Part shown: piece by piece, positions 1 through 64,000 of the stretch
Layout: every line of letters starts with the position of its first letter
Position numbering within the stretch: the stretch's first letter is position 1
Source of the DNA: an uncultured Gammaproteobacteria bacterium
GTDB lineage: Bacteria; Pseudomonadota; Gammaproteobacteria; PS1; Pseudothioglobaceae
Assembly (NCBI GenBank): GCA_937896195.1
Contig: CALBNC010000081.1
Coordinates: forward strand, 5,218 to 69,217
Length of the DNA: 64,000 nucleotides
Reading direction: 5' to 3'
Program-made: the position numbers and the translations under genes
The notes under the pieces: generated by a model
Told to the model about the DNA's origin: nothing
Database searches by the model: none
Seen by the model: only the letters and a program-made list of their open reading frames with translations

Positions 1-2060
1 TTGATTTATTAAAGGTTGATTCTGAACAAAAAAAACCACTAACTCATCGCCTTAAGGCCATGGTTCGTGATGAGCAACTTAACTGTGATAATGATGGAAA
101 TTTTACAATTTTCGATCCAGCTGAAGGTATTAAAATCGGTACAGTAGTTGCAAACCCTAAAGGCTTTGGCTTTTTAAAGCTTGAAGAGGGCGGTAGAGAT
201 TTACGACTTAATTCAAGACAAATGCAGCTAGTTTTTCATGGAGACAAGGTTAAGGCTCGCTTAATCAGTAAACGTGGCGACGCTAAGATTGTTGAAGTCC
301 TGGAGAGTGTTAAGACTGTAGTAGCACGCCTTCATATCGATGAAGAGGGTAATGCTTATGCTATCGTTGATGACAAGCGTATCCGTAACAACATTAACAT
401 CCCTAAAATCAGTGACGACAACACAAACGAACAAATTGTTATTGTTGAGATCACTAAATCACCAACATTTAAAGCGCTAGCAGAAGGCAGAATTATTCAA
501 ATTTTGGGCTCATACATGGATGAAGGTGTTGAGACAGATGCAGCGCTTTATCGTAATGGTATTCCTGTTGAATTCTCAAAAGAAGCATTAGCACAAACTG
601 CAAAAATTCCAGCTGAAGTAACCAAGCAAGATAAAAAAGATCGTATTGATATTACCGATATGAAGCTTGTTACTATTGATGGCGAAGACTCTAAAGATTT
701 TGATGATGCAGTATTTGCAGAGTCAACAAACAATGGCTGGAGATTAGTTGTTGCTATTGCTGACGTTTCTCATTACGTAGAAGAGGGTACAGCACTAGAC
801 GATGATGCAATCGAGCGAGGTAATTCGGTTTACTTCCCGCGTCGTGTAGTACCAATGCTGCCTGAGGCTCTATCAAATGGCCTGTGTTCAATTAATCCAG
901 GTGTAGAGCGCCTTTGTATGGCTTGTGAGATGAACATTGATAAAGCAGGAAATTTGCTTGATTATAAATTCTACCCAGCAACCATGTTCTCTCATGCAAG
1001 ACTAACCTATACAAAGGTCAGTAAGATTTTAGAGGAAGATGACCAAGCATTAAAAACAGAATTTGAACCAGTATTAGAAAATTTAAACGACCTTTACGAC
1101 TTATACAAAGTGTTAAAGGCTGCTAGAACTAAACGTGGTGTAATGGATTTTGATCGTATTGAATCACAAATCCTTTTCAATGATGCTGGAAAAATTGACA
1201 ACATCATTGCCCTCTCAAGAAACGATGCACACAAACTTATTGAAGAATGCATGCTGATGGCTAACCAAGCTACCGCTAAATTCTTAGGTGAAAATGAAGA
1301 AGACTTCTTGTACCGAATTCATCCAAAACCAACGGCAGAAAAAGTAGAAGTGACTCGTCAATTCTTAACCGCTATTGGCCTTACATTAGAAGGTGGTGAT
1401 CAGCCAGATTCTAAACATTTTGCGAAAGTACTGGAAGATGCTAAAGGTAGAGACGATGAAAACATTATCAAAACCGTAGTCCTTAGAACCATGAAGCAAG
1501 CTGTATATACACCTGCTAACGAAGGACATTTTGGTTTGGCATTTGATGATTACACTCACTTTACATCACCAATTAGAAGATATCCTGACTTACTAGTGCA
1601 TCGCGCCATCAATCGTGTTCTTAAAAAGAAAAAGCCATCATTGATGAATCGTGTAGTTGGCAAGGTACTGGGTAATAAAAAGAAAGAGCCTTCTAAGAAA
1701 ATGATTGAACTGGGTGTAAGCTTATCAGTCACAGAAAGACGTGCTGATGAAGCTTCTCGCGATGTTGAGCAGTGGCTAAAGTGTGAGTATATGCGTGACA
1801 AGGTCGGCGATACTTTTAATGGTATTATTTCAGGTGTAGCAGGCTTTGGTATTTTTATCGAGCTAACAGATGTCTTTGTTGAAGGTATGATTGCAATGCG
1901 TGACATGAAAGATGACTACTACAATTTTGACGATGTTCATCATCAATTAAAAGGTGAGCGCACTGGTAAAGTGTTTCAGCTAGGTGATAAAATTAAAATC
2001 CAAATTGTTTCAGTTAACTTAGACGATAGACAAATGGTATTTGCTCCAGCTCAAGATTAA
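1..2060 (+). CDS. rnr: Ribonuclease R (5' end runs off the window)
   Basis: CSD/OB domains, RNB catalytic motif TIDGEDSKDFDDA, HFTSPIRRYPDL and C-terminal S1. The frame stays open upstream of the Met at 60 (...THRLKAMVRD), so the true start precedes position 1. Confidence 0.95.
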   Translation, partial: DLLKVDSEQKKPLTHRLKAMVRDEQLNCDNDGNFTIFDPAEGIKIGTVVANPKGFGFLKLEEGGRDLRLNSRQMQLVFHGDKVKARLISKRGDAKIVEVLESVKTVVARLHIDEEGNAYAIVDDKRIRNNINIPKISDDNTNEQIVIVEITKSPTFKALAEGRIIQILGSYMDEGVETDAALYRNGIPVEFSKEALAQTAKIPAEVTKQDKKDRIDITDMKLVTIDGEDSKDFDDAVFAESTNNGWRLVVAIADVSHYVEEGTALDDDAIERGNSVYFPRRVVPMLPEALSNGLCSINPGVERLCMACEMNIDKAGNLLDYKFYPATMFSHARLTYTKVSKILEEDDQALKTEFEPVLENLNDLYDLYKVLKAARTKRGVMDFDRIESQILFNDAGKIDNIIALSRNDAHKLIEECMLMANQATAKFLGENEEDFLYRIHPKPTAEKVEVTRQFLTAIGLTLEGGDQPDSKHFAKVLEDAKGRDDENIIKTVVLRTMKQAVYTPANEGHFGLAFDDYTHFTSPIRRYPDLLVHRAINRVLKKKKPSLMNRVVGKVLGNKKKEPSKKMIELGVSLSVTERRADEASRDVEQWLKCEYMRDKVGDTFNGIISGVAGFGIFIELTDVFVEGMIAMRDMKDDYYNFDDVHHQLKGERTGKVFQLGDKIKIQIVSVNLDDRQMVFAPAQD

Positions 2061-2089
2061 GTTTTTTAAGTTTAAACAGATAGAATAAG

Positions 2090-3424
2090 ATGAAAATATA
2101 CGCACCTTGGGAAAAAGCCTTTAAAAAGGTGTCAACACCTTTTGAGCACTTTATTCATGCCCAAACTACCACAGGCAAAATCTTAATGTTTATGACGGTG
2201 CTTGCGTTAATTCTAGCAAATACACCGCTAACAGAAAACTACGAACATTTTTTCCATACAAAAATTGATTTAAGTGTTGGCTCTTGGAAGTTATCCCACA
2301 GCCTGCATCATTGGATAAATGATGGCTTAATGGCTGTGTTCTTTTTTATTATCGGATTAGAGATAAAAAGGGAAATTTTAGTCGGAGAGCTTTCAAATAT
2401 AAAAGTTGCTATTTTGCCTATTATGGCAGCTATTGGTGGAATGATTTTCCCTGCATTGATCTATTTAGGTATTAATGCAAATGAGCCCAGCGCTATCGGG
2501 TGGGGCGTACCCATGGCGACAGATATTGCTTTTGCGATTAGTGTTTTAGTGCTCTTGGGTAAAAGAGTCTCTACTGCGTTAGTAACCTTTTTAGTGGCAC
2601 TTGCCATTGTAGATGATCTAGGCGCTGTGTTGGTGATTGCAATATTCTATACTGATCAAATTAATATACTACCTCTTGGCTTGTCTGGCGTAACTTTTTT
2701 AATGTTAATTATATTAAATCGTTTTGGTATTCATGCAATATTACCTTATTTTATTGTTGGCATTTTCATGTGGGTTTTTGTTCTAGAGTCAGGCGTACAT
2801 GCCACTATTGCAGGTGTTATTGCTGCCATGGCGGTACCTTCTAAACCTAAACAAACCTCGATAAATTTATCTAAAGATACTAAAAAATTATTAGATGACT
2901 ATGACAAGTATCCTGTTTGTAAAAATCACACATTAAACGAAGATCAAAAAGTCATTCTAGAAAAAATACAAGTTAGGATTGACTCGGTAAGCTCCCCAGC
3001 TACAAAACTGGAGCAAAAACTACATCTTCCTGTTGCTTTAATTGTTATCCCTTTATTTGCACTAGCTAATGCTGGTATTGCAATAGATTTCAACTCTATT
3101 GGTACTGTGATTATTGAGCCAATATCAATGGGGATTATTTTTGGTCTTATTCTAGGAAAGGTAATTGGAATATTTGGAGTTTCCTGGTTGGTTATTAAAC
3201 TAAAAATTGCGAAACTACCAGATCAAAGCAGCATGAGTCAAATTTTTGGCGTTGCACTTTTAGGAGGTATTGGCTTTACCATGTCTATCTTTATAGCAGA
3301 TCTTGCTTTTTTAGGATCTGCTGAATATATCTTTCAAGCTAAAGTTGGTGTTTTAACTGCCTCTTTATTGGCTGGATTATCTGGATTTTTATGGCTTAAG
3401 TACATAGCCAAAAAGCCTATCTAA
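2090..3424 (+). CDS. nhaA: Na+/H+ antiporter NhaA (long-loop type)
   Basis: Motifs WINDGLMAVFFF, GLEIKRE, PMATDIAF, LAIVDDL, GIGFTMSIFI; multi-TM. Confidence 0.93.
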   Translation: MKIYAPWEKAFKKVSTPFEHFIHAQTTTGKILMFMTVLALILANTPLTENYEHFFHTKIDLSVGSWKLSHSLHHWINDGLMAVFFFIIGLEIKREILVGELSNIKVAILPIMAAIGGMIFPALIYLGINANEPSAIGWGVPMATDIAFAISVLVLLGKRVSTALVTFLVALAIVDDLGAVLVIAIFYTDQINILPLGLSGVTFLMLIILNRFGIHAILPYFIVGIFMWVFVLESGVHATIAGVIAAMAVPSKPKQTSINLSKDTKKLLDDYDKYPVCKNHTLNEDQKVILEKIQVRIDSVSSPATKLEQKLHLPVALIVIPLFALANAGIAIDFNSIGTVIIEPISMGIIFGLILGKVIGIFGVSWLVIKLKIAKLPDQSSMSQIFGVALLGGIGFTMSIFIADLAFLGSAEYIFQAKVGVLTASLLAGLSGFLWLKYIAKKPI

Positions 3425-3431
3425 ATACAAT

Positions 3432-3472
3432 AAACTAAAAAAAAGGAGGCAAACGCCTCCTTTTTTTAGTTT
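3432..3472. terminator. Bidirectional intrinsic terminator between convergent nhaA and ilvD
   Basis: AAACTAAAAAAAAGGAGGC-AAAC-GCCTCCTTTTTTTAGTTT hairpin with A/T tracts on both sides. Confidence 0.9.
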
Positions 3473-3490
3473 TAACTTTTACTTTAAGAG

Positions 3491-5155
3491 TTAATCAGTC
3501 ACTGCACCTTCAGAAGCAGATTTAGCCAGTTTGGCGAATTTTGCCAAAACACCTTTAGTATAATTCGGCTTAGGCTGTACCCAGTGAGTTAAGCGCTCAT
3601 CAATAATTGATTGATCAACCAGTAGTTCTAATACGTTATTTTCAGCATCAATCAGAATCTCATCGCCATCTTCAACAACAGCAAGCACGCCGCCTTTAAA
3701 AGCTTCTGGAGTGATATGACCCACTACAAAGCCGTGCGTTCCGCCCGAGAAACGACCATCAGTAATGAGTGCCACTTTACCACCTAGGCCTTTACCCATA
3801 ACGGCAGAAGTAGGCGCAAGCATCTCACGCATGCCAGGGCCACCTGCAGGTCCTTCATAACGAATGACAATCACATCACCCGCCATAATTTCATCATTTA
3901 ATACAGCTGCAAGCGCTTCTTCTTCACGACCATAACATTTGGCCACCCCTTTAAAACTCAAACCCTCTTTACCTGTAATTTTTGCAACAGCACCATCTAC
4001 GGCCAAATTACCACGCAAAATACGAAGATGTGAATCTTTCTTAATCGGATTATCAAGTGATCTAATAATATCTTGAGAATCTGCATATGGTTTAACATCT
4101 TTAAGATTTTCAGCCATTGTTTGCCCAGTAACTGTCATACAGTCACCATGAAGCATACCAGCATCTAATAGCATTTTCATCAATGGTAACGTGCCACCAA
4201 TAGCAACCAGTTCACTCATCATGTATTGGCCAGATGGCTTAAGATCAGCAATAACTGGGACATTCGCACCAATACGCGTAAAGTCGTCAATATTTAAATC
4301 AACGCCAGCCGCATTTGCCATAGCGATTAAATGAAGTACGGCATTGGTAGAGCCACCCAAGGTAATAATAACTGTAATCGCATTCTCGAACGCTTTCATA
4401 GTCATGATATCATTTGGCTTAATGTCTTTTTCAAGTAAGTTTAATACCGCCACGCCAGCTTGAACACAATCATTATTCTTATCCGCTGAGATGGCATCTT
4501 GAGCCGAAGAGTTTGGCAAACTCATGCCTAGTGCTTCAATAGCAGATGCCATGGTATTAGCCGTGTACATACCGCCACAAGAGCCTGGACCTGGAATGGC
4601 TGTTTTTTCAATATTTTCAAGTTCAATTGCATTAATCTTATTACTGGCAAATTGACCTACCGCCTCAAAAACACTAACCACATCTGTGTGATTTTTACCT
4701 GGTTGAATCGTACCGCCATAAACAAAAATACCCGGACGGTTGAGCCTTGCTAAACCAATAATACAACCTGGCATATTTTTATCACAACCACCAATCGCAA
4801 CCACACCATCAAAACCCTGACAACCTACTACTGTTTCAATTGAATCAGCGATAACCTCACGAGATACTAAAGAGTATTTCATGCCCTCTGAGCCCATTGA
4901 AATACCGTCAGAAATAGTAATCGTGTTAAAGATAACACCTTTACCGCCAGCAGAATTAATGCCCTTCTCAGCTTCATCTGCTAATTTATTAATATGCATA
5001 TTACAAGGTGTAACCATTGACCAAGTTGAAGCAATGCCTACTTGAGGCTTACTAAAATCTTCTTTTTTAAAGCCTACTGGATAAAGCATTGCACGAGAAG
5101 CTGCTCTTTCATAGCCATCAACAACTTGAGAGGAATATTTTCTTGAGTTAGACAT
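3491..5155 (-). CDS. ilvD: Dihydroxy-acid dehydratase
   Basis: [45 protein letters not shown] motifs; start placed at MSNSRKYS (5155). Confidence 0.96.
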
Positions 5156-5232
5156 AATTGCTTTGTATTGATATAAAGCATTATATTTTAGATTAAAATA
5201 GTGCACTTCTATCAATGTTTTAATACAGTACT

Positions 5233-5658
5233 TTGGATAAATCTGAACAAATTTTGACTTTAATCAAGCCTTTTGTAGATCAAGGGAAAATTCTCCCTAG
5301 AAGTAAGGTGGAAATTGAAAAAAATATCAATGACTTCATCTTGCTATTTGACAACAATCAACTAGTTGCTTGCGCAGGTTTAAAAGATTGTCAAGAAGGC
5401 TCTACGGGTGAAATTTATTCTTTAGCGGTTGCTAAAAATTCTCAAAATTTAGGGCTTTCTACGCAACTCTTAGATAAGATATTAATGGAAGCTAAGAGGC
5501 GAAAATTTAGTAAAGTTTTCGCTCTAACAAAGTATGAAACTGATTGGTTTTTAAAGCATCACTTTACCCAAATGAAAATTTCTGATCTACCTAACAAGCG
5601 TCAAAAATATTTCAACCATGATCGAAACTCTTCTATCTTTTTTAAGGATATTGCTTAA
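5233..5658 (+). CDS. Stand-alone GNAT acetyltransferase resembling the ArgA acetyltransferase domain
   Basis: [34 protein letters not shown] match the ArgA-type GNAT C-terminal domain; no kinase-like domain; TTG start. Confidence 0.7.
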
Positions 5659-6263
5659 TGCAAATCAAAGAACGTATTCGTGGGTATTTACCGGTTGTCA
5701 TTGATATTGAAACCGCTGGATTTAATTATCAAACAGATGCCATGTTAGAAATTTGTGCTGTGATTATTGGTATTGATGACAGTGGAAAACTATACCCAAA
5801 GGAGCCTCAACATTTTCACACGCATCCTTTTAAAGGGTCGAATCTTGAGCCGACAGCTTTAAAGTTTAATGGCATTGATGTTGGCAACCCTCTACGTGGC
5901 GCTATTGATGAAAAGCTAGCACTAAGTGATATGTTCCAAACGATATGCACCGAGATGAAAGACCAAAATTGCTCGCGTTCGATATTAGTAGGGCACAATG
6001 CATCTTTTGACTTAGGATTTTTGTATGCTTCAAGTGAAAGATCAAAGCTTAAAAACCCCTTTCATAAATTCTCTACCATTGATACCGTTAGCTTATCAGC
6101 ACTTACCTTTGGGGAGACGGTTCTGGCTAAAGCAATCGCGAAAGCTGGTATTGAATTTGACAACGCTCAAGCGCATTCTGCCTTGTACGATACAGTTAAA
6201 ACCGCTGAGTTATTTTGTCAGATCTTTAATGCTTTTGAATTTACACCGACACCAAAGAACTGA
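5658..6263 (+). CDS. rnt: Ribonuclease T (DEDDh exonuclease)
   Basis: RIRGYLPVVIDIETAGF, VGHNASFDLGF, AHSALYDT. Confidence 0.93.
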   Translation: MQIKERIRGYLPVVIDIETAGFNYQTDAMLEICAVIIGIDDSGKLYPKEPQHFHTHPFKGSNLEPTALKFNGIDVGNPLRGAIDEKLALSDMFQTICTEMKDQNCSRSILVGHNASFDLGFLYASSERSKLKNPFHKFSTIDTVSLSALTFGETVLAKAIAKAGIEFDNAQAHSALYDTVKTAELFCQIFNAFEFTPTPKN

Positions 6264-7147
6264 TTAAACACCGAGCGCTCTTTTTGTGCTTGATGGATAG
6301 CCATTAACTCAAATCTAACTTTTGCACCTGGTTGTTGTTGTGCCAACTGAGCTAAATCCAGTGAAAATACAGTGCCAATTTTTAAGTATCCGCCAATGGT
6401 TGGTGCATCTTTTAGTAAAATAATTGGCAATCCGTCGCTAGCGATTTCCACACTACCATAACACATACCTTCAGAGATCATTTTGTCTTTTTTGATGGCT
6501 ATGGGTGCGCCTTTTAGCCTACATCCCGTACGATCATTCGCATTGCTAATAGTATAAGTTTGACTAAAGAATAACGTTTTTTGAGCATCACTAAATTCTG
6601 AATATTGATAACTTGGCAATAATCTTAATACAACTTCTTGATGGTAATTAGGCATATATTTTGGCGCAATAAAATGATCTAACTGGCCAATTGATGCTTG
6701 GCATGTAATAATTTCATCTTGTGTTATTTTTGCACCAATGTGTTCACGTAAATTAACCGATCTGGAGTTGAAAAATTTTTGAGTTTCAAACCCACCTTTA
6801 ACTGCTAAATAAGCACGTATTCCGTGTTTAGGTAGATGCCAGCTAAGTCTATCACCTTTTTGAATTTGAATGCTATTCCAAATATCCACCGTTTGATGAT
6901 TAATTTTAAAATCAAGATCCGCACCGCAAACACAAATCAGCATATCATCGAGCGCTTCTAATTCAACACTGCCAAAGGTGATTTCCAGAGCGGCATCAAA
7001 ATAATGATTACCCAGTAAATAATTTCCCCAAGCATAGGCATGCTCATCCATTACCCCAGATTGAGCCAAACCCTGTTCACCATGAGTTAGACGACCATAA
7101 TCTTGAACCGTCGTTAAAAATCCTGGTTTGATAACTTTAAAGCTCAT
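6218..7147 (-). CDS. pxpC: 5-oxoprolinase subunit C (AHS2 / carboxyltransferase family)
   Basis: PGFLTTVQDYGR, SGVMD, RAYLAVKGG, DRTGCRL, DAPTIGGY. Confidence 0.88.
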   Translation of the reverse strand: MSFKVIKPGFLTTVQDYGRLTHGEQGLAQSGVMDEHAYAWGNYLLGNHYFDAALEITFGSVELEALDDMLICVCGADLDFKINHQTVDIWNSIQIQKGDRLSWHLPKHGIRAYLAVKGGFETQKFFNSRSVNLREHIGAKITQDEIITCQASIGQLDHFIAPKYMPNYHQEVVLRLLPSYQYSEFSDAQKTLFFSQTYTISNANDRTGCRLKGAPIAIKKDKMISEGMCYGSVEIASDGLPIILLKDAPTIGGYLKIGTVFSLDLAQLAQQQPGAKVRFELMAIHQAQKERSVFNQFFGVGVNSKALKI

Positions 7148-7827
7148 TCTCGTCCACCATAACGCATAAATTCATCACGGCTAATTGAGTAGAATCTAAC
7201 CTTGTCACCTATCTTAAATTTGTCTAGATTTTTAGGATCGTTAAGTGATAAGTCAAGTATTGTTCTGCCAACAATATTCCAGCCTCCTGATGAATCAATA
7301 GGGTAGACAGCTGTTTGTCTATCAGCGATGCCCACACTACCTGCTGGAATTTTGATTCTTGGTGTGGCTAGGCGAGGTGCTTGAATTTTCTCATCAACCT
7401 GGCCTAAAAATGCAAATACTGGGCTAAATCCAATGGCATAAACTTGGTAGGTTTGCGAAGTATGAATATGGATAAACTCATCTATTGTTAGTTCTTTTTC
7501 AGCCAGCAATTTTTCTAAATCAAGAGCTACTTCAAATCCATAATAAACGGGAATGTGTATCACCTTAGAAATTTGTTCAGCTTGTTCAAAGCTAAATTGT
7601 TCTAGCAATTCGCTAACTTGAGTCTTAAACTGCTGATAATTGGTTTTATTGAGATCGTAATTCACCAAAAGAGAAGTATAAGAGGGTGTTAAATTGACAA
7701 TTGACTCAGAAAAATGCTTTTTAAGCTGATTTGCAAAATTTGCGATATTTCTAGGAAGACTAGGATCGATCTTATTGCCAAAATAGATAAGAAGCGAGCT
7801 TTCCCCCGCAAGTATGATTTTATGCAT
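7144..7827 (-). CDS. pxpB: 5-oxoprolinase subunit B (AHS1/KipI family)
   Basis: PSYTSLLV, IPVYYG, GFSPVFAFLG, PRIKIPAGSVGIA, GGWNIVGRT. Confidence 0.88.
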   Translation of the reverse strand: MHKIILAGESSLLIYFGNKIDPSLPRNIANFANQLKKHFSESIVNLTPSYTSLLVNYDLNKTNYQQFKTQVSELLEQFSFEQAEQISKVIHIPVYYGFEVALDLEKLLAEKELTIDEFIHIHTSQTYQVYAIGFSPVFAFLGQVDEKIQAPRLATPRIKIPAGSVGIADRQTAVYPIDSSGGWNIVGRTILDLSLNDPKNLDKFKIGDKVRFYSISRDEFMRYGGRE

Positions 7828-8500
7828 TTTTAAGCTGTTTTAGAGCCTCTACAGAGGCTTTATTGTCACTATGAAAGCAAATGGTGTCAATTTTGAAAGA
7901 TTTCTCCTCTAAAAATTGATAATATTGATCAATAATAGCTTTTGGATCGGTTAAAACCGCACCTTTGTCCCCTCTAGGAATCATATGTATGCCTTGATAG
8001 CCTCGATCGGCATAAACTTCATGCAAAAATAAGCCATTTCCATTATTTCCGAAATTTTTAAAATAATCCTCATGACCAGCCTGAACCACCAAGGATAAAT
8101 TTTGATCAGTTTTATGAATCACATCACACATCACCTCTAAAACCAAAGGATTGTGAGTCATATCATGATACAAAGCACCATGTGGCTTGATGTATTTAAG
8201 AAGGGCGCCATGTTCGGTGCAAAACGTTTGAAAAGCAGTAATTTGCTGGTAAATTAAATCAAACAATGCAAAAGTACTTAGCGTTTGACTCACGCGACCA
8301 AAATTAGCAATATCTGCATAACTGGGATGTGCACCAATCTTGACGCCAAATTTTTTGGCAAGTTGAATGGTTTTTGTCATGCTGTTGTTATCACCCGCAT
8401 GACCGCCACAAGCAATGTTAGCCATGTTGATCAGTGGCATAACATCAGCATCAGGGTTGGGAGTTAAGCACTCTCCTAAATCGCAATTAATCATCAACAT
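7820..8500 (-). CDS. pxpA: 5-oxoprolinase subunit A (LamB/YcsF family)
   Basis: INCDLGE, ANIACGGHAGD, GAHPSY, KPHGALYH, EVYADRGY. Confidence 0.9.
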   Translation of the reverse strand: MLMINCDLGECLTPNPDADVMPLINMANIACGGHAGDNNSMTKTIQLAKKFGVKIGAHPSYADIANFGRVSQTLSTFALFDLIYQQITAFQTFCTEHGALLKYIKPHGALYHDMTHNPLVLEVMCDVIHKTDQNLSLVVQAGHEDYFKNFGNNGNGLFLHEVYADRGYQGIHMIPRGDKGAVLTDPKAIIDQYYQFLEEKSFKIDTICFHSDNKASVEALKQLKNA

Positions 8501-8736
8501 AGATGTAAATTATAAAGCAATCAAAACTATCTATTCTCAAGATAAAATCATTCTTATATTATAAAAAATAGATCGGGTGAATATGGCAGGACTAATTAGC
8601 TATATTGCTAGGGTGTTTTCTTATTACTGGTATCGTCGCCATAACCACTGAAGCGGCTATTATTTTAATCAAAAATACAAAATGGTTTAAGCTTAGGTAA
8701 AATCATTTAAATTTGTAATTTAACTCAACTAATTCT

Positions 8737-9387
8737 ATGAACCACATTAAACAAATGTTCGAACTACAGATGAAGCTCAATAACGCCACTAACGGAGAAA
8801 TTTGGACCGAAGGTGCCACTAAAGAAGGGCGCCCAATCTCATGGTTACGTTGTATCTATATGGAAGCTGCCGAAGCAATTGATTCCTTTAACTGGAAGCA
8901 TTGGAAAGATATTGAGTCAGAAAATGATATTGATAATGCTAAAGTTGAATTGGTTGATATTTGGCACTTTTTAATGTCTGAAGCGATTCATTATGGTGAT
9001 GCTAGTTTTGCTGAAATATACAATGATATGGTGCCTGAGCGCGACATAGATCCAGAAAAAATGGTGGAGATATTTGAAAAAATCGTAGCCATATCAGCTA
9101 GTGCCAACGTTGATAAATCTCAAAATTCTTTATACCAATTGTTCGCTTTGTTTTTCCAAGCATTGGGCAATATGGCCATGGACGTGCCAGAATTATATAA
9201 ACGCTATTTGGTTAAAAATCAGCTAAATACCTTTAGACAAGATCATGGCTATAAGGATGGCTCTTACGTGAAGATGTGGGGCGCAGTTGAGGATAATGTT
9301 GTTGCTTTTAATATCATGGAAGAAAGCCCTGAGCTAACGCCAGAACAACTCTACACACAATTAGAAGAAGCTTACGCTCAACTTTAA
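8737..9387 (+). CDS. Dimeric (all-alpha) dUTP diphosphatase
   Basis: EAAEAIDSFNWKHWK, ELVDIWHF, KNQLNTFRQDHGYKDGSYVK, EDN motifs of the Campylobacter/trypanosomatid-type dUTPase. Confidence 0.85.
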   Translation: MNHIKQMFELQMKLNNATNGEIWTEGATKEGRPISWLRCIYMEAAEAIDSFNWKHWKDIESENDIDNAKVELVDIWHFLMSEAIHYGDASFAEIYNDMVPERDIDPEKMVEIFEKIVAISASANVDKSQNSLYQLFALFFQALGNMAMDVPELYKRYLVKNQLNTFRQDHGYKDGSYVKMWGAVEDNVVAFNIMEESPELTPEQLYTQLEEAYAQL

Positions 9388-9396
9388 TTCATCATT

Positions 9397-10446
9397 ATGT
9401 CTGTCTCAAATATAAACAATGTAAAGCTTACTGAGTATAGTCATGGCCAAGGTTGTGGTTGCAAAATATCACCAAAGATTCTGGACGTAATTTTAGAATC
9501 ATCATTAACTGAGTTTAATGATCCAAAACTGCTGGTTGGTAATGCTTCTCGTGATGATGCAGCTGTTTATGATTTAGGCAATGGAGAGGGGATTATTAGT
9601 ACCACCGACTTCTTTATGCCAATTGTAGACGACCCATTTACCTTTGGAAGAATCGCTGCAACCAATGCTATTAGCGATATTTACGCAATGGGTGGCACCC
9701 CTTTGATGGCCATTGCTATTTTTGGCTGGCCCATCGACAAGCTTGCACCTGAAATAGGTCGACAAGTAATCGAAGGCGGGCGCAGTGTTTGCGCTGATGC
9801 AGGTATCTCTTTAGCAGGTGGACATAGTATTGATGCACCAGAGCCTATTTTTGGATTAGCCGTTACTGGTAGGGTTGCTATCAAACACCTTAAGGAAAAT
9901 TCAAAAGCGCAAGTGGGTGACAAAATCTATCTAACCAAGCCTTTGGGTATTGGTATTTTGACCACGGCGCAAAAACAAAAGAAAATTACCAAAGAGGATG
10001 AGTCTAGAGCCATTGATACCATGTGTGAACTTAATGATATTGGTGCTAAACTATCCAAAATCAACGGTATTAATGCGATTACTGATGTAACGGGATTTGG
10101 CCTAGGTGGGCATTTGGTTGAAGTTTGTCAAGGCTCTAAGGTATCTGCTATTATCGATTATCAAAAAGTACCAACTTTACCAAATATTCAACATTATCTA
10201 GCCAATGGTTGCTCTCCAGGTGGCGCTCAACGAAACTTCGACAGCTATGGACATCATTTAAGTCAAATGAGTGATCAGGTTCAATCAATAATTTGTGATC
10301 CACAAACTAGTGGCGGGCTGCTTATTATGGTTAATGACGAAGCGCAAGAGGAATTTCAAAATACCATGAATGCAGCTGGGTTTAAGCTTGAAGCTATTGG
10401 TGAAATTATTGCACACAACCAAACGACTGTAAAAATTAATGCCTAA
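9397..10446 (+). CDS. selD: Selenophosphate synthetase (Cys form)
   Basis: [52 protein letters not shown]. Confidence 0.96.
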
Positions 10447-11539
10447 TTCGCTGACTCAGATTGAAGATTTTCGCTCTCTAGTAGTTAACAACACCCCCAT
10501 GTTTGATACCCGTGCACCTATTGAATTTACACAAGGCGCCTTTCCACATACACAAAGCTTGCCACTCATGAGTGACCAAGAGCGGGAGCTTGTTGGTACT
10601 TGTTATAAGCACAAGGGTCAAGAAAAAGCCATCGAGCTAGGACATGAATTGGTTCAGGGTGAAGATAAACAGGCTAAAGTTACAGCTTGGTTAGAGTTTA
10701 TCCAGAAAAATCCTAATGGTGCGCTATATTGCTTTCGTGGGGGGTTGCGTAGTCAAATTACTCAACAATGGATTTATGAAGAATCAGGTATTGATTATCC
10801 ACGGCTAAAAGGTGGATACAAGGCGCTACGTCGATACTTAATTGACGAAACTGATCGAATCATGGACCAGGTGACACCGATTATTATTGGTGGACAAACA
10901 GGCTGTGGAAAAACCTTGCTACTTGACCATATTCAACAAATGATTGATCTAGAGGGTTTGGCTAATCACAGAGGATCTGCATTTGGCAATACAGCCACAG
11001 CTCAACCGACTCAAATTTCTTTTGAAAATGAACTGGCAATTAAGCTCATTAAACAGCAAGGTTGTTCACACTTGGTATTTGAAGATGAAGGTGCCAATGT
11101 AGGAACTGTACACATTCCTGATTGCGTAAAAAATAAAACTTCTCAAGCAGATTTAATATTACTTGATGCAACGATAGATGAGCGTATCCAAGTCAGTATG
11201 GATGCTTATGTGATTAATATGCATCAAAACTTCCTAACCCAAGATCAAGTTAATGGTTTTGATAATTTTGCTAAATATTGGCTAACAAGCCTTGAAAAAA
11301 TTCAAAAAAGACTAGGTCTTGAGCGATATAAAGTGATGAAATTACAAGTAGAGTCTGCGTTAACAAGCTATCAGAGTAGCAAAACTTTTGATGAATTTTT
11401 GCCTATTGTTGAGTCACTTTTGGTTGATTATTACGACCCTATGTATAACTATCAAATTCAAAAGAAATTAGACCGTGTTGTATTTAAAGGCAGTAGTACA
11501 GAGATTCTTGATTATTTGCGTGGCTTGTCAATTTCTTGA
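10439..11539 (+). CDS. selU: tRNA 2-selenouridine synthase
   Basis: Rhodanese domain ([17 protein letters not shown]) plus P-loop [22 protein letters not shown]; overlaps selD stop. Confidence 0.94.
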
Positions 11540-11791
11540 GCCAATCTTAATATCAGTAATAGGCTTTGCTTGGCACGCTAAAATTTCACCTTTAGATAAA
11601 GGCACCAAACAATCTTGATGCCTAACATCCCCTTTTAGCAGTAATAGCACACAAGAGCCGCAATGTCCTTGGCGACAAGAGTGGTTAATCACCACATTGT
11701 GCGCTTCAAGCTCTGTTAGAATCGAGCGCTCACCATAGACATAAAGTGATTCGGTTTTGCCGTTGATGTTCTCAACATCGATTCTAAACAT
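11528..11791 (-). CDS. yfaE: 2Fe-2S ferredoxin, class I RNR maintenance protein YfaE-like
   Basis: SCRQGHCGSC...LACQ, directly downstream of nrdB. Confidence 0.85.
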   Translation of the reverse strand: MFRIDVENINGKTESLYVYGERSILTELEAHNVVINHSCRQGHCGSCVLLLLKGDVRHQDCLVPLSKGEILACQAKPITDIKIGSRN

Positions 11792-11800
11792 ATTGGCTAG

Positions 11801-12937
11801 TTAGAGCTTGAAATCACCAAAATCTGTATCATCTTTATCGAGTGTATTATCAATAGCACTCACCAAATAAGAAGTGATTTCTGTCTCTTGAGGAGCAACT
11901 TGAACATTGTCAGAATCAAGCCAGTGATTGATCCAAGGTAGTGGGTTGCTACGATCTTCAAATAAAGGTTTAAGGCCAATAGCTTTCATACGTATATTGG
12001 TAATATATTCTAAATATTGCTTTAAAATTTCAGCATTTAAACCAATCATTGAGCCATCTCTAAATAAATATTCAGCCCAATTTTTCTCTTGATCACAAGC
12101 TTCTTTAAACATTTGAATAACTTCTTTCTCGCATTCTGCTGCAATAACAGTCATTTCAGGATCATCTTTACCTTCGCGAATAATATTAATGATATGCTGA
12201 GTGCCAGCCAAATGTAGTGCCTCATCACGTGCAATCATCTTAATAATTTTAGCATTACCCTCCATTACCTTGCGCTCTGCAAAGGCGAAAGAACAAGCAA
12301 ACGACACATAAAAACGTACTGCTTCTAAAATATTAACAGACATAATAGTCAAATACAGCTTGCGCTTTAGGCATTTTAAATCAATGGCTACTTTCTCACC
12401 ATTTAGATCATGAGTTCCCTCTCCATGCAACAAATAAGCTTGTGAACATTTGATCAACTCATCATAATGTTTGGAAACACTTTCAGCGCGTTCAATAATT
12501 TGCTCTGTTTTCATAATATCATCAAACACAGCACCTGGCTCATTGACAATAGCGCGAATGATATGGGTGTATGAGCGCGAGTGGATAGTCTCAGAGAAAC
12601 TCCAAGTTTCAATCCAGTTTTCCAACTCTGGCAAAGATACAATAGGCAAAAATGCAATATTAGGACTGCGACCCTGTACGGAATCTAGAAGAATTTGATA
12701 CTGAAGATTAGAAAGAAAAATATGTTTTTCATTGGGCAATAACTTGGCAAAATCCATTTTATCTTTGGAGACATCGATCTCTTCTGGACGCCAAAAAAAT
12801 GACAACTGCTTTTCAGTCAGTTTTTCAAACATTTCAAATTTTTGCTTATCAAAGCGTGCAACATTAACCGTTTCGCCAAAAAACATAGGCTGAGTTAGTG
12901 TATTCGTAATTTTTTTATTAAAAATCGAGTATGACAT
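11801..12937 (-). CDS. nrdB: Class Ia ribonucleotide reductase beta subunit
   Basis: [51 protein letters not shown]. Confidence 0.97.
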
Positions 12938-12946
12938 ATTTAATTC

Positions 12947-15223
12947 CTAAAGTTTACAAACGCCATCAGCGCAAGCATTATCGTCTTGGGTTTCAAGCAT
13001 GTCATCACCGCCACCATCACGTGTCGTATGATAATAAAGCGTCTTAACACCGTACTTATAAGCTTTTAAAAGATCCATTAAGAATAGTTTCATCGGCACT
13101 CGATTATTTTCAAATTGAGAAGGGTCATAATGTGTGTTTGCACTAATGGACTGATCAACAAATTTTTGCATAATAGCACAAAGCTGTAAATAACCTTCGT
13201 TGTTCTTAATATCCCAAAGCAACTCGTATTTATCTTTAAGTGCTTCATAATCCGGCACAACCTGTTTTAAGATACCATCTTTAGACTGCTTGATAGATAC
13301 AAAGCCTCGTGGCGGCTCAATACCGTTAGTGGAGTTAGAAATTTGAGAAGAACTCTCACAAGGCATTAATGCAGTCAATGTTGAGTTTCTTAAACCAGTA
13401 GTCATGATATCGCTACGTAACTTGTCCCAATCTAGCTTAAGCTCGGAACCACAAAAATCATCAACATTTTTCTTGTAAGTATCAATTGGCATAATACCTT
13501 GTGCATAATGCGTCTCATTAAATAAAGGACAAGCACCTTTTTCAGCTGCCAGAATATTAGAAGCTTTAAGAGCGTAATATTGCAGTGCTTCAAAGGTGCT
13601 GTGAACTAATTCATTGCCAGAGCCATCAGAATATTTAACGTCATTTTTTGCCAAATAGTAAGCTAGGTTGGTAACACCGATGCCCAAAGTACGACGATTC
13701 ATACTTGCAATTTCTGCCGCTTTAAGAGGGTAATCTTGATAATCTAGCAACGAATCTAGCGCACGTACAATAATATCTGTAATATCCTCTAATTCATCAA
13801 TAGAGTCTAATGCGCCTAGATTGACAGCTGATAATGTACACAAGGCCACCTCACCATTTTCATCTTGAACTGAATGTAATGGCTTAGTCGGCAGAGTAAT
13901 CTCCATACAAAGGTTTGACTGGCGCACTGGTGCTACTTTAGGGTCAAAGGCACCATGAGTATTACAATGATCAACATTTTGCAGATAAATACGTCCAGTG
14001 TTAGCGCGTTCTTGCATAAATTTAGCGAACAAATCTCTGGCTTTAATCGTCTCTTTACGAATTGAGCTGTCCTGCTCATATTTTTCATATAATTGCTTAA
14101 ACTTATCTTGATCTTCAAAAAAAGAATCGTACAAGCCGGGTACATCATGTGGAGAGAACAAAGTGATATCACCATCAGCTAGAAAACGTTGGTACATCAA
14201 TCCATTAAATTGAACGCCATAATCAAGGTGACGAATTCTGTTTTCATCCGTACCTGTGTTATTTTTCAATACCAATAAACTTTCAACTTCAAGATGCCAT
14301 AAAGGATAGAAAAGGGTGGCTGCACCACCACGAACACCGCCTTGAGAACAAGATTTTACTGCTGTATGAAAATGCTTGTAAAAAGGAATACAGCCAGTAT
14401 GTGTTGCTTCACCATTACGAATAGGGCTACCAATCGCTCTAATCCTACCAGCATTAATACCAATACCGGCTCTCTGAGAAACATATTTAACAATAGCGCC
14501 TGCTGCTGCACTGATAGAATCAAGATCATCATCTGCTTCGATTAAAACACACGATGAGAATTGACGTGTCGGAGTGCGTACACCCGCCATAATAGGCGTA
14601 GGTAGTGAAATTTTAAAGTTAGATACACCGTCATAAAAGCGTTTAACAATTGACATGCGATCTTCTTTTTCATATTCTTGAAACAGGCACATACCTACCA
14701 ACATGTACAACTGCTGTGGTGATTCATAAATATCACCAGTCACACGATTTTGTACTAAATACTTACCCTCAAGTTGCTTAACAGCAGCATATGAAAATTT
14801 CATATCACGCCAATGATCAATATATTCATCCAACTCTTCAATTTCAGACTGGGTGTATTTATCTAGGATATCTTTATCGTAAATACCTAAATCAGTAAAT
14901 TTTTTCACATGCTTAAAAAGGGCGGGGGGTGTGAAAGATTTAAAGGCTTTTTTGCGCAAATGAAAAATAGCCAATCTAGCAGCTAAATATTGATAATCAG
15001 GCACCTCTTTTGAAATTAAATCAGCAGCTGACTTAATAATCGTTTCATGAATATCTTCAGTCTTAATTCCATTAAAAAATGCTAATTGTGCATTGATTTC
15101 AACCTGGCTAACACTAACCCCTTTTAGGTCTTGCGAAGCCCAATGTACAACACGATGGATTTTCTCCATATCGATCAACTCTTGCTGACCATCTCGTTTG
15201 GTGACTTTGATACTTTGATTCAT
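12947..15223 (-). CDS. nrdA: Class Ia ribonucleotide reductase alpha subunit
   Basis: ATP cone (VTKRDG), QFSSCVLI, SNLCMEI, C-terminal CxxxxC (CADGVCKL). Confidence 0.97.
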   Translation of the reverse strand: MNQSIKVTKRDGQQELIDMEKIHRVVHWASQDLKGVSVSQVEINAQLAFFNGIKTEDIHETIIKSAADLISKEVPDYQYLAARLAIFHLRKKAFKSFTPPALFKHVKKFTDLGIYDKDILDKYTQSEIEELDEYIDHWRDMKFSYAAVKQLEGKYLVQNRVTGDIYESPQQLYMLVGMCLFQEYEKEDRMSIVKRFYDGVSNFKISLPTPIMAGVRTPTRQFSSCVLIEADDDLDSISAAAGAIVKYVSQRAGIGINAGRIRAIGSPIRNGEATHTGCIPFYKHFHTAVKSCSQGGVRGGAATLFYPLWHLEVESLLVLKNNTGTDENRIRHLDYGVQFNGLMYQRFLADGDITLFSPHDVPGLYDSFFEDQDKFKQLYEKYEQDSSIRKETIKARDLFAKFMQERANTGRIYLQNVDHCNTHGAFDPKVAPVRQSNLCMEITLPTKPLHSVQDENGEVALCTLSAVNLGALDSIDELEDITDIIVRALDSLLDYQDYPLKAAEIASMNRRTLGIGVTNLAYYLAKNDVKYSDGSGNELVHSTFEALQYYALKASNILAAEKGACPLFNETHYAQGIMPIDTYKKNVDDFCGSELKLDWDKLRSDIMTTGLRNSTLTALMPCESSSQISNSTNGIEPPRGFVSIKQSKDGILKQVVPDYEALKDKYELLWDIKNNEGYLQLCAIMQKFVDQSISANTHYDPSQFENNRVPMKLFLMDLLKAYKYGVKTLYYHTTRDGGGDDMLETQDDNACADGVCKL

Positions 15224-15242
15224 TTACTCCCCTGAGTTAGAA

Positions 15243-15290
15243 ACACTACATATAGTGTTCATAAAAGATAACTACAACTAAATATAGTGT
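15243..15290. promoter_or_regulatory. Two tandem NrdR boxes upstream of nrdA
   Basis: ACACTACATATAGTGT (15243-15258) and CAACTAAATATAGTGT (15275-15290), 32 bp apart. The second overlaps the -10 of a minus-strand TTGCAA-N17-TATATT promoter. Confidence 0.88.
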
Positions 15291-15544
15291 ATTTGGATGA
15301 TTTTTGCAAGTGGTAAAAATATCAAAAGATAGCTAAATTTACCAAAAACATTGGTACAAAAGGGATTGAGAGAATAAAAAAAATTAAAATAATTTTTAGA
15401 GCTTTTGGCTTAAAAATATTATCAATTTATGATGTAATAATATTACTTTTTTATAATAAAAAGCGCAAAGCCTGACGGGGAAAGAGTAAAAAAAAATAGC
15501 GGCAAATAAACTAATAAAAAAGTGAAGTTTTTATCTAAAAATAA

Positions 15545-16558
15545 CTAAATCGGTGAAGCAATTAATTGAGCATCATTTAAGCCATTTTCGAGTAAGAATT
15601 CACCTAGATAAATCAACACTTCGGCAGGTGCAGAAATATAGACTTCTGATTGGTTTACAATGTCCTGATCCAAAGAATCATAAATTTTCTTTGCAACTTT
15701 ATGGCAATCATTATGACTGTTTCGATCAAATTCACATGCAATCGGCTGATAATGATAATCATCCATCACAGCATTCCAAGATTGCGCATGGTTATCAAAA
15801 TAAGGGCGGGGCTCAACACTTGGATAAGCCCAGTAAAAATAAACAGGATTAGGCATTTCCAATGAAAAAGCATGCTCAACCAGGCTCCTAATGGGTGCAA
15901 ATCCCCCATCCCATGCGATAAAAACCATAGGCTTGTCTGACGTTTCTTTAAGAACAAATACACCTTTAGGGCCTGTTAGATCAACTTTATCTTTATCCTT
16001 GATTTTATGAGAAAAAATTAATTGTGAAAATTCATCAATATCAAGATTTCGAATATGAAACTCAAGCTCCATACCATGACACGGGCATGAGGCAATAGGG
16101 TAGCGAGATACTACCCCTTTAAAGTTTAACTCAACATCCTGTCCTGCCATAAACTGTAAATTTTTAGAGCGTGGCGTTCTTAGACTAACAATCGCCATGT
16201 TTTCGTTAACAAAACGAATATCTTTAATTTTAGTCTGAATTTCTTGAAGAGGAATTAAACGAACATCTCCAATCAAATCAAGCTCAAGCTCAAGATTTGA
16301 TCTGGGTGCGTGACAGCACATTAAAAACTCTTGATTATCTATCTCTTCAGCAGTGAGGGCGTAATCATGGTGTTTGATCTTTTTAATATCACCCTTAACA
16401 AGTTTAGCTTTACACGCGCCACAAGTGCCATTACTACACTCATAGCGCATCGACAAGCCATGGCGAAGGCCACCATCAAGAATAGATTCTGAGTGAGCGC
16501 ATTCAAATAATTTTTCCTGGCCTTGAAGTTTAACTTGATAAAGATTTGAATGATTCAT
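15545..16558 (-). CDS. 2Fe-2S ferredoxin + FAD/NAD(P)-binding oxidoreductase-like protein with divergent motifs
   Basis: YECSNGTCGAC...LMCC cluster, followed by FNR-like beta-barrel and NAD domain (IAWDGGFAPIRS, YFYW). Confidence 0.75.
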   Translation of the reverse strand: MNHSNLYQVKLQGQEKLFECAHSESILDGGLRHGLSMRYECSNGTCGACKAKLVKGDIKKIKHHDYALTAEEIDNQEFLMCCHAPRSNLELELDLIGDVRLIPLQEIQTKIKDIRFVNENMAIVSLRTPRSKNLQFMAGQDVELNFKGVVSRYPIASCPCHGMELEFHIRNLDIDEFSQLIFSHKIKDKDKVDLTGPKGVFVLKETSDKPMVFIAWDGGFAPIRSLVEHAFSLEMPNPVYFYWAYPSVEPRPYFDNHAQSWNAVMDDYHYQPIACEFDRNSHNDCHKVAKKIYDSLDQDIVNQSEVYISAPAEVLIYLGEFLLENGLNDAQLIASPI

Positions 16559-16725
16559 TGGAGTTAACAGGGTAGCGGTTAATAATATTGTTTTAATTGT
16601 TAAACAAATTATACAATTACTTTATAACCCTACTCATTTAATAATGACTATGAAACATATCAATATTATCATTGCCCTTATAAAAATATCATTACGCTTT
16701 TTACGACTTTTACAATAAAACCAAC

Positions 16726-16764
16726 TGATTCATTTGAATAATGTTACAATATTCAAATGAATCA
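16726..16764. promoter_or_regulatory. 39-bp palindrome enclosing an extended -10 promoter and the umuD start codon; candidate operator
   Basis: TGATTCATTTGAATA-ATGTTACAA-TATTCAAATGAATCA with 15-bp perfect arms; TGnTACAAT at 16742-16750; ATG at 16757. Confidence 0.75.
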
Positions 16765-17344
16765 AAAAATACAAACTCATGGTGGCGCCAGAACAGGCGC
16801 AGGTCGTAAGAAAAATTCGGGTAAATTTAAAGAAGATACCAAGGTAATGCGTGTGCCAATTAGCCTAGTAAGAACTGTTAAATCTACTTTAAATATATAT
16901 AAATCTCAATTAAAGTCTGAAATAGAAGTGCTTGAGCCAGACTTTAATGCGCCCAATATTTTTATCCCTATTTTTTCCTCACGTGTACAGGCCGGATTTC
17001 CATCTCCTGCAGATGATCACTTAGAAGACCGTCTTGACTTAAACAAGCATCTAATTCATCATCAGGAGTCTACTTTTTTTGTACGTGCACAAGGTGAATC
17101 AATGTTAAATGCTGGAATTCATCCGGGTGACATTCTGGTAGTGGACAAGTCTCTACTTGCTAAAAGTGGCAAAATAGTTATCGCCGTAGTGGACGGTGAA
17201 TTTACTGTTAAGCGACTACATAAATACAAAGGAAAAATTAGCTTAAAAGCTGAAAATCCAGAATTTAAAGATATTGAAATTAGCGAAGGCAATGAGCTTA
17301 TTATTTGGGGCGTTGTTACGTCAACCATTCATCAATATGCCTAA
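16757..17344 (+). CDS. umuD: UmuD/LexA S24 autopeptidase with N-terminal extension (UmuDAb-like)
   Basis: Cleavage site [11 protein letters not shown], catalytic Ser (GESM) and Lys (TVKRL); extra N-terminal [11 protein letters not shown]...TKVMRVP domain. Confidence 0.9.
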
Positions 17345-18587
17345 ATTCAAAGGGCAAAAATTTGCACTCATTGATTGCAATAATTTCTATGCATCCTGTG
17401 AACGAGTGTTTGAACCTAAATTAGAGAGAGAGCCTATTGTAGTTCTCAGTAACAACGATGGCTGTATTATCGCACGCTCTAATGAAGCTAAATCACTCGG
17501 CATTAAGATGGGTGTGCCGTATTACCAAATGAAAGACTTAATGATTAGTAAATCAGTCGTGGTTAAGTCATCTAATTATCCTTTGTATGGTGACATGTCA
17601 TCTCGAGTAATGAAAGTTATTAGCCAATATTCACCAATACAAGAGGTGTATTCAATTGACGAAAGCTTCTTAGATTTATCAGGCTTTACAATAAACTTGA
17701 ATACATACATGCAAACACTGAAAAACCAGGTTAAATCATGGACGGGTATTCCCGTTTGCGTAGGTATGGGAAGCACAAAGGTACGAGCAAAACTAGCCAA
17801 TCGTATTGCTAAAATTTACCCCAGGTTTAATGGGGTATTTGATATAGACAACTTGCCAATTGAGCGTTTTGAAAAGCTATTAGATTCTTTTGAGGTAGTT
17901 GATATATGGGGTGTTGGAAACAAATCAGCCCAAAAGCTACAGCAGATAGGAATCAACAGTGCTTATGACTTTTACAAAGCTGATATTGGAATTATTGAAA
18001 CCTTATTAGGCGTTAACGGCAAGCGTATATATAGAGAGCTATATGGTTATTCGTGTCTTGCCATAGAAGAAATTGGACCAATTAGGAAGCAAATTGTATC
18101 TTCACGCTCTTTTGGACTCGATTTAAGTGATTTTGACGAGATAAACCAAGCATTAACTAGTTTAACCAGAAAGGCAGTAAATAGGCTTAATCAGAAGTCA
18201 TTAGCAGCCACCTCGATGAGTGTTTTTATTTATACAAACCCTTTTAAGAGAGATATTTCACGCATCAGTCTATCTAAGACTGTTGGCATGATTACACCTA
18301 TTAGCGACGAAAGAGTATTGATACCATTATGTTCAAAGTTACTTAAGCAAATTTACGAACCAGGCTATAAGTTTTATAAGGGCGGGGTTATGTTGGGAAG
18401 CCTAACAACAGATAAAAGCCAACAAGACTTATTTATGGCTAGTAACAAAACTCAATCATTACATAAGCACCCATATGGAAAATTATTACGATATGCGAGC
18501 GAACTTGGTAATGAGCGCTGGCTACCAAGAAGTGATTTTCAATCTAGCAGATTCACGACTGATTGGTCTGAAATATTAAGTGTTTAA
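17337..18587 (+). CDS. umuC: Y-family DNA polymerase V subunit
   Basis: [39 protein letters not shown]-terminal SRFTTDWSE; start MPKF overlaps umuD stop. Confidence 0.93.
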
Positions 18588-18661
18588 AGATATAACCCAA
18601 AAAGTAAGGTTAAATTAGCAGGGGATAGGATAAAAGAGAATTAAATATATAAATATTTTTT

Positions 18662-18689
18662 ATTTAACATAATATAAATTATACGAACT
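18662..18689 (-). other. dif site (XerCD chromosome dimer resolution)
   Basis: Minus strand AGTTCGTATAA-TTTATA-TTATGTTAAAT: XerD arm identical to E. coli dif, XerC arm close, 6-bp spacer. Confidence 0.92.
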
Positions 18690-18719
18690 ATATATAAGTA
18701 ATAAAAAATCAATTAATGA

Positions 18720-19061
18720 CTAGCTTTTACTAAGATTAGTATCGATAAAGTTACGTACAAAGTCCGGAGTTTGTGCTGAATGAAAACGATCAACCTCTTC
18801 ACCATTAATAAAGGCAATAACAGTTGGAAAGCCACGAACAGCATAGCGTCCAGCAATTTTCATATTTTCATCTTCCGCTTCAATTTTAGCCAATAAAAAC
18901 TCTTTCTCATCATACTCCAAAGCTACAGAATTAATGATTGGCTCTAACACGTTGCACGGACCACACCACTCAGCTGAGATATCTAAAACCACTAACCGAT
19001 GGTGAGATTCATCAAGTACAAGCGCTTCAAAATTGTCAACATTAATCTCTAAAGCAGACAT
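18720..19061 (-). CDS. Thioredoxin family protein
   Basis: WCGPC active site, GFPT cis-Pro motif. Confidence 0.88.
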   Translation of the reverse strand: MSALEINVDNFEALVLDESHHRLVVLDISAEWCGPCNVLEPIINSVALEYDEKEFLLAKIEAEDENMKIAGRYAVRGFPTVIAFINGEEVDRFHSAQTPDFVRNFIDTNLSKS

Positions 19062-19063
19062 AA

Positions 19064-19744
19064 TTAGTGACGTCTAATGGTGTTAAGGTCAAAATGTCGA
19101 CGCTTATTTTTACGATAAATAGGGAAAATAGCGATCAATAATACAATCAAAATGGCGACACTTAAATAAATCCAATTAGTGTTCAAATTACCCATAAAAG
19201 AGAAGAGATAATTATCTTGAGATAGTGGATCTACATCGTCAGAATTTTCTAATTTAGGTGAGATTTCATTTGTATTAGTTGCTCTTTCTGACTGATTGTA
19301 AGCTGTATTTGAATCCTTAAAATCAGCTTTAAGCTTTACTATGTAAGCATTTAAATGATTATTTTCGACCTCTAATAAAGAGTTTTTATGGGTGAGAATT
19401 TTTATTTTTTCTTTAAATTGTCCTAATAATTTCTCTTGAATTACCAGCGCATTAGGTGTTTTTTTAGTATTATTTTCGTCTGAAAGAGGGGGTGTAGATG
19501 TCAGATTTTCAGACAAAATCCAACCATTTAGACCATCAAGACTAACAAAAGACCACCCAGAATAATGCATTGTTAACCGCTGCAATGGTTGATTCTTGCC
19601 CACAACCTTAATGACATTCTTATTATTAAGGTTGACTCTATCTGATCGGATAACACTATCATCATTAATTGCAAAAACAGTGGAACTGGCTAATGAACTA
19701 AAACTCAATAGCAGTGAAAAAATCAAGAAAAAAAATCTACTCAT
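19064..19744 (-). CDS. Exported SH3-domain protein with coiled coil and C-terminal TM anchor (YgiM-like)
   Basis: Signal peptide, SH3b-like GWSFVSLDGLNGWILSENL, coiled coil, TM helix then basic tail. Confidence 0.6.
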   Translation of the reverse strand: MSRFFFLIFSLLLSFSSLASSTVFAINDDSVIRSDRVNLNNKNVIKVVGKNQPLQRLTMHYSGWSFVSLDGLNGWILSENLTSTPPLSDENNTKKTPNALVIQEKLLGQFKEKIKILTHKNSLLEVENNHLNAYIVKLKADFKDSNTAYNQSERATNTNEISPKLENSDDVDPLSQDNYLFSFMGNLNTNWIYLSVAILIVLLIAIFPIYRKNKRRHFDLNTIRRH

Positions 19745-19925
19745 ATCTAAAATAAATAGCTAAAAATTAGTCATATTATAAGGTGAAAATACAAAAAAAC
19801 CAAAAAATAAGGGGTTAAATCAATAAATTACTTAAAAATCAATGACTTATATATTATAATTAAAAATGCCTAATTTTTAACGATTCAACACCAGTCCAAG
19901 TACTTTCCTTGATTTTATGAGAAAA

Positions 19926-19950
19926 CCTCTTAAATCTAAAATTTAAGAGG
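19926..19950 (-). terminator. Probable terminator after the 20009-20437 gene
   Basis: CCTCTTAAAT-CTAAA-ATTTAAGAGG perfect 10-bp stem followed by TTTTC on the minus strand. Confidence 0.55.
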
Positions 19951-20008
19951 AATAGCGAAAAAATAGCAAAATTTTGACTATTTTATGGTTAATCGTCGTT
20001 TTGCCGTA

Positions 20009-20437
20009 CTAAATTATCTTGGAACGAGAAAACTTACTTGTTAATCTATATTTTTGTTTTGGACTTTTTGGTTTTTCTGGAATAGTACGTTCAAAAAAAT
20101 GACAATCCAATAAAGGATTTAAAATATCATTCTTAAATCGATGCTTATGTGTGCGTTTTAAAATTTTCATCAGCTCGTCAGCGCTACTTTCCAGTTGGCA
20201 ATTTCTTAATACTTGAACTTGCTCCGAGCTTATTTCTTCTATCTTGCAACTTAGTCCATTCTTAGTACTTGATACATCTATAGATACTTCTTCATCAATG
20301 TTTTCTTTAAAAATGAATCCTTGCTGTTCAGCTGAATTTGAAATTGAATTATCAAGCTTTAAATCTTTATTCCAACCTTGCTTATCATCAAGTTTTTGAT
20401 CCAACTTTTGTTTTTTGTTTTTTCCAAACCAGGCCAT
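20009..20437 (-). CDS. Hypothetical protein with a Fic-associated C-terminal winged-helix-like domain
   Basis: ILNPLL...ERTIPEKPKSPKQKYRLT matches the tail common in Fic/AlbA-type proteins; no Fic catalytic motif. Confidence 0.6.
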   Translation of the reverse strand: MAWFGKNKKQKLDQKLDDKQGWNKDLKLDNSISNSAEQQGFIFKENIDEEVSIDVSSTKNGLSCKIEEISSEQVQVLRNCQLESSADELMKILKRTHKHRFKNDILNPLLDCHFFERTIPEKPKSPKQKYRLTSKFSRSKII

Positions 20438-20540
20438 AATAAAGATTTGTATAAGATTGATAAGCTTAGTTTATCAAAACTAAACCCGTAATTAGATAAA
20501 TAACACTTAAAAATGCCTTAAAGCATCTTTTAAATTAGAT

Positions 20541-21305
20541 TTAATTGGTTAATATCTGATCTAGAAACAGTTGTAAACGCTCTGATTCAGGATTATCAAA
20601 GAACTTATCAGGTGTATTTTGCTCAATAACCTGACCTTCATCCATAAAGATGACACGATCTGCAACCTTCTTAGCAAAGCCCATCTCATGAGTCACACAG
20701 AGCATAGTAATGCCTTCTTTAGCAAGTTCGATCATAACATCTAACACTTCTGAAATCATCTCTGGATCAAGCGCTGATGTCGGCTCATCAAATAACATTA
20801 TTTTAGGTGAAGTACATAACGCCCTAGCAATTGCAACACGCTGTTGCTGACCACCTGAAAGCTGATTTGGATATTTTTCAGCTTGGTCCTTGATACCAAC
20901 TCTATCTAATAGAGTTAATGCTTTTTCTTTTGCTTGCTGCTTAGTTTCATTGTGTACCCAGATTGGTGCTAGTGTTAAATTATCAATGATACTTAAATGA
21001 GGAAATAAGTTGAAATGTTGAAATACCATTGACACTTCAGAGCGCACTTGTCTGATTTTTTTAACATCGTCTGTTAGCTCAGTCCCATCAACTACGATAG
21101 AGCCCTCTTGAAACTTCTCAAGAAAATTTATACAGCGAATTAAAGTAGATTTTCCACTACCTGACGGTCCACAAATAACAATGATTTCACCTTCTTTAAC
21201 CGTTAAATCGATATTTTTTAATGCATGGAACTCTCCATACCACTTATTCAGTCCTTTAATTTCAATAATATCGCAGCAAAGTCTGTCATCTGTTGGATTG
21301 CTCAT
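20541..21305 (-). CDS. aapP: Polar amino acid ABC transporter ATP-binding subunit (AapP/BztD)
   Basis: GPSGSGKST, LSGGQQQRVAIARAL, MLFDEPTSALDPE. Confidence 0.9.
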   Translation of the reverse strand: MSNPTDDRLCCDIIEIKGLNKWYGEFHALKNIDLTVKEGEIIVICGPSGSGKSTLIRCINFLEKFQEGSIVVDGTELTDDVKKIRQVRSEVSMVFQHFNLFPHLSIIDNLTLAPIWVHNETKQQAKEKALTLLDRVGIKDQAEKYPNQLSGGQQQRVAIARALCTSPKIMLFDEPTSALDPEMISEVLDVMIELAKEGITMLCVTHEMGFAKKVADRVIFMDEGQVIEQNTPDKFFDNPESERLQLFLDQILTN

Positions 21306-21321
21306 AAACTTCCTTCCTTTT

Positions 21322-22422
21322 TTAATTTTTATGTTCTGTGCTAAATCTTACTTCAAGTTTTTTTGAGTAGCGACTCATAGAATATAGTATGACCCACATA
21401 ACAAAAGCAACAAAAACATAGCCCTCTGAGTTTCTGCCTAGCCAACTAGAATTACTTGTGGCTGCACCTACTATTGCCAACATGTCATATAGACCAATAA
21501 TTAAGATCAACGTCGTATCTTTAAATAATGCGATAAATGATCCTACGATATTAGGGATGGATATTTTTAAAGCTTGTGGCAGAATGATAAGGGTAGTTTT
21601 TTGTACAAAATTTAAACCTGAAGCGTCCGCTGCCTCATATTGACCTTTAGGAATCGCTTGCAGCCCACCTCTTATAACCTCTGCAATATAGGCTGTTTGA
21701 AAAAGAGTTATACCAATTAGAGCTCTAAGTAATTTATCAAAATCCATGCCTACTGAAAAGAATAGAGGCAATATAACTGATGCCATAAACAAAATAGTAA
21801 TCAATGGCACACCTCTTACAAATTCAATAAACACAACTGAAATAAATTTCACGATGCGCATTTTAGACTGCCGCCCTAAAGCAAATAAAATACCTAATGG
21901 AAAAGAAGCGACAATACCAACGGCAGCCACTACAATGGTCAAGGTAAGTCCGCCCCATTTATCAGTTCCAACAACTTCTAAACCTAGCCCTCCATGCAGT
22001 AAGAAAAAGGCAGCAATAGGATATACTAAGAAAGCACCAATAATATAATGCATTCTGTATTGTGATTTTTTAATCCAAGATCCGAACATGATCATTACTA
22101 CAATAAGGCCAAACATGGTGTCAATACGCCACAATTCCTCTTGCGGGTAGAATCCATAAATAAACATTTTGAAATTATCATAAATGAAAGCCCAGCAAGC
22201 GCCCTCTCGACCACAAGAGTCATTGTCCGCAGTTAAATCAAAATTGGCATCAAAAATTGTCCAGTTTAAAATAGGTGGCAAGATTAGATAAATAAGATAC
22301 AGTGCTGTAAGAGTAAGTAAAACATTAGATGTAGATGAAAGTAAGTTCTCTTTCAGCCATTGGATTGCCTTAGTTTGCGATTGTGGCGCTTTTTTTGTTT
22401 CTTTTAACGGATAGACTGCCAT
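21322..22422 (-). CDS. aapM: Amino acid ABC transporter permease (AapM)
   Basis: WGGLTLT, EFVRGVPLI, AYIAEVIRGGLQAIPKGQYEAA. Confidence 0.88.
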   Translation of the reverse strand: MAVYPLKETKKAPQSQTKAIQWLKENLLSSTSNVLLTLTALYLIYLILPPILNWTIFDANFDLTADNDSCGREGACWAFIYDNFKMFIYGFYPQEELWRIDTMFGLIVVMIMFGSWIKKSQYRMHYIIGAFLVYPIAAFFLLHGGLGLEVVGTDKWGGLTLTIVVAAVGIVASFPLGILFALGRQSKMRIVKFISVVFIEFVRGVPLITILFMASVILPLFFSVGMDFDKLLRALIGITLFQTAYIAEVIRGGLQAIPKGQYEAADASGLNFVQKTTLIILPQALKISIPNIVGSFIALFKDTTLILIIGLYDMLAIVGAATSNSSWLGRNSEGYVFVAFVMWVILYSMSRYSKKLEVRFSTEHKN

Positions 22423-22427
22423 AATAG

Positions 22428-23591
22428 TTATTTACCCTTAATTTCCATTTTCTTGTTAAAAATATTTAGGACTAATGATATAAAGAGTGAGATCGTCAAA
22501 TACACCAACATTGTCAATGCAATAACTTCAATTGCTTGGCCTACTACATTTAAGACCGTGCCTGAAAATATAGTAACCAACTCTGAATAGCCAACTGCTG
22601 TTGCTAAAGAGGAGTTTTTAGTGAGATTTAAGTATTGGTTAATAATTGGCGGTATCGCGACTCTTAGTGCTTGTGGTAACACCACTAAACGCATTGCCTG
22701 ACCTTGTCTTAATCCTAACGCTGCTGCTGCTTCTTTTTGCCCTTTATCCACCGAATCAATGCCTGATCGAATGGCTTCAGCAATGTAGGTAGCCGTGTAA
22801 ACACTTAAAGCAAAAGCCAAGGAGAAGAACTCAATAGATAAGTCTGTGCCGCCTTGAAAATTAAAACCCTTTAAAGCTGGATACTCTAATTGCGCACCAA
22901 AAACAAAATAGGCCATAATTGGAAGTAGAACTACAAGTCCTAAAAAGTGAGGGATGGTATTGGTTGCAATCCCCGTATCATCGTGTTTTTTGGTGCTACG
23001 TTTTTTAATAAAAACATAAGCAACAATACCAATAATAAAACTTGCAAGTACGAGATAAAATTCAGTTCCTATAATAAATTTAGGCAAGAACAATCCTCTT
23101 GAATTGAGGAAAACACTATCCAAAAAATTCATACTATTTCTAGTAGATGGGAGAACGCTAAGCGCTGTTGAATACCAAAATAGAATTTGTAGTAATATCG
23201 GTATATTTCTAAAAATCTCAATATACACCGTAGCCATTTTTCTAATCAGATAGTTGCTAGATAAACGAGCAATACCAATAACAAGACCAATGACTGAAGC
23301 AAAAAATATACCTGTTATTGCAACAATTAAAGTGTTAACAATACCGACATAAAATGCCTGTAAATTAGTTGAAGTTGGTGAATACGTCAAAAAGAAATTA
23401 TCATTGACAGCAAAACCAGCTTCATCATTTAGAAAACCAAAACCACTTCTAATACCGCTTTGCTCAATGTTAAGCATCATGTTATCAAAAGCTTGATAAA
23501 CAAAATAAGCAATAAAAACAACCGCTAGCACTTGAAATGCAATCGCTCTAACTTCGTTGTTATATAGTAGTGATTTTAGTTTTATAAACAT
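22428..23591 (-). CDS. aapQ: Amino acid ABC transporter permease (AapQ)
   Basis: YIEIFRNIPILLQ, AEAIRSGI..V.KGQ.EAA, QYLNLTKNSSLA. Confidence 0.88.
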   Translation of the reverse strand: MFIKLKSLLYNNEVRAIAFQVLAVVFIAYFVYQAFDNMMLNIEQSGIRSGFGFLNDEAGFAVNDNFFLTYSPTSTNLQAFYVGIVNTLIVAITGIFFASVIGLVIGIARLSSNYLIRKMATVYIEIFRNIPILLQILFWYSTALSVLPSTRNSMNFLDSVFLNSRGLFLPKFIIGTEFYLVLASFIIGIVAYVFIKKRSTKKHDDTGIATNTIPHFLGLVVLLPIMAYFVFGAQLEYPALKGFNFQGGTDLSIEFFSLAFALSVYTATYIAEAIRSGIDSVDKGQKEAAAALGLRQGQAMRLVVLPQALRVAIPPIINQYLNLTKNSSLATAVGYSELVTIFSGTVLNVVGQAIEVIALTMLVYLTISLFISLVLNIFNKKMEIKGK

Positions 23592-23657
23592 AAAAAACCT
23601 TTATAAAAAAAATGACCAACTGAAGTAGTTAGTCATTTTATATGTTTTATTTAGAGT

Positions 23658-24665
23658 TTATCTAAACGCTGGAGAGTACAAGATACCACCTTTAATCCAC
23701 AACTGGTTTACACCACGTGGAAGCGCAATAGGTGTCGACATACCAATGTTTCTCTCGAAACTTTCACCGTAGTTACCTACCTGTGAAACGATATTACGAG
23801 CCCAATCTTTGTTAAGACCTAAATGTTCATTAAGCTTACCAGTTTTACCTTGTAATCTTTGTACACCAGGACTAGTAGAGGTTCTGTCGATAGTAGCTGA
23901 AGTAACACCTAACTCTTCTGCTTCAATCATCGCATTAAGCGACCACTTAACAATATTAAACCAATTATCATCACCTTGACGAACTACAGGACCTAAAGGC
24001 TCTTTAGAAATAACATCACCCAAAACTACAGCAGAACTAGGATCTTTAAGTGTTGATCTAAGGCCAGCTAGTTGAGAAACGTCAGAAGTTAATGCATCAC
24101 AACGACCCGCTTCAAAGCCACCTTTGGTTTGTGGAGAAGTATCATAAGTAACAGCTTTAAACTTCATGTTATTTGAACGGAAATAATCAGCTAAATTAAG
24201 CTCAGTTGTTGTTCCTGCTTGAATACAAAAAGAAGCTCCATCTAAATCCTTAACACTATTAACGTCTAATGATTTTTTCACCATGAAACCTTGACCATCG
24301 TAGTAATTTACGCCGGCAAAGTTAAGGCCTAACGAATTGTCTCGAGTAGCTGTCCAGGTTGTATTACGTGATAACACATCGATTTCACCAGACTGTAGAG
24401 CGATAAAGCGCTCTTTTGCTGATAAAGGTACATATTTAACCTTTCGAGCATCGCCTAAAGTGGCTGCTGCAATAGCACGACAAACATCAACATCCATACC
24501 AGACCAGTTTCCACTTGAATCAGGATTAGAAAATCCAGGTGTTCCTGTTGATACACCACAGCTTAAGCTGCCTTGTGACTTAACGTCACTTAACGTATCT
24601 GCATTTACACTAAAGCCAGTAAAGACTAATAGCGATGCAGCTGAAAGTTTTAACAATTTATTCAT
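23658..24665 (-). CDS. aapJ: General L-amino acid ABC transporter periplasmic binding protein (AapJ)
   Basis: Signal peptide, GMDVDVCRAIAAA, LQSGEIDVLSRNTTWT, ISKEPLGPVVRQGD; start MNKLLK after GAGGGG SD. Confidence 0.9.
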   Translation of the reverse strand: MNKLLKLSAASLLVFTGFSVNADTLSDVKSQGSLSCGVSTGTPGFSNPDSSGNWSGMDVDVCRAIAAATLGDARKVKYVPLSAKERFIALQSGEIDVLSRNTTWTATRDNSLGLNFAGVNYYDGQGFMVKKSLDVNSVKDLDGASFCIQAGTTTELNLADYFRSNNMKFKAVTYDTSPQTKGGFEAGRCDALTSDVSQLAGLRSTLKDPSSAVVLGDVISKEPLGPVVRQGDDNWFNIVKWSLNAMIEAEELGVTSATIDRTSTSPGVQRLQGKTGKLNEHLGLNKDWARNIVSQVGNYGESFERNIGMSTPIALPRGVNQLWIKGGILYSPAFR

Positions 24666-24775
24666 AACATTTCCCCTCATTGAGATTAATTAAAAAACGT
24701 AGTACTTAAAAGACACTACTGAGGGGGAGATTAACATGAAAAGCGCTTCATGTAAATACTTTAAATAATTAAAAA

Positions 24776-24955
24776 CTAAGTTCTTTTTTGATATAAAGAT
24801 GCCAAACCTAAGAAAATGGTAATTGTAATAATGATACTAAGTTGCTTGGAATTAACAATTGGCGAGTAGCTACTATAAGCTGAGGCCAATGTTATGCTAG
24901 CAAACAAAGAGACGCCTATAGATAGTGTTAGCTTAATAAAGTTTGATAATTTCAT
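24776..24955 (-). CDS. Small hydrophobic protein (59 aa, two hydrophobic segments)
   Basis: ORF track; MKLSNF...; co-directional with neighbours; weak RBS. Confidence 0.4.
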   Translation of the reverse strand: MKLSNFIKLTLSIGVSLFASITLASAYSSYSPIVNSKQLSIIITITIFLGLASLYQKRT

Positions 24956-24959
24956 CAAA

Positions 24960-25037
24960 CTAATGAACTAATGCCATGCTTAATGACATGATGATCGCGG
25001 CTGATGAATAGATAATGGTGTGTAATGCTAAGTTCAT
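24960..25037 (-). CDS. Putative 25-aa membrane peptide MNLALHTIIYSSAAIIMSLSMALVH
   Basis: Read manually; strong SD GGGGGAAG 5 nt upstream of ATG; below the ORF-track length cutoff. Confidence 0.45.
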   Translation of the reverse strand: MNLALHTIIYSSAAIIMSLSMALVH

Positions 25038-25069
25038 TTCTTCCCCCTGGAAAAATTAATAGATAAAAA

Positions 25070-25423
25070 TTAATAAATAGTTGTTCCGATTAATTGCGTA
25101 ATGATGGATTCTGATGAACTAGAATTTTTAAGGGTTGCTCTAGCGTACCATTTTTCTGCCAGTTGTTCATTTGCTTGAATGCCTTCGCCAGTTAAATAAG
25201 CATACCAAACATTAAACTGAGCTGGCAAATTACCCTGCTTAGCAGCTCTTTGATACCAGTAAAAAGCATTCGCTGTATTTCTAGCAACATCTTGTCCTTT
25301 TTGAAAAATATCAGCCAATGTATATTGAGCCTCAGCATCGCCTAAATAAGCTTGCTGTTGAATTTTAACTATTTCAACTTTCAGCTCTGACTCTGCTAGT
25401 AAGTGTGCATGTATTTGATTCAT
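25070..25423 (-). CDS. Sel1-like repeat protein (2 SLRs)
   Basis: GDAEAQYTLA...AFYWYQRAAKQGNLPAQFN...AEKWYARA; SD GAGGG. Confidence 0.85.
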   Translation of the reverse strand: MNQIHAHLLAESELKVEIVKIQQQAYLGDAEAQYTLADIFQKGQDVARNTANAFYWYQRAAKQGNLPAQFNVWYAYLTGEGIQANEQLAEKWYARATLKNSSSSESIITQLIGTTIY

Positions 25424-25597
25424 GATATTTCCCTCATTTAGTTATTTATTTGAGTCGAATATACCGTGATTTTTATGGCGTGTAAAGACTCTTTTATAAT
25501 AAAAATTAATATGTATTTATTTGTATAAAAATCAATAGGTTATAGTGTTTTTATGGTGATATTACCACTACTTGTATTTTATAACTAATGTAACTCA

Positions 25598-25627
25598 TTG
25601 ACATGGGTGGTAAAAAATAACTATAAT
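25598..25627 (+). promoter_or_regulatory. Consensus sigma70 promoter of the HTH-nadE gene
   Basis: TTGACA (25598-25603)-N18-TATAAT (25622-25627), 33 nt before the ATG. Confidence 0.8.
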
Positions 25628-25660
25628 AGGTAAAAAAACAAGTAAAAATAGGTAAAAAAT

Positions 25661-27535
25661 ATGACCAATAAAACTAAAGACTATCTAACCAAAGTGCGCA
25701 AAAAGACTGGCTTTTCAGACTATAAGATCTCTCAAGAGTACGGTATAAATCAGTCTAATTTAAGTAAATATAAATCAGGGAAATCTTCCCTTTCTGAAAC
25801 TCATGCCTGGCTATTTGCTGATATTTTGAATATTAATCCTGCTGAAGTAGTTGCTAACACTAAGCTCGAGCATGCAAAAATGAAAGGCGACAAATTGAAG
25901 GTTATATTTTGGCAGGAGCAGATAGAAAACCTTTCAAATATCTCAGAGTCTATCAAAATCGATATCGCACAAATTAACCCTATTGTTGGTGATTTAAACA
26001 ATAACGCTCAACAAATCATCGACTTAAGTATTGAAGCTGCTCAACAAGGTGCTGACTTATTAGTTTTTCCAGAATTAGCATTAACAGGTTATTTGCCAGA
26101 AGACTTATTATTAAGAGCTGGATTTATTCAACAAGTTGAAGAAAAGGTTGATTTAATTAAAAACTCTATTCCTGAAACTATGGCTATTGTTTTTGGTGCA
26201 CCTCATAAAAATCAGGGCAATCTATATAATGCTGCATATTTAATCCAAGATCAAGAGGTTCAGACTTATCACAAACAACAACTACCTAACTACAGTGTTT
26301 TTGATGAAAAACGCTACTTTAGCGCGGGTAGTAAACCTTTTGTTTTTACAATCAAAGGTCAGCGTATTGGGCTACTAGTGTGTGCTGATATTTGGAATGC
26401 TGATATAGTTAGTGAAACAGCCAGATATGGTGTTAGCACTATTGTTAGTATTAATGCCTCCCCTTTTCATATTGACAAACATCAACAGAGACTTGACGAA
26501 GTAAAAAAGCGCGTACTTGAAAATCAAGTTGGCTTTATCTATGTCAACCTAGTTGGTGGTCAAGATGAAATTATCTTTGATGGCGGCTCTTTTGCTATGA
26601 ATTCTAAAGCACAAGTCACTCATCAATTACCTTTCTTTAAAGTTACAACTAGCTCATTATCAGCACCATGCGAACCTATTAAAGCGGTAAGTATTGAAGA
26701 AACTATTTACGATGCCTTAGTACTAGCAACTAAAGACTATATTGAAAAAAATGGCGTATTTAATGGTGTAGTTATTGGCTTATCTGGTGGTATCGACTCT
26801 GCATTAACATTGGCGATTGCTGCAGATGCAATTGGTAACGAAAACATTAAGGCTATTATGATGCCCTACACCTATACTTCTAATATGAGTTTGGAAGATG
26901 CCAAGGCTCAAGCCAGCACTATGAATATTGATTATCAAGAAATTAGCATTCACCCAATGGTTGAAAGCTTTAATTCTCAGCTTAGTGAATTATTTAGTGG
27001 CTTACAAGCTGATACCACAGAAGAAAATTTGCAGGCTCGAGTTCGTGGCACCCTACTAATGGCTGTCTCAAACAAGCTTGGAAAGATTGTATTAACAACG
27101 GGCAATAAATCAGAAATGGCAGTTGGATATGCCACCTTGTATGGTGACATGTCAGGTGGTTTTGCCCCGCTTAAAGATGTATCAAAAACCATGGTTTATC
27201 GACTGGCAAAATATCGAAACACTCAATCCTATATTATCCCTGGACGTGTTATTGATCGCGAACCCTCAGCAGAGCTTGCACCCAATCAAACTGATCAAGA
27301 CTCATTGCCACCTTATGACGAGCTAGATGCTATTCTTGAGCTATTTATCGAGAAAAGACTTGCGGTTAAAGATATTGTCAAACAAGGCTTTAATCAAAAA
27401 ACTGTGGAACGTATTAGTCAATTAGTGCTTAATAATGAATATAAACGCAGACAAAGTGCGCCAGGGCCAAAAATTTCAAAAAATGCATTCGGTAAAGAGC
27501 GTCGCTACCCTATGACGTCAAAATTCAAACCTTAA
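25661..27535 (+). CDS. nadE: Glutamine-dependent NAD+ synthetase with an extra N-terminal ~90-aa HTH domain
   Basis: Nitrilase domain (VFPELALTGY, YHKQQLPNY.VFDEKRYF, Cys) and synthetase domain (GLSGGIDSAL, ENLQARVRG, TTGNKSE.AVGYATLYGD, PSAEL, EYKRRQ); N-terminal SDYKISQEYGINQSNLSKYKSGK HTH. Confidence 0.95.
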   Translation: MTNKTKDYLTKVRKKTGFSDYKISQEYGINQSNLSKYKSGKSSLSETHAWLFADILNINPAEVVANTKLEHAKMKGDKLKVIFWQEQIENLSNISESIKIDIAQINPIVGDLNNNAQQIIDLSIEAAQQGADLLVFPELALTGYLPEDLLLRAGFIQQVEEKVDLIKNSIPETMAIVFGAPHKNQGNLYNAAYLIQDQEVQTYHKQQLPNYSVFDEKRYFSAGSKPFVFTIKGQRIGLLVCADIWNADIVSETARYGVSTIVSINASPFHIDKHQQRLDEVKKRVLENQVGFIYVNLVGGQDEIIFDGGSFAMNSKAQVTHQLPFFKVTTSSLSAPCEPIKAVSIEETIYDALVLATKDYIEKNGVFNGVVIGLSGGIDSALTLAIAADAIGNENIKAIMMPYTYTSNMSLEDAKAQASTMNIDYQEISIHPMVESFNSQLSELFSGLQADTTEENLQARVRGTLLMAVSNKLGKIVLTTGNKSEMAVGYATLYGDMSGGFAPLKDVSKTMVYRLAKYRNTQSYIIPGRVIDREPSAELAPNQTDQDSLPPYDELDAILELFIEKRLAVKDIVKQGFNQKTVERISQLVLNNEYKRRQSAPGPKISKNAFGKERRYPMTSKFKP

Positions 27536-27539
27536 AAAA

Positions 27540-28835
27540 CTAAGAGAATATCTTTAAAATTCCTTGAGCTTTATGTGTTGTTTCTTCTAGCTCACGCTTA
27601 GGATTAGAGTCAAAAACAATGCCTGCGCCTGCTCTAAAGCTCAGATCTTTATCTTGTTTTATCATGGTCCTAATAAGAATATTAAAATCCATTTTTCCAT
27701 TATTACTAATGTATCCCAAAGAGCCTGTGTAAGCTTCTCGAGCCTGCTGCTCTAATTCAGAAATAATCTGCATACAACGAATCTTAGGGCATCCCGTAAT
27801 AGTACCACCTGGAAACAACGCCTCCACCAGGTTCTTAATATTAATCGATGGCCTTAAAGTGCCTTTAATATTTGACACAATATGATGAACGTAAGGATAG
27901 GTCTCTAAAGTCATCACTTCATTTACTTCAATTGAGCCATACTCACATACTCTGCCCAAATCATTACGCTCTAGATCAAGTAGCATAATATGCTCAGCTT
28001 GCTCCTTGGGATGATTGATCAAACGCTGTTTTAGCACTTCATCCTCGATACCTACACCTCTAGGATGGGTGCCTGCAATAGGACGTGTCTCAATTTTAGC
28101 GCCATTCACACTAAACAAACGCTCAGGAGAGGAAGAAATAATACTAAAATTTTGAAATTGAGCGAGTGCTGAAAATGGCGCTGGATTAGATACCTTTAAG
28201 GCATTGTAAAGTTGCGTAGCGCTACACTTATTCTTAAGTGTATATTTCCAAGCACGTGATAAATTCACCTGAAACACATCGCCCGCTTTAATGTAGTTTT
28301 TAATCTTTTCAACGCCAGACAAGAATTTAGCATCTGCCTCACAAGCTAATTCTCCTGAAAAGTCAGGCGAAACTTGGCTTAATTTAGCTTGCTTGATGTC
28401 ACTCAATACTTGATTTAATCTTGTTTTATTACCATCCTCATCTAATAAATAAGTTTTCTCTAATTGATGATCAACAACAACAGCGCAAGGAATTTTTACC
28501 GCGATTGCTACTGGCAAAGCGCTATTATGTAAATCCTTTAATAAAGTAGGCTCGATTTGGCCAATTAGCTCATAAGACAAATAAGCAAACCAGCCGCCTG
28601 TAAAAGGTAGATGCGAATGCTGAGCATTATTAGTAGTATTTAGAGAAGATAACCTATCTAAAAAATTAAAATCAGTTAGATTTTCTAACACCAACTCCTG
28701 CTGTGGATGCGCAAACAAAATAGAATAGCGATTGTTGATATTATGATTAACGCTTTCCAATAAAAAAGGATAACGCTGGACATTCAACTGACACAGGATA
28801 TCCAGAGAGAAATTTGGAATTTCTAAAACTTTCAT
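27540..28835 (-). CDS. pabB: Chorismate-binding enzyme, most likely aminodeoxychorismate synthase component I
   Basis: GDVFQVNLSR, SSSPERLF, TRPIAGT, KEQAEHIMLLDLERNDLGRVC, FPGGTITGCPK; 431 aa fits PabB better than TrpE. Confidence 0.75.
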   Translation of the reverse strand: MKVLEIPNFSLDILCQLNVQRYPFLLESVNHNINNRYSILFAHPQQELVLENLTDFNFLDRLSSLNTTNNAQHSHLPFTGGWFAYLSYELIGQIEPTLLKDLHNSALPVAIAVKIPCAVVVDHQLEKTYLLDEDGNKTRLNQVLSDIKQAKLSQVSPDFSGELACEADAKFLSGVEKIKNYIKAGDVFQVNLSRAWKYTLKNKCSATQLYNALKVSNPAPFSALAQFQNFSIISSSPERLFSVNGAKIETRPIAGTHPRGVGIEDEVLKQRLINHPKEQAEHIMLLDLERNDLGRVCEYGSIEVNEVMTLETYPYVHHIVSNIKGTLRPSINIKNLVEALFPGGTITGCPKIRCMQIISELEQQAREAYTGSLGYISNNGKMDFNILIRTMIKQDKDLSFRAGAGIVFDSNPKRELEETTHKAQGILKIFS

Positions 28836-28836
28836 A

Positions 28837-29520
28837 CTAGTTCAACTGTTCAGGCTCACTATTGGCTTGTTTAGTGGGTGAAATCTTTGCGAGTAATTGT
28901 TGAGCTTGATTAGCAACGCGATGAGATGGAAATTTCTTCAAAATGCTATTCAGTAGATTTTTAGATTTTTCAACTTGCTTTAGCTCAACATATACTTTTG
29001 CCAATTCAAACAAGGAGTTGGCATATTTGTGATGTAGGGGGCTATTTTGTTGAAATGCGACAAATGTATTTATAGCTAATGAATACTGTCTTTGCGCTAA
29101 ATACGTTTTAGCTAACCAATAGTGTGCATCTGATGCATGATTATTATCAGGATAAATATCCAAATATTTCTTAAATAATACAATGGCTTGATCATACTGA
29201 TCGGTCACCAGCAATGAACGAGCATTGGTGTATATTTTTTTGGCTTTTTTATTGTGTTCATGCACGCGCGTCATGGCTTGCTCAACCACAATACTAGATT
29301 TTTTGTATTCCATCAAATTAAACAGTTCGGTGATTTTCTTACTACTCTCTAGTTGCTGTTGTTCTAGTTGTTCAATTTTCCCATTCAGCGCTTTGTTAGT
29401 CTGAACTAAGTGCTTAATTTTTTTATTATGATCCATGATCACTTTTTCTGTATTAATGCCGGCAGAAGCTGGCTGCCAAGCAAATACAGTTAATAAAAAT
29501 ATTAAGAAAAAACGTCGCAT
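28837..29520 (-). CDS. cpoB: Tol-Pal system protein CpoB/YbgF
   Basis: Signal peptide, coiled coil, TPRs (YPDNNHASDAHYWLA), downstream of pal. Confidence 0.85.
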   Translation of the reverse strand: MRRFFLIFLLTVFAWQPASAGINTEKVIMDHNKKIKHLVQTNKALNGKIEQLEQQQLESSKKITELFNLMEYKKSSIVVEQAMTRVHEHNKKAKKIYTNARSLLVTDQYDQAIVLFKKYLDIYPDNNHASDAHYWLAKTYLAQRQYSLAINTFVAFQQNSPLHHKYANSLFELAKVYVELKQVEKSKNLLNSILKKFPSHRVANQAQQLLAKISPTKQANSEPEQLN

Positions 29521-29526
29521 AACTCT

Positions 29527-30108
29527 TTACTGATAAATAAACTCAACGCGTCGATTCTGCTGCCAAGCGCTTTCATCATGCAGTTGAACAACTGGATTTT
29601 CTTCGCCAAAACTAACTACTTTAACGCGAGAAGATAGATCGTACAAACCTAAAATTTCTTTAACAGCTAAAGCGCGGTTTTCACCCAATGCTAAATTATA
29701 CTCACGGGTACCTCGCTCATCTGCATGCCCTTCTAGGCGCAGATCAAGCGTTGGATTATCACGCATGAAATTTGCATGCTTAATAACTTCTTGAGTTGCT
29801 GCCTCATCAATCTCGCTACCATCATAGGAAAAGTTTAATACGAACTTAGTACCTGAGTTTTTTAATTGAGCAACAATCATTCGAGCAGCACTATTTTGAG
29901 CTGCTGTACGAGTGTGACTGCCCTTAAATTCTTGCGACTGAAAACTAGAAGAATCTACTGCAATAATGCTTTCTTGATTTACAGCCGCGTTCTCTTCTTC
30001 AGTTATTAGAGCTGATCTTGGTGAAACTTTTTGATAAAGCTCCTCAACTGAAGACGTACAAGACGACAATAATAAAACAGCTGAGGTTAATAAAGTAATT
30101 TTTAACAT
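29527..30108 (-). CDS. pal: Peptidoglycan-associated lipoprotein Pal
   Basis: Lipobox LLSSC, OmpA-C motif EGHADERGTREYNLALGENRA, QNRRVE. Confidence 0.92.
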   Translation of the reverse strand: MLKITLLTSAVLLLSSCTSSVEELYQKVSPRSALITEEENAAVNQESIIAVDSSSFQSQEFKGSHTRTAAQNSAARMIVAQLKNSGTKFVLNFSYDGSEIDEAATQEVIKHANFMRDNPTLDLRLEGHADERGTREYNLALGENRALAVKEILGLYDLSSRVKVVSFGEENPVVQLHDESAWQQNRRVEFIYQ

Positions 30109-30123
30109 GTGAATTTCCTTATA

Positions 30124-31398
30124 TTATTTAGAATAATGCGACCAATTTGGCTCTCGAACCTCACCAGCTTTACTGGCTAGTTCAAATGTCTCATGACCCA
30201 AAATAGAAACTACCGATAACACGCCAGAATCATCTTTATTAGTGGCAAAGATAATCATACTACCATTAGGCGAAAAGAATGGTGATTCGTCCAACTTATT
30301 TTGGGTCATAACCATTAAATCTTTAGTGGCAATATCCAATAATGCAATGCGATAATCCTTATCAACTCGATGTACTAGCGCTAAACTCTTGCCATCAGGT
30401 GAAAAGACAGCTTTAGCGTTATAGCTTCCTACAAAAGTAGCCCTGTTAATCTTTCCAGTCTTTAAATGCTTAATGTAAACCTGAACTTGACCTGAGCGAT
30501 TAGAGGTAAAGGCAATACGCTCTCCGTCAGCAGAATAGCTTGCTTCTGTATCAATGCTCACATCACTGGTTAATCGAGTTAGCTTTTCATCTTTTAAATG
30601 ATAAGAATATATATCTTTATTGCCGTCTTTGGATAATGTTAAAACAATACTTTCACCATTGGGATGCCAAGCTGGTGCTGAAGCAATGCCATCAAAATAA
30701 GGAAGTTTTTGAGTCTTACGACGTACAAATGGGTATTGAATAAAAACCTCAGATTGGCCATTTTTAAAAGATACATAAGCTATCTGATTTTGATCAGGTG
30801 ACCAGGCGGGTGATAAGATTGGACTAGCCGCTCTAAGAATAGTTTGAGGATTTTGTGCATCAGAGTCTGATATTTCTAATCGATATTCCCGCTTACCTTG
30901 GCCTTTATTGGCAACAGTTACATAAGCTAAGCGTGTATCAAACGAGCCTTTTTCGCCCAATAAGGCAAAATATATTTGGTCAGATAAGTAATGAGTAATT
31001 CGTCTAATACCACTGTTGTGTACGGAAAATTTTTTGGCATAGAGAGTTTTTCTCGAATATACATCAAGTAATTCGATTTCAACATTAAAAATTTTCTTAC
31101 TAACCTGTTCAAGTTTACCAATAACAATTGCTTCGGCTTTTTTAGCTTGCCACTTATCAAAATCAACCTGATTTGTAATAATATAATCAGCACTAGAGGC
31201 GCTAAATTCGCCAGAGCGATTAAAATTATCACGCATAATATTTGCAATTAACTCGCCTTGCTTGGCATCACCTTTAACTAAGAATGGAGAAATGACAATA
31301 GGAAAAGCATCTCCAGCCTTTTTTAGAATCGTAACTTCTAAAATAGCAAAAGCCGTTGCACTATAAAACGTTAAGAATGCAACTATAAATCTAATCAT
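30124..31398 (-). CDS. tolB: Tol-Pal beta-propeller protein TolB
   Basis: N-terminal domain plus PD40 repeats (SPAWSPD, APAWHPNG, SPFFSPNG), VREPNWS. Confidence 0.93.
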   Translation of the reverse strand: MIRFIVAFLTFYSATAFAILEVTILKKAGDAFPIVISPFLVKGDAKQGELIANIMRDNFNRSGEFSASSADYIITNQVDFDKWQAKKAEAIVIGKLEQVSKKIFNVEIELLDVYSRKTLYAKKFSVHNSGIRRITHYLSDQIYFALLGEKGSFDTRLAYVTVANKGQGKREYRLEISDSDAQNPQTILRAASPILSPAWSPDQNQIAYVSFKNGQSEVFIQYPFVRRKTQKLPYFDGIASAPAWHPNGESIVLTLSKDGNKDIYSYHLKDEKLTRLTSDVSIDTEASYSADGERIAFTSNRSGQVQVYIKHLKTGKINRATFVGSYNAKAVFSPDGKSLALVHRVDKDYRIALLDIATKDLMVMTQNKLDESPFFSPNGSMIIFATNKDDSGVLSVVSILGHETFELASKAGEVREPNWSHYSK

Positions 31399-31589
31399 TC
31401 TCTCTCTTCAATCCAATTCATTTGAATAGCTTCAAGAATCTTTTCACCTGTTTTTTCAGCATCATCATCAAACTCATCTAACGCCATAACCATAGCTCTA
31501 AGATCTACAAATCCTATTGTTAAAGGGTCTATATCAGGGTATGCTTCATCTAAAGCAATTGCAATATCTAGAGAGTCTGTCCAATTCAT
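31395..31589 (-). CDS. iscX: Fe-S assembly protein IscX
   Basis: MNWTDSLDIAIALDEAYPDIDP...EKILEAIQMNWIEE. Confidence 0.93.
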   Translation of the reverse strand: MNWTDSLDIAIALDEAYPDIDPLTIGFVDLRAMVMALDEFDDDAEKTGEKILEAIQMNWIEERE

Positions 31590-31668
31590 AAAAATACCTA
31601 TAAAATAATTAACTTAATTTTAACCAAATAGCTAGCAATGGTGTGCCCTTTTGGCATGCAATAGTTGA

Positions 31669-33807
31669 TTAAATTCTACGAACACCTTGAATAAATTTAA
31701 GTGCTTTTAAAGACTCTGTAATTTCATATAAATGCCTAGAATCTTTCACATTAATAACTAAATCAAGAGATTTGAGAGAGTTGTCTTTTTCTTGAACAGT
31801 AATATGCTCAATGTTACTTTTGAGCTTTGACACCGTATTCGCAACTGAGGCAAGCGCCCCGCGCTGATTATCTACATCAACTGAGATCTTAACATCAAAA
31901 CTCTCGTTTTTATCGTTTTGCCAGTCAATAGTTAACCATTGTGCCTGCTTACTCTTCAAACGAATCAAATTAGGGCAATTAGATCGATGCATCACCATTC
32001 CTTTTGATGTAGTTAGGATGCCAGATACCTTGTCTCCTGGAATCGGGTAGCAGCAATGGGCAAAATTAATAGCTTTATCTCGAGTCGAGTTAATTCTAAT
32101 ATTTTGAACTTCATATTGTTTATCGCCATCTTGCAATTTATTAAGCACCACTGAAACCAAAATTTCACTCAAGCCAATTCGTAAATGCATATCTTCTAAT
32201 GAGTCACACCCTAACTCATTAAGGCAAGTTTGCCATTTTTCATCACTAATAGTCTCTACATCGACCGTAAGATAATCAAGCGCATTAGATAGTAAATACT
32301 CACCTAATTGAATAAGTTCTGAGGCAGATTGTGATTTTAGATGAACCTTAATTGCAGATTTAGCTTTCGCTGTAACTGCCATTTGAAGCCAAGATGGGTG
32401 CGGTTTTGCCTGATCATCTGTAATAATTTCCACAGTTTGCCCTGAGTGAAGTTGTGTTGAAATAGGCGCACTCACTTGGTCAATTTTAGCTTTAATCGTT
32501 TTATGTCCTATATTAGTATGCACCATATAGGCAAAATCTAACACAGTCGCACGATAAGGCAATTGAATGATATCGCCGCCCGGCGTAAATACAAAAACCT
32601 CTGAGGGAAATAAATCATTCTTGGTTTCTTCCAAAAATTCGACTGACGTGTCTGAATTTTGCTGAATGTCCAGCAATGAACCCAGCCAATTGCTGGCCAA
32701 TTCAGAGCTATCGCTCGAGTCACTTTTATAATGCCAATGCGCTGCAATTCCATATTCGGAAACAAAATGCATATCTTTAGAGCGAATTTGCACTTCAATG
32801 AAAATTTTATTAGGGCCAAGCAAAATAGTATGTAGCGACTGATAGCCATTAGATTTTGGTAATGCAACATAATCTTTAAACTTACCAGGTAATGGCTTAT
32901 ATAGATTATGAATCACACCAAGTGCCTGATAACACTGGGCAACATCGTCAACAATCACCCGAAAAGCATACATATCTAACACTTGATTAAACTTCAAGTT
33001 CTTGTTTTTCATCTTTTTATAAATGCTACAAGGTTGTTTACGGCGACCACTAATATCAACTTCTGGAAGCCCTTCTTTCATCAAACGAGTATTAAGCTGA
33101 TCTTGAATACGCTCAAGAACCTTAGTTCGATTACCATATTGCTTTTTAATTTGACTCGCTAAAACTTTATGGCGAAACGGATGAATAATGGCAAAACATA
33201 AATTATCCAACTCAACTCTAATACTATTTAAACCCAATCTTCTGGCAATTGGCGCATGGATTTCAACTGTTTCCTTAGCAATTCTTAGCTGTTTATCTCT
33301 TTGCATAGAGTCCAAAGTGCGAATATTGTCCAGTCGATCAGCCAACTTAATAACCATTACTCGCATATCGTCACTCATTGCTAAGAACAATTTTCGGAAA
33401 TTTTGCGCCTGCCTATCAATAGTTGTATGAAACTCTAAACCAGTTAATTTAGAAACGCCCTCTACAATATGTGCTATTTCAGAGCCAAAATCACGCTTAA
33501 TCTCTTCATAAGTAACACTAGTATCTTCAATGCAATCGTGAAGTAATGCAGCTACAATACAGTAATAATCTAGCTGTAAATCCGCCAAAATCATGGCCAC
33601 AGAGAGAGGATGAAATACATACGCTTCACCGGATTTTCGATATTGTCCATCGTGAGCTGTTGCTGCAATAATATAAGCTTGATAAACCTTTTCTACTTGA
33701 GATTTAGGCATATATAAATCAAGTATTTCACACAGATCACTAATTAGAACTCTTTGATGGATTTTTGACATGTAATTTGAGCTAAATCTAGAATTAAGTT
33801 TTGCCAT
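31669..33807 (-). CDS. spoT: Bifunctional (p)ppGpp synthetase/hydrolase (start may be 33771)
   Basis: HD domain (AHDGQYRKSGEAY, LLHDCIEDT), synthetase (KDYVALPKSNGYQSLHT, EVQIRS), TGS and ACT domains. Confidence 0.93.
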   Translation of the reverse strand: MAKLNSRFSSNYMSKIHQRVLISDLCEILDLYMPKSQVEKVYQAYIIAATAHDGQYRKSGEAYVFHPLSVAMILADLQLDYYCIVAALLHDCIEDTSVTYEEIKRDFGSEIAHIVEGVSKLTGLEFHTTIDRQAQNFRKLFLAMSDDMRVMVIKLADRLDNIRTLDSMQRDKQLRIAKETVEIHAPIARRLGLNSIRVELDNLCFAIIHPFRHKVLASQIKKQYGNRTKVLERIQDQLNTRLMKEGLPEVDISGRRKQPCSIYKKMKNKNLKFNQVLDMYAFRVIVDDVAQCYQALGVIHNLYKPLPGKFKDYVALPKSNGYQSLHTILLGPNKIFIEVQIRSKDMHFVSEYGIAAHWHYKSDSSDSSELASNWLGSLLDIQQNSDTSVEFLEETKNDLFPSEVFVFTPGGDIIQLPYRATVLDFAYMVHTNIGHKTIKAKIDQVSAPISTQLHSGQTVEIITDDQAKPHPSWLQMAVTAKAKSAIKVHLKSQSASELIQLGEYLLSNALDYLTVDVETISDEKWQTCLNELGCDSLEDMHLRIGLSEILVSVVLNKLQDGDKQYEVQNIRINSTRDKAINFAHCCYPIPGDKVSGILTTSKGMVMHRSNCPNLIRLKSKQAQWLTIDWQNDKNESFDVKISVDVDNQRGALASVANTVSKLKSNIEHITVQEKDNSLKSLDLVINVKDSRHLYEITESLKALKFIQGVRRI

Positions 33808-33868
33808 TATAATACTTTGGTGTCAGTATAATGCTTTGCATATTTATAATAAATTTATTCAAAAATTC

Positions 33869-34636
33869 ATGAAAAAACTCATTCTAATCTTACCTTTACT
33901 TACATTATTTCTTGGTGGCTGTTTCTGGGAGGAAGAGAAAAAGCGAGAATCAATTACCAAAGGCTGGTCTCCAAAAACCTTTTTTAATCAGGCAAAAGAG
34001 CAGGTTTCAGCAGGCTCTATGGATAAAGCTATTGAGCTTTTTGAACAGCTTCAGGCAGCTTATCCAGGCTCGAAATACGCTCTGCAATCAAAGCTAGAGA
34101 TTGCCTATGCACTTTACAAGAGTGAAGATTACGATCCAGCAATTGATCGACTTAATAGCTACATCAAACTTTACCCTAATCACTTCTCTACGCCTTATGC
34201 TTATTATTTACGCGGCATAATTTCAGAAGATAAATCTCGCTCAATCTTAGATGATTACATTACTGACAACGCACAACGTGATGTTAATTCAGTAAAGGAT
34301 GCCTTTAATTATTACTTAGCATTGATTGATAAATTTCCTAAAACAGAATACACCGAAGAAGCTAAAACTCGACTAATTGTACTTCGAAACATCTTATCTC
34401 GTCATGAATTGTTTGTGGCTATCTACTACACCAGAAAAGGCGCTAATATCGCAGCTATCAACCGTAGCAAGTATATTATAGAGAAATATCCAAATACACC
34501 TTCTGTTCCTGCTGCGCTTCATTTAATGGCTCATAACTACGACATTATTAACACGCCAATTCTTGCTACAGATGCTCGTCGTGTATTAAAACAAAGCTAC
34601 CCTTTATATACACCGCACTATTCGTTAGAAAACTAA
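33869..34636 (+). CDS. bamD: Outer membrane assembly lipoprotein BamD
   Basis: Lipobox LGGC, TPRs (YPGSKYALQSKLEIAY), HELFVAIYY..KGANIAAINR. Confidence 0.92.
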   Translation: MKKLILILPLLTLFLGGCFWEEEKKRESITKGWSPKTFFNQAKEQVSAGSMDKAIELFEQLQAAYPGSKYALQSKLEIAYALYKSEDYDPAIDRLNSYIKLYPNHFSTPYAYYLRGIISEDKSRSILDDYITDNAQRDVNSVKDAFNYYLALIDKFPKTEYTEEAKTRLIVLRNILSRHELFVAIYYTRKGANIAAINRSKYIIEKYPNTPSVPAALHLMAHNYDIINTPILATDARRVLKQSYPLYTPHYSLEN

Positions 34637-34652
34637 CCAACATTAGCCGCTC

Positions 34653-35807
34653 ATGACAAAACTAGAGCGATCTTTCGCGCTAAAAATATCCCTCATCATG
34701 GCGACACGCATGTTGGGCTTGTTTATGATTTTTCCTATTTTTTCAGTCTATGCCAACAACTATACAAGTGTTACACCGCTATTAATTGGTGCAGCCATTG
34801 GTGCTTACGGACTAACTCAAGCATTTTTTCAAATTCCGTTTGGTTATTTATCGGATAAATATGGACGAAAACCTTTATTGATACTAGGTCTCATTATCTT
34901 TTTCATGGGTAGTGTCGTTGCAGCTACTGCTGATGATATATTCCAAGTAGTAATTGGTAGAGCTTTACAAGGTGCAGGTGCTATCTCTGCCGTACTCATG
35001 GCATTTTTAGCAGATTATATTAGCGAAAACGAACGCCCAAAAGCCAATGCGTTTGTTGGTGTTCAAATCGGTATAGCTTTCATGTTGGCATTATTATTAG
35101 GCCCTGTTATTGTTTATCAGATCGGTATTTCTGGGCTCTTTTGGACAATTGCAGCACTTTCAATTGTGGCACTATTAGTAGTAACTACATTACCGCATGC
35201 CAAACCAAAAAAGCAATATACACTTTCGATTGAAAATTTTAAGCGTATTTTAACGCCCGCTTTGCTTAGGCTCGATTTTAGTGTCTTTGCTCTGCATTTA
35301 ATTCTCACTAGCGCCTTTATCGCTATTCCAATTTTTCTTGTTGAAAACAACATTCTTTCCATTCAAGATAATTGGCAAATTTATTTACCTGTTATTATTT
35401 TGTCCTTTCTAGGCATGGTTCCAATGATCATTGTTGCCACTAAATATCAAAAGACTAAAACCATTTTTTTGTTAGCGATTTTCTTGTTAGCATTAAGTCA
35501 AATGCTGTTTTATCAAACTGCCTTAAATTACGCCACATTCTTTATTATTCTTACTTTATTTTTTACGGCATTTAATGCCTTAGAGGCACTACTGCCTTCA
35601 CTAATCGCCAAAACAGCAACCAGCGATAAACGTGGACTAGCAATGGGTTTCTATGCTAGTTCACAATTTTTAGGGGCATTTGTAGGTGGTATTTCTGGCG
35701 GGTGGATTTACCACACGCTCGGTCTAAATAGTGTATTCTTATTCACCACATTTATCGCACTTATTTGGTGGCTAATCGCACTAAGTATGAACACTGAAAA
35801 ACATTAA
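34653..35807 (+). CDS. MFS transporter, YajR-like
   Basis: RMLGLFMIFP, QIPFGYLSDKYGRKP, GRALQGAGA, SSQFLGAFVGG. Confidence 0.85.
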   Translation: MTKLERSFALKISLIMATRMLGLFMIFPIFSVYANNYTSVTPLLIGAAIGAYGLTQAFFQIPFGYLSDKYGRKPLLILGLIIFFMGSVVAATADDIFQVVIGRALQGAGAISAVLMAFLADYISENERPKANAFVGVQIGIAFMLALLLGPVIVYQIGISGLFWTIAALSIVALLVVTTLPHAKPKKQYTLSIENFKRILTPALLRLDFSVFALHLILTSAFIAIPIFLVENNILSIQDNWQIYLPVIILSFLGMVPMIIVATKYQKTKTIFLLAIFLLALSQMLFYQTALNYATFFIILTLFFTAFNALEALLPSLIAKTATSDKRGLAMGFYASSQFLGAFVGGISGGWIYHTLGLNSVFLFTTFIALIWWLIALSMNTEKH

Positions 35808-35828
35808 AAATTTACGGGAAAAAATATT

Positions 35829-36308
35829 ATGGCAGGCATTAATAAAGTAATTTTAGTAGGTAACTTAGGCCAAAAGCCAGAAGTTAAATTTGCATCAAAC
35901 GGCAATGCAATTGCTAATATTTCGGTGGCAACAAGCGAATCTTGGACAGATAAAAATACTGGTCAAAAACAAGAGAAAACAGAATGGCACCGCGTTAGCT
36001 TATTTGGTAAGTTAGCTGAAATTGCCGGCCAATATTTAGACAAAGGCTCTAAAGTGTATGTTGAAGGTAAGCTACAAACTCGTAAGTGGCAAGATAAATC
36101 AGGCGCTGATCGTTACACGACTGAAGTGGTTGTTTCAGGTTTTAATGGTACATTGCAAATGTTAGATCGTCGTGAAGGTGCACCAATGGGTGGAGCGCCA
36201 CAAGCTGGTGGCCAGCAATCTGCACCAAGTGCACCTAGAGCGCAAGCACCTACACAAGATCCAATTACACCTGTTGATAATGGCTTTGATGATGATATTC
36301 CTTTCTAA
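35829..36308 (+). CDS. ssb: Single-stranded DNA-binding protein
   Basis: [21 protein letters not shown]-terminal DDDIPF. Confidence 0.97.
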
Positions 36309-36328
36309 GTAGGGATAAAAGAAACTTT

Positions 36329-36358
36329 AAAAAAGCCTGTTATTACAGGCTTTTTTTT
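36329..36358 (+). terminator. Intrinsic terminator after ssb
   Basis: AAAAAAGCCTGT-TATT-ACAGGCTTTTTTTT. Confidence 0.85.
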
Positions 36359-36481
36359 ATAGCTACATGTTTCGTTATTTTTTTTAGCCAAATGCCATAA
36401 TGGCCTATCCAAGATATATAGGACACATCTACCTTTTTCAATAGGGATAATCACCCTAGCGAAACTATTGATTAATAATTT

Positions 36482-36961
36482 ATGATTAATAAACAACCCG
36501 TACAAATTTGGATTGATGCAGATGCTTGTCCCGTTGTTATTAAAGATATTCTCTTTAAAGCAGCGGATCGCACTCAAACTAAAACAACTCTAGTTGCTAA
36601 TCATGCATTATATCTACCACCCTCCCTCTATCTTAGCTTTATTCAGGTAGGAGCTGGGTTTGATGTGGCTGACAATGAGATTGTTAAGCGCTTAAATCCA
36701 GGTGACTTAGTAATCACTAGCGACATACCTTTGGCAGATGAAGTTATCACTAAAGGTGGACTTGCTCTCAGTCCAAGAGGAGAGTTGTTTAGCGCTGGTA
36801 ATATTAAATCAAAACTTAGTATGCGTGATTTTATGGATGTGATACGCTCAAGTGGTGTGCAAACTGGTGGCCCGGCACCACTAAGCCAAGCAGATAGACA
36901 AGCTTTTGCTAATCATTTAGATCACTGGTTAAACCAAGCTAGCCTCTCTAAAAAATCATGA
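36482..36961 (+). CDS. yaiI: YaiI/YqxD (UPF0178) family protein
   Basis: [29 protein letters not shown]. Confidence 0.9.
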
Positions 36962-37021
36962 TGACCTTAAAAAGCGAATTTTATGAATCGCCGTGGGCTT
37001 CGAGATACCTTTGGATATTAA

Positions 37022-37267
37022 TTAAATTCTCTTAATACCATGATTGTACATTCTTGCTGCCATTTTCAAGCTGTGTGTTTTTGGCTGAAAAAAAGCATGG
37101 CCAATATGCTTGCGGCTTTTTAACCAAGGCTGTACAACTTGAGTATCAACCTTGGTTTTCGCTTGCGTTGCACGAACCAAATCCTTGCTAAAGGATTGTG
37201 CTGCTATAGAGGTTCCAGTTGCTGATAAGGCTTCTGAAACTTCAGCAATCATATTCTTGAACTGCAT
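37022..37267 (-). CDS. Hypothetical protein (81 aa)
   Basis: Strong SD AAGGAG; no recognised domain. Confidence 0.6.
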   Translation of the reverse strand: MQFKNMIAEVSEALSATGTSIAAQSFSKDLVRATQAKTKVDTQVVQPWLKSRKHIGHAFFQPKTHSLKMAARMYNHGIKRI

Positions 37268-37358
37268 ATTTTCTCCTTTTTTTTGATGAACTCAATTTAA
37301 CTATACGCCTAATCGAGCACCCATAAAAGAAATATTTTTGACTTTACTTTATGCTTAA

Positions 37359-37853
37359 TCAACGCCAAGTTGGCTTCATATAAACACCAGGTGTTGCTTC
37401 TTCAGCTATAACCTTACCCGGCTCCATCATTGTTCGAATACCTTGATCCATTCCTGGCATCATAAATGAAGACTGAGGCTGCTGATATTGCTTCTGAGGC
37501 TGCATACCTGGATTAAATGGCATCATACTCATCCCACCAAAAGATTGTGCCGGCCTACTAGCTTGACGGCTAGGTGCTGAATTTACTGCCCATGGCATAG
37601 GATTGTAAGCAGGCTGAGAATATCCTTGTCTTGGTGTCGCATATCTAGAGTTAGAATATCTAGGCTGAGAGTAACCTTGAGCTCCCCACGGCATAGAATT
37701 ACCAAAAGGTTGCATTTGAGGCTGGGAAACACCCTGCCCACCAAATGGCGACATCATCGAAGACGGATTGCTAAAATTGGCACTCGACAAGGTACTAATA
37801 GCTAATGTTAGCCCTAAGCAAGTTTTGATAATATGGTGTCTTGTGTTTTTCAT
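37359..37853 (-). CDS. Secreted Pro/Gln/Gly/Ser/Met-rich low-complexity protein (candidate sulfur globule/structural protein A)
   Basis: SD GAGGAG, Sec signal ending LSSA, repeats QG(Y/V)SQP and MPW. Confidence 0.7.
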   Translation of the reverse strand: MKNTRHHIIKTCLGLTLAISTLSSANFSNPSSMMSPFGGQGVSQPQMQPFGNSMPWGAQGYSQPRYSNSRYATPRQGYSQPAYNPMPWAVNSAPSRQASRPAQSFGGMSMMPFNPGMQPQKQYQQPQSSFMMPGMDQGIRTMMEPGKVIAEEATPGVYMKPTWR

Positions 37854-37942
37854 GTCGATTCTCCTCAAGAATTAAATAGTATTAGATTGAACTATACACT
37901 GGAGCAATAATCGATATAAGCTATTTTTAGTTATTTAGCGCA

Positions 37943-38341
37943 TTAAGATTTATTTTTATTGTCCCAATAATTAGCGCGATCTTTTAAGATCCAGCGAACA
38001 CCGCCTTTAGGATTTTCAACATCACCTTTGTAACGTGGAATTAAATGCACATGCAAATGTTTAATACTTTGCCCAGCCATTTCTCCATTGTTAACACCGA
38101 TATTGTAAGCATCAGGCCTGAATTCTTTGTCAAGAATTAATTTTGCTTTTTGCACGGCAATACCAATTGCCAATAACTCCGCCTCGCTCGCCTCAAAGTA
38201 AGTTGCAAAGTGGCGCTTTGGAATGACCAAAGTATGGCCAGGAGAAGCTGGAAAATTATCAATAAAAGTAATGGTTAAATCGCATTCACCAATAATTCTT
38301 TCTTGATTTTTTAATTCACAAAACAAGCATTCTGTTGTCAT
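37943..38341 (-). CDS. HIT family nucleotide hydrolase
   Basis: CLFC, PASPGHTLVIPKRH, AGQSIKHLHVHLIPRY. Confidence 0.92.
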   Translation of the reverse strand: MTTECLFCELKNQERIIGECDLTITFIDNFPASPGHTLVIPKRHFATYFEASEAELLAIGIAVQKAKLILDKEFRPDAYNIGVNNGEMAGQSIKHLHVHLIPRYKGDVENPKGGVRWILKDRANYWDNKNKS

Positions 38342-38427
38342 ATTGCCACCTGGCTTAAAAGATAAATAATTTGGACGACAATTTTACCTCAATCAAACAT
38401 CAAATATTGAAGCGCTTTTTTAGACGC

Positions 38428-38455
38428 AAAAAAGCCGGCTATTAACCGGCTTTTT
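38428..38455 (-). terminator. Terminator after secreted proteins C-B
   Basis: AAAAAGCCGG-CTATTAA-CCGGCTTTTT. Confidence 0.85.
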
Positions 38456-38472
38456 CTTAAACAACTAAAGAC

Positions 38473-39072
38473 TTACTTGGTTGTTTCTGCTGCTGGTGGT
38501 GTGTCTGATTCAGCTGTAGCAGGAATTACTTGGTTGTAACCATAGTTCCAAGGTCCGTTTTTCATTGGTCCAAAAGAATTTGAACCTGTATCAAAACCAA
38601 ATGGAGATGCACCTGTACCCATGTTAAATGGCTGAGAGTTATTGCCACCATTAAACGGGTTAAAGTTTGTATCTGCCTTCATTGGGCCAAAGCTATTACC
38701 GTTACTCCAAGGAGTGTTGTTAAAGCTATTAGTATTCATTGGCATGTTGTTAGTATTCATTGGCATGTTGTTAGTATTCATTGGCATGTTTTTACTCCAA
38801 TTATTGCTATTTGACCAAGGACCATTATTAAAATTACCACCATTCATTGGAACATTTTTACTCCAGCTATTTGTATTTGACCAAGGGCCATTGTTAAAGC
38901 TTTGTCCATTCCAAGGGCCGTTGTTAAAATTACCAAAGTTGTTAGCATTGCCACCGTTACTCCAAGGCGTGTTGTTGCCAAAGTTTGTAGGATTGTTGCT
39001 ATTCCAGTTATTGCTAAAAGCAGATGCACCAAGTGCAACTGTCATTAATGTGATTACGATTATTTTTTTCAT
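38473..39072 (-). CDS. Secreted Asn/Gly/Pro/Trp-rich repeat protein (candidate B)
   Basis: Signal MKKIIVITLMTVALGASA, repeats FNNGPW / NNTPWSNG / NMPMNTN, Pro/Ala tail. Confidence 0.75.
   Translation of the reverse strand: MKKIIVITLMTVALGASAFSNNWNSNNPTNFGNNTPWSNGGNANNFGNFNNGPWNGQSFNNGPWSNTNSWSKNVPMNGGNFNNGPWSNSNNWSKNMPMNTNNMPMNTNNMPMNTNSFNNTPWSNGNSFGPMKADTNFNPFNGGNNSQPFNMGTGASPFGFDTGSNSFGPMKNGPWNYGYNQVIPATAESDTPPAAETTK
38729..38790. repeat. 21-bp tandem repeat x3 inside protein B (encodes NMPMNTN)
   Basis: TTAGTATTCATTGGCATGTTG at 38729, 38750 and 38771 (third copy 20 of 21 bp). Confidence 0.95.
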
Positions 39073-39095
39073 GATTTTTCCTTGTTTTATTAAGT

Positions 39096-39515
39096 TTATC
39101 TTGCTTGTGTGTTACTTACAGGTGTTGCATTGTTCATTGGTCTAAATGAATTATTACGGAAATTAAATGGCTGTGAGTTACCTCGCAAGCCTTGATTCCA
39201 GTTGTTATTTTGCCAAGGTACGCTTCCGCTCTGGTTGCGGCCATTCCATGGGCCACTGTTATTATTCCAAGGTCTGTTGTTATAACCATTGGAATTCCAA
39301 GGTGTGCTGTTTGTATCGAACTCATCCATCATGTCGTCCATTTCTTCACTAAACCAATCAGGTGTGAAAAAAGAATTTGGATTATGAGCAACAAAGCCAT
39401 TATTGGTGTTATTAGAATTACTACCCCAACCATTGTTTCCCCATGGATTGTTGCCATAATTAGCTGATGCACTAATTGCTAAAGTCATTAACGATGCTGT
39501 TATTATTCTTTTCAT
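39096..39515 (-). CDS. Secreted Asn/Gly/Trp-rich protein (candidate C)
   Basis: SD AAGGAG, signal ending ISASA, PW-N repeats, acidic motif TPDWFSEEMDDMMDEFD. Confidence 0.75.
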   Translation of the reverse strand: MKRIITASLMTLAISASANYGNNPWGNNGWGSNSNNTNNGFVAHNPNSFFTPDWFSEEMDDMMDEFDTNSTPWNSNGYNNRPWNNNSGPWNGRNQSGSVPWQNNNWNQGLRGNSQPFNFRNNSFRPMNNATPVSNTQAR

Positions 39516-39588
39516 CTGTCTCCTTATTTTTAATATTGGTTAATATTAACCTTAATTATAAACCACTTAAACTAATTGAATGGGCGAA

Positions 39589-39618
39589 AAAAAACCAGTA
39601 ACAAAATACTGGTTTTTT
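39589..39618 (-). terminator. Terminator after secreted protein D
   Basis: AAAAAACCAGTA-ACAAAA-TACTGGTTTTTT. Confidence 0.85.
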
Positions 39619-39634
39619 CTAAACTAACTAAAAC

Positions 39635-39985
39635 TTACTTAGTTGGTGCAACTGGAGCTTGAAGCGCCTGTGAACTATTCCAAGGATTGTTTGAGCTATT
39701 GTATGGGTTATAACCATTGAAGTTATTATTGTTCCAACCGTTGTTGTTGTTATTGAATTCATCATCAAACTTGTCTACCATGTTTGACATTTCTTCCATG
39801 TACCAACGTGGATCCCAGTAATCGTATGAGTTGTAACCAAACATACCGTTATCTTCTTGGTAGCCATTGTTGTTGCTGTAATTGTTGTTGCTGTAATTGT
39901 TGTTCCACGGCATATCGTTGCTGTTAAAAAATGCGTTTGCGCTTAAAGAAGCTGCGATTAATGCTATTGCTAAAAGTTTTTTCAT
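39635..39985 (-). CDS. Secreted Asn/Tyr-rich protein (candidate D)
   Basis: Signal ending LSANA, NNNYS repeats, motif DPRWYMEEMSNMVDKFDDEF, tail QAPVAPTK. Confidence 0.78.
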   Translation of the reverse strand: MKKLLAIALIAASLSANAFFNSNDMPWNNNYSNNNYSNNNGYQEDNGMFGYNSYDYWDPRWYMEEMSNMVDKFDDEFNNNNNGWNNNNFNGYNPYNSSNNPWNSSQALQAPVAPTK

Positions 39986-40061
39986 GACCTTATCTCCATA
40001 TCTAAAATTAAAGAAACTATATTATACCATGATAATATAGACTTGCAAGCTTTAATTATTA

Positions 40062-40493
40062 TTAAAATCCATTACCATAAGGATTTCTTGGTTCAGAAAA
40101 ATTGTAATTAGATGGATATGGGCCTGATAAATTGCGTACTGGCGATGAGGCTTTGTTATTTAAATTAGAGAATGACATGGCTGCTGGCGTCATATAAATT
40201 GGGCTTGGCGCTTGCTGTGATTCAGCCTGAAATGCCTGATTAGGCGTGGGCATATTGGCCATATTGAATTGCGAAGCGCCAACATTGTAAGGGCGATTAT
40301 TGTAAGGATAGCCATATTGAGTGTTTTTGTTATCTGAAAATGGGCTATTATTTTTGGCTTTATCCATCCAAAACATGGGTGTCCAAACTGGCCAATCATT
40401 GTTTTTATAGTCATCACCATAGCTATTAAAATCTAAAAATGCTTGTGCATTAAAACTCATGATCGTTAATCCGACTAATAATATTTTTTTCAT
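40062..40493 (-). CDS. Secreted Asn/Pro/Tyr-rich protein (candidate E)
   Basis: SD AAGGA, start MKKILL, signal ending NAQA, WPVWTPMFWMDK, YGYPYNNRPY. Confidence 0.72.
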   Translation of the reverse strand: MKKILLVGLTIMSFNAQAFLDFNSYGDDYKNNDWPVWTPMFWMDKAKNNSPFSDNKNTQYGYPYNNRPYNVGASQFNMANMPTPNQAFQAESQQAPSPIYMTPAAMSFSNLNNKASSPVRNLSGPYPSNYNFSEPRNPYGNGF

Positions 40494-40581
40494 TGTATCC
40501 TTTATCTGTAATTTAAAATCTATTATAAAGCTCAATTTATCGAGTGTGGCGTCTTAATAGCCTTTGGGTATAATACCGCCC

Positions 40582-43500
40582 ATGAGCACAAAAAAAATCC
40601 TACAATCCCTTTTAGAGCAACGAATTTTAGTACTAGATGGCGCTATGGGCACCATGATTCAAAAGCACAAACTTAGTGAAGAAGATTATCGCGGTGAGCG
40701 CTTTAAAGATTGGCATGTTTTGGTACAAGGTAATAACGATCTACTATCCTTAACTCAACCAAAAATTATCCAAGACATTCATCGCTCGTATTTAGAAGTG
40801 GGTGCAGATATTGTAGAAACCAATACTTTTAATGCCACTAAAACCTCTATGTCTGATTATCAGATGGAGGAGTTTGCTTATGAGATTAATGTTGAAAGTG
40901 CACGACTTGCTAAAGAAGCTTGTAATGAATTTTCAACAGCTGAGAAGCCGCGTTTTGTTGCTGGTGTTATTGGCCCTACTTCACGCACCTGTTCACTTTC
41001 ACCAGATGTTAATGACCCTGGCTTTAGAAATGTTACCTTTGATGGACTTGTTGAGGTTTATATAGAATCAACTCGTGGCCTAATTGAAGGTGGCGCAGAT
41101 ATCATACTAATTGAAACCATTTTCGACACACTAAACGCAAAAGCTGCAATTTTTGCCGTACAACAAGTATTTGAAGATGATAAAGTAGAATTGCCTATTA
41201 TGATTTCAGGCACTATTACTGATGCCTCAGGTCGTACATTATCTGGACAGATGACTGAGGCCTTTTACAATTCATTACGCCATGCCAAGCCAATCTCAAT
41301 TGGTCTTAATTGTGCACTAGGACCTGATTTGTTACGCCAATATGTAGCTGAAATGTCTCGTGTAGCAGATACTTATGTGTCGGCCCACCCTAATGCTGGT
41401 CTACCAAATGAATTTGGTGAGTATGACCTAGGTGCAATTACCATGAGTAAACAGGTAAGCGAATGGGCAGAGTCTGGTTTAGTAAATATCTTAGGTGGCT
41501 GTTGCGGCTCAACACCAGAACATATTAGATGTATTGCAGATGCTATTGAAGGCTTGCCACCTAGAAAGATTCCCACTATAAAACCTGAATGTCGTCTTTC
41601 TGGACTAGAAGCTTGTAATATTGCTGATGATGCTTTATTTGTCAATGTTGGTGAACGTGCCAATATCACTGGATCTGCCAAATTTAAAAGACTTATCCTA
41701 AATGAAGAGTACGAAGAAGCTCTGGATATTTGTCGTGCACAGGTTGAAGATGGCGCTCAAATTGTTGATATTAATATGGACGAAGGCATGCTTGATGGTG
41801 AAGCAGCTATGGTTCGTTTTATGAATTTAATTGCTACAGAGCCAGATATTTCAAAAGTACCATTAATGGTGGACTCCTCAAAGTGGAGTATTATCGAAGC
41901 TGGCCTTAAGTGTACTCAAGGTAAGGCGATTGTCAATTCCATATCACTCAAGGAAGGCAAAGAAAACTTTGTTAAATATGCGCATCTATGTAAGCGCTAT
42001 GGCGCTGCTATTATTGTGATGGCATTTGATGAAGCTGGGCAAGCTGACACCCAGGAACGCAAAATTGAAATTTGCACCAATGCCTATAATATTTTGGTTA
42101 ATGAGGTTGATTTCCCAGCTGAAGATATTATTTTTGATCCTAATATTTTTGCTGTAGCAACTGGCATTGAAGAGCATAACAACTACGGTGTTGATTTTAT
42201 TGAAGCTACTCGAGAGATCACTAAAAAATTACCGTATGCCAAAATATCAGGTGGCGTATCAAATGTTTCGTTTTCTTTTAGGGGTAATAATCCTGTACGT
42301 GAGGCGATTCACTCAGTATTTTTATACCATGCAGTCAAAGCTGGTATGACCATGGGTATTGTTAACGCAGGCCAGCTAGTGGTTTATGATGACATTGATC
42401 CAGAGCTGAAAAAAGCAGTTGAAGATGTGGTGTTAAATTCAGATGCTGATGCAGGTGAACGCCTAGTCGAACTTGCACCTAAATTCTCGGGTTCGGGTGA
42501 AATTCAAGACAATAAAAAAGATTTAGAGTGGCGCACATGGGCAGTAGAAAAACGCTTGGAGCATTCTTTAGTTAAAGGCATTACCGAATTTATTGATGAA
42601 GACACCCAAGAAGCACTTGACAAATTAGGTCGCCCTATTCTGGTGATTGAAGGCCCATTGATGGATGGCATGAATGTTGTAGGCGATTTGTTTGGCGATG
42701 GCAAAATGTTTTTACCACAAGTGGTTAAATCTGCTCGAGTAATGAAAAAATCAGTTGCCTATCTGGACCCCTTCCTAGAGGCGGAAAAACAAGATTGTGG
42801 CTCTAGAGCTCGAGGCAAAATTCTAATGGCCACTGTTAAGGGTGATGTGCACGACATTGGTAAAAACATTGTTGGAGTGGTACTCTCATGTAATAACTAT
42901 GAGATTATTGACTTAGGCGTAATGGTCCCAGCTGAAACCATTCTAGCAACTGCCATTAAAGAAAATGTTGATATTATTGGCCTTTCTGGCTTGATCACCC
43001 CTTCACTGGATGAAATGGTCTCTGTTGCTAAAGAAATGACACGCCAAGGCTTTGAGCTACCTTTAATGATTGGTGGTGCCACGACTTCAATTGCACACAC
43101 GGCTGTTAAGATTGAGCCACAATATGATAATGGTGTATTTTATGTCAAGGATGCTTCCAAAGCAGTTGGTGTTGCCACTTCATTATTATCCGAAAAATTA
43201 AAGCCTGCTTTGGTTAGCAGCACTAAAGAAGAATACGAAAAAGTTAGAGTTAGACGTGCAAATAAAGGCAAAAGTAAACTCATTAGTCTAGAAGCAGCTA
43301 GAGAAAACAAGCCAAACATTAAATTTGACAACATTACTAAGCCTAAAAAACTCGGTATTCATGTGTTTGAGGATTATGATCTTAATGAAATTTTTCAATT
43401 TATTGATTGGGTTCCATTTTTCAGAACCTGGGAGTTAGCAGGTAAATTTCCCGATATTTTGACTGATAAAGTAGTGGGAGAATCTGCTACAGCTCTCTTT

Positions 43501-44235
43501 AAAGATGCCAAAGTCTTATTTAAAAAAGTTATCGATGAGAAATTATTACAGGCTAATGCTGTTGTCGGTATTTTTCCTGCTAATAGTGTCAATGAAGACA
43601 TTGAATTAACTAATGAGAATGGTGAGGTGTTCATGACGCTTAACCATCTGCGACAACAGCTAGATAAAAAAGGTAATACGCCTAATTTCTGCTTGAGTGA
43701 TTTCATCGCCCCTAAAGAAAGTGGTGTGCAAGATTACATGGGTGCCTTCGCAGTAACAGCTGGTATTAATATTGAACCATTGGTAGCAGCTTTTGAGGCC
43801 GATCATGACGATTATAATTCAATTATGATCAAGGCTGTGGCTGACCGTTTTGCTGAAGCTTTTACTGAAATGATGCACTATAAATTTCGCACAGAAATAT
43901 GGGGCTATAGCGATGAAGACTTTAATAATGACAAACTAATTGAAGAAAAATACCGCGGTATCCGCCCTGCCCCGGGCTATCCGTCGTGCCCTGAGCATAG
44001 TGAAAAAGGCAAGCTATGGGATTTACTTGATGTTGAAAAAAATACTGGTATGACTCTCACTAGCTCTTACGCAATGCTACCAACAGCCAGTGTTAGTGGC
44101 TGGTACTTCGCTAATAAAGACGCTAGATATTTTGGTGTGGCAAAAATCAATCAACAACAAGTTCAAGATTATGCGAACAGAAAAGGAGTTTCGGTAGATC
44201 AGGCGGAAAGACTACTTTCGCCTAATTTGGAGTAG
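40582..44235 (+). CDS. metH: Cobalamin-dependent methionine synthase
   Basis: [29 protein letters not shown]12-binding [20 protein letters not shown]; start MSTKK. Confidence 0.97.
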
Positions 44236-44248
44236 ATTGACTAGCTAC

Positions 44249-45148
44249 TCAATGATTTGCTATGTAATTTAAATGCTCGATATTCGTTCCACAACAGCCA
44301 CCGAGAATTTTAATTCCATATTTTTTATTTAATTCAATCATAAGACTTCCCCATTCAGACACAGGATTAGATTCCAAATTATCCGCCTCCTCAAGATCAC
44401 AATGATCTAATGAAGATGCATTAGCCTGACACCCAATAAGTCTTTCAAATAAGGCTAAAGGTTGAATTTCAGGAGAAATAAATGATGGAAAAATGCAATT
44501 AACCATATAACCTAATGGATTTATATTTGTATTCTCGTCAATGTAGTTAACAGCATCTAGTAGTGTCGTTCCATCCAAAATTAAACCATCTCTTGAAATA
44601 ACAAAACTTATAATGTACGGAATCCCTGTCAACTCCATTGCCTTAGCAATACCAAGAGCTTCCTCTACATTCGGAAGTGTTTCAGCAATTAGATAATCAA
44701 CCTTGCTGCTTGCAAGCTGCTCAATTTGCCAAGAGTGGAAATTCTGAGCCTCTAACTTAGATAACCCTTCACTAGGTTGATAGCAATCATTTTTACACCC
44801 TATCAATCCTCCTATTTTTAGGTTGCTACTATTTTCTTGTAAACTTCTAAAGTCAACTAGAAAGTCAACCGCGTCACGATTAATAGACATTGGAACATTT
44901 GACGACATAACCCTTGAATGATTTGCCCTCCATGTTGGCGTGCATAGCAGAAGTGGGATTTTAGACTGCTCCGCAATATCAGCATATTCTTGATATATAT
45001 TTGTTAACGCCTTTTTTCCATATTCATCATAAATCAATGGAGCATTAACTAATTTTGAATGTAATTTAAAATGACTGGAGCGTCTTAGACGCTCAACAAC
45101 TGCAGCCTCCATTAAAATTTTGTTATTATCACTTAATAATTTTTTCAT
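44249..45148 (-). CDS. Stand-alone homocysteine S-methyltransferase family protein
   Basis: TPTWRAN, AETLP, Zn ligands VNC and GGCCGT. Confidence 0.85.
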   Translation of the reverse strand: MKKLLSDNNKILMEAAVVERLRRSSHFKLHSKLVNAPLIYDEYGKKALTNIYQEYADIAEQSKIPLLLCTPTWRANHSRVMSSNVPMSINRDAVDFLVDFRSLQENSSNLKIGGLIGCKNDCYQPSEGLSKLEAQNFHSWQIEQLASSKVDYLIAETLPNVEEALGIAKAMELTGIPYIISFVISRDGLILDGTTLLDAVNYIDENTNINPLGYMVNCIFPSFISPEIQPLALFERLIGCQANASSLDHCDLEEADNLESNPVSEWGSLMIELNKKYGIKILGGCCGTNIEHLNYIANH

Positions 45149-45176
45149 CTCTCTACTGGTCTACACTTTAAAAAAT

Positions 45177-46064
45177 CTATATTAATAGGGAAAATGACAA
45201 TAGCAGCGGCGTTAATAAAGTAACTGCGACATTTACCCCTAAAAACTGCGGATGATTGCCAATATTTTCCCTATATTTAACAGCGCCATACAAAGGAAAA
45301 AAAGCTAATAATATAGGTGCTAACGCAATTAAACTTAATATTGGTAGATAGCCCATTAACACGTAACCAATAAGCACTATCATAGCTAAAACAACAAACA
45401 AGCCATAAATTTTGTTACTTGCACTAACGCCATAGGCAATTGGAAAGTGACGGCGACCTGCATTAATATCAGCCTGGATATCAGGATATTGATTCAATAA
45501 CAACAAATTATTAATCAGTAAAAATGGAATGATAGAAATCCATAGTGATAATACATAGTATTCGCCAACCAAAACAAACTGAGTGCCAATAACCATTAAT
45601 ACCCCAAATCCTAATCCTGGCGCTATTAAGCAAAGCCAAGGATGTTTGTTAATCCAGCTGGTATACGTCACAATTAGGACTACGCCCAATAAGCCAATTG
45701 GAGCAATTAAAAGCCCATACAGGCTAATAAAATAAATACCAACTAGTAATGTAATAAGTAGTGACACAACAGCTGTTAACCATACTGACTTAAGCCCTTC
45801 TGGATTTTTAGGCAATGCGCCACTACCACCACTAAAATCAGTGCGCTTAGTTTCTAAATCCAAGCCACTTTTAAAATCTAAATATTCATTAAATGTATTA
45901 ACACTAATGTGCGCTGATAGCCCGCCGATAACAACCAATGTTAGTAGTAATAAATCAATGCTTTTTTGTTCGTATATCACAACACTAGCGCCCAGTAATA
46001 CACATATAGGTGTCAGTATTAAGAAAGGCAATCTACTAGATTGAATAATGGTTTTAATTGTCAT
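45177..46064 (-). CDS. UbiA/MenA-family prenyltransferase (DHNA prenyltransferase-like)
   Basis: SRLPFL, VNTFNEYLDFKSGLD, NQYPDIQADINAGRR; multi-TM. Confidence 0.82.
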   Translation of the reverse strand: MTIKTIIQSSRLPFLILTPICVLLGASVVIYEQKSIDLLLLTLVVIGGLSAHISVNTFNEYLDFKSGLDLETKRTDFSGGSGALPKNPEGLKSVWLTAVVSLLITLLVGIYFISLYGLLIAPIGLLGVVLIVTYTSWINKHPWLCLIAPGLGFGVLMVIGTQFVLVGEYYVLSLWISIIPFLLINNLLLLNQYPDIQADINAGRRHFPIAYGVSASNKIYGLFVVLAMIVLIGYVLMGYLPILSLIALAPILLAFFPLYGAVKYRENIGNHPQFLGVNVAVTLLTPLLLSFSLLI

Positions 46065-46079
46065 TCAAATATTTTAGTA

Positions 46080-46316
46080 TTATTCGGATGAGTGGATACA
46101 CTCAATCAATCGCTCTACTTGTCTCGTGCAGCAGCCATTGCCACTTGTGGCATAAGTCTTATCTCGAACCTTTGTCAGCGTAGTTGCACCATTGGCAATT
46201 GCATTAATAATATCTATTTTTTTAACCTCATTGCAAACACATAAATTACGTTTTAAATTCTGCTTGAGTATTTCCGGAAGCTTATCCAGGGGATTTGAAA
46301 TAGGATTAAATTTCAT
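46080..46316 (-). CDS. BFD-like (2Fe-2S)-binding protein
   Basis: LCVCNEV...ATSGNGCC. Confidence 0.78.
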   Translation of the reverse strand: MKFNPISNPLDKLPEILKQNLKRNLCVCNEVKKIDIINAIANGATTLTKVRDKTYATSGNGCCTRQVERLIECIHSSE

Positions 46317-46346
46317 GATTTTTTTTACACGTTAACAAATTAAAAA

Positions 46347-48089
46347 CTATTGGCATTCGTTAAAAATTTTTACATCACATTGACTACAGACATCTCGATT
46401 AAGGCGAGTGTAAATTGTATTGATTGCTAATTGCTTAGAATCAAAAAAGTTTGTTCTGCCAATGTTTTTAATAAAGTGCGCTTGTGCTAAAAATTGATAA
46501 ACAGGTGCCTTTAACCCAACAAAATACAAACCACCTTGTCTTTTTTTTAATCGATCATTTTCAGAAATCAAAGCCTCAATTCCTGATAAATCAATAAAAT
46601 TAATGCCGCTAGCAACAATTAAAATATGATGAATACCCTGACCATCAGATATTTTTTCAATTTTTTTTAAAATATGATTAATTGATCCAAAATAGATTGA
46701 CATATCAACTCTAATTATTTTTAGCTGAGGACACTGTCTAAGTGGCTTTTTAGCAATATTTATAAAACTTCTAGAGGTCTTATTGTCAATATTATCAATC
46801 GATAAAGTTGGTATTCTAGGTGTTGATGTTTTTGCTAAAAATAAAACCAAAGATAGGAGTACACCTAAGTAAATTGCAAACTCCAATTCAAGGAACAAAG
46901 TCGCTAGGAAAGTTGTAATTAAAATTGAAGATTCTGATTTACTATATTTGAAAATTTTAACAATGTGATGTACATCGACTAAATTATAAGCCACCAACAA
47001 GATAACACCGCCCATCGCTGCAATCGGTAAATAAGCTGTTAATGGTGCAATTAACAATACAATAACCATTAAAAACAAGGCTGCAAAAATAGCGGAGAGA
47101 GGTGTCTTTGCGCCAGATTCATAATTAATTCCCGATCTTGTAAAAGAGCCAGAGCCTGCATAACTAGAGAAAAAACTACCAAACATATTAGACATTCCCT
47201 GCCCAACAAACTCCTGATTCGCACTAATTCTTTGATTGGATTTTGTGGCAACTGCCCGACTAATAGAGACAGCTTCAATCAATCCTAACAACGCAATAGC
47301 AAACGCTTCTGATGCAAGTGAGGAAATCGTAGAAAACGAAAGATCTGGCATTGATAACGGTGGTAAATGTGCCGGTATTTCCCCAACAAGCGGGATACTT
47401 TGTGAAAGCTGAAATCGACTAATATAAAAAGCCAAAACACTACCAAGCACCATGCCTATTAAAAGATTAGGTGATTTTGGCCAGATTTTTTTAAACAAAA
47501 TTGCGCTAAATAGAGTTACGAATGCAATTACTAGTAGGTAAGAATCCATACTGAAAAAATCTTGGTATAAGTCAATCCATGTATGTAAAAACGACTCTCC
47601 TTTGGGTATATGAATACCAGTAATATGTTTCAATTGGCTGGTTGCAATTAAGATGGCAGCACCAGCTGTAAATCCTATTACAACCGTGTGCGATACAAAA
47701 TTTACCAAAACACCAAATCTAGCCAAACCAAATGCAAACTGATAAACACCAGCCAGAAAAGTTAGGGTTAATGCCATTGACACAAACTCTGGGGATCCTG
47801 GATCGACATGGCGACTAATGGTTGAAAAAATAACAATTGAAATGGCCGTGGTTGGGCCTGAAACTAAATGGTATGACGAGCCAAATAATGCCGCAATTAT
47901 TGGTGTAACCATTGCTGTATATAGGCCGTATTCTGGTGGAAGTCCGGCAATAGTTGCAAAAGCAACACCCTGAGGTAAAACGACTACAGCACCCGTTAAT
48001 CCAGCAATAAGATCTGCCTTTAAAGTGCTTTTATTAACCTCTTTAAACCATAATAAAAATGGGAATAATGCGAAAACCCACCGATTCAT
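46347..48089 (-). CDS. SulP/SLC26 anion transporter with STAS domain
   Basis: DLIAGLTGAVVVLPQGVAFA.IAGLPPEYGLY, GSGSFTRS, STAS (FIDLSG). Confidence 0.92.
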   Translation of the reverse strand: MNRWVFALFPFLLWFKEVNKSTLKADLIAGLTGAVVVLPQGVAFATIAGLPPEYGLYTAMVTPIIAALFGSSYHLVSGPTTAISIVIFSTISRHVDPGSPEFVSMALTLTFLAGVYQFAFGLARFGVLVNFVSHTVVIGFTAGAAILIATSQLKHITGIHIPKGESFLHTWIDLYQDFFSMDSYLLVIAFVTLFSAILFKKIWPKSPNLLIGMVLGSVLAFYISRFQLSQSIPLVGEIPAHLPPLSMPDLSFSTISSLASEAFAIALLGLIEAVSISRAVATKSNQRISANQEFVGQGMSNMFGSFFSSYAGSGSFTRSGINYESGAKTPLSAIFAALFLMVIVLLIAPLTAYLPIAAMGGVILLVAYNLVDVHHIVKIFKYSKSESSILITTFLATLFLELEFAIYLGVLLSLVLFLAKTSTPRIPTLSIDNIDNKTSRSFINIAKKPLRQCPQLKIIRVDMSIYFGSINHILKKIEKISDGQGIHHILIVASGINFIDLSGIEALISENDRLKKRQGGLYFVGLKAPVYQFLAQAHFIKNIGRTNFFDSKQLAINTIYTRLNRDVCSQCDVKIFNECQ

Positions 48090-48514
48090 GATTTACTTAT
48101 TTCAATAACTCTCAGCTTGTTGGCTAATTGATCAAGTGACGAATTAATAAGCTTAAAGGCACCTTCAGCGCCATACAATTTGGCAAGCTCAAGCGCCTCA
48201 TTGATAACCACCTTATAAGGTACTTCAATTGAGTTTTGTAACTCGTATGCACCCAAGTATAGTATGGCATGCTCCACAGAACCAAGCTCGTCAGTTTCTC
48301 TGGAGATAGTTGGCGCAATTAGCGAGTCCAGCTCAGTTCTGTTTTTAAGAATGTTAATAAATAGATTAGAGAAAAAGGCCTTAGAAATTTTCCCCTCTTT
48401 TTGATTTAAGAACTGTTGCTCAATTTGCAACACTTCGCCACCAGATACTAGATATTGATAAACTGCTTGAACAACGCGTTCACGAGAACGCTGCTTTGGT
48501 GTTTTAAATGCCAT
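48086..48514 (-). CDS. nusB: Transcription antitermination factor NusB
   Basis: RSRERVVQAVYQ, VPYKVVINEALELAKLYG. Confidence 0.93.
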   Translation of the reverse strand: MAFKTPKQRSRERVVQAVYQYLVSGGEVLQIEQQFLNQKEGKISKAFFSNLFINILKNRTELDSLIAPTISRETDELGSVEHAILYLGAYELQNSIEVPYKVVINEALELAKLYGAEGAFKLINSSLDQLANKLRVIEISKS

Positions 48515-48517
48515 AAT

Positions 48518-49021
48518 TTAGAATTTTTGGGTGTCTGCTTGTTTCATCAAATAAAGCATTTCGATCATGGCCATAGTAGCTTCCTCGCCTTTGTTGCCTT
48601 TGTAACCTCCGGCTCTACCAATGGTTTGCTCCATATTCGACGTAGTTAAAACACCAAAGGCTGTTGGCACCTCAAATTGGTAAGAAACATCAGCCACTCC
48701 ACGTGCACATTCATTGCAAACAAAATCAAAGTGAGGGGTTTCACCGTTAATAACTGCACCGAGTGTCACGATGCCGTCATATAAATTTGCACCATTAGTT
48801 TGTTGTGACGCTAAACGTTTAGCCAATAGTGGAATTTCAAATGCGCCAGGTGCGTAAAAAACATTAACATTGCTTTCATCAATACCGTATTTATTGAGCG
48901 TTTCTTGCGCTGCTGATAGAAGCTTATCACCAATATCTTGGTAAAAATAGCCAACAATAATAGCAACCTTACTGTCTTTTAAGAAGTTGCTATTTGCATT
49001 TTTATCAAATTTAAATTCCAT
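48518..49021 (-). CDS. ribH: 6,7-dimethyl-8-ribityllumazine synthase
   Basis: APGAFEIP, LGAVINGETPHFDFV, FGVLTT, NKGEEA. Confidence 0.93.
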   Translation of the reverse strand: MEFKFDKNANSNFLKDSKVAIIVGYFYQDIGDKLLSAAQETLNKYGIDESNVNVFYAPGAFEIPLLAKRLASQQTNGANLYDGIVTLGAVINGETPHFDFVCNECARGVADVSYQFEVPTAFGVLTTSNMEQTIGRAGGYKGNKGEEATMAMIEMLYLMKQADTQKF

Positions 49022-49029
49022 CTAACTCC

Positions 49030-50103
49030 TTAGTTTTTAATATCTACATATTCAGTAACTTCTAAGCCAAATCCTTTAAGACCATGTAGCTTTACAGGTG
49101 AACCTAGGATTCTCATTTTTTTGACACCTAAATCAGATAATATTTGAGCACCAACACCATATGTTTTAACGTCACTCCACACGCGAGAGCTGTGGTCCAT
49201 ACTTTGCAAAATAGACTGATCAGTTTGCTTTCTAAGTAGCAAAAAAACACCACTTTGTGATTTAGAAATATGCTTAAGTGCATTACCTACACTAAAGCCA
49301 CTTACGCTCTCTTGCAAGACATCTCTAAAGGTATCCTCCATATGAACACGGACGCAAGTCTCTTTACCATCAATAATCTCACCCTTAACCAAAGCTAAAT
49401 GAGTTTCATTGTAAATACTATCTAAGAACGAAACCAGTCTAAATGTGCCATACTCAGTTTCAAATTCACGCTCATTAATACGTTCAATTGTTTTTTCATT
49501 TTCAATGCGGTAAGAAATCAAATCTTCGATCGTACCCCATTTAATATTATGTTTTTCAGCAAAAATTTCCAAATCATCACGTCGCGCCATAGAGCCATCT
49601 TCGTTAAGGATTTCGACAATCACAGAGGCGGGCTCAAACCCAGATAAGCGAGCTAAATCACAGCCTGCTTCAGTATGACCAGCACGAATTAATACGCCAC
49701 CAGGTTGAGCCATCAAAGGAAAGATATGGCCTGGTTGAACAATATCAGCTGCAGTCGCATTTGGTGCAACAGCGTCTAAGATAGTTTTAGCTCTATCTGC
49801 AGCTGAAATACCTGTTGTTACACCTTCTACCGCTTCTATTGAAACGGTAAAGTTTGTGCCATTAGCATCGTTGTTATGCGCTACCATTAATGGCAAATTA
49901 AGCTGCTTACAACGTTCTTGAGTTAGGGTTAAGCAAATCAAACCACGGCCATGAGTAGCCATAAAGTTAATATCTTCTTTGGTACAGGTCGCTGCTGGGA
50001 TGATTAAATCACCTTCATTTTCACGATCTTCGTCATCCATAAGGATGATCATCTTGCCTTGCTTGTAATCTTCTAAGATTTCTTCGATCGTTGCTTTTAT
50101 CAT
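49030..50103 (-). CDS. ribB: DHBP synthase fused to a degenerate GTP cyclohydrolase II-like domain (RibBX type)
   Basis: [22 protein letters not shown]; the C-terminal domain has VRVHMED instead of VRVHSEC and lacks the Zn-binding Cys motif. Confidence 0.9.
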
Positions 50104-50105
50104 GA

Positions 50106-50699
50106 TTATTTATTGTTTAATAATTGCTCTAAATGGCGCGCAATAATGTCAACCTCTAGGTTGACTTGATCACCTGTTTGTAATTCACCTAAAGTTGTAA
50201 CATTTAGCGTATGTGGAACAATATTCAAATCAAAAATATTACCTGCAATACTATTGACTGTCAAACTAACGCCGTTAATGCATACAGAGCCCTTTCTAGC
50301 AATGTATTTTACCAAATTATCTGGTGCATTAATCTTAAAACGTGTTGACTCGCCTTCATTAAATTGCTCACTGACATTTGCAGTTCCATCAACGTGTCCG
50401 CTAACTAAATGCCCGTCAATACCTTGATTAAGTCTCAGTGCCTTTTCAAGGTTAACATGATCACCCTGCTCCAGCTCAGAGAAAATAGAGCAATCTAGCG
50501 TCTCTTGAGATACATCTGCTTTAAAAAAATCAGAGCCTACCTCAACAGCTGTTAAACACACACCATTAACCGCAATACTATCGCCGATAGAAATACTGGA
50601 AAAATCAAAATTTGTTGCAGTAAAACTAAATACAGCACCCTTATCATAGACTACTTTAGTTTTAATACTGCCAAGTGCTTGAATGATGCCGGTAAACAT
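50106..50699 (-). CDS. ribC: Riboflavin synthase (alpha)
   Basis: [35 protein letters not shown]. Confidence 0.95.
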
Positions 50700-50794
50700 A
50701 AGTAAAGTGAACGATATTAAAGGTTGCTAATTTTACGCTAGTTGTTAGATATGGATCTCTTGATAAAAAAATTTATCACCGGATCTTTGACTCT

Positions 50795-51568
50795 CTAGGC
50801 CTTTCTCTCAAAGCAATAGCAAAAACTAGCGCCCAATAAAACAATAGCCCATGCTAAATAAATCCAAACCATAAGTAGCACTAATGCAGAAAGTGCGCCG
50901 TAGATGAGTTCATAAATTGGAAAATATTGTATGTAGATAAACATAGCATACTTAATAAGCTCCAATAATAAAGCTGCAATAATCCCCGCTTTGAGAGCGT
51001 TTATATATCTAATTTTCTCTAAAGGGACGACATAATACAAAATCGAAAAACCCACACTAGATAGGATTAGCGGCGTGAATATGGGCGCATAGTTGATCAT
51101 AGGTAGTTGATTGAAAATATCCGATGCAACCACATAAGAGCTTAGAAATATTGACGCAGCTAAAAATATTGGCCCCAAGAACAATACGAATAAATAAGAA
51201 ACAAGTCCTTTCATCCAATGACGATGATGCACATCATGCCAAATAAGATTGATACGTTTATCCACCTCGAACAGTAAAAGCATTACTGCAAAAATTAGAA
51301 ACCCGGAGCTAACACCTTTTAAAGATTGTGCTTGATTGATAAACTGCTGAATATACTCTTTAGCTACTCCATGGTTTTGAGGTAGAAGCTGAGTAAACAA
51401 AAATTGCTCTAGATACTGCTGTAGATCGTAAAAATATGGAGAAAATGAAAAAACACTCAAGCCTAATGCTAACCCTGGAACAAGGGCAAACAAACTACTA
51501 AACGACAGTATTGAAGCAGAATCAAAGCTTTCGCGCTTTACAAATCTTCTTAATACTGCTGTGATCAT
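50795..51568 (-). CDS. YihY/BrkB family inner membrane protein
   Basis: ASILSFSSLFALVP, YELIYGALSAL.LLMVWIYLAW. Confidence 0.88.
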   Translation of the reverse strand: MITAVLRRFVKRESFDSASILSFSSLFALVPGLALGLSVFSFSPYFYDLQQYLEQFLFTQLLPQNHGVAKEYIQQFINQAQSLKGVSSGFLIFAVMLLLFEVDKRINLIWHDVHHRHWMKGLVSYLFVLFLGPIFLAASIFLSSYVVASDIFNQLPMINYAPIFTPLILSSVGFSILYYVVPLEKIRYINALKAGIIAALLLELIKYAMFIYIQYFPIYELIYGALSALVLLMVWIYLAWAIVLLGASFCYCFERKA

Positions 51569-51572
51569 AGGC

Positions 51573-53159
51573 TTATTTTTGTGACTTTAGGTAATCCTCA
51601 TAGTTGCCAGAATAATAATGCATGCCATCTTCTTTCAACTCTACAACTTTGGTCGATAATGATGATACAAACTCCCTATCGTGACTGACAAAGATCAGTG
51701 TACCCTCATAATTTTCCAAAGCAAGGTTAAGTGCCTCAATGGACTCCATATCTAAGTGGTTAGTTGGCTCATCCATCACCAAAACATTTGGTTGCTGAAG
51801 CATTAGCTTACCAAATAACATTCTGCCCTTCTCACCACCTGATAGTGATTTAACACTTTTAATAATGTCATTTTTACCGAACAGCATTTTGCCAAGTACG
51901 CCGCGCATATCCTGCATATTTTGCTTCGGCTGTTTAAATTGTGCCATCCAATCAAGCACAGTCATATCTTCTTTAAAATCAGCGCTATTATCTTGAGCAT
52001 AATAACCAATATTGATATTTTCACTCCACTTGATCTTACCTTTGTCAGCTTTAATTTCACCAACTAGAGCGCGTAATAGTGTAGTTTTACCGACACCATT
52101 TTGACCAATAATAGCTACACGCTCTCCCACTTCAAATAAAAACTCAATATCCTTAAGAACATGAAGATCGCCGAAACTCTTATTCAAGCCTTCAACTTCT
52201 AGTACATTTCTATGAAGTTTATTTTCTTGATCAAAATAAATATAAGGGCTAACTCTAGAGGAGGGTTTAATATCATCAAGCTCAATCTTTTCAAGTTGCT
52301 TCTGACGTGATGTGGCTTGCTTAGCTTTAGAAGCATTTGATGAGAAACGAGACACAAAGTGTTTTAATTCTTTAATTTTAGCTTCTTTTTTAGAATTATC
52401 AGACTGCATTTTTTCCTGAATTGCAGTTGATGCAATCATGAACTGGTCATAGTTTCCTGGAAAAGTATTTAACGCGCCATAGTCCAAATCAGACATATGC
52501 GTACACACACCATTTAAGAAGTGTCTATCGTGCGAAATAATGACCATGGTTGCTTTACGCTCATTTAGTACATTAACCAACCAGCTAATTGAGTTAATAT
52601 CCAAGTTGTTGGTTGGCTCATCAAGTAGTAGAATTTCAGGATCAGAGAATAACGCCTGAGCCAGCAAGATTCGCATTTTCCAACCTGGCGAAATCTCACT
52701 CATTAGGCCATAATGCTGCTCTTCAGGGATATATAAACCCAACAACAGTTCACTAGCAGATGATTCAGCCATATAGCCACCCATCTCAGCAAACTCCATT
52801 TCAAGATGTGCAACCTTGGTACCGTCCGCTTCACTCATTTCTGGTAAGGCATAAATACGATCTCTTTCTTTTTTAACTTCCCAAAGCTTTTCATGGCCCA
52901 TGATAACTGTATCAACCACACGAAAATCTTCATAAGCAAACTGATCCTGGCGCAAAATACCAAGTCTTTCGCCTTCGCTGATACTCACCGTACCGTTGCT
53001 AGGCTTTAATTCACCCGTTAGAATTTTCATAAAAGTTGACTTTCCGCAACCATTTGCACCAATCAAGCCGTAGCGATTTCCGCCTTGAAATTTGACAGAA
53101 ATATTTTCAAAAAGTGGTTTTTCACCAAATTGCATGGTGATGTTGGCAGTAGAAATCAT
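51573..53159 (-). CDS. ybiT: ABC-F family ATPase (YbiT-like)
   Basis: Two NBDs ([18 protein letters not shown]), [16 protein letters not shown], no TM segments. Confidence 0.9.
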
Positions 53160-53300
53160 AGGTATAGGACTATTTTTTGAAAATAAACTATTATCCCATA
53201 ATCAAAATAAAAAACTAAGATAAATATAGGAATTATTAGAGTTATTAAGACACCTTTCGAGGGTTAAAATAACTATGAATTTACCACCTATATTCTCCAA

Positions 53301-54446
53301 ATGTTTGAAAAAACTGGACAACTACCTGATAAACATTTAGCCGTCGCTATTCTCGCATTGTTAGCTTTTGGCTGGATAATGTCATTTTCTGCTACATTAG
53401 GGCATTTTGATAACTACAGCTACTTTTTCAAGCAAAGTATCTATATTTCAATCGGATTAATGTTGGCTTTTACTTGTTTAAAAATTCCTTTATATTTTTT
53501 TAAAAAGCATGCCAAATGGTTCTTTATCTTTACTCTAGTTTGTTTAGCATTGGTTTTCCTGCCAGAGCCTATTGGTAGATCTGCTAATGGCTCAACACGC
53601 TGGATTAATTTTATATTTTTTACATTTCAACCTTCTGAAATGATGAAAATTACCATGATTTTATACATGGCTGATTTTCTTGTTAGGCAGGAAAAGGATG
53701 TTAAAAAACCTTGGATGGGATTAGTAAAAACACTTATTATTATCTTTTCAGCTGATGTATTGATTTTATTAGAAATGGATCTGGGTGCTACTATCATTAT
53801 TTCCTTAACAGCACTTGTTATGCTATTTGCAGCAGGTGTTTATCTTGCACAACTAACCTTTGTTAGTAGTAGCTTATTTAGTATAGTTGGCATTTGGCTC
53901 TATGTTGACGGCTTAAATGGTGGTGTTCGCTGGCAAAGACTTACACAGTTTTGGCAAACAGACTTATGGGTTAATAATAGTGAAAAAGTTTACCAAACTA
54001 AGCAGGCTTTAATCGGCATTGCCAGAGGCGATTGGACAGGCGTTGGACTGGGTAATGGCATTCAAAAATACACCAAATTACCCGAGCCACATACCGATAT
54101 GATTTTTTCTATTATTGGCGAGGAAACAGGTATTATCGGTATGCTATTTGTCATTTTTACCTTTGGTTTTATTATGCTTAAAGGTTTTAAGATTGCCAAA
54201 GGTGCACTAAAACAAAAACGTAAATACAGCTCTTATGTCGGCTTTGGTATTTGCACTTGGCTATCATTGCAGTTTAGTGTTAATATCGCGATGAATCTAG
54301 GCTTAATTCCTCCCAAAGGCTTCTCATTACCTTTGATTAGCTATGGGGGATCTAGTATGATTTTTGTATTGATTGCTCTTGGCATTCTACTTAGAATAGA
54401 TATGGAAAATCGCTGTGAATATTCCAAACAGAAAAATTATGTCTGA
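53301..54446 (+). CDS. ftsW: Peptidoglycan glycosyltransferase FtsW
   Basis: [44 protein letters not shown]; adjacent to murG. Confidence 0.88.
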
Positions 54447-55461
54447 TAAAAGAATTCTCATTATGGCGGGTGGAACTGGTGGGCATATATTTCCGGCTTT
54501 AGCCATTGCCAGTGAACTCAAAAAACATCACTGTCAAATTGAGTGGCTTGGCTCTAAAAAAGGCATGGAAAATGACATCGTTCCTAAAAATAATTTCAAA
54601 TTACACGCGGTGAGTGCAGTGGGCTTAAGAGGTAAGAGTCTTACTAGCTTAATCAAGGCACCTTTTTTGCTAGCCTTGGCTACTTTTCAAGTTATTAAAG
54701 TATTTATTAAAACGAAACCTGATGCTGCTCTAGGTATGGGCGGTTTTGCTTCTGGCATTGGTGGCATGATTGCTTGGATTTTTAGAGTGCCTTTATTTAT
54801 TCATGAGCAAAACTCCATTCCTGGCACCACAAACAAAATACTCTCTAAGTTTGCCACCCAAACATTTCAAGCATTTGATGGCGCCTTTGACGCCTCTATT
54901 CAAGCTACTACTGTTGGCAATCCGGTTGCTTTTAAAGTTAACAAATCTAATATCAAGAATAAAAAATTAAACCTATTAATTATTGGTGGTAGTCTTGGCT
55001 CAAAACCAATTAATGAAGTAGTGACACAATTAAACATTCCTATTAATGTCTGGCATCAAACGGGAAAACTACACTTTAATTATGTCCAGTCTCAATATCA
55101 ACAAAAATCAGCCAAAGTGACAGCTTTTATTGATGATATGGCTAAGGCCTATGCTTGGGCTGATGTTGTATTATGTCGAGCAGGTGCAATGACAGTTTCA
55201 GAACTAATGCTGAATGCCAAGCCCAGTATTTTAATTCCACTTCCACATGCAATTGACAATCATCAATTTTATAACGCAAAAATTCTTGCCGACAATAATG
55301 CTGGAATATTAATTGAACAAAAAGATTTAACTCTTCCCATGCTTGAAAAAGTTCTACTCAACTTAGACACCTCAAAATTAAGCCTTATGTCTGATAATGC
55401 GCACAAGCTTGCCAAACCTAACGCAGCTTCAGATATAGCTAATCGATTACTGAGTGCATAA
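54439..55461 (+). CDS. murG: Undecaprenyldiphospho-MurNAc-pentapeptide GlcNAc transferase
   Basis: [41 protein letters not shown]. Confidence 0.96.
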
Positions 55462-55462
55462 A

Positions 55463-55484
55463 AAAGCCGCATTAAAGCGGCTTT
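55463..55484. terminator. Terminator between murG and the convergent hypothetical gene
   Basis: AAAGCCGC-ATTAAA-GCGGCTTT. Confidence 0.7.
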
Positions 55485-55505
55485 AGTTTGACTTGACTTA
55501 ATGTA

Positions 55506-55910
55506 TTACTTCCATTCGGTACAAGTGATCACCTCACTGGTATTACCAAATCGATCTGATTTTTTATTAGTAATACAGCGCCTTTCAAGGGCCTTAGCCG
55601 GTACTTTGATAAACCGATCAACATAAACCACCTTCTCAACCACAACCTCTTTGATAGGGTTGCTATCATTGCAAATGTCCTGCTTAATTGATTCTAGTTT
55701 TTGCTTTGCCTTTAGATGTTGATCATTTGACCATTTTTTTGCATCACTAGGTAAATTTGATAAAGCGCCAATACTAGAATCCACCACACCTCCCAAGCAA
55801 CTGCCTAAATGCTCAAGGTTGTCATATCCAACTGTACAGTTTTTAGATTCAGCCGCTGCATTAAAGGTTAAAGTTACGAATGTTAATACGATTAAAAGTT
55901 GTTTTTTCAT
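55506..55910 (-). CDS. Exported hypothetical protein with 5 Cys
   Basis: Signal MKKQLLIVLTFVTLTFNAAA; no recognised domain. Confidence 0.65.
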   Translation of the reverse strand: MKKQLLIVLTFVTLTFNAAAESKNCTVGYDNLEHLGSCLGGVVDSSIGALSNLPSDAKKWSNDQHLKAKQKLESIKQDICNDSNPIKEVVVEKVVYVDRFIKVPAKALERRCITNKKSDRFGNTSEVITCTEWK

Positions 55911-55927
55911 TTTTATTTTATAGATTG

Positions 55928-56884
55928 TTAGTTTGTTAAATGGCTCATATTTAAGCCTAGCTTTTTAAATAAAGCCTTGTCACTACCTGTATCTGGATTA
56001 TCTGTTGTAAGCAGTTGCTCCCCGTAAAAAATAGAATTAGCGCCTGCAAAGAAACACAATGCTTGCATCGCCTCACCCATTTCTGTTCGCCCTGCTGACA
56101 ATCGCACTACAGACTTAGGCATCATAATTCGAGCTACTGCAATTGCCCTAATAAATTCACTTTCAGTAGGTGGCTCGATTTTCTCAAATGGCGTACCAGG
56201 AATAGGCACTAATAGATTGATAGGAACACTCTCAGGGTGAGACTCAAGATTAGCTAAAGATCTCAACATAGAGGCTCTGTCTGTTTGGCCTTCTCCCAAA
56301 CCTAAGATGCCACCACTACAAACATTAATATCAGCATTTTTAACTGATTCAAGCGTATCAAGGCGATCTTGGAAACTACGCGTGGTAATAACGTTAGGAT
56401 AGTTTTCCTTTGATGTATCTAGATTGTGATTGTAATAATCAAGCCCAGCTTCTTTTAATGTAAATGCTTGATCTTGGGTCAACATACCTAGCGTCACACA
56501 AGTCTCCATACCCATGGCTTTGACACCTTGAATCATTGGAATAACCTTATCAAGACTTTTATCTGTTGGATTTCGCCAAGCAGCACCCATACAAAAACGA
56601 GTAGCACCCTGGTCTTTTGCAGTTTGTGCTTGTTCTAAAACCAATTCAATTTCCATCAGTTTTTCACGTTCAAGCCCTGTGTCATATTTAGAGCTTTGAG
56701 AACAATAAGAGCAATCCTCTGGACAAGCGCCTGTTTTAATATTAAGCAAAGAACTCACTTGCACATAATTAGGATCGAAATTATCTCTGTGAATAGTATG
56801 TGCTTTGAATAGTAAATCGTTAAATGGCAAATCAAATAGATTTTGGATTTCATCCATTTGCCAATCGTTTCTTAATTGTGTCAT
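55928..56884 (-). CDS. bioB: Biotin synthase
   Basis: Radical [38 protein letters not shown]. Confidence 0.97.
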
Positions 56885-56945
56885 GAGAATTTATTTTTAA
56901 AAATAAGTAGTGTTATTTTAACTTAATCAATTTGCTAGGGACATT

Positions 56946-56977
56946 AAAAAACCGTGCAATTGCACGGCTTTTTTTTT
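56946..56977 (-). terminator. Terminator after glnA
   Basis: AAAAAACCGTGCA-AT-TGCACGGCTTTTTTTTT. Confidence 0.75.
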
Positions 56978-56999
56978 AGTACTTAAGTCGCTAAACTAA

Positions 57000-58415
57000 T
57001 TAACAGCTATAGTACATATCAAACTCAACAGGATGTGGAGAAGCACGTAACGCTGTCACTTCTTTCATCTTTAATTCGATGAATGAATCAATAACGTTAT
57101 CAGTAAATACACCGCCTGCTTTTAAGAATTCACGATCTTTATCAAGTGCATTTAATGCTTGATCTAAAGAACTACAAACTTTAGGAATCAAAGCCTTCTG
57201 TTTCTCAGATAGTTCATATAAGTCTTCATCACCCGGTTTGCCTGGATCAATCTTATTCTTAATACCATCAAGGCCGGCCATTAACATAGAAGCAAAAGCT
57301 AAGTAAGGGTTGGCTGTTGGATCTGGGAATCTAACTTCAATGCGACGACCTTTTGGATTAGATACAAAAGGAATACGAATCGCAGCAGAACGGTTTTTAG
57401 CTGAGTAAGCTAACATTTCTGGCGCTTCAAAACCTGGCACTAGACGCTTGTAAGAGTTAGTTGAAGAGTTAGTAAATGCATTCAAAGCTTGAGCATGCTT
57501 AATAATACCACCAATGTAATAAAGAGCTGTTTGGCTTAATTGTCCGTACTCGTCGCCATTAAATGTATTTTTACCATCTTTAAAAATTGACTGATGAACA
57601 TGCATACCATTGCCATTATCTACTGCAATTGGCTTAGGCATAAAGGTTGCAGTTTTGCCATATAAATGTGCAACATTATGAACACAGTACTTAAGAATTT
57701 GTGTTTCATCAGCTTTTTTAACCATCGTGTTGAATAGCGCACCAATTTCACATTGACCTGCTGTACCAACTTCATGGTGATGTACTTCAGTTGTAACACC
57801 CATCTCTTCTATAGCTAAACACATTTGCGAACGTAGATCATGTAATGAATCTACTGGAGGAACTGGAAAGTAACCGCCTTTAATTCTTGGACGGTGCCCT
57901 TTGTTTCCACCATCAAGATCAGAACCAGACTCCCAGTCCGCTTCCTCAGAATGAATTTCGTAAAACGCTTTTCCAAGACCAAATCCTGTGTCCCACTTAA
58001 CGCTGTCAAATACAAAGAATTCAGGCTCATTACCAAAATATGCCGTATCACCAATTCCTGTTTCGCCTAGGTAAGCTTCAGCACGCTTTGCAATAGAACG
58101 AGGATCTTTCTCGTAGCCTTTCATATCATTCGATTCGATAATATCACACGTCATATTTAGCGTTGATATTTCAGTGAACGGGTCCATAATAGCTGTAGAC
58201 GTATCTGGCTTCATAATCATGTCAGATTCATTAATTGGCTTCCATCCTGCGATTGAAGAGCCATCAAACATTTGACCTTCTTCTAATTTATCAGCATCGA
58301 TCGTGTGCGCCGGAACGCTTACGTGGTGCTCTTTACCTATAGTATCGGTAAAACGAAAATCAACAAACTTAACGTCGTTGTCTTCTATCATCTTCATTAC
58401 ATCTTGTACAGACAT
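57000..58415 (-). CDS. glnA: Glutamine synthetase type I
   Basis: [26 protein letters not shown]...[27 protein letters not shown]. Confidence 0.98.
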
Positions 58416-58536
58416 GTTTTCTCCTTGAGTTTAACAATTTTTATTAACTGACATTCTTTGTCAAGCAACTTGCGCCGTTACAAGTATAATTTTTTGTGTA
58501 TTTAACTATTTTTTATAGCAAAAACAGCGAATTATT

Positions 58537-58761
58537 CTACCCTATTTTCTCAACTAGAAGAATAAACTCACTATCTTTTTCTTGAATTTCTAACACTTTA
58601 TGTCCATGAACATTACACCAAGCGGGGATATCATGAAGTACGCCTGGGTCAGTTGCCAGCATTTCAATGGTGTCGCCAACAGCTACTTTTTCAATCATTT
58701 CACCTAGACGAATAACCGGCATTGGGCACAATAATCTTTTTACATCAATTTGCGTTTTCAT
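58537..58761 (-). CDS. tusA: Sulfur carrier TusA family protein
   Basis: IDVKRLLCPMPV, ATDPG. Confidence 0.85.
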   Translation of the reverse strand: MKTQIDVKRLLCPMPVIRLGEMIEKVAVGDTIEMLATDPGVLHDIPAWCNVHGHKVLEIQEKDSEFILLVEKIG

Positions 58762-58765
58762 TTTG

Positions 58766-59686
58766 TTAAGCGCTCCCTTTGGCGTTATTAATCCAGTCGT
58801 ATGGCTTTAAAAATTTCACATAAAGCTGAGCTTCAGGTGAATTTGGCTCAGGCTCATATTGATACTCCCAGCGTACTAAAGGTGGTAAAGACATCAAAAT
58901 TGACTCCGTTCTTCCACCTGTTTGCAAGCCAAATAAAGTGCCTCGGTCATAAACCAAATTAAATTCAACATAGCGTCCTCGACGATAGAGTTGAAACTGA
59001 CGTTCATGGTCTGTAAACGGCGTATCTTTACGTTTTTCAATAATGGGTCTATAGGCTTTAATATAGCTATCACCCACGCTACGTACAAAAGCAAAACATT
59101 GATCAAAACCACCTTCGTTTAAATCATCAAAAAATAAACCACCAATCCCACGCTGTTCATCACGATGCTTCATATAGAAATAATCATCACACCATTTTTT
59201 GTATTTTGGATACACTTCTTTACCAAAAGGATCGCAAGCATTTTTAGCAGTTTGATGCCAAAAAACTGCGTCTTCATCAAACCCATAATAAGGGGTTAAA
59301 TCAAAGCCGCCACCAAACCACCAAATCGGATCTTCGCCGTCTTTTTCAGCAATAAAAAAGCGCACGTTAGCATGTGAAGTTGGCGCATAAGGATTATTAG
59401 GATGTATCACCAATGACACGCCTAACGCAGTAAAACTGCGCCCTGCTAGTTCCGGTCTAAGTGCAGTTGCGGATGCAGGCATATTATCACCATGAACAAT
59501 GGAGAAGTTAACCCCTGCTTGCTCAAAAGCACTACCTTTTGTTAGTACTCGCGTTAGCCCATTACCAGCGCCATTTGGCTTTTCCCATTCATCTTTAATG
59601 AAAGTTGCCTGGCCATCGACTTGTTCTAGCTGGGTACAAATATCTGCTTGTAATGATAATAAATATTGCTTAATCTGGTCGATCAT
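58766..59686 (-). CDS. hemF: Oxygen-dependent coproporphyrinogen III oxidase
   Basis: [44 protein letters not shown]. Confidence 0.97.
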
Positions 59687-60222
59687 CTCAATCTTTCTCC
59701 AGTTTGTAAATTGATAATACTTGAAGGGCTATTCTCAGCTTTATTGGGCGCTATTATATAGTCTAATTGATCTTTAAAATATATGCGTAATTCCAGTGTG
59801 GTTTTGGCCGTTTTTAAGCCAGAAATATTGGCACTGGTTGAAACCAAAGCACTCTGGGTGTACTTACATATATCCATGATTAATGGATTAGTGGTAAGTC
59901 TAATGGCGATTGTATCATGCCCACCTAGTAAAATTTGAGGCGCAGTATCACTTGCTTTTAATAAGTAGGTAATCGGGTCTTTAATCGTACTGGTTAATTG
60001 AGTGAGTAGAGATATATCCTCAACATAATCTTGAAAATAAGCCGGATCACTGGCCAGTAAGATTAACCCCTTTTCAACAGAGCGTTTCTTAAGATCGATC
60101 AATTTTTGCAAAGATGCATCAAATCTGGGTAGACAACTCAATCCTTGGATGGTGTCCGTTGGTATGCTAATAATTCCACCATCATTTAAAACGTTAACTG
60201 CTATTCTAGTTTTAATGTTCAT
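59683..60222 (-). CDS. tsaC: Threonylcarbamoyl-AMP synthase (TsaC/YrdC)
   Basis: [29 protein letters not shown]. Confidence 0.88.
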
Positions 60223-61088
60223 GACTTTTTAGCCCTTGGGTGGCAGCGGTCATAGACCTGGGATAATTCTAAAAAATCTAGATGTGTATACACTTGGGTA
60301 GATTTAATACTAGCATGGCCAAGAAACTCTTGTGTAGAGCGCAGATCATGGCTTGATTGCAAAAAGTGTGTTGCCGCTGCATGGCGTAACATGTGCGGAT
60401 AAACGTTAATTTTAATGCCAGAATCCAATGCTCGTTTTTTAATCATGTTTTGTATTGATCTCACACCAATCCTGTCGCCATTTTTATTCACAAAAAGTGC
60501 GTTTGAATGATGTGTTTCTAAATGCTTAATAATTGCCTCTTGTGCTGAACCGCCCAATGGCGTGTGCCTGGTTTTACCGCCCTTACCTAAAACGGTTAAA
60601 AATCCTTGGGATATATCCACATCTACTACATTTAAACCGGCCAATTCAGAAACTCGCAAACCACAAGAATAAATAGTCTCAATAATTGCCACATCTCGGC
60701 TCTCAAATCGAGAGGTTCTTTTTGTCTTTAATATTTGCAATACTTGCTCGTAATTTAATATGCCTGGCAAGGTTTGAGAAATTTTTGGCGTCCGTAGTTG
60801 AACCGCGCAGTTAGCTTTCAATTGATCTTGATTAACTAAATAAGTCAACATGCCTTTAATAGAAGACAGATAGCGACGAATACTTCTAGCTGAGATATTT
60901 TTATGGCGCAACTGCATAATAAACAAATTAAGTGTTTGCGCATTAAGCGCTGCCCAGCTTGATACATCTTGAGTTTTTAAAAAATTAAGTAATTGATTTA
61001 AATCGCGTTCATACGCCTTTTGAGTATTAAGCGCGTAATGTCGCTCTACTTTTAAATACAAAATAAAATCTATTATTTGCTTTTTCAC
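60219..61088 (-). CDS. xerC: Tyrosine recombinase XerC
   Basis: YSCGLRVSEL, GKGGKTR, HMLRHAAATHFLQSSHDLRSTQEFLGH, TQVYTHLDF. Confidence 0.88.
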   Translation of the reverse strand: MKKQIIDFILYLKVERHYALNTQKAYERDLNQLLNFLKTQDVSSWAALNAQTLNLFIMQLRHKNISARSIRRYLSSIKGMLTYLVNQDQLKANCAVQLRTPKISQTLPGILNYEQVLQILKTKRTSRFESRDVAIIETIYSCGLRVSELAGLNVVDVDISQGFLTVLGKGGKTRHTPLGGSAQEAIIKHLETHHSNALFVNKNGDRIGVRSIQNMIKKRALDSGIKINVYPHMLRHAAATHFLQSSHDLRSTQEFLGHASIKSTQVYTHLDFLELSQVYDRCHPRAKKS

Positions 61089-61113
61089 TTGAATTTTGCT
61101 AGCTTGACCATAT
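61088..61113 (+). promoter_or_regulatory. Probable sigma32 heat-shock promoter of htpG
   Basis: CTTGAA-N13-ACCATAT versus consensus CTTGAA-N13/14-CCCCATNT. Confidence 0.65.
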
Positions 61114-61151
61114 CAATACATTTTACGCATAATAATAAAGGCTACCAGCAA

Positions 61152-63005
61152 ATGACTACTAAACAGACGCACTCGTTCCAAACAGAGGTTTCTCAACTCC
61201 TACACTTAATGATTCACTCTTTGTACTCCAACAAGGAAATATTCTTACGAGAGCTGGTATCAAACGCCTCAGATGCGGTTGACAAGCTTAAATTCGAATC
61301 TTTATCAAACGATGCTTTGGTTGAAGGCAAAGAAGTTCTTCAGGTTCACATTGATGTAGACAAAGATGCAGGCACTATTACAATTACTGACAACGGTATT
61401 GGTATGACAGAAACTGAGGTCATGGAAAATATTGGCACTATTGCCAACTCAGGCACTAAAAAATTCCTAGAAAGTCTAGATGAAAAGCAAGCTGAAAATT
61501 CAAACCTAATCGGCCAATTTGGTGTGGGTTTTTACGCTGCATTTATTGTGGCAGATGAGGTTGTTTTAACTACTAGAAAAGCTGGTGATGATAAATCAAA
61601 CGGCACTATTTGGACCTCTAAAGGTGAAGGTGAGTATTCATTAGAAACTGCAGCAGTAGAAGACTTTGGTACCAAAATCACATTACACATTAAAAAAGAA
61701 GAAAAAGAATTTTTAGATGCTTATCGTTTGCGCGGTATTATCTCTAAGTACTCTGATCATATTACAGTACCTATCATGATGATCAAACCAGCTGAAGAAG
61801 ACTCTGACGCCATTGAATATGAAATGGTCAACAAGGCCAATGCATTTTGGACACAAGACAAACGCAGCCTTAAACAAGAAGATTACGATGAATTTTATAA
61901 GTCATTGACTTATGATTTCGCTGCACCACTTGCACAACTTCACAACCGAGTTGAAGGTAAGCTAGACTACACCTCATTATTATTTATCCCATCAAAAGCA
62001 CCTTTTGATATGTGGGAGCCAAAACGCAAAGGTGGTATTAAGTTATATGCTAAACGCGTTTTCATCATGGAAGACAATGAAGCATTAATGCCAATGTACT
62101 TACGCTTTATTAAAGGTGTTATTGATACAGCTGATTTATCGTTAAATGTTTCTCGTGAGATCCTACAAGGCAATAAAGTGGTTGATACCATTCGTAAAGC
62201 TTCGGTTAGCAGAATCCTTAAAGAGCTTGAAAAAATGGCTAAAAATAAGCCAGAAAAATATACTGCTTTTTGGAAAGAGTTTGGCATGGTAATGAAAGAA
62301 GGTGTCGTTGAAGATCCGGCTAACAAAGACAAAATTGCAAGCTTATTACGCTTTGCTACTACCAAAGGTGATAGTGAAGATCAAACTGTATCTTTGGCTG
62401 ATTACATTGCGCGTATGGATGCCGAACAAAAAGACATCTACTACGTAACAGCGGAAACTTTTGGCGCAGCTAAAGGCTCTCCACATTTAGAAATCTTCAA
62501 AGAAAAAGACATTGAAGTCTTACTATTATCTGACCGTGTTGACGAATGGATGGTTAGTAACTTTACTGAATTTGAAGGAAAAACTCTTAAGTCTGTTGCC
62601 AAAGGTGATTTACAAGATTTAGACTCTACAGAAGAAAAGAAAGAAAAAGAAAAAACTGCTAAAGGTTTTAAAAAGACCTTAGAAGAAATGCAAAAGATTC
62701 TTGAAAATAAAGTTAAAGAAGTCAAGATTTCTAATCGCCTTAGCGAGTCCCCCTCTTGTTTAGTAGCTGATGAAAATGAAATGGGCGGCAATATGGAAAG
62801 AATTATGGCATCATTAGGTCAAGACGTGCCAGAGACCAAGCCTATTCTTGAAATCAACCCAACTCATCCTTTAGTCAAAAAACTAAAAACCAAGGTTGAT
62901 GAAGATTTGGTGAATATTTTGTTTGATCAGGCGGTTTTATCAGAAGGCGGACAGCTTAAAGACCCGGCTGAGTTTGTTAAGCGTATGAATAAACTGATTA
63001 AGTAA
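61152..63005 (+). CDS. htpG: Molecular chaperone HtpG (Hsp90)
   Basis: FQTEVSQLLHLMIHSLYSNKEIFLRELVSNASDA, IGQFGVGFY, LNVSREILQ; start MTTKQ. Confidence 0.97.
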   Translation: MTTKQTHSFQTEVSQLLHLMIHSLYSNKEIFLRELVSNASDAVDKLKFESLSNDALVEGKEVLQVHIDVDKDAGTITITDNGIGMTETEVMENIGTIANSGTKKFLESLDEKQAENSNLIGQFGVGFYAAFIVADEVVLTTRKAGDDKSNGTIWTSKGEGEYSLETAAVEDFGTKITLHIKKEEKEFLDAYRLRGIISKYSDHITVPIMMIKPAEEDSDAIEYEMVNKANAFWTQDKRSLKQEDYDEFYKSLTYDFAAPLAQLHNRVEGKLDYTSLLFIPSKAPFDMWEPKRKGGIKLYAKRVFIMEDNEALMPMYLRFIKGVIDTADLSLNVSREILQGNKVVDTIRKASVSRILKELEKMAKNKPEKYTAFWKEFGMVMKEGVVEDPANKDKIASLLRFATTKGDSEDQTVSLADYIARMDAEQKDIYYVTAETFGAAKGSPHLEIFKEKDIEVLLLSDRVDEWMVSNFTEFEGKTLKSVAKGDLQDLDSTEEKKEKEKTAKGFKKTLEEMQKILENKVKEVKISNRLSESPSCLVADENEMGGNMERIMASLGQDVPETKPILEINPTHPLVKKLKTKVDEDLVNILFDQAVLSEGGQLKDPAEFVKRMNKLIK

Positions 63006-63025
63006 CCCAACTGATTTGTTTGATT

Positions 63026-63053
63026 AAAAAAGCCCGATTATTCGGGCTTTTTT
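63026..63053. terminator. Bidirectional terminator between htpG and the DUF711 gene
   Basis: AAAAAAGCCCGA-TTAT-TCGGGCTTTTTT. Confidence 0.88.
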
Positions 63054-63081
63054 ACGTCTAATAAAAACTATCGCACACAGC

Positions 63082-64000
63082 CTAAGGTACAGCTAATACA
63101 GTACAATTACACAAATCATCACTTTCGAAGGAGGTTAAATCTCCAGCATGCAGTCCAGGCACTGGGAACAATCGAACAGTTAGTGGCTTATTTAAACGAA
63201 ATGCCATTGTTCCAGTATCCCTCATAAGTGCACTAATTTTTTCAATTGACGTATCACCTGGAATGGGTACAGTATCCAAACCTATTCCGCAAACTGAACT
63301 ATAAGTTAATAATGAGTGAATATCATAATTAGCTTTGAACGTACCAGCAGCAAGTCCAGTATCTTCAGTTAACGCTAGCATCAAACCTGAAAATCCGACT
63401 AAATCGACACCTTGTATTGACTTAAATACTTTGGTTAATAAAGAGGAGGCTTCAACTGTTCCAGATGCGCCAAAATACTCAACCCCCATTTGTTCATAAA
63501 CTGTAGCCATACTTTCGCAGTCTTTTGAGGGAGCTGGCGAACTATCAAAGCCAGAAAATGAAAAATTATCACCTGTATCTATCTGTTTGATAATCTTGTT
63601 AATAACTGAGATGTGAAATTGAAGTGCTTCCCTCATTGTTTCATAATAACAATTAAAGCGCTCATTATGACTAACCATCTTTGTATTCTTATTCGACTCA
63701 GAAAGCACTTTAACAAGTAGATCAGGCGTCTCTAATCCAATAACAAAACAATTTCCTAATTTCTTTTTATGATAACTTGCAGGGAAATAAGGAATCAATG
63801 GATCGCAGTTAAAATTAACAGTGAAATTAAAATTACCCTCTCCTCGTGGCGTTATTTCACTGATTCTGCGTACAGCCTTGGCAGAGTTGATAATTAATTC
63901 ATTATCGAGGATTTCATTATCATCAATATCCACATTAACACAGACATTGCACAAATCGCCGAACTCTTTTATTAAATCTGGAATGAGTGATATTTCATGT
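63082..64000 (-). CDS. DUF711 family protein (5' end off the window)
   Basis: DSSPAP, VGFSGLMLALTED..LA, SSVCGIGLDTVPIPGD, LNKPLTVRLFPVPG; frame open to the window edge. Confidence 0.78.
   Translation of the reverse strand, partial: HEISLIPDLIKEFGDLCNVCVNVDIDDNEILDNELIINSAKAVRRISEITPRGEGNFNFTVNFNCDPLIPYFPASYHKKKLGNCFVIGLETPDLLVKVLSESNKNTKMVSHNERFNCYYETMREALQFHISVINKIIKQIDTGDNFSFSGFDSSPAPSKDCESMATVYEQMGVEYFGASGTVEASSLLTKVFKSIQGVDLVGFSGLMLALTEDTGLAAGTFKANYDIHSLLTYSSVCGIGLDTVPIPGDTSIEKISALMRDTGTMAFRLNKPLTVRLFPVPGLHAGDLTSFESDDLCNCTVLAVP

Follow-up and report, generated by a model that had tools for sequence, protein, structure and literature searches.

The umuD open reading frame at positions 16757-17344 (forward strand) of the 64,000-nucleotide stretch of DNA analyzed here, hereafter called the window, encodes a UmuDAb-family protein that probably acts as a self-repressing, self-cleaving switch on its own umuDC operon and yields UmuD'. 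The product of 195 amino acids was characterized by ORF analysis, Pfam and NCBIfam searches, and alignment. Its C-terminal domain is nearer to UmuD than to LexA: Pfam detects a Peptidase_S24 domain (PF00717) at residues 71-187 (E value 2.4e-33), and the NCBIfam UmuD model PRK10276 matches above its cut-off (165 bits), whereas the LexA model TIGR00498 remains below its cut-off (89.6 versus 110.95 bits) and covers only the C-terminal part. The same pattern is seen for Acinetobacter baumannii UmuDAb, with 157.5 bits for PRK10276 and 68.2 bits for the LexA model. The best match among solved structures was Escherichia coli UmuD (PDB 8gmt_B and 1umu), restricted to residues 68-190 (E value 8.6e-31). 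The predicted self-cleavage site Ala79-Gly80 (16991-16996) and the catalytic residues Ser115 (17099-17101) and Lys152 (17210-17212), all encoded on the forward strand, are invariant in an alignment of 27 long UmuD proteins from Thioglobaceae, Lysobacterales, Methylococcaceae, several Betaproteobacteria, Berkiella, Planctomycetota, and Acinetobacter. As the corresponding site in E. coli UmuD is Cys24-Gly25, the window protein carries about 55 extra N-terminal residues, close to the figure of about 60 given in a first-pass annotation of this DNA. The adjacent gene umuC (17343-18587, forward strand) encodes a protein of 414 amino acids with the domains IMS, IMS_C, IMS_HHH, and DUF4113 and a PRK03609 match of 341 bits. 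Its start codon overlaps the umuD stop codon (ATGCCTAA), and both genes are thus translationally coupled.

The same annotation had drawn an analogy to UmuDAb, which is supported by our data but was too cautious. The alignment of the N termini (55% identity over 38 amino acids, E value 3e-11) establishes that the N-terminal extension is homologous, and not merely analogous, to the UmuDAb head, and the proteins share 47 to 48% identity over residues 8-193 (E value of about 4e-56). The Acinetobacter loci used in these comparisons were taken from metagenome contigs by means of the probe from an electrophoretic mobility shift assay (EMSA), with the probe and primer sequences reported in PMC11332147. 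In three reference loci (L100, L108, and L111), the primers published for umuDAb and ddrR match exactly, and the 203-amino-acid protein of these loci shows, as published, A83-G84, S119, E24, K40, and the terminal residues LKRMR. Mutations at E24 and at K40/R41 of UmuDAb cause derepression in Acinetobacter baylyi, and N100 and G124 are dimer determinants. In our alignment, E24 corresponds to the near-invariant E26, K40 to K42, N100 to N96, and G124 to G120; R41 is not conserved, its counterpart being S43 in the window protein, while the Acinetobacter loci compared here have N41. A tree built from the C-terminal domain unites Acinetobacter UmuDAb with the Thioglobaceae proteins on a branch with a support of 100/99. 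This tree is otherwise poorly resolved and requires at least four changes between the labels long and short, with the Acinetobacter rows mislabelled as short.

The candidate operator

A 39-bp palindrome at 16726-16764, to which no strand is assigned, represents the candidate full operator footprint. Two perfect 15-nt arms, TGATTCATTTGAATA (16726-16740) and TATTCAAATGAATCA (16750-16764), are separated by the 9-nt spacer ATGTTACAA (16741-16749), and the umuD ATG (16757-16759) is located inside the right arm, so that the first-pass description of these arms, of the spacer, and of their position over the start codon was confirmed by reading the sequence. In an inverted-repeat search, the dyad was extendable to 19-nt arms with one mismatch (95% complementarity, centre at 16745). 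The palindrome is not a product of chance: perfect inverted repeats with 13-nt arms gave 0 to 3 seeds per Markov-1 genome of the same size, as opposed to about 50 loci in the real genome. Nearly all of these loci are terminator-like, whereas the window palindrome is AT-rich and not terminator-like.

The inner 23 bp of the palindrome (16734-16756, again without strand assignment) form a core operator of the UmuDAb type, TTGA-N5-GTTAC-N5-TCAA, which together with its flanks reads CAT-TTGA-ATAAT-GTTAC-AATAT-TCAA-ATG. The EMSA-defined UmuDAb operator is TTGA(N4)GTWAC(N4)TCAA, and the A. baumannii EMSA probe (PMC11332147) is AAC-TTGA-AAAT-GTAAC-TTTT-TCAA-GTT. The arms and the core of the window and Acinetobacter sites are identical, but each arm in the window is 1 bp farther from the core (N5 versus N4), and the binding geometry must therefore differ from that in Acinetobacter. 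The first-pass annotation had likened the motif TTGAA-N13-TTCAA to the Acinetobacter repeats; this spacing is correct for the window, but Acinetobacter has TTGAA-N11-TTCAA, i.e., 1 bp less per half-site, and the GTWAC core had not been remarked on. Outside Acinetobacter, N5-type spacing is the common one in the relatives examined.

The operator is conserved between species. In ten orthologous loci, the upstream DNA could not be aligned up to the block ATTTGAAT..TGTTACAATATTCAA, which abuts the ATG and is invariant except for two spacer positions, with third codon positions near saturation. The nearest orthologous locus is that of a Candidatus Thioglobus single-cell genome (L010). When palindromes were sought de novo upstream of long-umuD genes, the best one was of the type TTGAW-N4-GT(W)AC-N4-WTCAA at most of the proteobacterial loci examined, but not at those of Planctomycetota. 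The operator type was seen upstream of the Thioglobus/Pseudothioglobus orthologues and of several other proteobacterial orthologues, and in Pseudothioglobus the outer bases, AACTTGA...TCAAGTT, are the same as in Acinetobacter.

Within the 1.42-Mb genome, the site of the umuDC operon is the single match to the operator at 0 or 1 mismatch. Two-mismatch sites occurred at chance rate (12, compared to 3 to 13 in simulated genomes) and lie almost all within long ORFs, and no operator-like sequence was found upstream of recA. A wider operator regulon, sites of which the first-pass annotation had proposed to look for upstream of recA, uvr, and ssb, was rejected on these grounds.

The N-terminal head and its distribution

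The head and linker comprise residues 1-78 (16757-16990, forward strand), with a conserved core at residues 8-47 that is homologous to the N-terminal domain of UmuDAb. The conserved motif of the head is HGGAR.GAGRK...TKV.RVP.S, and its residues G9, G10, R12, G16, R17, R32, and P34 are invariant across the 27 long UmuD proteins. The linker-coding part of umuD also contains a perfect 11-nt inverted repeat, ATTAAAGTCTG / CAGACTTTAAT (16909-16919 / 16938-16948), with the two copies 18 nt apart. The head was not matched by any Pfam family, even at an E value of 10, and a sequence search of the PDB returned matches to the C-terminal domain only. The AlphaFold2 model obtained with 27 sequences (mean pLDDT of 72.8) has a well-modelled C-terminal domain, whereas the head appears as a single helix (residues 35-51) following a low-confidence Gly/Arg-rich arm (residues 1-34, with pLDDT values of 42 to 57 for residues 1-30). 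The three-helix, LexA-like winged helix-turn-helix (HTH) that has been proposed for the UmuDAb head in the literature, based on I-TASSER, is not reproduced by this model. In many family members, the arm contains G-R-P, which resembles the core of an AT-hook, and the spacers of the operator are rich in A and T. These two features are suggestive of minor-groove contacts, and we speculate that the head may contact the DNA in this way. The head (protein residues 7-57; window 16757-16951) also matches phrog_21736 (E value 1.7e-8, whole protein) and phrog_8312, two function-unassigned PHROGs, which indicates that the head module circulates in phages too.

A domain that lacks a Pfam family and a solved relative, and of which AlphaFold2 provides a poor model, might have a function other than DNA binding; the palindrome would then be the operator of some other regulator, and the UmuD extension would serve partner binding or stability control. 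There is a parallel in A. baumannii, where the TetR-like EppR is a second repressor at error-prone polymerase genes (PMC12242105). We nevertheless consider this reading improbable, since the head and the operator type co-occur in distant lineages, A. baylyi needs the homologous head for repression, and operators of this type are bound by UmuDAb in EMSA. Furthermore, no regulator gene adjoins the umuDC operon, and the operator occurs only once in this genome.

In an even sample of 400 gammaproteobacterial genomes, the head profile found a match in 44 (about 11%), which represent 37 of the 309 genera, and most of the matches lie in open frames of 170 to 310 amino acids. The wording "distant marine lineage" of the first-pass annotation thus suggested a rarity that was overstated, although its reading of the locus as a regulatory circuit is supported. 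LexA above the TIGR00498 cut-off was present in 253 of the 400 sampled genomes, each of which is at least 90% complete. Full-length LexA was also found in 15 of the 37 strong head-positive genomes, and the Fisher test of head versus LexA gave an odds ratio of 0.36 (p = 0.004), a value that ignores kinship between genomes. Genomes without LexA are hence enriched for the module, which does not, however, require such a background. LexA was likewise present in 4 of the 15 other long-UmuD genomes that were reached through their loci. The LexA-less share of the gammaproteobacterial sample is in itself larger than textbook accounts suggest. When the 75-residue head was compared with 1.84 billion representative proteins, 99 matches were obtained, which correspond to S24 fusions of about 190 to 220 amino acids and to short proteins, some of them fragment-like.

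Predicted promoter, translation start, and genome context

An extended -10-like element, TGTTACAAT (16742-16750, forward strand), was read from the sequence within the operator. The gap between this element and the ATG is six nucleotides, and its last T lies 7 nt ahead of the A of the ATG, which places the predicted transcription start at 16757, on the A of the ATG itself. The umuDC mRNA is hence probably leaderless. There is no GGAGG-like Shine-Dalgarno sequence before the umuD ATG, as the first-pass annotation had stated together with the -10 element; recA of the same genome has AGGAG. A -35 element was not found, and a consensus promoter scan, which requires one, made no call at TGTTACAAT.

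As RNA, the palindrome folds into a hairpin of -16.1 kcal/mol (z score of -6.6) that contains the AUG within its stem. It may consequently be asked whether the palindrome acts as RNA instead of as a protein operator, namely, as a leader hairpin that hides the AUG or as an element that terminates or insulates upstream transcription. Weak promoter-like matches at 16564-16591 and 16644-16672 would be in line with such a role, but matches of this kind are no commoner than in shuffled sequences (8 versus 10.0 expected). The conservation concerns specific bases, including the unpaired centre GTTAC, and there are no compensatory changes. In addition, the hairpin is not followed by a T-tract, and in Pseudothioglobus the site is located upstream of the ATG and does not cover it. 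A purely RNA-based function is accordingly very improbable. A hairpin formed by read-through from upstream, which would bury the AUG, may insulate the operon and could still provide a secondary safeguard.

It is hardly credible that the protein is an ordinary UmuD with a miscalled start, translated from Met31 and preceded by an untranslated leader, because, despite an in-frame ATG at codon 31 and the missing Shine-Dalgarno sequence before codon 1, the pattern of variable sites in codons 8-47 (18, 7, and 37 of 40 at codon positions 1, 2, and 3, respectively, in ten orthologues) is that of a translated head subject to purifying selection, the peptide motif has been retained from Acinetobacter through to Planctomycetota, and the start at 16757 is fixed by a stop codon that precedes the ATG by five codons.

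The genome (38% GC, estimated completeness of 99.98%), that of a marine sulfur bacterium whose close protein relatives bear the name Candidatus Thioglobus, contains recA but neither lexA nor ddrR. The sole genome-wide TIGR00498 match is the umuD ORF, below the cut-off and in the C-terminal part only, and no match to LexA_DNA_bind was obtained at its cut-off. None of the 81 genomes of the taxonomic family has a lexA above the cut-off, and in 34 of them, from 8 of the 19 genera, the LexA model gives the match typical of long UmuD proteins, which stays below the threshold and is mostly confined to the C-terminal part. A genome-wide tblastn search with DdrR of locus L101 gave no match better than an E value of 2.2, and the intergenic region beside the operon has no ORF suitable as ddrR. 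The genome is also devoid of a WYL regulator. No CTGT-N8-ACAG box with up to one mismatch is present in 16170-24393, and perfect boxes are fewer than expected by chance in the whole genome (8, compared to 12 to 23 in simulated genomes). The first-pass statements that an E. coli-type box and an adjacent ddrR-like gene are lacking were hence borne out, the latter for the entire genome, and lexA, the presence of which it had left to be checked, is absent. The only other Peptidase_S24 match above the cut-off in this genome is an ORF of about 135 amino acids (L004; G000:C103:1483-1752) directly after an fpg/mutM-like gene. This ORF lacks a DNA-binding domain, has GSYMEP in place of G-D/E-S-M, and has no NCBIfam match.

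The chromosomal dif site ATTTAACATAATATAAATTATACGAACT (18662-18689, no strand assigned) is located 75 bp downstream of umuC and shows the context in which the cassette was inserted. Three relatives that lack umuDC (L119, 2107-2134; L120, 6057; L121, 1550) have dif within about 55 to 75 bp after the same reductase gene, and at least two of these continue with an apparent ferrochelatase-like gene, followed by trx. In the window, umuDC separates the reductase gene from dif, and there is no ferrochelatase-like gene at that position. The cassette is therefore an insertion at the terminus-side hotspot; in other genomes (L012 and L023), umuDC is found in other contexts. A Xer-integrated element was considered and rejected, since no second dif-like site with up to 8 mismatches out of 28 was detected upstream of umuD and a 9-nt match (AAATTATAC) is too short.

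The proposed circuit and its relation to known systems

For this lineage, we infer from sequence that the protein binds DNA and is cleaved, where transcription starts, and that damage induces the operon, and the following mechanism is proposed. The roughly 55 extra N-terminal residues would form a small DNA-binding head, and the full-length UmuD dimer would bind TTGA-N5-GTTAC-N5-TCAA over TGTTACAAT, the predicted start, and the ATG, thereby excluding RNA polymerase. Upon DNA damage, RecA-ssDNA filaments would stimulate self-cleavage at Ala79-Gly80 by Ser115/Lys152. The head would be split from the dimerizing C-terminal domain, repression would be lost, and the operon would be transcribed, probably as a leaderless mRNA. 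The same cleavage product would be UmuD', which would join the co-translated UmuC as Pol V. The only contribution of the host to this circuit would be recA. As umuD is fused into a umuDC operon, one protein must be both the repressor and the UmuD' precursor, and there is a precedent for this dual role, since UmuD1389 (UmuDAb), once cleaved, supports mutagenesis by Pol V (PMC13062779).

Reviews and a paper from the Erill laboratory treat UmuDAb as a feature of the Moraxellaceae, and the literature searched presents it as peculiar to Acinetobacter or the Moraxellaceae. None of the openly accessible papers on UmuDAb that our search reached mentions Thioglobus, and in those consulted we came across no account of the family beyond the Moraxellaceae. 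The ddrR gene has been described as Acinetobacter-specific; it therefore defines the Acinetobacter system and not the protein family. A full homologue with a cognate-type operator is fixed in a LexA-less marine clade, and the head occurs in about 11% of the sampled genomes, so that UmuDAb seems to be one example of a self-contained mutagenesis switch that is widespread. Thioglobaceae/SUP05 are an abundant ocean lineage. NCBIfam names such proteins as a Pol V subunit only, and their likely regulatory role is thus invisible in annotation. We tentatively extend these considerations to a broader proposal, which we hold with less than even confidence. The UmuDAb design may have arisen outside Acinetobacter as an old, portable, and host-independent Pol V cassette, composed of a long umuD, umuC, and the operator and depending on RecA only, that occurs in Betaproteobacteria, in Planctomycetota, and in about one in ten gammaproteobacterial species. 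The SUP05/Thioglobaceae clade, which lacks LexA, might have no other transcription switch that senses RecA. The head might be an uncatalogued DNA-binding module in which a G-A-G-R-K/P arm resembling an AT-hook is joined to an extended segment and a single helix, and not the winged HTH assumed to date, and it would read GTWAC and the AT-rich spacers in a manner unlike the reading of the LexA box.

The system shares features with several known regulators. Like LexA (TIGR00498), it would be a RecA-stimulated, self-cleaving S24 repressor with a palindromic operator over its own promoter, as predicted here. However, LexA has an unrelated N-terminal domain, and the window protein has no match to LexA_DNA_bind (PF01726); the CTGT-N8-ACAG box and the multigene regulon of LexA are both missing here. 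E. coli UmuD is likewise encoded directly upstream of umuC, but no more than 24 residues precede its cleavage site, it is not a DNA-binding protein, and LexA controls it. Phage lambda CI, when expressed from PRM, is also an S24 self-cleaving repressor with an operator that overlaps its own promoter and a leaderless mRNA. Unlike the window UmuD, it has an unrelated HTH DNA-binding domain, functions in lysogeny, and has no polymerase partner. HdiR of the Streptococcaceae (PMC8565304) is, similarly, a non-LexA S24 regulator of a minimal, polymerase-centred damage regulon, but it groups with phage repressors and not with UmuD and has another DNA-binding domain.

The closest system is UmuDAb of A. 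baumannii and A. baylyi (A1S_1389 / ACIAD2729). Shared features are the two-domain layout, the head motif, the Ala-Gly site, the Ser/Lys dyad, and a C-terminal domain closer to UmuD, as well as the TTGA/TCAA arms and the GTWAC core in the protein's own promoter, a host with recA and without LexA, and a regulon confined to error-prone polymerase genes. The two systems differ in that Acinetobacter has DdrR, which is needed for full repression, whereas the window genome lacks it, and in the length of the site (21 bp in Acinetobacter versus 23 bp in the window). The Acinetobacter operator overlaps the -35 element, whereas that of the window covers the -10 element, the predicted start site, and the ATG. 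In the window, umuD and umuC form one operon in which the stop codon of the first overlaps the start codon of the second, an arrangement found in some Acinetobacter species only, and its regulon consists of a single target. With no DdrR, one target, and an operator placed on the promoter core, the window locus is a well-suited, simpler system in which to study how the head reads DNA.

Follow-up and report, generated by a model that had tools for sequence, protein, structure and literature searches.

In the window, the 64,000-nt stretch of DNA analysed here as a whole, we find a gene for glutamine-dependent NAD+ synthetase (NadE) that is preceded in frame by a repressor-type helix-turn-helix (HTH) module of phage or mobile-element origin, and we propose that the fusion protein represses its own gene through operator-like boxes in the nadE promoter. 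Taken as a whole, this is the best explanation of the observations and, in our judgement, probably the right one. The fusion gene occupies positions 25661..27535 of the forward strand, starts with ATG and encodes 624 aa plus a stop codon. A full-text literature search found no paper that describes an HTH-NadE fusion.

The encoded protein consists of the N-terminal repressor-type module (residues 1–92; 25661..25936), a linker (residues 93–97; 25937..25951), a glutaminase domain of the nitrilase-type CN-hydrolase family (25952..26665) and an NAD synthetase (ATP pyrophosphatase) domain (26711..27454), all on the forward strand. Pfam CN_hydrolase matches residues 102–329, with the catalytic residues E138, K205 and C241, and NAD_synthase matches residues 351–598 with 247 bits and the SGGIDS motif at 375–380; neither the catalytic residues nor this motif varies in 42 orthologues. 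The NCBIfam NAD+ synthase equivalog PRK13981 (NF010588) scores 731 bits against a cut-off of 479, and since its alignment begins only at residue 96, about 95 residues are extra in the fusion protein. The intact glutamine-dependent NadE sets in at about residue 98, and NadE proteins from outside the Thioglobaceae begin at query residues 88–100. The preliminary description of this DNA had reported about 90 extra in-frame residues ahead of an intact NadE, and its open reading frame, quoted N-terminus and domains were all confirmed. The linker is variable in the alignment and of low predicted order, with a pLDDT below 50 for residues 93–95 in the full-length structure model.

The best PDB matches of the enzyme part (residues 96–624) are 5KHA and 4F4H, with E-values of 1e-156 and 1e-151. 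The latter is the B. thailandensis enzyme, which clusters with the dimeric, NAD+ feedback-inhibited type-2 enzymes, for which PII is a known regulatory binding partner (PMC7196632). As part of our best explanation, we regard the enzyme of the fusion as a full glutamine-dependent NAD+ synthetase, presumably of type 2, the dimeric kind. Genome G000 has a single nadE.

Two questions raised in the preliminary description, how widely the fusion is conserved among relatives and how the HTH part evolves, can be answered from genome comparisons. Of 122 species genomes of the Thioglobaceae, 106 have the fused frame of ~625 aa open (71 of the 73 of high quality), as do 18 of 19 genera, and among 400 sampled gammaproteobacterial genomes the fusion occurs only in Thioglobaceae, in three genomes that include the window's own. 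The dN/dS ratio is 0.049 for the HTH part, indicating strong purifying selection, 0.12 for the glutaminase domain and 0.059 for the synthetase domain. Invariant columns make up 38 of 69 in the HTH, the recognition helix INQSNLSKY included; this helix is unchanged in nearly all genera examined, with L34F in two divergent lineages. The fusion is genuine, ancient and maintained by selection.

The start codon position is shared by all 22 aligned orthologues (ATG in 21, GTG in one). Codons 60–110 contain no conserved ATG, GTG or TTG and none with an SD, and two orthologues have no such codon in this interval at all. An internal translation start near residue 95, which had been named as a possible objection to the fusion, is rejected on these grounds, and the other objection of this kind, that an assembly mistake or the recent loss of a stop codon produced the fusion, is ruled out because over 100 independent assemblies contain this frame.

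One clade departs from this pattern. In four clam-endosymbiont genomes of ~1.0 Mb (Vesicomyosocius clade), dN/dS reaches 0.96 in the HTH versus 0.089 in NadE, and the ratio of non-synonymous to synonymous changes is about 4:1 in the HTH versus 1:3 in NadE (Fisher p 1e-5 to 1e-6, in every pair). Here the HTH drifts neutrally while NadE remains constrained, and catalysis would be independent of the module, because the enzyme part stays under purifying selection while the module drifts. In seven larger genomes of the same genus (1.16–1.54 Mb) the HTH is still constrained, with dN/dS values of 0.05–0.09.

The assignment of residues 1–92 to the XRE/Cro-type HTH proteins, made at first from the letters of the window, holds at the level of both profile and fold. 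Pfam HTH_3 (PF01381), whose match covers residues 11–62, scores 27.2 bits when the full protein is searched and 29.2 bits for residues 1–100 alone, above the gathering cut-off of 23. The AlphaFold2 model of the module has a pLDDT of 94 and five helices (5–16, 20–27, 31–39, 46–56 and 60–75), with the predicted recognition helix around INQSNLSKY at residues 29–37, and an extra helix (78–91) bears a conserved FW(Q)EQ motif. Foldseek retrieved the lambda cI N-terminal domain, 434 Cro, SinR, ImmR and C.AhdI at probabilities of ~1.0, with E-values of just 0.025–0.14; a search of the module sequence against the PDB gave nothing significant (best E 0.017).

Profile comparisons link the module to phages. 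It matches phrog_4441 with an E-value of 3.9e-13 (residues 2–92 against model positions 2–90 of 98; PHROGs have no curated cut-off) and phrog_638 with 2.8e-11, and hhalign aligns residues 3–93 with the free-standing relatives at 99.8% probability and an E-value of 1e-27. The module is thus homologous from end to end to small repressors of phages and mobile elements, in agreement with the phage repressor origin suggested before, and its phage or mobile-element ancestry is well supported. Small repressors that combine HTH_3 with a DUF3693-type helix (RstR-like), for example those of the Burkholderia phages ST79 and phiE12-2 and of Ralstonia RSS-type inoviruses, are homologous to it over the whole 90 residues, share its helix pattern and, like it, carry a conserved W behind the HTH. 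The free-standing repressors measure 100–160 aa and have a hydrophobic end, often with an (F/Y/C)ILC tail, whereas the fusion has NadE in the place of this tail. The proposed likeness to DUF3693 is borne out among the free-standing relatives, 7 of 23 of which match this domain (best E 4e-8), but a search of the window protein with DUF3693 (PF12472) returned no match at E up to 1.

A specifically filamentous-phage origin, as first proposed, is not supported. The RstR model (NCBIfam NF041951) scores 28.8 bits against a cut-off of 80 (E 1.2e-6; residues 5–92 against positions 3–85 of 108), and we read this likeness as a resemblance, not as membership. The closest free-standing relatives, at 45–53% identity, are not in filamentous phages: their neighbours are a replication initiator like P2 gpA, or an integrase together with a head gene, with a methylase also near, and they sit in the repressor position within mobile elements, divergent from small genes and the initiator or beside the integrase. 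One free-standing copy is found in a genome of the same family (G487). Inovirus or phage homologues were matched only for P0138, a more distant free-standing relative.

The chromosomal dif, about 7 kb from nadE as the preliminary description had noted, lies at 18662..18689 on the reverse strand (reverse complement AGTTCGTATAATTTATATTATGTTAAAT; 24 of 28 positions of E. coli dif). It is present in one copy per genome and, in 21 of 24 family genomes with the fusion, precedes the 5′ end of nadE by 0.8–7.5 kb, a proximity that represents one inherited arrangement. As G028, a fusion-less outgroup, likewise has 2.4 kb between nadE and dif, the two may have been neighbours before the fusion arose. The genes between dif and nadE encode a thioredoxin, a Fic-like C-terminal domain, an amino-acid ABC transporter and a Sel1 protein; no inovirus genes (Zot/pI, pII, coat) or remnants of them were detected in this interval.

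Upstream of the fusion gene, at 25598..25627 of the forward strand, is a sigma-70-type promoter, TTGACA-N18-TATAAT, that agrees with the consensus at 12 of 12 positions. Transcription is predicted to start at about 25634–25636, leaving a leader of ~25 nt. Among 22 orthologues the −10 hexamer is unchanged in 20, and most orthologues have a poor −35. Three candidate operator boxes are located in this region. Box A (TTACCACTACTTGTAT; 25562..25577) is palindrome-like, of the type TTACC-N6-GGTAA, and conserved across genera, and it is followed by a second −10-like element, TAACTAAT, at 25582–25589. Its dyad symmetry is maintained by letters that differ from lineage to lineage (TACCACTAGTGGTA, ACAAGTACTTGT and ATACCA-N4-TGGTAT). 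Box B (TTGACATGGGTGGTAA; 25598..25613) extends over the −35 hexamer and spacer and has a conserved GTGGTAA arm. Box C (TAACTATAATAGGTAA; 25618..25633) spans the −10 hexamer together with the region of the start site and has the same sequence in 20 of 22 orthologues despite a dS above 1. Between genera the boxes persist while the remaining spacer diverges, and as they overlap the −35 and −10 hexamers, constraint on the promoter itself accounts for some of this persistence. The sequences allow two readings of the exact binding unit, TTACC-N6-GGTAA or GGTA-W6-TAAC.

The state of the boxes follows that of the HTH. Of 28 genomes with a constrained HTH, 26 have a site that matches 8 or more of the 10 arm positions, in most of them at conserved positions; the best sites reach at most 7 matches in the clade with the neutrally evolving HTH, where Box C is altered to ...AGGTGTTAA, and 6 in G022, the single family genome that lacks the fusion. 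The joint decay of HTH and boxes counts as a single evolutionary event in one clade. The idea of autoregulation, also put forward in the preliminary description, finds support in these operator-like boxes, which decay together with the HTH, although they could be bound by another factor.

Genome-wide, Box A is the top intergenic match of a position weight matrix (PWM), at 19.4 bits, and other high scorers lie inside genes; as the matrix was built from these same sites, its rank as best genome match is partly circular. PWM and pattern scans of the 1.42-Mb genome revealed no other intergenic site of comparable score. Candidates for a wider regulon were rejected: the site at C94:8788-8812 lies inside pgk, and the remaining intergenic matches precede unrelated genes. 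An Rfam search of 25300–26000 found no riboswitch or RNA element at E up to 1. Upstream of Box A, between divergent promoters, is a site at 25530..25542, AATCAATAGGTTA (WATCAANNNNTTR), which we take to be similar to the IHF consensus and which is present in nearly all orthologous upstream regions. The divergent gene encodes a Sel1-repeat protein of 117 aa (25070..25423, reverse strand; Pfam Sel1 E 7e-16) and has a promoter-like site at 25486–25458, with conserved start and −10; the boxes may act on this gene as well.

From the conserved boxes on its own promoter, sequence-specific binding of the module as a dimer to a dyad operator is predicted. In our model, a repressor module composed of an XRE/Cro HTH and a DUF3693-type helix would have exchanged its ancestral C-terminal tail for a complete NadE, and the enzyme body would probably provide the dimerisation that an HTH repressor needs. 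Paired HTH modules would bind the predicted boxes A, B and C, which extend from the −35 through the spacer and the −10 to the start site, so that nadE transcription would be shut off when enzyme is ample. Because no other promoter in the genome has such boxes, this would be a single-gene loop, possibly also touching the Sel1 gene. Boxes related to these also precede the genes of free-standing relatives, and of four comparisons between the nadE promoter and such upstream regions one aligned weakly, with a score that was reached by 5 of 500 shuffles; we regard this homology as marginal and suggestive. We infer the DNA binding, its repressive sign and the dimerisation through NadE; NAD+, NaAD or glutamine may modulate the binding. 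In a type-2 NadE dimer, the glutaminase N-termini may be too distant for a classical HTH dimer, and a one-gene loop seems a small pay-off given so strong a conservation.

A more far-reaching proposal, to which we give only tentative credit, is that HTH-NadE is a trigger enzyme sensing NAD+ status, and that promoter, operator and module were captured together from a temperate element that would have landed beside nadE at the chromosome terminus. NAD+, NaAD or glutamine in the active or feedback site would change the geometry of the dimer and with it the engagement of boxes A, B and C by the HTH, possibly with bridging of A to B and C across an IHF-bent spacer, and the last enzyme of the pathway would in this way match its own synthesis to NAD+ demand.

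An unlikely alternative to self-repression is that the module is a domesticated immunity repressor, acting mainly on incoming temperate elements in superinfection exclusion or silencing, with the boxes as an inherited ancestral operator and the tether to an essential gene as a guarantee of expression. The repressor-position genes of mobile elements that are its closest free-standing relatives, with the copy in the same family, would fit such a role, as would the observation that neutrality of the HTH coincides precisely with a strictly intracellular life and vertical inheritance, in symbionts that do not encounter phages. However, the recognition helix of the fusion, INQSNLSKY, differs from those of the free-standing relatives (ISQSEISKY or IQQTELSRY), and so do its boxes: upstream of the relatives, related boxes of the type TGGAAAATATAC are repeated in two direct copies and one inverted. 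Moreover, immunity specificities normally diversify fast, while the helix of the fusion is invariant in nearly all genera examined, and tblastn of the window module against 50,697 phage records gave no match.

We consider it improbable that the module binds the boxes with a different outcome, namely to activate, to control chiefly the Sel1 gene or to form a loop with the IHF-like site. The position of Box A between two divergent promoters and beside the conserved IHF-like site would suit these possibilities, and the poor −35 hexamers in most orthologues would fit a need for activation, which lambda-cI-type HTH proteins can exert from a site abutting the −35. Boxes B and C, however, take up the −35, the spacer, the −10 and the start site, as expected of repressor sites. 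Moreover, the clade with decaying HTH and boxes must still express the essential nadE, and from an unchanged −10, which speaks against a dependence on activation.

Equally hard to credit is a module that does not bind DNA and instead serves NadE as a protein-protein or oligomerisation appendage, for example in partner docking or in the tuning of activity. HTH_3 folds are sometimes reused for protein contacts, only ~5 disordered residues join the module to NadE, and type-2 NadE has a regulatory partner in PII (PMC7196632). Against this, the most conserved stretch of the module is a canonical recognition helix, and an appendage would leave the decay of the dyad boxes of its own promoter along with the module unexplained. 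Finally, the view that an assembly or frameshift error or a recent stop loss joined two genes, with NadE made from an internal start, could appeal to two broken draft genomes (G004 with one TAA at about codon 70 and G499 with a split HTH) but is refuted for practical purposes by the same frame in 106 genomes, more than 25 of them closed, by an HTH dN/dS of 0.05 and by the lack of a conserved internal start.

To our knowledge, control of NAD+ synthesis in bacteria is known via NadR, NiaR and NrtR, and control of NadE only as allostery. The nearest functional analogue of the fusion is NadR of Enterobacteria, also an NAD-pathway enzyme with an N-terminal HTH in the same chain; NadR combines this HTH with NMN adenylyltransferase and ribosylnicotinamide kinase, senses NAD+ and represses NAD genes, with nadA, nadB, pncB and pnuC as its regulon. 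Its HTH and enzyme domains are unrelated to those of the fusion, which joins NadE to a phage-repressor-type HTH and has boxes only at its own promoter. BirA, the biotin protein ligase that represses the bio operon, and PutA, both classical trigger enzymes, likewise unite enzyme and repressor in one polypeptide; dimerisation of their enzyme bodies sets two DNA-binding domains on a palindromic operator, and binding is coupled to substrate or product. Their DNA-binding domains are a winged helix in BirA and a ribbon-helix-helix in PutA, in contrast to the XRE/Cro HTH of the fusion. The type-2 NadE enzymes (4F4H, 5KHA and A. brasilense NadE2) match the enzyme part of the fusion, but none has an N-terminal DNA-binding domain, and their known control is allosteric, via the NAD+ feedback site and PII (PMC7196632).

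With an enzyme and a putative DNA-binding domain in one chain and operator-like boxes at its own promoter, HTH-NadE would resemble the known trigger enzymes. If our reading is true, a NadE with a built-in repressor domain is a new solution in NAD+ control, and if NAD+ sensing is also true, it would join NadR, NiaR and NrtR as a fourth, independent type of NAD regulator in bacteria. The fusion would also illustrate cleanly how a repressor of a phage or mobile element, probably with its operator, was domesticated into core metabolism, and the Vesicomyosocius clade, in which module and boxes decay and the enzyme is kept, offers a natural control inside the family. SUP05/Thioglobaceae are sulfur oxidisers with small genomes and few transcription factors that dominate oxygen-minimum zones and vent symbioses. 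If true, an NAD+ regulator of this kind would thus be at work in one of the ocean's most abundant clades of chemoautotrophs.

The 624-aa ORF at 25661..27535 (+) begins with the N-terminal sequence quoted in the preliminary description, and its reading as an in-frame XRE/Cro-type helix-turn-helix (HTH) before an intact glutamine-dependent NadE was borne out. A domain of DNA-binding type makes up the approximately 95 extra residues, with Pfam HTH_3 at residues 11-62 (27.2 bits; cut-off 23), followed by CN_hydrolase (residues 102-329) and NAD_synthase (residues 351-598). The NCBIfam NAD+ synthase equivalog (731 bits; cut-off 479) aligns only from residue 96 on, the first beta-strand of the glutaminase domain begins at about residue 98 in the full-length model, and NadE proteins outside the SUP05/Thioglobaceae family start at query residues 88-100. 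E138, K205, C241 and the SGGIDS loop show no variation among 42 orthologues. An internal start near residue 95 had been raised as a possibility, and comparison of orthologues revealed no conserved ATG, GTG or TTG within codons 60-110 and none with a Shine-Dalgarno sequence; two orthologues lack any candidate start there, and all 22 aligned orthologues share the position of the upstream start codon (ATG in 21, GTG in one). As the genome has a single nadE, the fused chain is its sole source of the enzyme.

The genome (1.42 Mb) belongs to the SUP05 clade, and identical or near-identical database proteins carry the name 'Candidatus Thioglobus'. The full 1-624 frame was free of stops in 23 of 24 same-family genomes of a first sample, and a survey of all 122 family species genomes detected the module (residues 1-92) in 106 of them (71/73 high-quality genomes; 18/19 genera), with the frame essentially always open and about 625 aa long. 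Family genomes lacking a module match are mostly incomplete assemblies; the clear exception is G022, which is 99% complete and encodes a canonical 543-aa NadE without the fusion. In an even sample of 400 genomes from the class, the fusion was found in same-family genomes only. Residues 1-110 match approximately 540 database proteins, all named ones being plain 'NAD+ synthase', and a full-text literature search retrieved no description of this architecture. Since more than 100 independent assemblies carry the frame, an assembly artefact is untenable. Two drafts have a broken HTH and an open NadE, G004 by a TAA near codon 70 (C69:13718-15586) and G499 by a frame break between residues 31 and 38 (C1:83896-84172); these may be sequencing errors or natural separation or loss of the module.

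AlphaFold2 folds residues 1-97 into five HTH helices and a long helix at 78-94 (pLDDT 94), and in the full-length model a short low-confidence stretch links the confident module to NadE. Foldseek, with modest E-values, matches it at a probability of about 1 to the lambda cI N-terminal domain, C.AhdI, ImmR, TP901-1 CI, SinR and 434 Cro, the TM of about 0.5 being due to the extra helices. Matches in PHROGs cover the whole module (phrog_4441, E 4e-13; phrog_638, E 3e-11). Exhaustive searching of 1.84 billion representative proteins yielded a divergent fusion of the same family and small free-standing relatives (112-161 aa; 45-53% identity). These relatives consist of the 90-residue module followed by a hydrophobic segment; in the fusion, NadE stands in place of their C-terminal tail. 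Alignment of the fusion modules with more distant free-standing relatives by hhalign gave 99.8% probability (E 1e-27, residues 3-93). The proposed likeness to DUF3693 and inovirus repressors holds in part: 7 of 23 relatives match DUF3693, whereas the RstR model gave weak matches in 22 of 34 aligned sequences, always far below cut-off. The tail of the free-standing proteins often ends in (F/Y/C)ILC, conserved after the hydrophobic stretch in P0128, P0129, P0131, P0136, P0140, P0152, P0174, P0193 and P0197, a motif that might anchor these small phage-type repressors in the membrane or act as a lipidation-like signal.

The genomic contexts of these relatives agree with the suggested phage origin but do not support a filamentous phage in particular, as the nearest ones lie beside P2 gpA-like initiators or integrases. 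P0271 (53% identity) is the closest free-standing relative whose context is available; its gene diverges from several consecutive small genes and a P2 gpA-like replication initiator, and in another gammaproteobacterium two copies adjoin an integrase, a methylase, a gpA-like gene and a head protein. The more distant P0138 has homologues in the inoviruses Ralstonia RSS30, RSS-TH1 and RSCq and Inoviridae WC36-1, in Vibrio and Stenotrophomonas phage records, and in P2-like Burkholderia phages. The Thioglobaceae genome G487 harbors a second, free-standing repressor-type copy (C117:31504-31758, equal to L037 1505-1759) with 51% identity to the module, a TAA after 84 codons and no long ORFs around it, probably a decaying mobile element.

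The chromosomal dif, described as lying about 7 kb away, is found at 18662-18689 (24 of 28 positions match E. coli dif), and its proximity proved a stronger feature than claimed. Among the 24 fused genomes with both on one contig, 21 have a single dif 0.8-7.5 kb upstream of the nadE 5′ end, and the remaining three have it 34-103 kb away. In G019 the gap of only about 770 bp leaves room for little more than the Sel1-repeat gene. This proximity counts as a single inherited arrangement. A canonical nadE without HTH also lies 2.4 kb from dif in the outgroup G028 (C1:193318-197356), of a different family, and within this part of Gammaproteobacteria the position of nadE near the terminus may be ancient. 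The inherited arrangement and the fusion-less G028 thus fit, without proving, an element that landed beside a terminus-proximal nadE; in the window, the interval from dif to nadE is free of phage genes. A 142-aa ORF between dif and an amino-acid ABC transporter operon (20009-20437, minus strand) resembles Fic-like proteins in their C-terminal domain only (PF21247, E 6e-15). Each of 26 family genomes has one copy of the dif motif; with up to three mismatches it was not found in the clam-symbiont genomes G477, G478, G481 and G485 (about 1.0 Mb each) or in G480 (1,160,782 bp), lineages which may have lost or strongly changed it.

The nadE upstream region contains a perfect TTGACA-N18-TATAAT promoter (25598-25627) and three putative operator boxes of the shared form TTACC-N6-GGTAA: box A (TTACCACTACTTGTAT, 25562-25577), box B (TTGACATGGGTGGTAA, 25598-25613), which spans the −35 element and spacer, and box C (TAACTATAATAGGTAA, 25618-25633), which spans the −10 element and start site. 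Across 21 orthologues, blocks of this region are far better kept than the synonymous sites of the gene (dS >1), and box C is unchanged in 20 of 22. The dyad is retained with differing letters per lineage (TACCACTAGTGGTA, ACAAGTACTTGT, ATACCA-N4-TGGTAT), as a dimeric binder would be expected to select, and distant genera whose HTH is just 56-58% identical carry arrays of the same box before a TAACTAAT-type −10. With a weight matrix built from boxes A and B, box A is the top intergenic site genome-wide; the remaining high scorers fall inside genes. Rfam identified no RNA element. The conserved divergent neighbour encodes a small Sel1-repeat protein (25070-25423, minus strand), and between the two promoters lies AATCAATAGGTTA (25530-25542), kept in nearly all orthologous nadE upstream regions, which fits the IHF consensus, WATCAANNNNTTR.

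Boxes of a related form are repeated before free-standing genes (TGGAAAATATAC, two direct and one inverted). On the metagenome contig with P0271, the intergenic stretch L039 2640-2790 holds such a set of three together with two copies of TAACTACAACAAG, which probably serve as the operators of a small element whose initiator is P2 gpA-like. One free-standing upstream region aligns marginally to the nadE promoter (score reached by 5 of 500 shuffles), and together these similarities hint that promoter and operator arrived with the module.

Nei-Gojobori dN/dS for 22 orthologues confirmed constraint on the HTH (0.049, codons 2-70); the linker stands at 0.29, the glutaminase at 0.12 and the synthetase at 0.059, and the recognition-helix stretch INQSNLSKY does not change in this set. 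In the four approximately 1.0-Mb genomes of the clam-endosymbiont Vesicomyosocius clade, in contrast, the HTH has a dN/dS of 0.96 (non-synonymous to synonymous about 4:1) and the NadE part 0.089 (about 1:3; Fisher p 1e-5 to 1e-6 for each of six pairs), and the otherwise invariant H48, W50 and W84 are substituted. Seven larger congeneric genomes (1.16-1.54 Mb) keep an HTH dN/dS of 0.05-0.09. The boxes follow the same division: where the HTH is constrained, 26 of 28 genomes contain a site that matches the arms at 8 or more of 10 letters, mostly at conserved positions, while the best sites of the four neutral-HTH genomes score no higher than 7 of 10, at non-homologous positions and with box C altered, and that of the fusion-less G022 reaches 6 of 10.

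The enzyme part is nearest to PDB 5KHA and 4F4H, and a dimeric state and feedback inhibition by NAD+ mark the NadE type to which the B. thailandensis enzyme belongs (PMC7196632). In the simplest model, a NadE dimer would take over oligomerisation from the lost tail of the repressor, the two HTH modules would occupy the dyad boxes of the core promoter, and the outcome would be negative autoregulation. HTH-NadE would then work like NadR, BirA and PutA as an enzyme-repressor fusion, but is related to none of them. We favour autorepression with moderate confidence because the recognition helix is invariant, the boxes occupy repressor-type positions, and boxes and HTH decay together. The module may instead act against mobile elements. 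Alternatively, it may activate, or control the divergent gene. The whole-genome weight-matrix scan revealed no regulon beyond nadE and perhaps this Sel1 gene, and boxes B and C overlie the core promoter of nadE itself. Finally, it may be an appendage without DNA binding, a reading that the unchanging recognition helix speaks against.

New here are the contexts of the nearest free-standing relatives, the dif synteny count, the box decay parallel to that of the HTH, and the relaxed-selection contrast within one genus. This last contrast between HTH and NadE means that the module has a function separable from catalysis, needed in the free-living and most symbiotic members of the family and dispensable in its most reduced, strictly intracellular lineage.

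Follow-up and report, generated by a model that had tools for sequence, protein, structure and literature searches.

We identified a block of five genes (A to E) in a Candidatus Thioglobus (SUP05) genome whose products are exported and disordered and probably have a structural role in the periplasmic sulfur globule, most likely as accessory or minor components of its coat rather than as the bulk coat. The genes lie within a 64,000-nucleotide stretch of DNA (the window), in which a first-pass annotation had proposed either a sulfur-globule envelope or a functional amyloid or matrix. The globule proposal gained from the host genotype, from a family link for C, D, and E, and from a distribution that follows dsrA; against it stand the missing match to the Pfam globule-protein model, the unlinked position of A and B, and weak representation in a published proteome.

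Results

Five neighboring genes encode exported, low-complexity proteins

The five co-directional open reading frames described earlier are all present, and all lie on the minus strand (Table 1). Each is preceded by a Shine-Dalgarno sequence 5–10 nt 5′ of the ATG (GAGGAG for A, AAGGA for B, AAGGAG for C, GGAG/AAGG for D, and AAGGA for E) and begins with a Sec signal peptide that has a K/R-rich n-region and a hydrophobic core. Cleavage is predicted at LSSA/NF in A, GASA/FS in B, SASA/NY in C, SANA/FF in D, and NAQA/FL in E; four of the signals thus have the A-x-A end that had been claimed for them (ASA in B and C, ANA in D, and AQA in E), and that of A ends in SSA. We rejected a lipoprotein reading of A, as the Cys in its signal peptide comes without a lipobox.

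The mature chains are of low complexity, contain no Cys, and are strongly depleted of Leu, Ile, and Val. At 11.7–19.7 kDa, they combine small size with Sec export, as do proteins of the PF17228 type considered below. Asn makes up 17–30% of mature B–E versus 4.9% of the genome background, and mature A is 14% Pro, 12% Gln, 13% Ser, and 11% Met. His accounts for 0–0.9% of residues in A–E, and GRAVY values of −0.9 to −1.6 mark all five as strongly hydrophilic. We found each of the motifs FNNGPW, NNNYS, QGYSQP, and QAPVAPTK that the first-pass annotation had named; in B, the repeats are FNNGPWSN and NNMPMNT, and the Pro/Ala/Thr tail has K as its last residue. When we screened the whole genome with crude criteria (signal peptide, at least 60% N/G/P/W/Y/Q/S/M, and at most 8% L/I/V/C), only A–E and a single gene from a second family, located on a different contig, were returned, so that the clustering is not due to chance. 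A–E are confirmed as real exported, disordered, Asn-rich proteins of a SUP05 sulfur oxidizer.

Table 1. Features of the gene block, with positions in the window
Feature	Position	Strand	Remarks
Gene A	37359..37853	-	164 aa; mature 15.4 kDa, pI 10
C-terminal 35 residues of A	37362..37466	-	Near-invariant FMMPGMDQGIRxMMEPGKIMAEEATPGVYMKPTWR; six orthologues aligned
HIT-family hydrolase gene	37943..38341	-	PF01230, E 2.6e-24; cytoplasmic; between A and B
Intrinsic terminator after B	38428..38456	-	Ends C-B unit; -16.6 kcal/mol, z -3.7; T-run
Gene B	38473..39072	-	199 aa; 28% Asn
Gene C	39096..39515	-	139 aa; Asn/Trp/Gly-rich; paralogue of D
Acidic Met-rich core of C	39315..39371	-	FFTPDWFSEEMDDMMDEFD; invariant in 24 orthologues
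Intrinsic terminator after D	39588..39621	-	Folding -15.4 kcal/mol, z -5.1; then T-run
Gene D	39635..39985	-	116 aa; 30% Asn, 20% aromatic; tail QAPVAPTK
Conserved core of D	39755..39865	-	GYQEDNGMFGYNSYDYWDPRWYMEEMSNMVDKFDDEF; aligns to NxYDEWDPRYWMEEMEDMxDDDD of the sulfur-globule-protein-labeled Gly/Tyr-rich family
Promoter-like site before D	40021..40048	-	TTGCAA-16-TGnTATAAT; consensus match only
Gene E	40062..40493	-	143 aa; conserved along whole length; divergent from metH
Core of E	40359..40403	-	NNDWPVWTPMFWMDK; varies on the DWPEWTPMYWMEE motif found elsewhere in the family

Two strong terminators had been placed within the cluster, and a hairpin followed by a T-run does fold strongly after both D and B; a simple consensus terminator scan picked up neither, and folding then confirmed both. 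C and B are separated by 23 nt and share a single terminator. The genes of the five-gene cluster are as described, but the earlier description overlooked the HIT-family gene between A and B, which we do not consider part of the system. The HIT gene, the shared C–B terminator, and D's own terminator and promoter-like match together indicate several transcription units. A one-operon reading was rejected in view of the two internal terminators and the HIT gene. Genomes of free-living bacteria and of mussel symbionts both keep the gene order metH-E-D-C-B-HIT-(A), and the sequences of the mature chains are conserved throughout the lineage.

C, D, and E are related to a family labeled sulfur globule protein

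C, D, and E share an acidic core, YDxWDPRWYxEEMxxMxDxFD, which takes the form WPVWTPMFWM in E; the core is absent from A and B. C is matched by the D-family profile at E 2.7e-20, and D is the most widely kept of the five. Among 1.84 billion proteins, a D/C profile (A1) retrieved only 71 cluster representatives, the distant matches having NPYDEWDPRYWMEEMEDM and then Gly/Tyr repeats. One of these distant matches, P0144, was reached at E 8e-4, and its close relatives carry the NCBI name "sulfur globule protein (CV1)"; UniRef applies this label to the Ruthia orthologues of D as well (A1AWF5 = Rmag_0508). Alignment of the D/C profile to that of the labeled family with hhalign gave 99.1% (E 9e-19), part of this score being supplied by the signal peptide, and the reverse profile (A2) found E at 3.8e-8 and D at 3.6e-6 in the window's genome (G000).

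We refer to proteins with the core YDxWDPR[WY][YW]xEEMxxMxD, or DWPxWTPM[YF]WM[ED], as class II. C, D, and E carry this core, and labeled examples are the NCBI MAG proteins P0168, P0169, and P0193 and UniRef A1AWF5. The class II layout consists of a signal peptide and an Asn/Gly/Trp head, an acidic Met-rich core, aromatic repeats, and a Pro/Ala tail. The labeled proteins resemble C, D, and E in the A-x-A signal end followed by F/W, in the core (N.YD.WDPRYWMEEM.DM.DDDD or DWPEWTPMYWMEE), and in the aromatic repeats and Pro/Ala tail. In contrast to them, the SUP05 proteins have Asn-rich N-x-W/Y/F repeats in place of (GGGYGxPY)n and lack the Cys pair before the core. Gly, Ala, and Pro together amount to 14–20% here versus 33–47% in three Gly/Tyr-rich class II relatives, with similar aromatic content; across the family, W/Y/F is constant at 15–20%.

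By these comparisons, C, D, and E are divergent, profile-level relatives of the family labeled sulfur globule protein. Neither Pfam nor NCBIfam holds a class II model, and NCBIfam has none for Sgp-named proteins. We know of no class II member that has been shown experimentally on globules, and because class II members do not match PF17228, the database name "sulfur globule protein (CV1)" is a putative one; what connects the family to the experimentally proven Sgps is this naming and a common architecture.

Pfam and NCBIfam scans of A–E gave nothing meaningful. AlphaFold2, run on D with the alignment, placed a short helix at residues 68–77 and disorder elsewhere (pLDDT 49.6), and the D/C profile matched no sequence in the PDB. 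The head and tail of B are conserved in 19 orthologues, and its repeat number varies. A occurs in only some SUP05 bacteria: we found it in 28 of 122 Thioglobaceae genomes, each from a dsrA+ genus, with zero relatives in 300 other Gammaproteobacteria; neither A nor B has relatives detectable outside the lineage. Both had been read as Sgp-like, but no link to any Sgp emerged beyond composition and neighborhood, and we infer their membership in the system from neighborhood and co-distribution only.

The cluster differs from the characterized globule proteins

The Pfam SGP model PF17228 (gathering score 26.7 bits), which we take to represent the SgpA/SgpB type of Allochromatium vinosum, matched none of A–E even at E ≤ 10. 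A six-frame search found it in 0 of 122 Thioglobaceae genomes, and 41 of 301 class-level genomes match. The proposed comparison with Sgp families therefore had a divided outcome: C, D, and E match the labeled family, whereas none of the five matches PF17228. Like the cluster, PF17228 proteins are small and Sec-exported, with an N/G/W-rich head and aromatic repeats, and their tail (APVAPVAPAAP..K) has the same APVAP..K style. Their acidic Met/Phe middle, GDGxGDFDFNMSG, is a different central motif, and the cluster is Asn-rich and hydrophilic rather than Gly/Tyr-rich; its repeats are Asn-based (FNNGPW and NNNYS), with no (YGAPYG)n Gly/Tyr repeat of the PF17228 type in A–E. The A. vinosum Sgps have been described as extremely hydrophobic (PMC10386293). 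A profile search toward A. vinosum SgpA/B/C returned no named Allochromatium protein among the best 120 of 494 matches.

A model of what a "minor coat component" looks like, compared here by description, is SgpD of A. vinosum (Alvin_2515), which is exported and has an accessory place in the globule, whose formation does not require it (PMC10386293). Unlike the cluster, SgpD is reported to be restricted to Chromatiaceae and to have long, confidently predicted helices.

The distribution of the cluster follows dsrA

The proposal of sulfur storage implied a sulfur-oxidizing host, and the genome bears this out: it belongs to Candidatus Thioglobus (SUP05) and carries both dsrA and soxB. We did not find soxC in it, and dsrA and soxB without soxC is the genotype that stores sulfur. 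In EF1, a congener, cryo-ET has revealed periplasmic sulfur globules (PMC6509183). Homologues of D occur in Ca. Thioglobus/SUP05, in Bathymodiolus symbionts, and in Ruthia/Vesicomyosocius.

In a class-wide sample of 301 genomes, in which most of the 271 genera were represented by a single genome, dsrA was present in 21 of the 22 genomes with class II proteins (95%) versus 92 of 301 overall (Fisher p = 5e-11); for PF17228, the positive control, the figure was 37 of 41. Within the Thioglobaceae, dsrA is present in 64 of the 69 genomes that D/C matches strongly, and a genus of 43 genomes (g12) is without dsrA, D/C, A, and E in all of them. Absence from non-storing relatives, which the first-pass annotation had anticipated, is thus observed for A, C/D, and E in the dsrA-lacking genus and leaves the sulfur-globule reading unrefuted. 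The co-distribution within the family amounts in essence to one phylogenetic event, a single genus lacking everything, and any autotrophic SUP05 trait would correlate equally well. Two near-complete genomes, G005 and G117, have D and no dsrA match.

The within-family pattern and these two genomes would suit a reading in which A–E are generic disordered proteins of the periplasm or envelope of autotrophic SUP05 (such as spacers in the envelope, tethers of the S-layer or outer membrane, or proteins of stress or hydration) that have no part in sulfur storage and correlate with dsr only through shared ancestry. The lack of a PF17228 match and the proteome data below point the same way. However, the association of the class II motif with dsrA across 271 genera, the repeat and tail architecture held in common with PF17228 proteins, and the naming of members as Sgp by two independent databases argue against such a generic role, and we consider it unlikely.

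A different repeat family is abundant in the EF1 proteome

The published whole-cell proteome of EF1 is the only one from a globule-forming SUP05 culture. In it, the E orthologue (SP60_00095) gave 5 spectra, only in oxic, globule-rich cells, whereas the A–D orthologues (SP60_00065-00090, locus tags assigned from the order of the genes) do not appear in the full "normalized proteins" sheet. An icd-adjacent family (F; SP60_00725/30/35), with 311–813 spectra, is among the most abundant EF1 proteins, 60–160 times above the E orthologue. The F genes of G000 lie outside the window (contig C127, 17339-17860 and 18330-18851). The family occurs in 73 of 122 genomes, nearly all of them dsrA+, and in another Thioglobaceae genome a D-like gene adjoins an F gene. 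Like the cluster, it belongs to the SUP05 group, has an export signal (ASA/FFGN..) and an Asn/Gly/Met/Pro/Phe repeat style, and shows the same distribution; unlike the cluster, it has (GGxNMGPF)n repeats and a C-terminal Ala/Lys/Asp repeat, ADAYAKGQADAFAK, and is without the WDPRWY core. Shah et al. (2019; PMC6509183) call four EF1 genes sgp, and abundance and copy number suggest that these are probably the F family. Our search of the literature on Rmag_0508 and on SUP05 or Ruthia sgp found only PMC6509183.

Discussion

Overall, our analyses favor an accessory role for A–E in the coat of the SUP05 sulfur globule. We also weighed whether at least A and B could be Met-rich periplasmic proteins that bind or buffer Cu(I)/Ag(I). 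Both are enriched in Met, A with MMPxM motifs and B with NMPMNT repeats, giving an MxM/MPM spacing that Met-rich segments of periplasmic copper proteins resemble, and the invariance of the Met-rich C-terminus of A suggests that this protein has a specific ligand or partner. Nevertheless, none of the proteins matched a copper-protein family in Pfam or NCBIfam, His is scarce and Cys absent, and we saw no cop or cus gene in the immediate neighborhood (HIT, yaiI, ssb, and metH); metal binding is accordingly very unlikely. The least probable reading is the functional amyloid or phase-separated extracellular or periplasmic matrix that had been offered as the alternative: it has the "prion-like" composition, the predicted disorder, and Pfam Prion_octapep matches of the Gly/Tyr-repeat relatives (41 bits) on its side, but A–E show no curli or Fap (CsgA, FapC) repeat match in Pfam or NCBIfam, AlphaFold2 gives D disorder and one short helix with no beta structure, and condensation on a sulfur surface is the globule-coat model itself.

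The Prion_octapep matches and the Asn richness are compositional artefacts and no evidence of amyloid. Asn richness tracks low genome GC while aromatic content stays constant, and is better explained by Asn replacing Gly/Ala/Pro as a spacer in a genome of 37% GC.

As accessory coat proteins, A–E would be exported and cleaved at the A-x-A site, after which aromatic and Met residues may adsorb to the zero-valent sulfur surface. Spacer residues, Asn here and Gly/Ala/Pro in GC-rich relatives, would hold the chain extended, and the acidic helix could face the periplasm or bring coat proteins into contact with one another. A and B, which resemble the others in export signal and kind of composition, would be additions specific to this lineage.

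It is also possible, and we suggest it tentatively, that the WDPRWY-EEM core marks an unrecognized second globule-coat family ("class II Sgp") across rDsr-type Gammaproteobacteria, of which the SUP05 cluster would be the extreme case: its spacers would have become Asn as codons changed in a genome rich in AT, with the aromatic/Met "stickers" and the acidic helix retained. If so, the coat would work by composition and one short anchoring or nucleating motif rather than by a fold, with A and B as additional factors of this lineage that act in the coat or on globule size.

SUP05 bacteria are the dominant sulfur oxidizers and dark carbon fixers of oxygen-minimum zones and of symbioses at vents and seeps. 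The sulfur that they store enables them to cross oxic-anoxic boundaries (PMC6509183). For this lineage, in which the Pfam SGP model finds nothing, our analysis defines a set of candidate globule proteins: D, C, and E, which share a diagnostic motif; A and B, which are specific to the lineage; and the F family, which is abundant. The cluster is likely an Asn-rich form of an already known type of protein, that of the sulfur-globule coat, and its core motif offers a signature that can be searched for when globule-coat genes are annotated in metagenomes.

Five conserved genes encode exported low-complexity proteins

The five open reading frames of the first-pass annotation (A-E; see table) were all recovered on the minus strand, each preceded by a Shine-Dalgarno sequence (5/5) and each encoding a Sec-type signal peptide. 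As it had claimed, four of the signal peptides end in A-x-A (ASA in B and C, ANA in D, AQA in E), with A ending in SSA, and two strong terminators lie within the cluster, one after D and one after B. A gene for a cytoplasmic HIT hydrolase interrupts the cluster between A and B. Given the terminators, the HIT gene and a C-B spacing of 23 nt, we read E, D, C-B, HIT and A as separate transcription units.

The mature chains (11.7-19.7 kDa) proved to be free of Cys, as proposed, with a marked scarcity of Leu, Ile and Val and 12-20% aromatic residues. Asn makes up 17-30% of B-E versus 4.9% in long ORFs of the same genome, and mature A is enriched in P, Q, S and M. AlphaFold2 predicts a disordered D chain, broken only by a short helix within its acidic core. 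When the genome was screened crudely for exported proteins with this kind of composition, A-E came back together with one gene of a second exported repeat family (F) on another contig, and nothing more.

The A-E genes are real and conserved. Alignments of their orthologues contain conserved, non-repetitive cores, and the gene order metH-E-D-C-B-HIT-(A-yaiI-ssb) is common to free-living SUP05 bacteria and mussel symbionts. The copy number of NNMPMNT in B indicates that repeat number differs among strains. Homologues of D occur in Ca. Thioglobus/SUP05, Bathymodiolus symbionts and the clam symbionts Ruthia and Vesicomyosocius. The reduced clam symbionts have mainly kept D, which is present in all of these genomes, while E is decaying: in-frame stops number 13 in one copy, and of another just 40 residues are left.

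Coordinates and conserved parts of the genes and loci described (conserved parts of A-E from alignments)
Feature	Location	Strand	Characteristics
A	window 37359-37853	minus	C-terminal 35 residues invariant
B	window 38473-39072	minus	head and tail conserved, number of repeats variable
NNMPMNT repeats in B	window 38750-38815		3 copies; at least 4 in closest relative (L002)
C	window 39096-39515	minus	core NNGFIAHNPYSMFTPDWFSEEMDDMMDEFD
D	window 39635-39985	minus	core GYQEDNGMFGYNPYDYWDPRWYMEEMSNMVDEFDDEF
E	window 40062-40493	minus	AFLDFNSYG..NDWPVWTPMFWMEK..YGYPYNNRPYN..MPTPDQA..TPAA.SF
81-aa ORF	window 37022-37267	minus	directly downstream of A; strong SD (AAGGAGAAAATATG)
E loci, clam-symbiont genus g13	G067:C1:482121-482537; G059:C1:486504-486623		
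F, first copy	C127 17339-17860 (L060 5340-5861)		icd synteny, matching length
F, second copy	C127 18330-18851 (L060 6331-6855)		icd synteny, matching length
F, third copy	C127 (L060 6977-7177)		icd synteny; cut by contig end
Three-gene locus, Thioglobaceae MAG BH20	L056 4269-6261		first: 188 aa, N/W-rich head; second: F family; third: 86-aa minimal D-like, ends directly after DPRWMLEEMSNVID core

The host genome (1.42 Mb, 99.98% complete) contains dsrA and soxB, and soxC was not found in it. The combination of a truncated Sox system with rDsr is the genotype of organisms that store zero-valent sulfur as an intermediate. Periplasmic sulfur globules have been imaged in a congener, Ca. Thioglobus autotrophicus EF1 (PMC6509183).

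C, D and E are related to a family named as sulfur globule proteins

A search of 1.84 billion representatives with a D/C profile returned 71 proteins in total. Its distant matches consist, in order, of a signal peptide, a W/G/N head, the core NPYDEWDPRYWMEEMEDMxDDDD, (GGYGxPY)n repeats and a Pro/Ala tail. NCBI labels close relatives of one such match (P0144) 'sulfur globule protein' or 'sulfur globule protein CV1', and Ruthia orthologues of D bear the same CV1 name in UniRef. A reverse profile, built on this Gly/Tyr-repeat family (class II), retrieved E and D from the window's genome; profile-profile comparison of SUP05 D/C with class II gave 99.1%, and the class II sub-variant DWPEWTPMYWMEE agrees with the E core.

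Class II is distinct from the Pfam SGP family (PF17228). PF17228 matched 41 of the 301 sampled Gammaproteobacteria genomes and none of the 122 Thioglobaceae genomes, and among the proteins scanned it matched neither A, B, D and E nor two F proteins nor four class II members. True PF17228 proteins share their modular plan with class II, and their tail APVAP...K is found in D and B, but their middle motif (GDGxGDFDFNMSG) is unlike the class II core. The tie of class II to experimentally proven Sgps is an indirect one. Separately, the (GGGYGQPY)n repeats of class II relatives (P0169, P0162 and others) exceed the threshold of Pfam Prion_octapep (PF03991; 41 bits versus a cut-off of 32), a compositional false positive that has spread through public precomputed annotations.

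Across the class II family, its SUP05 members included, aromatic content is stable at 15-23% but the spacer differs: Gly+Ala+Pro makes up 33-47% where GC is 0.44-0.61, and Asn 27-30% where GC is 0.37. This suggests that function is carried by composition and the acidic Met-rich motif, not by a fold.

Class II and D/C proteins co-occur with dsrA

Among 301 Gammaproteobacteria genomes from 271 genera, dsrA was present in 21 of the 22 positive for the class II profile versus 92 of 301 overall (p = 5e-11); six of the matches are cross-matches to PF17228 proteins via repeats, and the class II motif was read directly in G306, G197 and G130 only. The other positive genomes all carry dsrA, including six outside the Thioglobaceae that lack PF17228. 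In the PF17228 control on the same sample, 37 of 41 positive genomes had dsrA.

Strong D/C matches were found in 69 Thioglobaceae genomes, 64 of them with dsrA. The 43 genomes of genus g12 contain no dsrA and no D/C, A or E, in agreement with the expectation that relatives without sulfur storage should lack the proteins. Co-distribution within the Thioglobaceae amounts to one phylogenetic event. A is confined to four genera of this family, with no relatives in 300 other Gammaproteobacteria genomes. Two Thioglobaceae genomes (G005 and G117, 99-100% complete) possess D- and F-family genes and gave no dsrA match at E<=1e-30, reflecting either an assembly gap at dsrA or real exceptions to the co-distribution.

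F proteins rank high in the EF1 proteome data

EF1 carries all five genes, and the SSB of its genome (G088) agrees with the published EF1 peptides. With HIT at SP60_00070 and metH at SP60_00100, we assigned E to SP60_00095 by equal length (145 aa) and its position beside metH, and placed A, B, C and D within SP60_00065-00090 by gene order. E was the sole cluster member in the complete 'normalized proteins' sheet, with 5 spectra from oxic cells only; none of the A-D tags was present. This weak detection could reflect low abundance, or it could be technical, arising from scarce tryptic sites in D (a single internal one in the mature EF1 protein) and many deamidation-prone N-G sites.

Three tandem F genes beside icd in EF1 (SP60_00725/30/35; 176, 174 and 171 aa) yielded 646, 311 and 813 spectra, ranking among the most abundant proteins. 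F proteins comprise a signal peptide, (GGxNMGPF)n repeats and a C-terminal ADAYAKGQADAFAK-type repeat. In the window's genome, their counterparts lie outside the window, with further copies on contigs C114 and C83. EF1 has F-family genes at 75-89% identity and gives five matches to the family, three being the tandem genes. Of 122 Thioglobaceae genomes, 73 carry the family, and its distribution is linked to dsrA in the same way as that of D/C. The EF1 study reported 'four putative sgp genes, three detected' (Shah et al., 2019, PMC6509183), by which it probably meant the F genes and not the A-E cluster. F proteins are probably the main globule-coat candidates in SUP05. BH20 encodes three exported proteins consecutively, and the F gene adjoining a minimal D-like gene there links the F and D sets.

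A possible role for A-E

We propose that Sec would export A-E, with cleavage after A-x-A, and that the disordered chains would adsorb to the sulfur surface via W, Y, F and Met. The EF1 proteome data favour F over A-E as the bulk coat; A-E may be accessory, acting in nucleation, size control or coat contacts. The amyloid reading of the first-pass annotation found no support. Its sulfur-globule interpretation is partly supported, and we regard it as reasonably probable: the dsrA-linked class II kinship of C, D and E argues for it, and the lack of a PF17228 match and the weak or missing detection of A-E in EF1 argue against. The general idea of SUP05 sulfur-globule proteins is already in the literature; A-E represent a known type of system, of which they are divergent, Asn-rich members.
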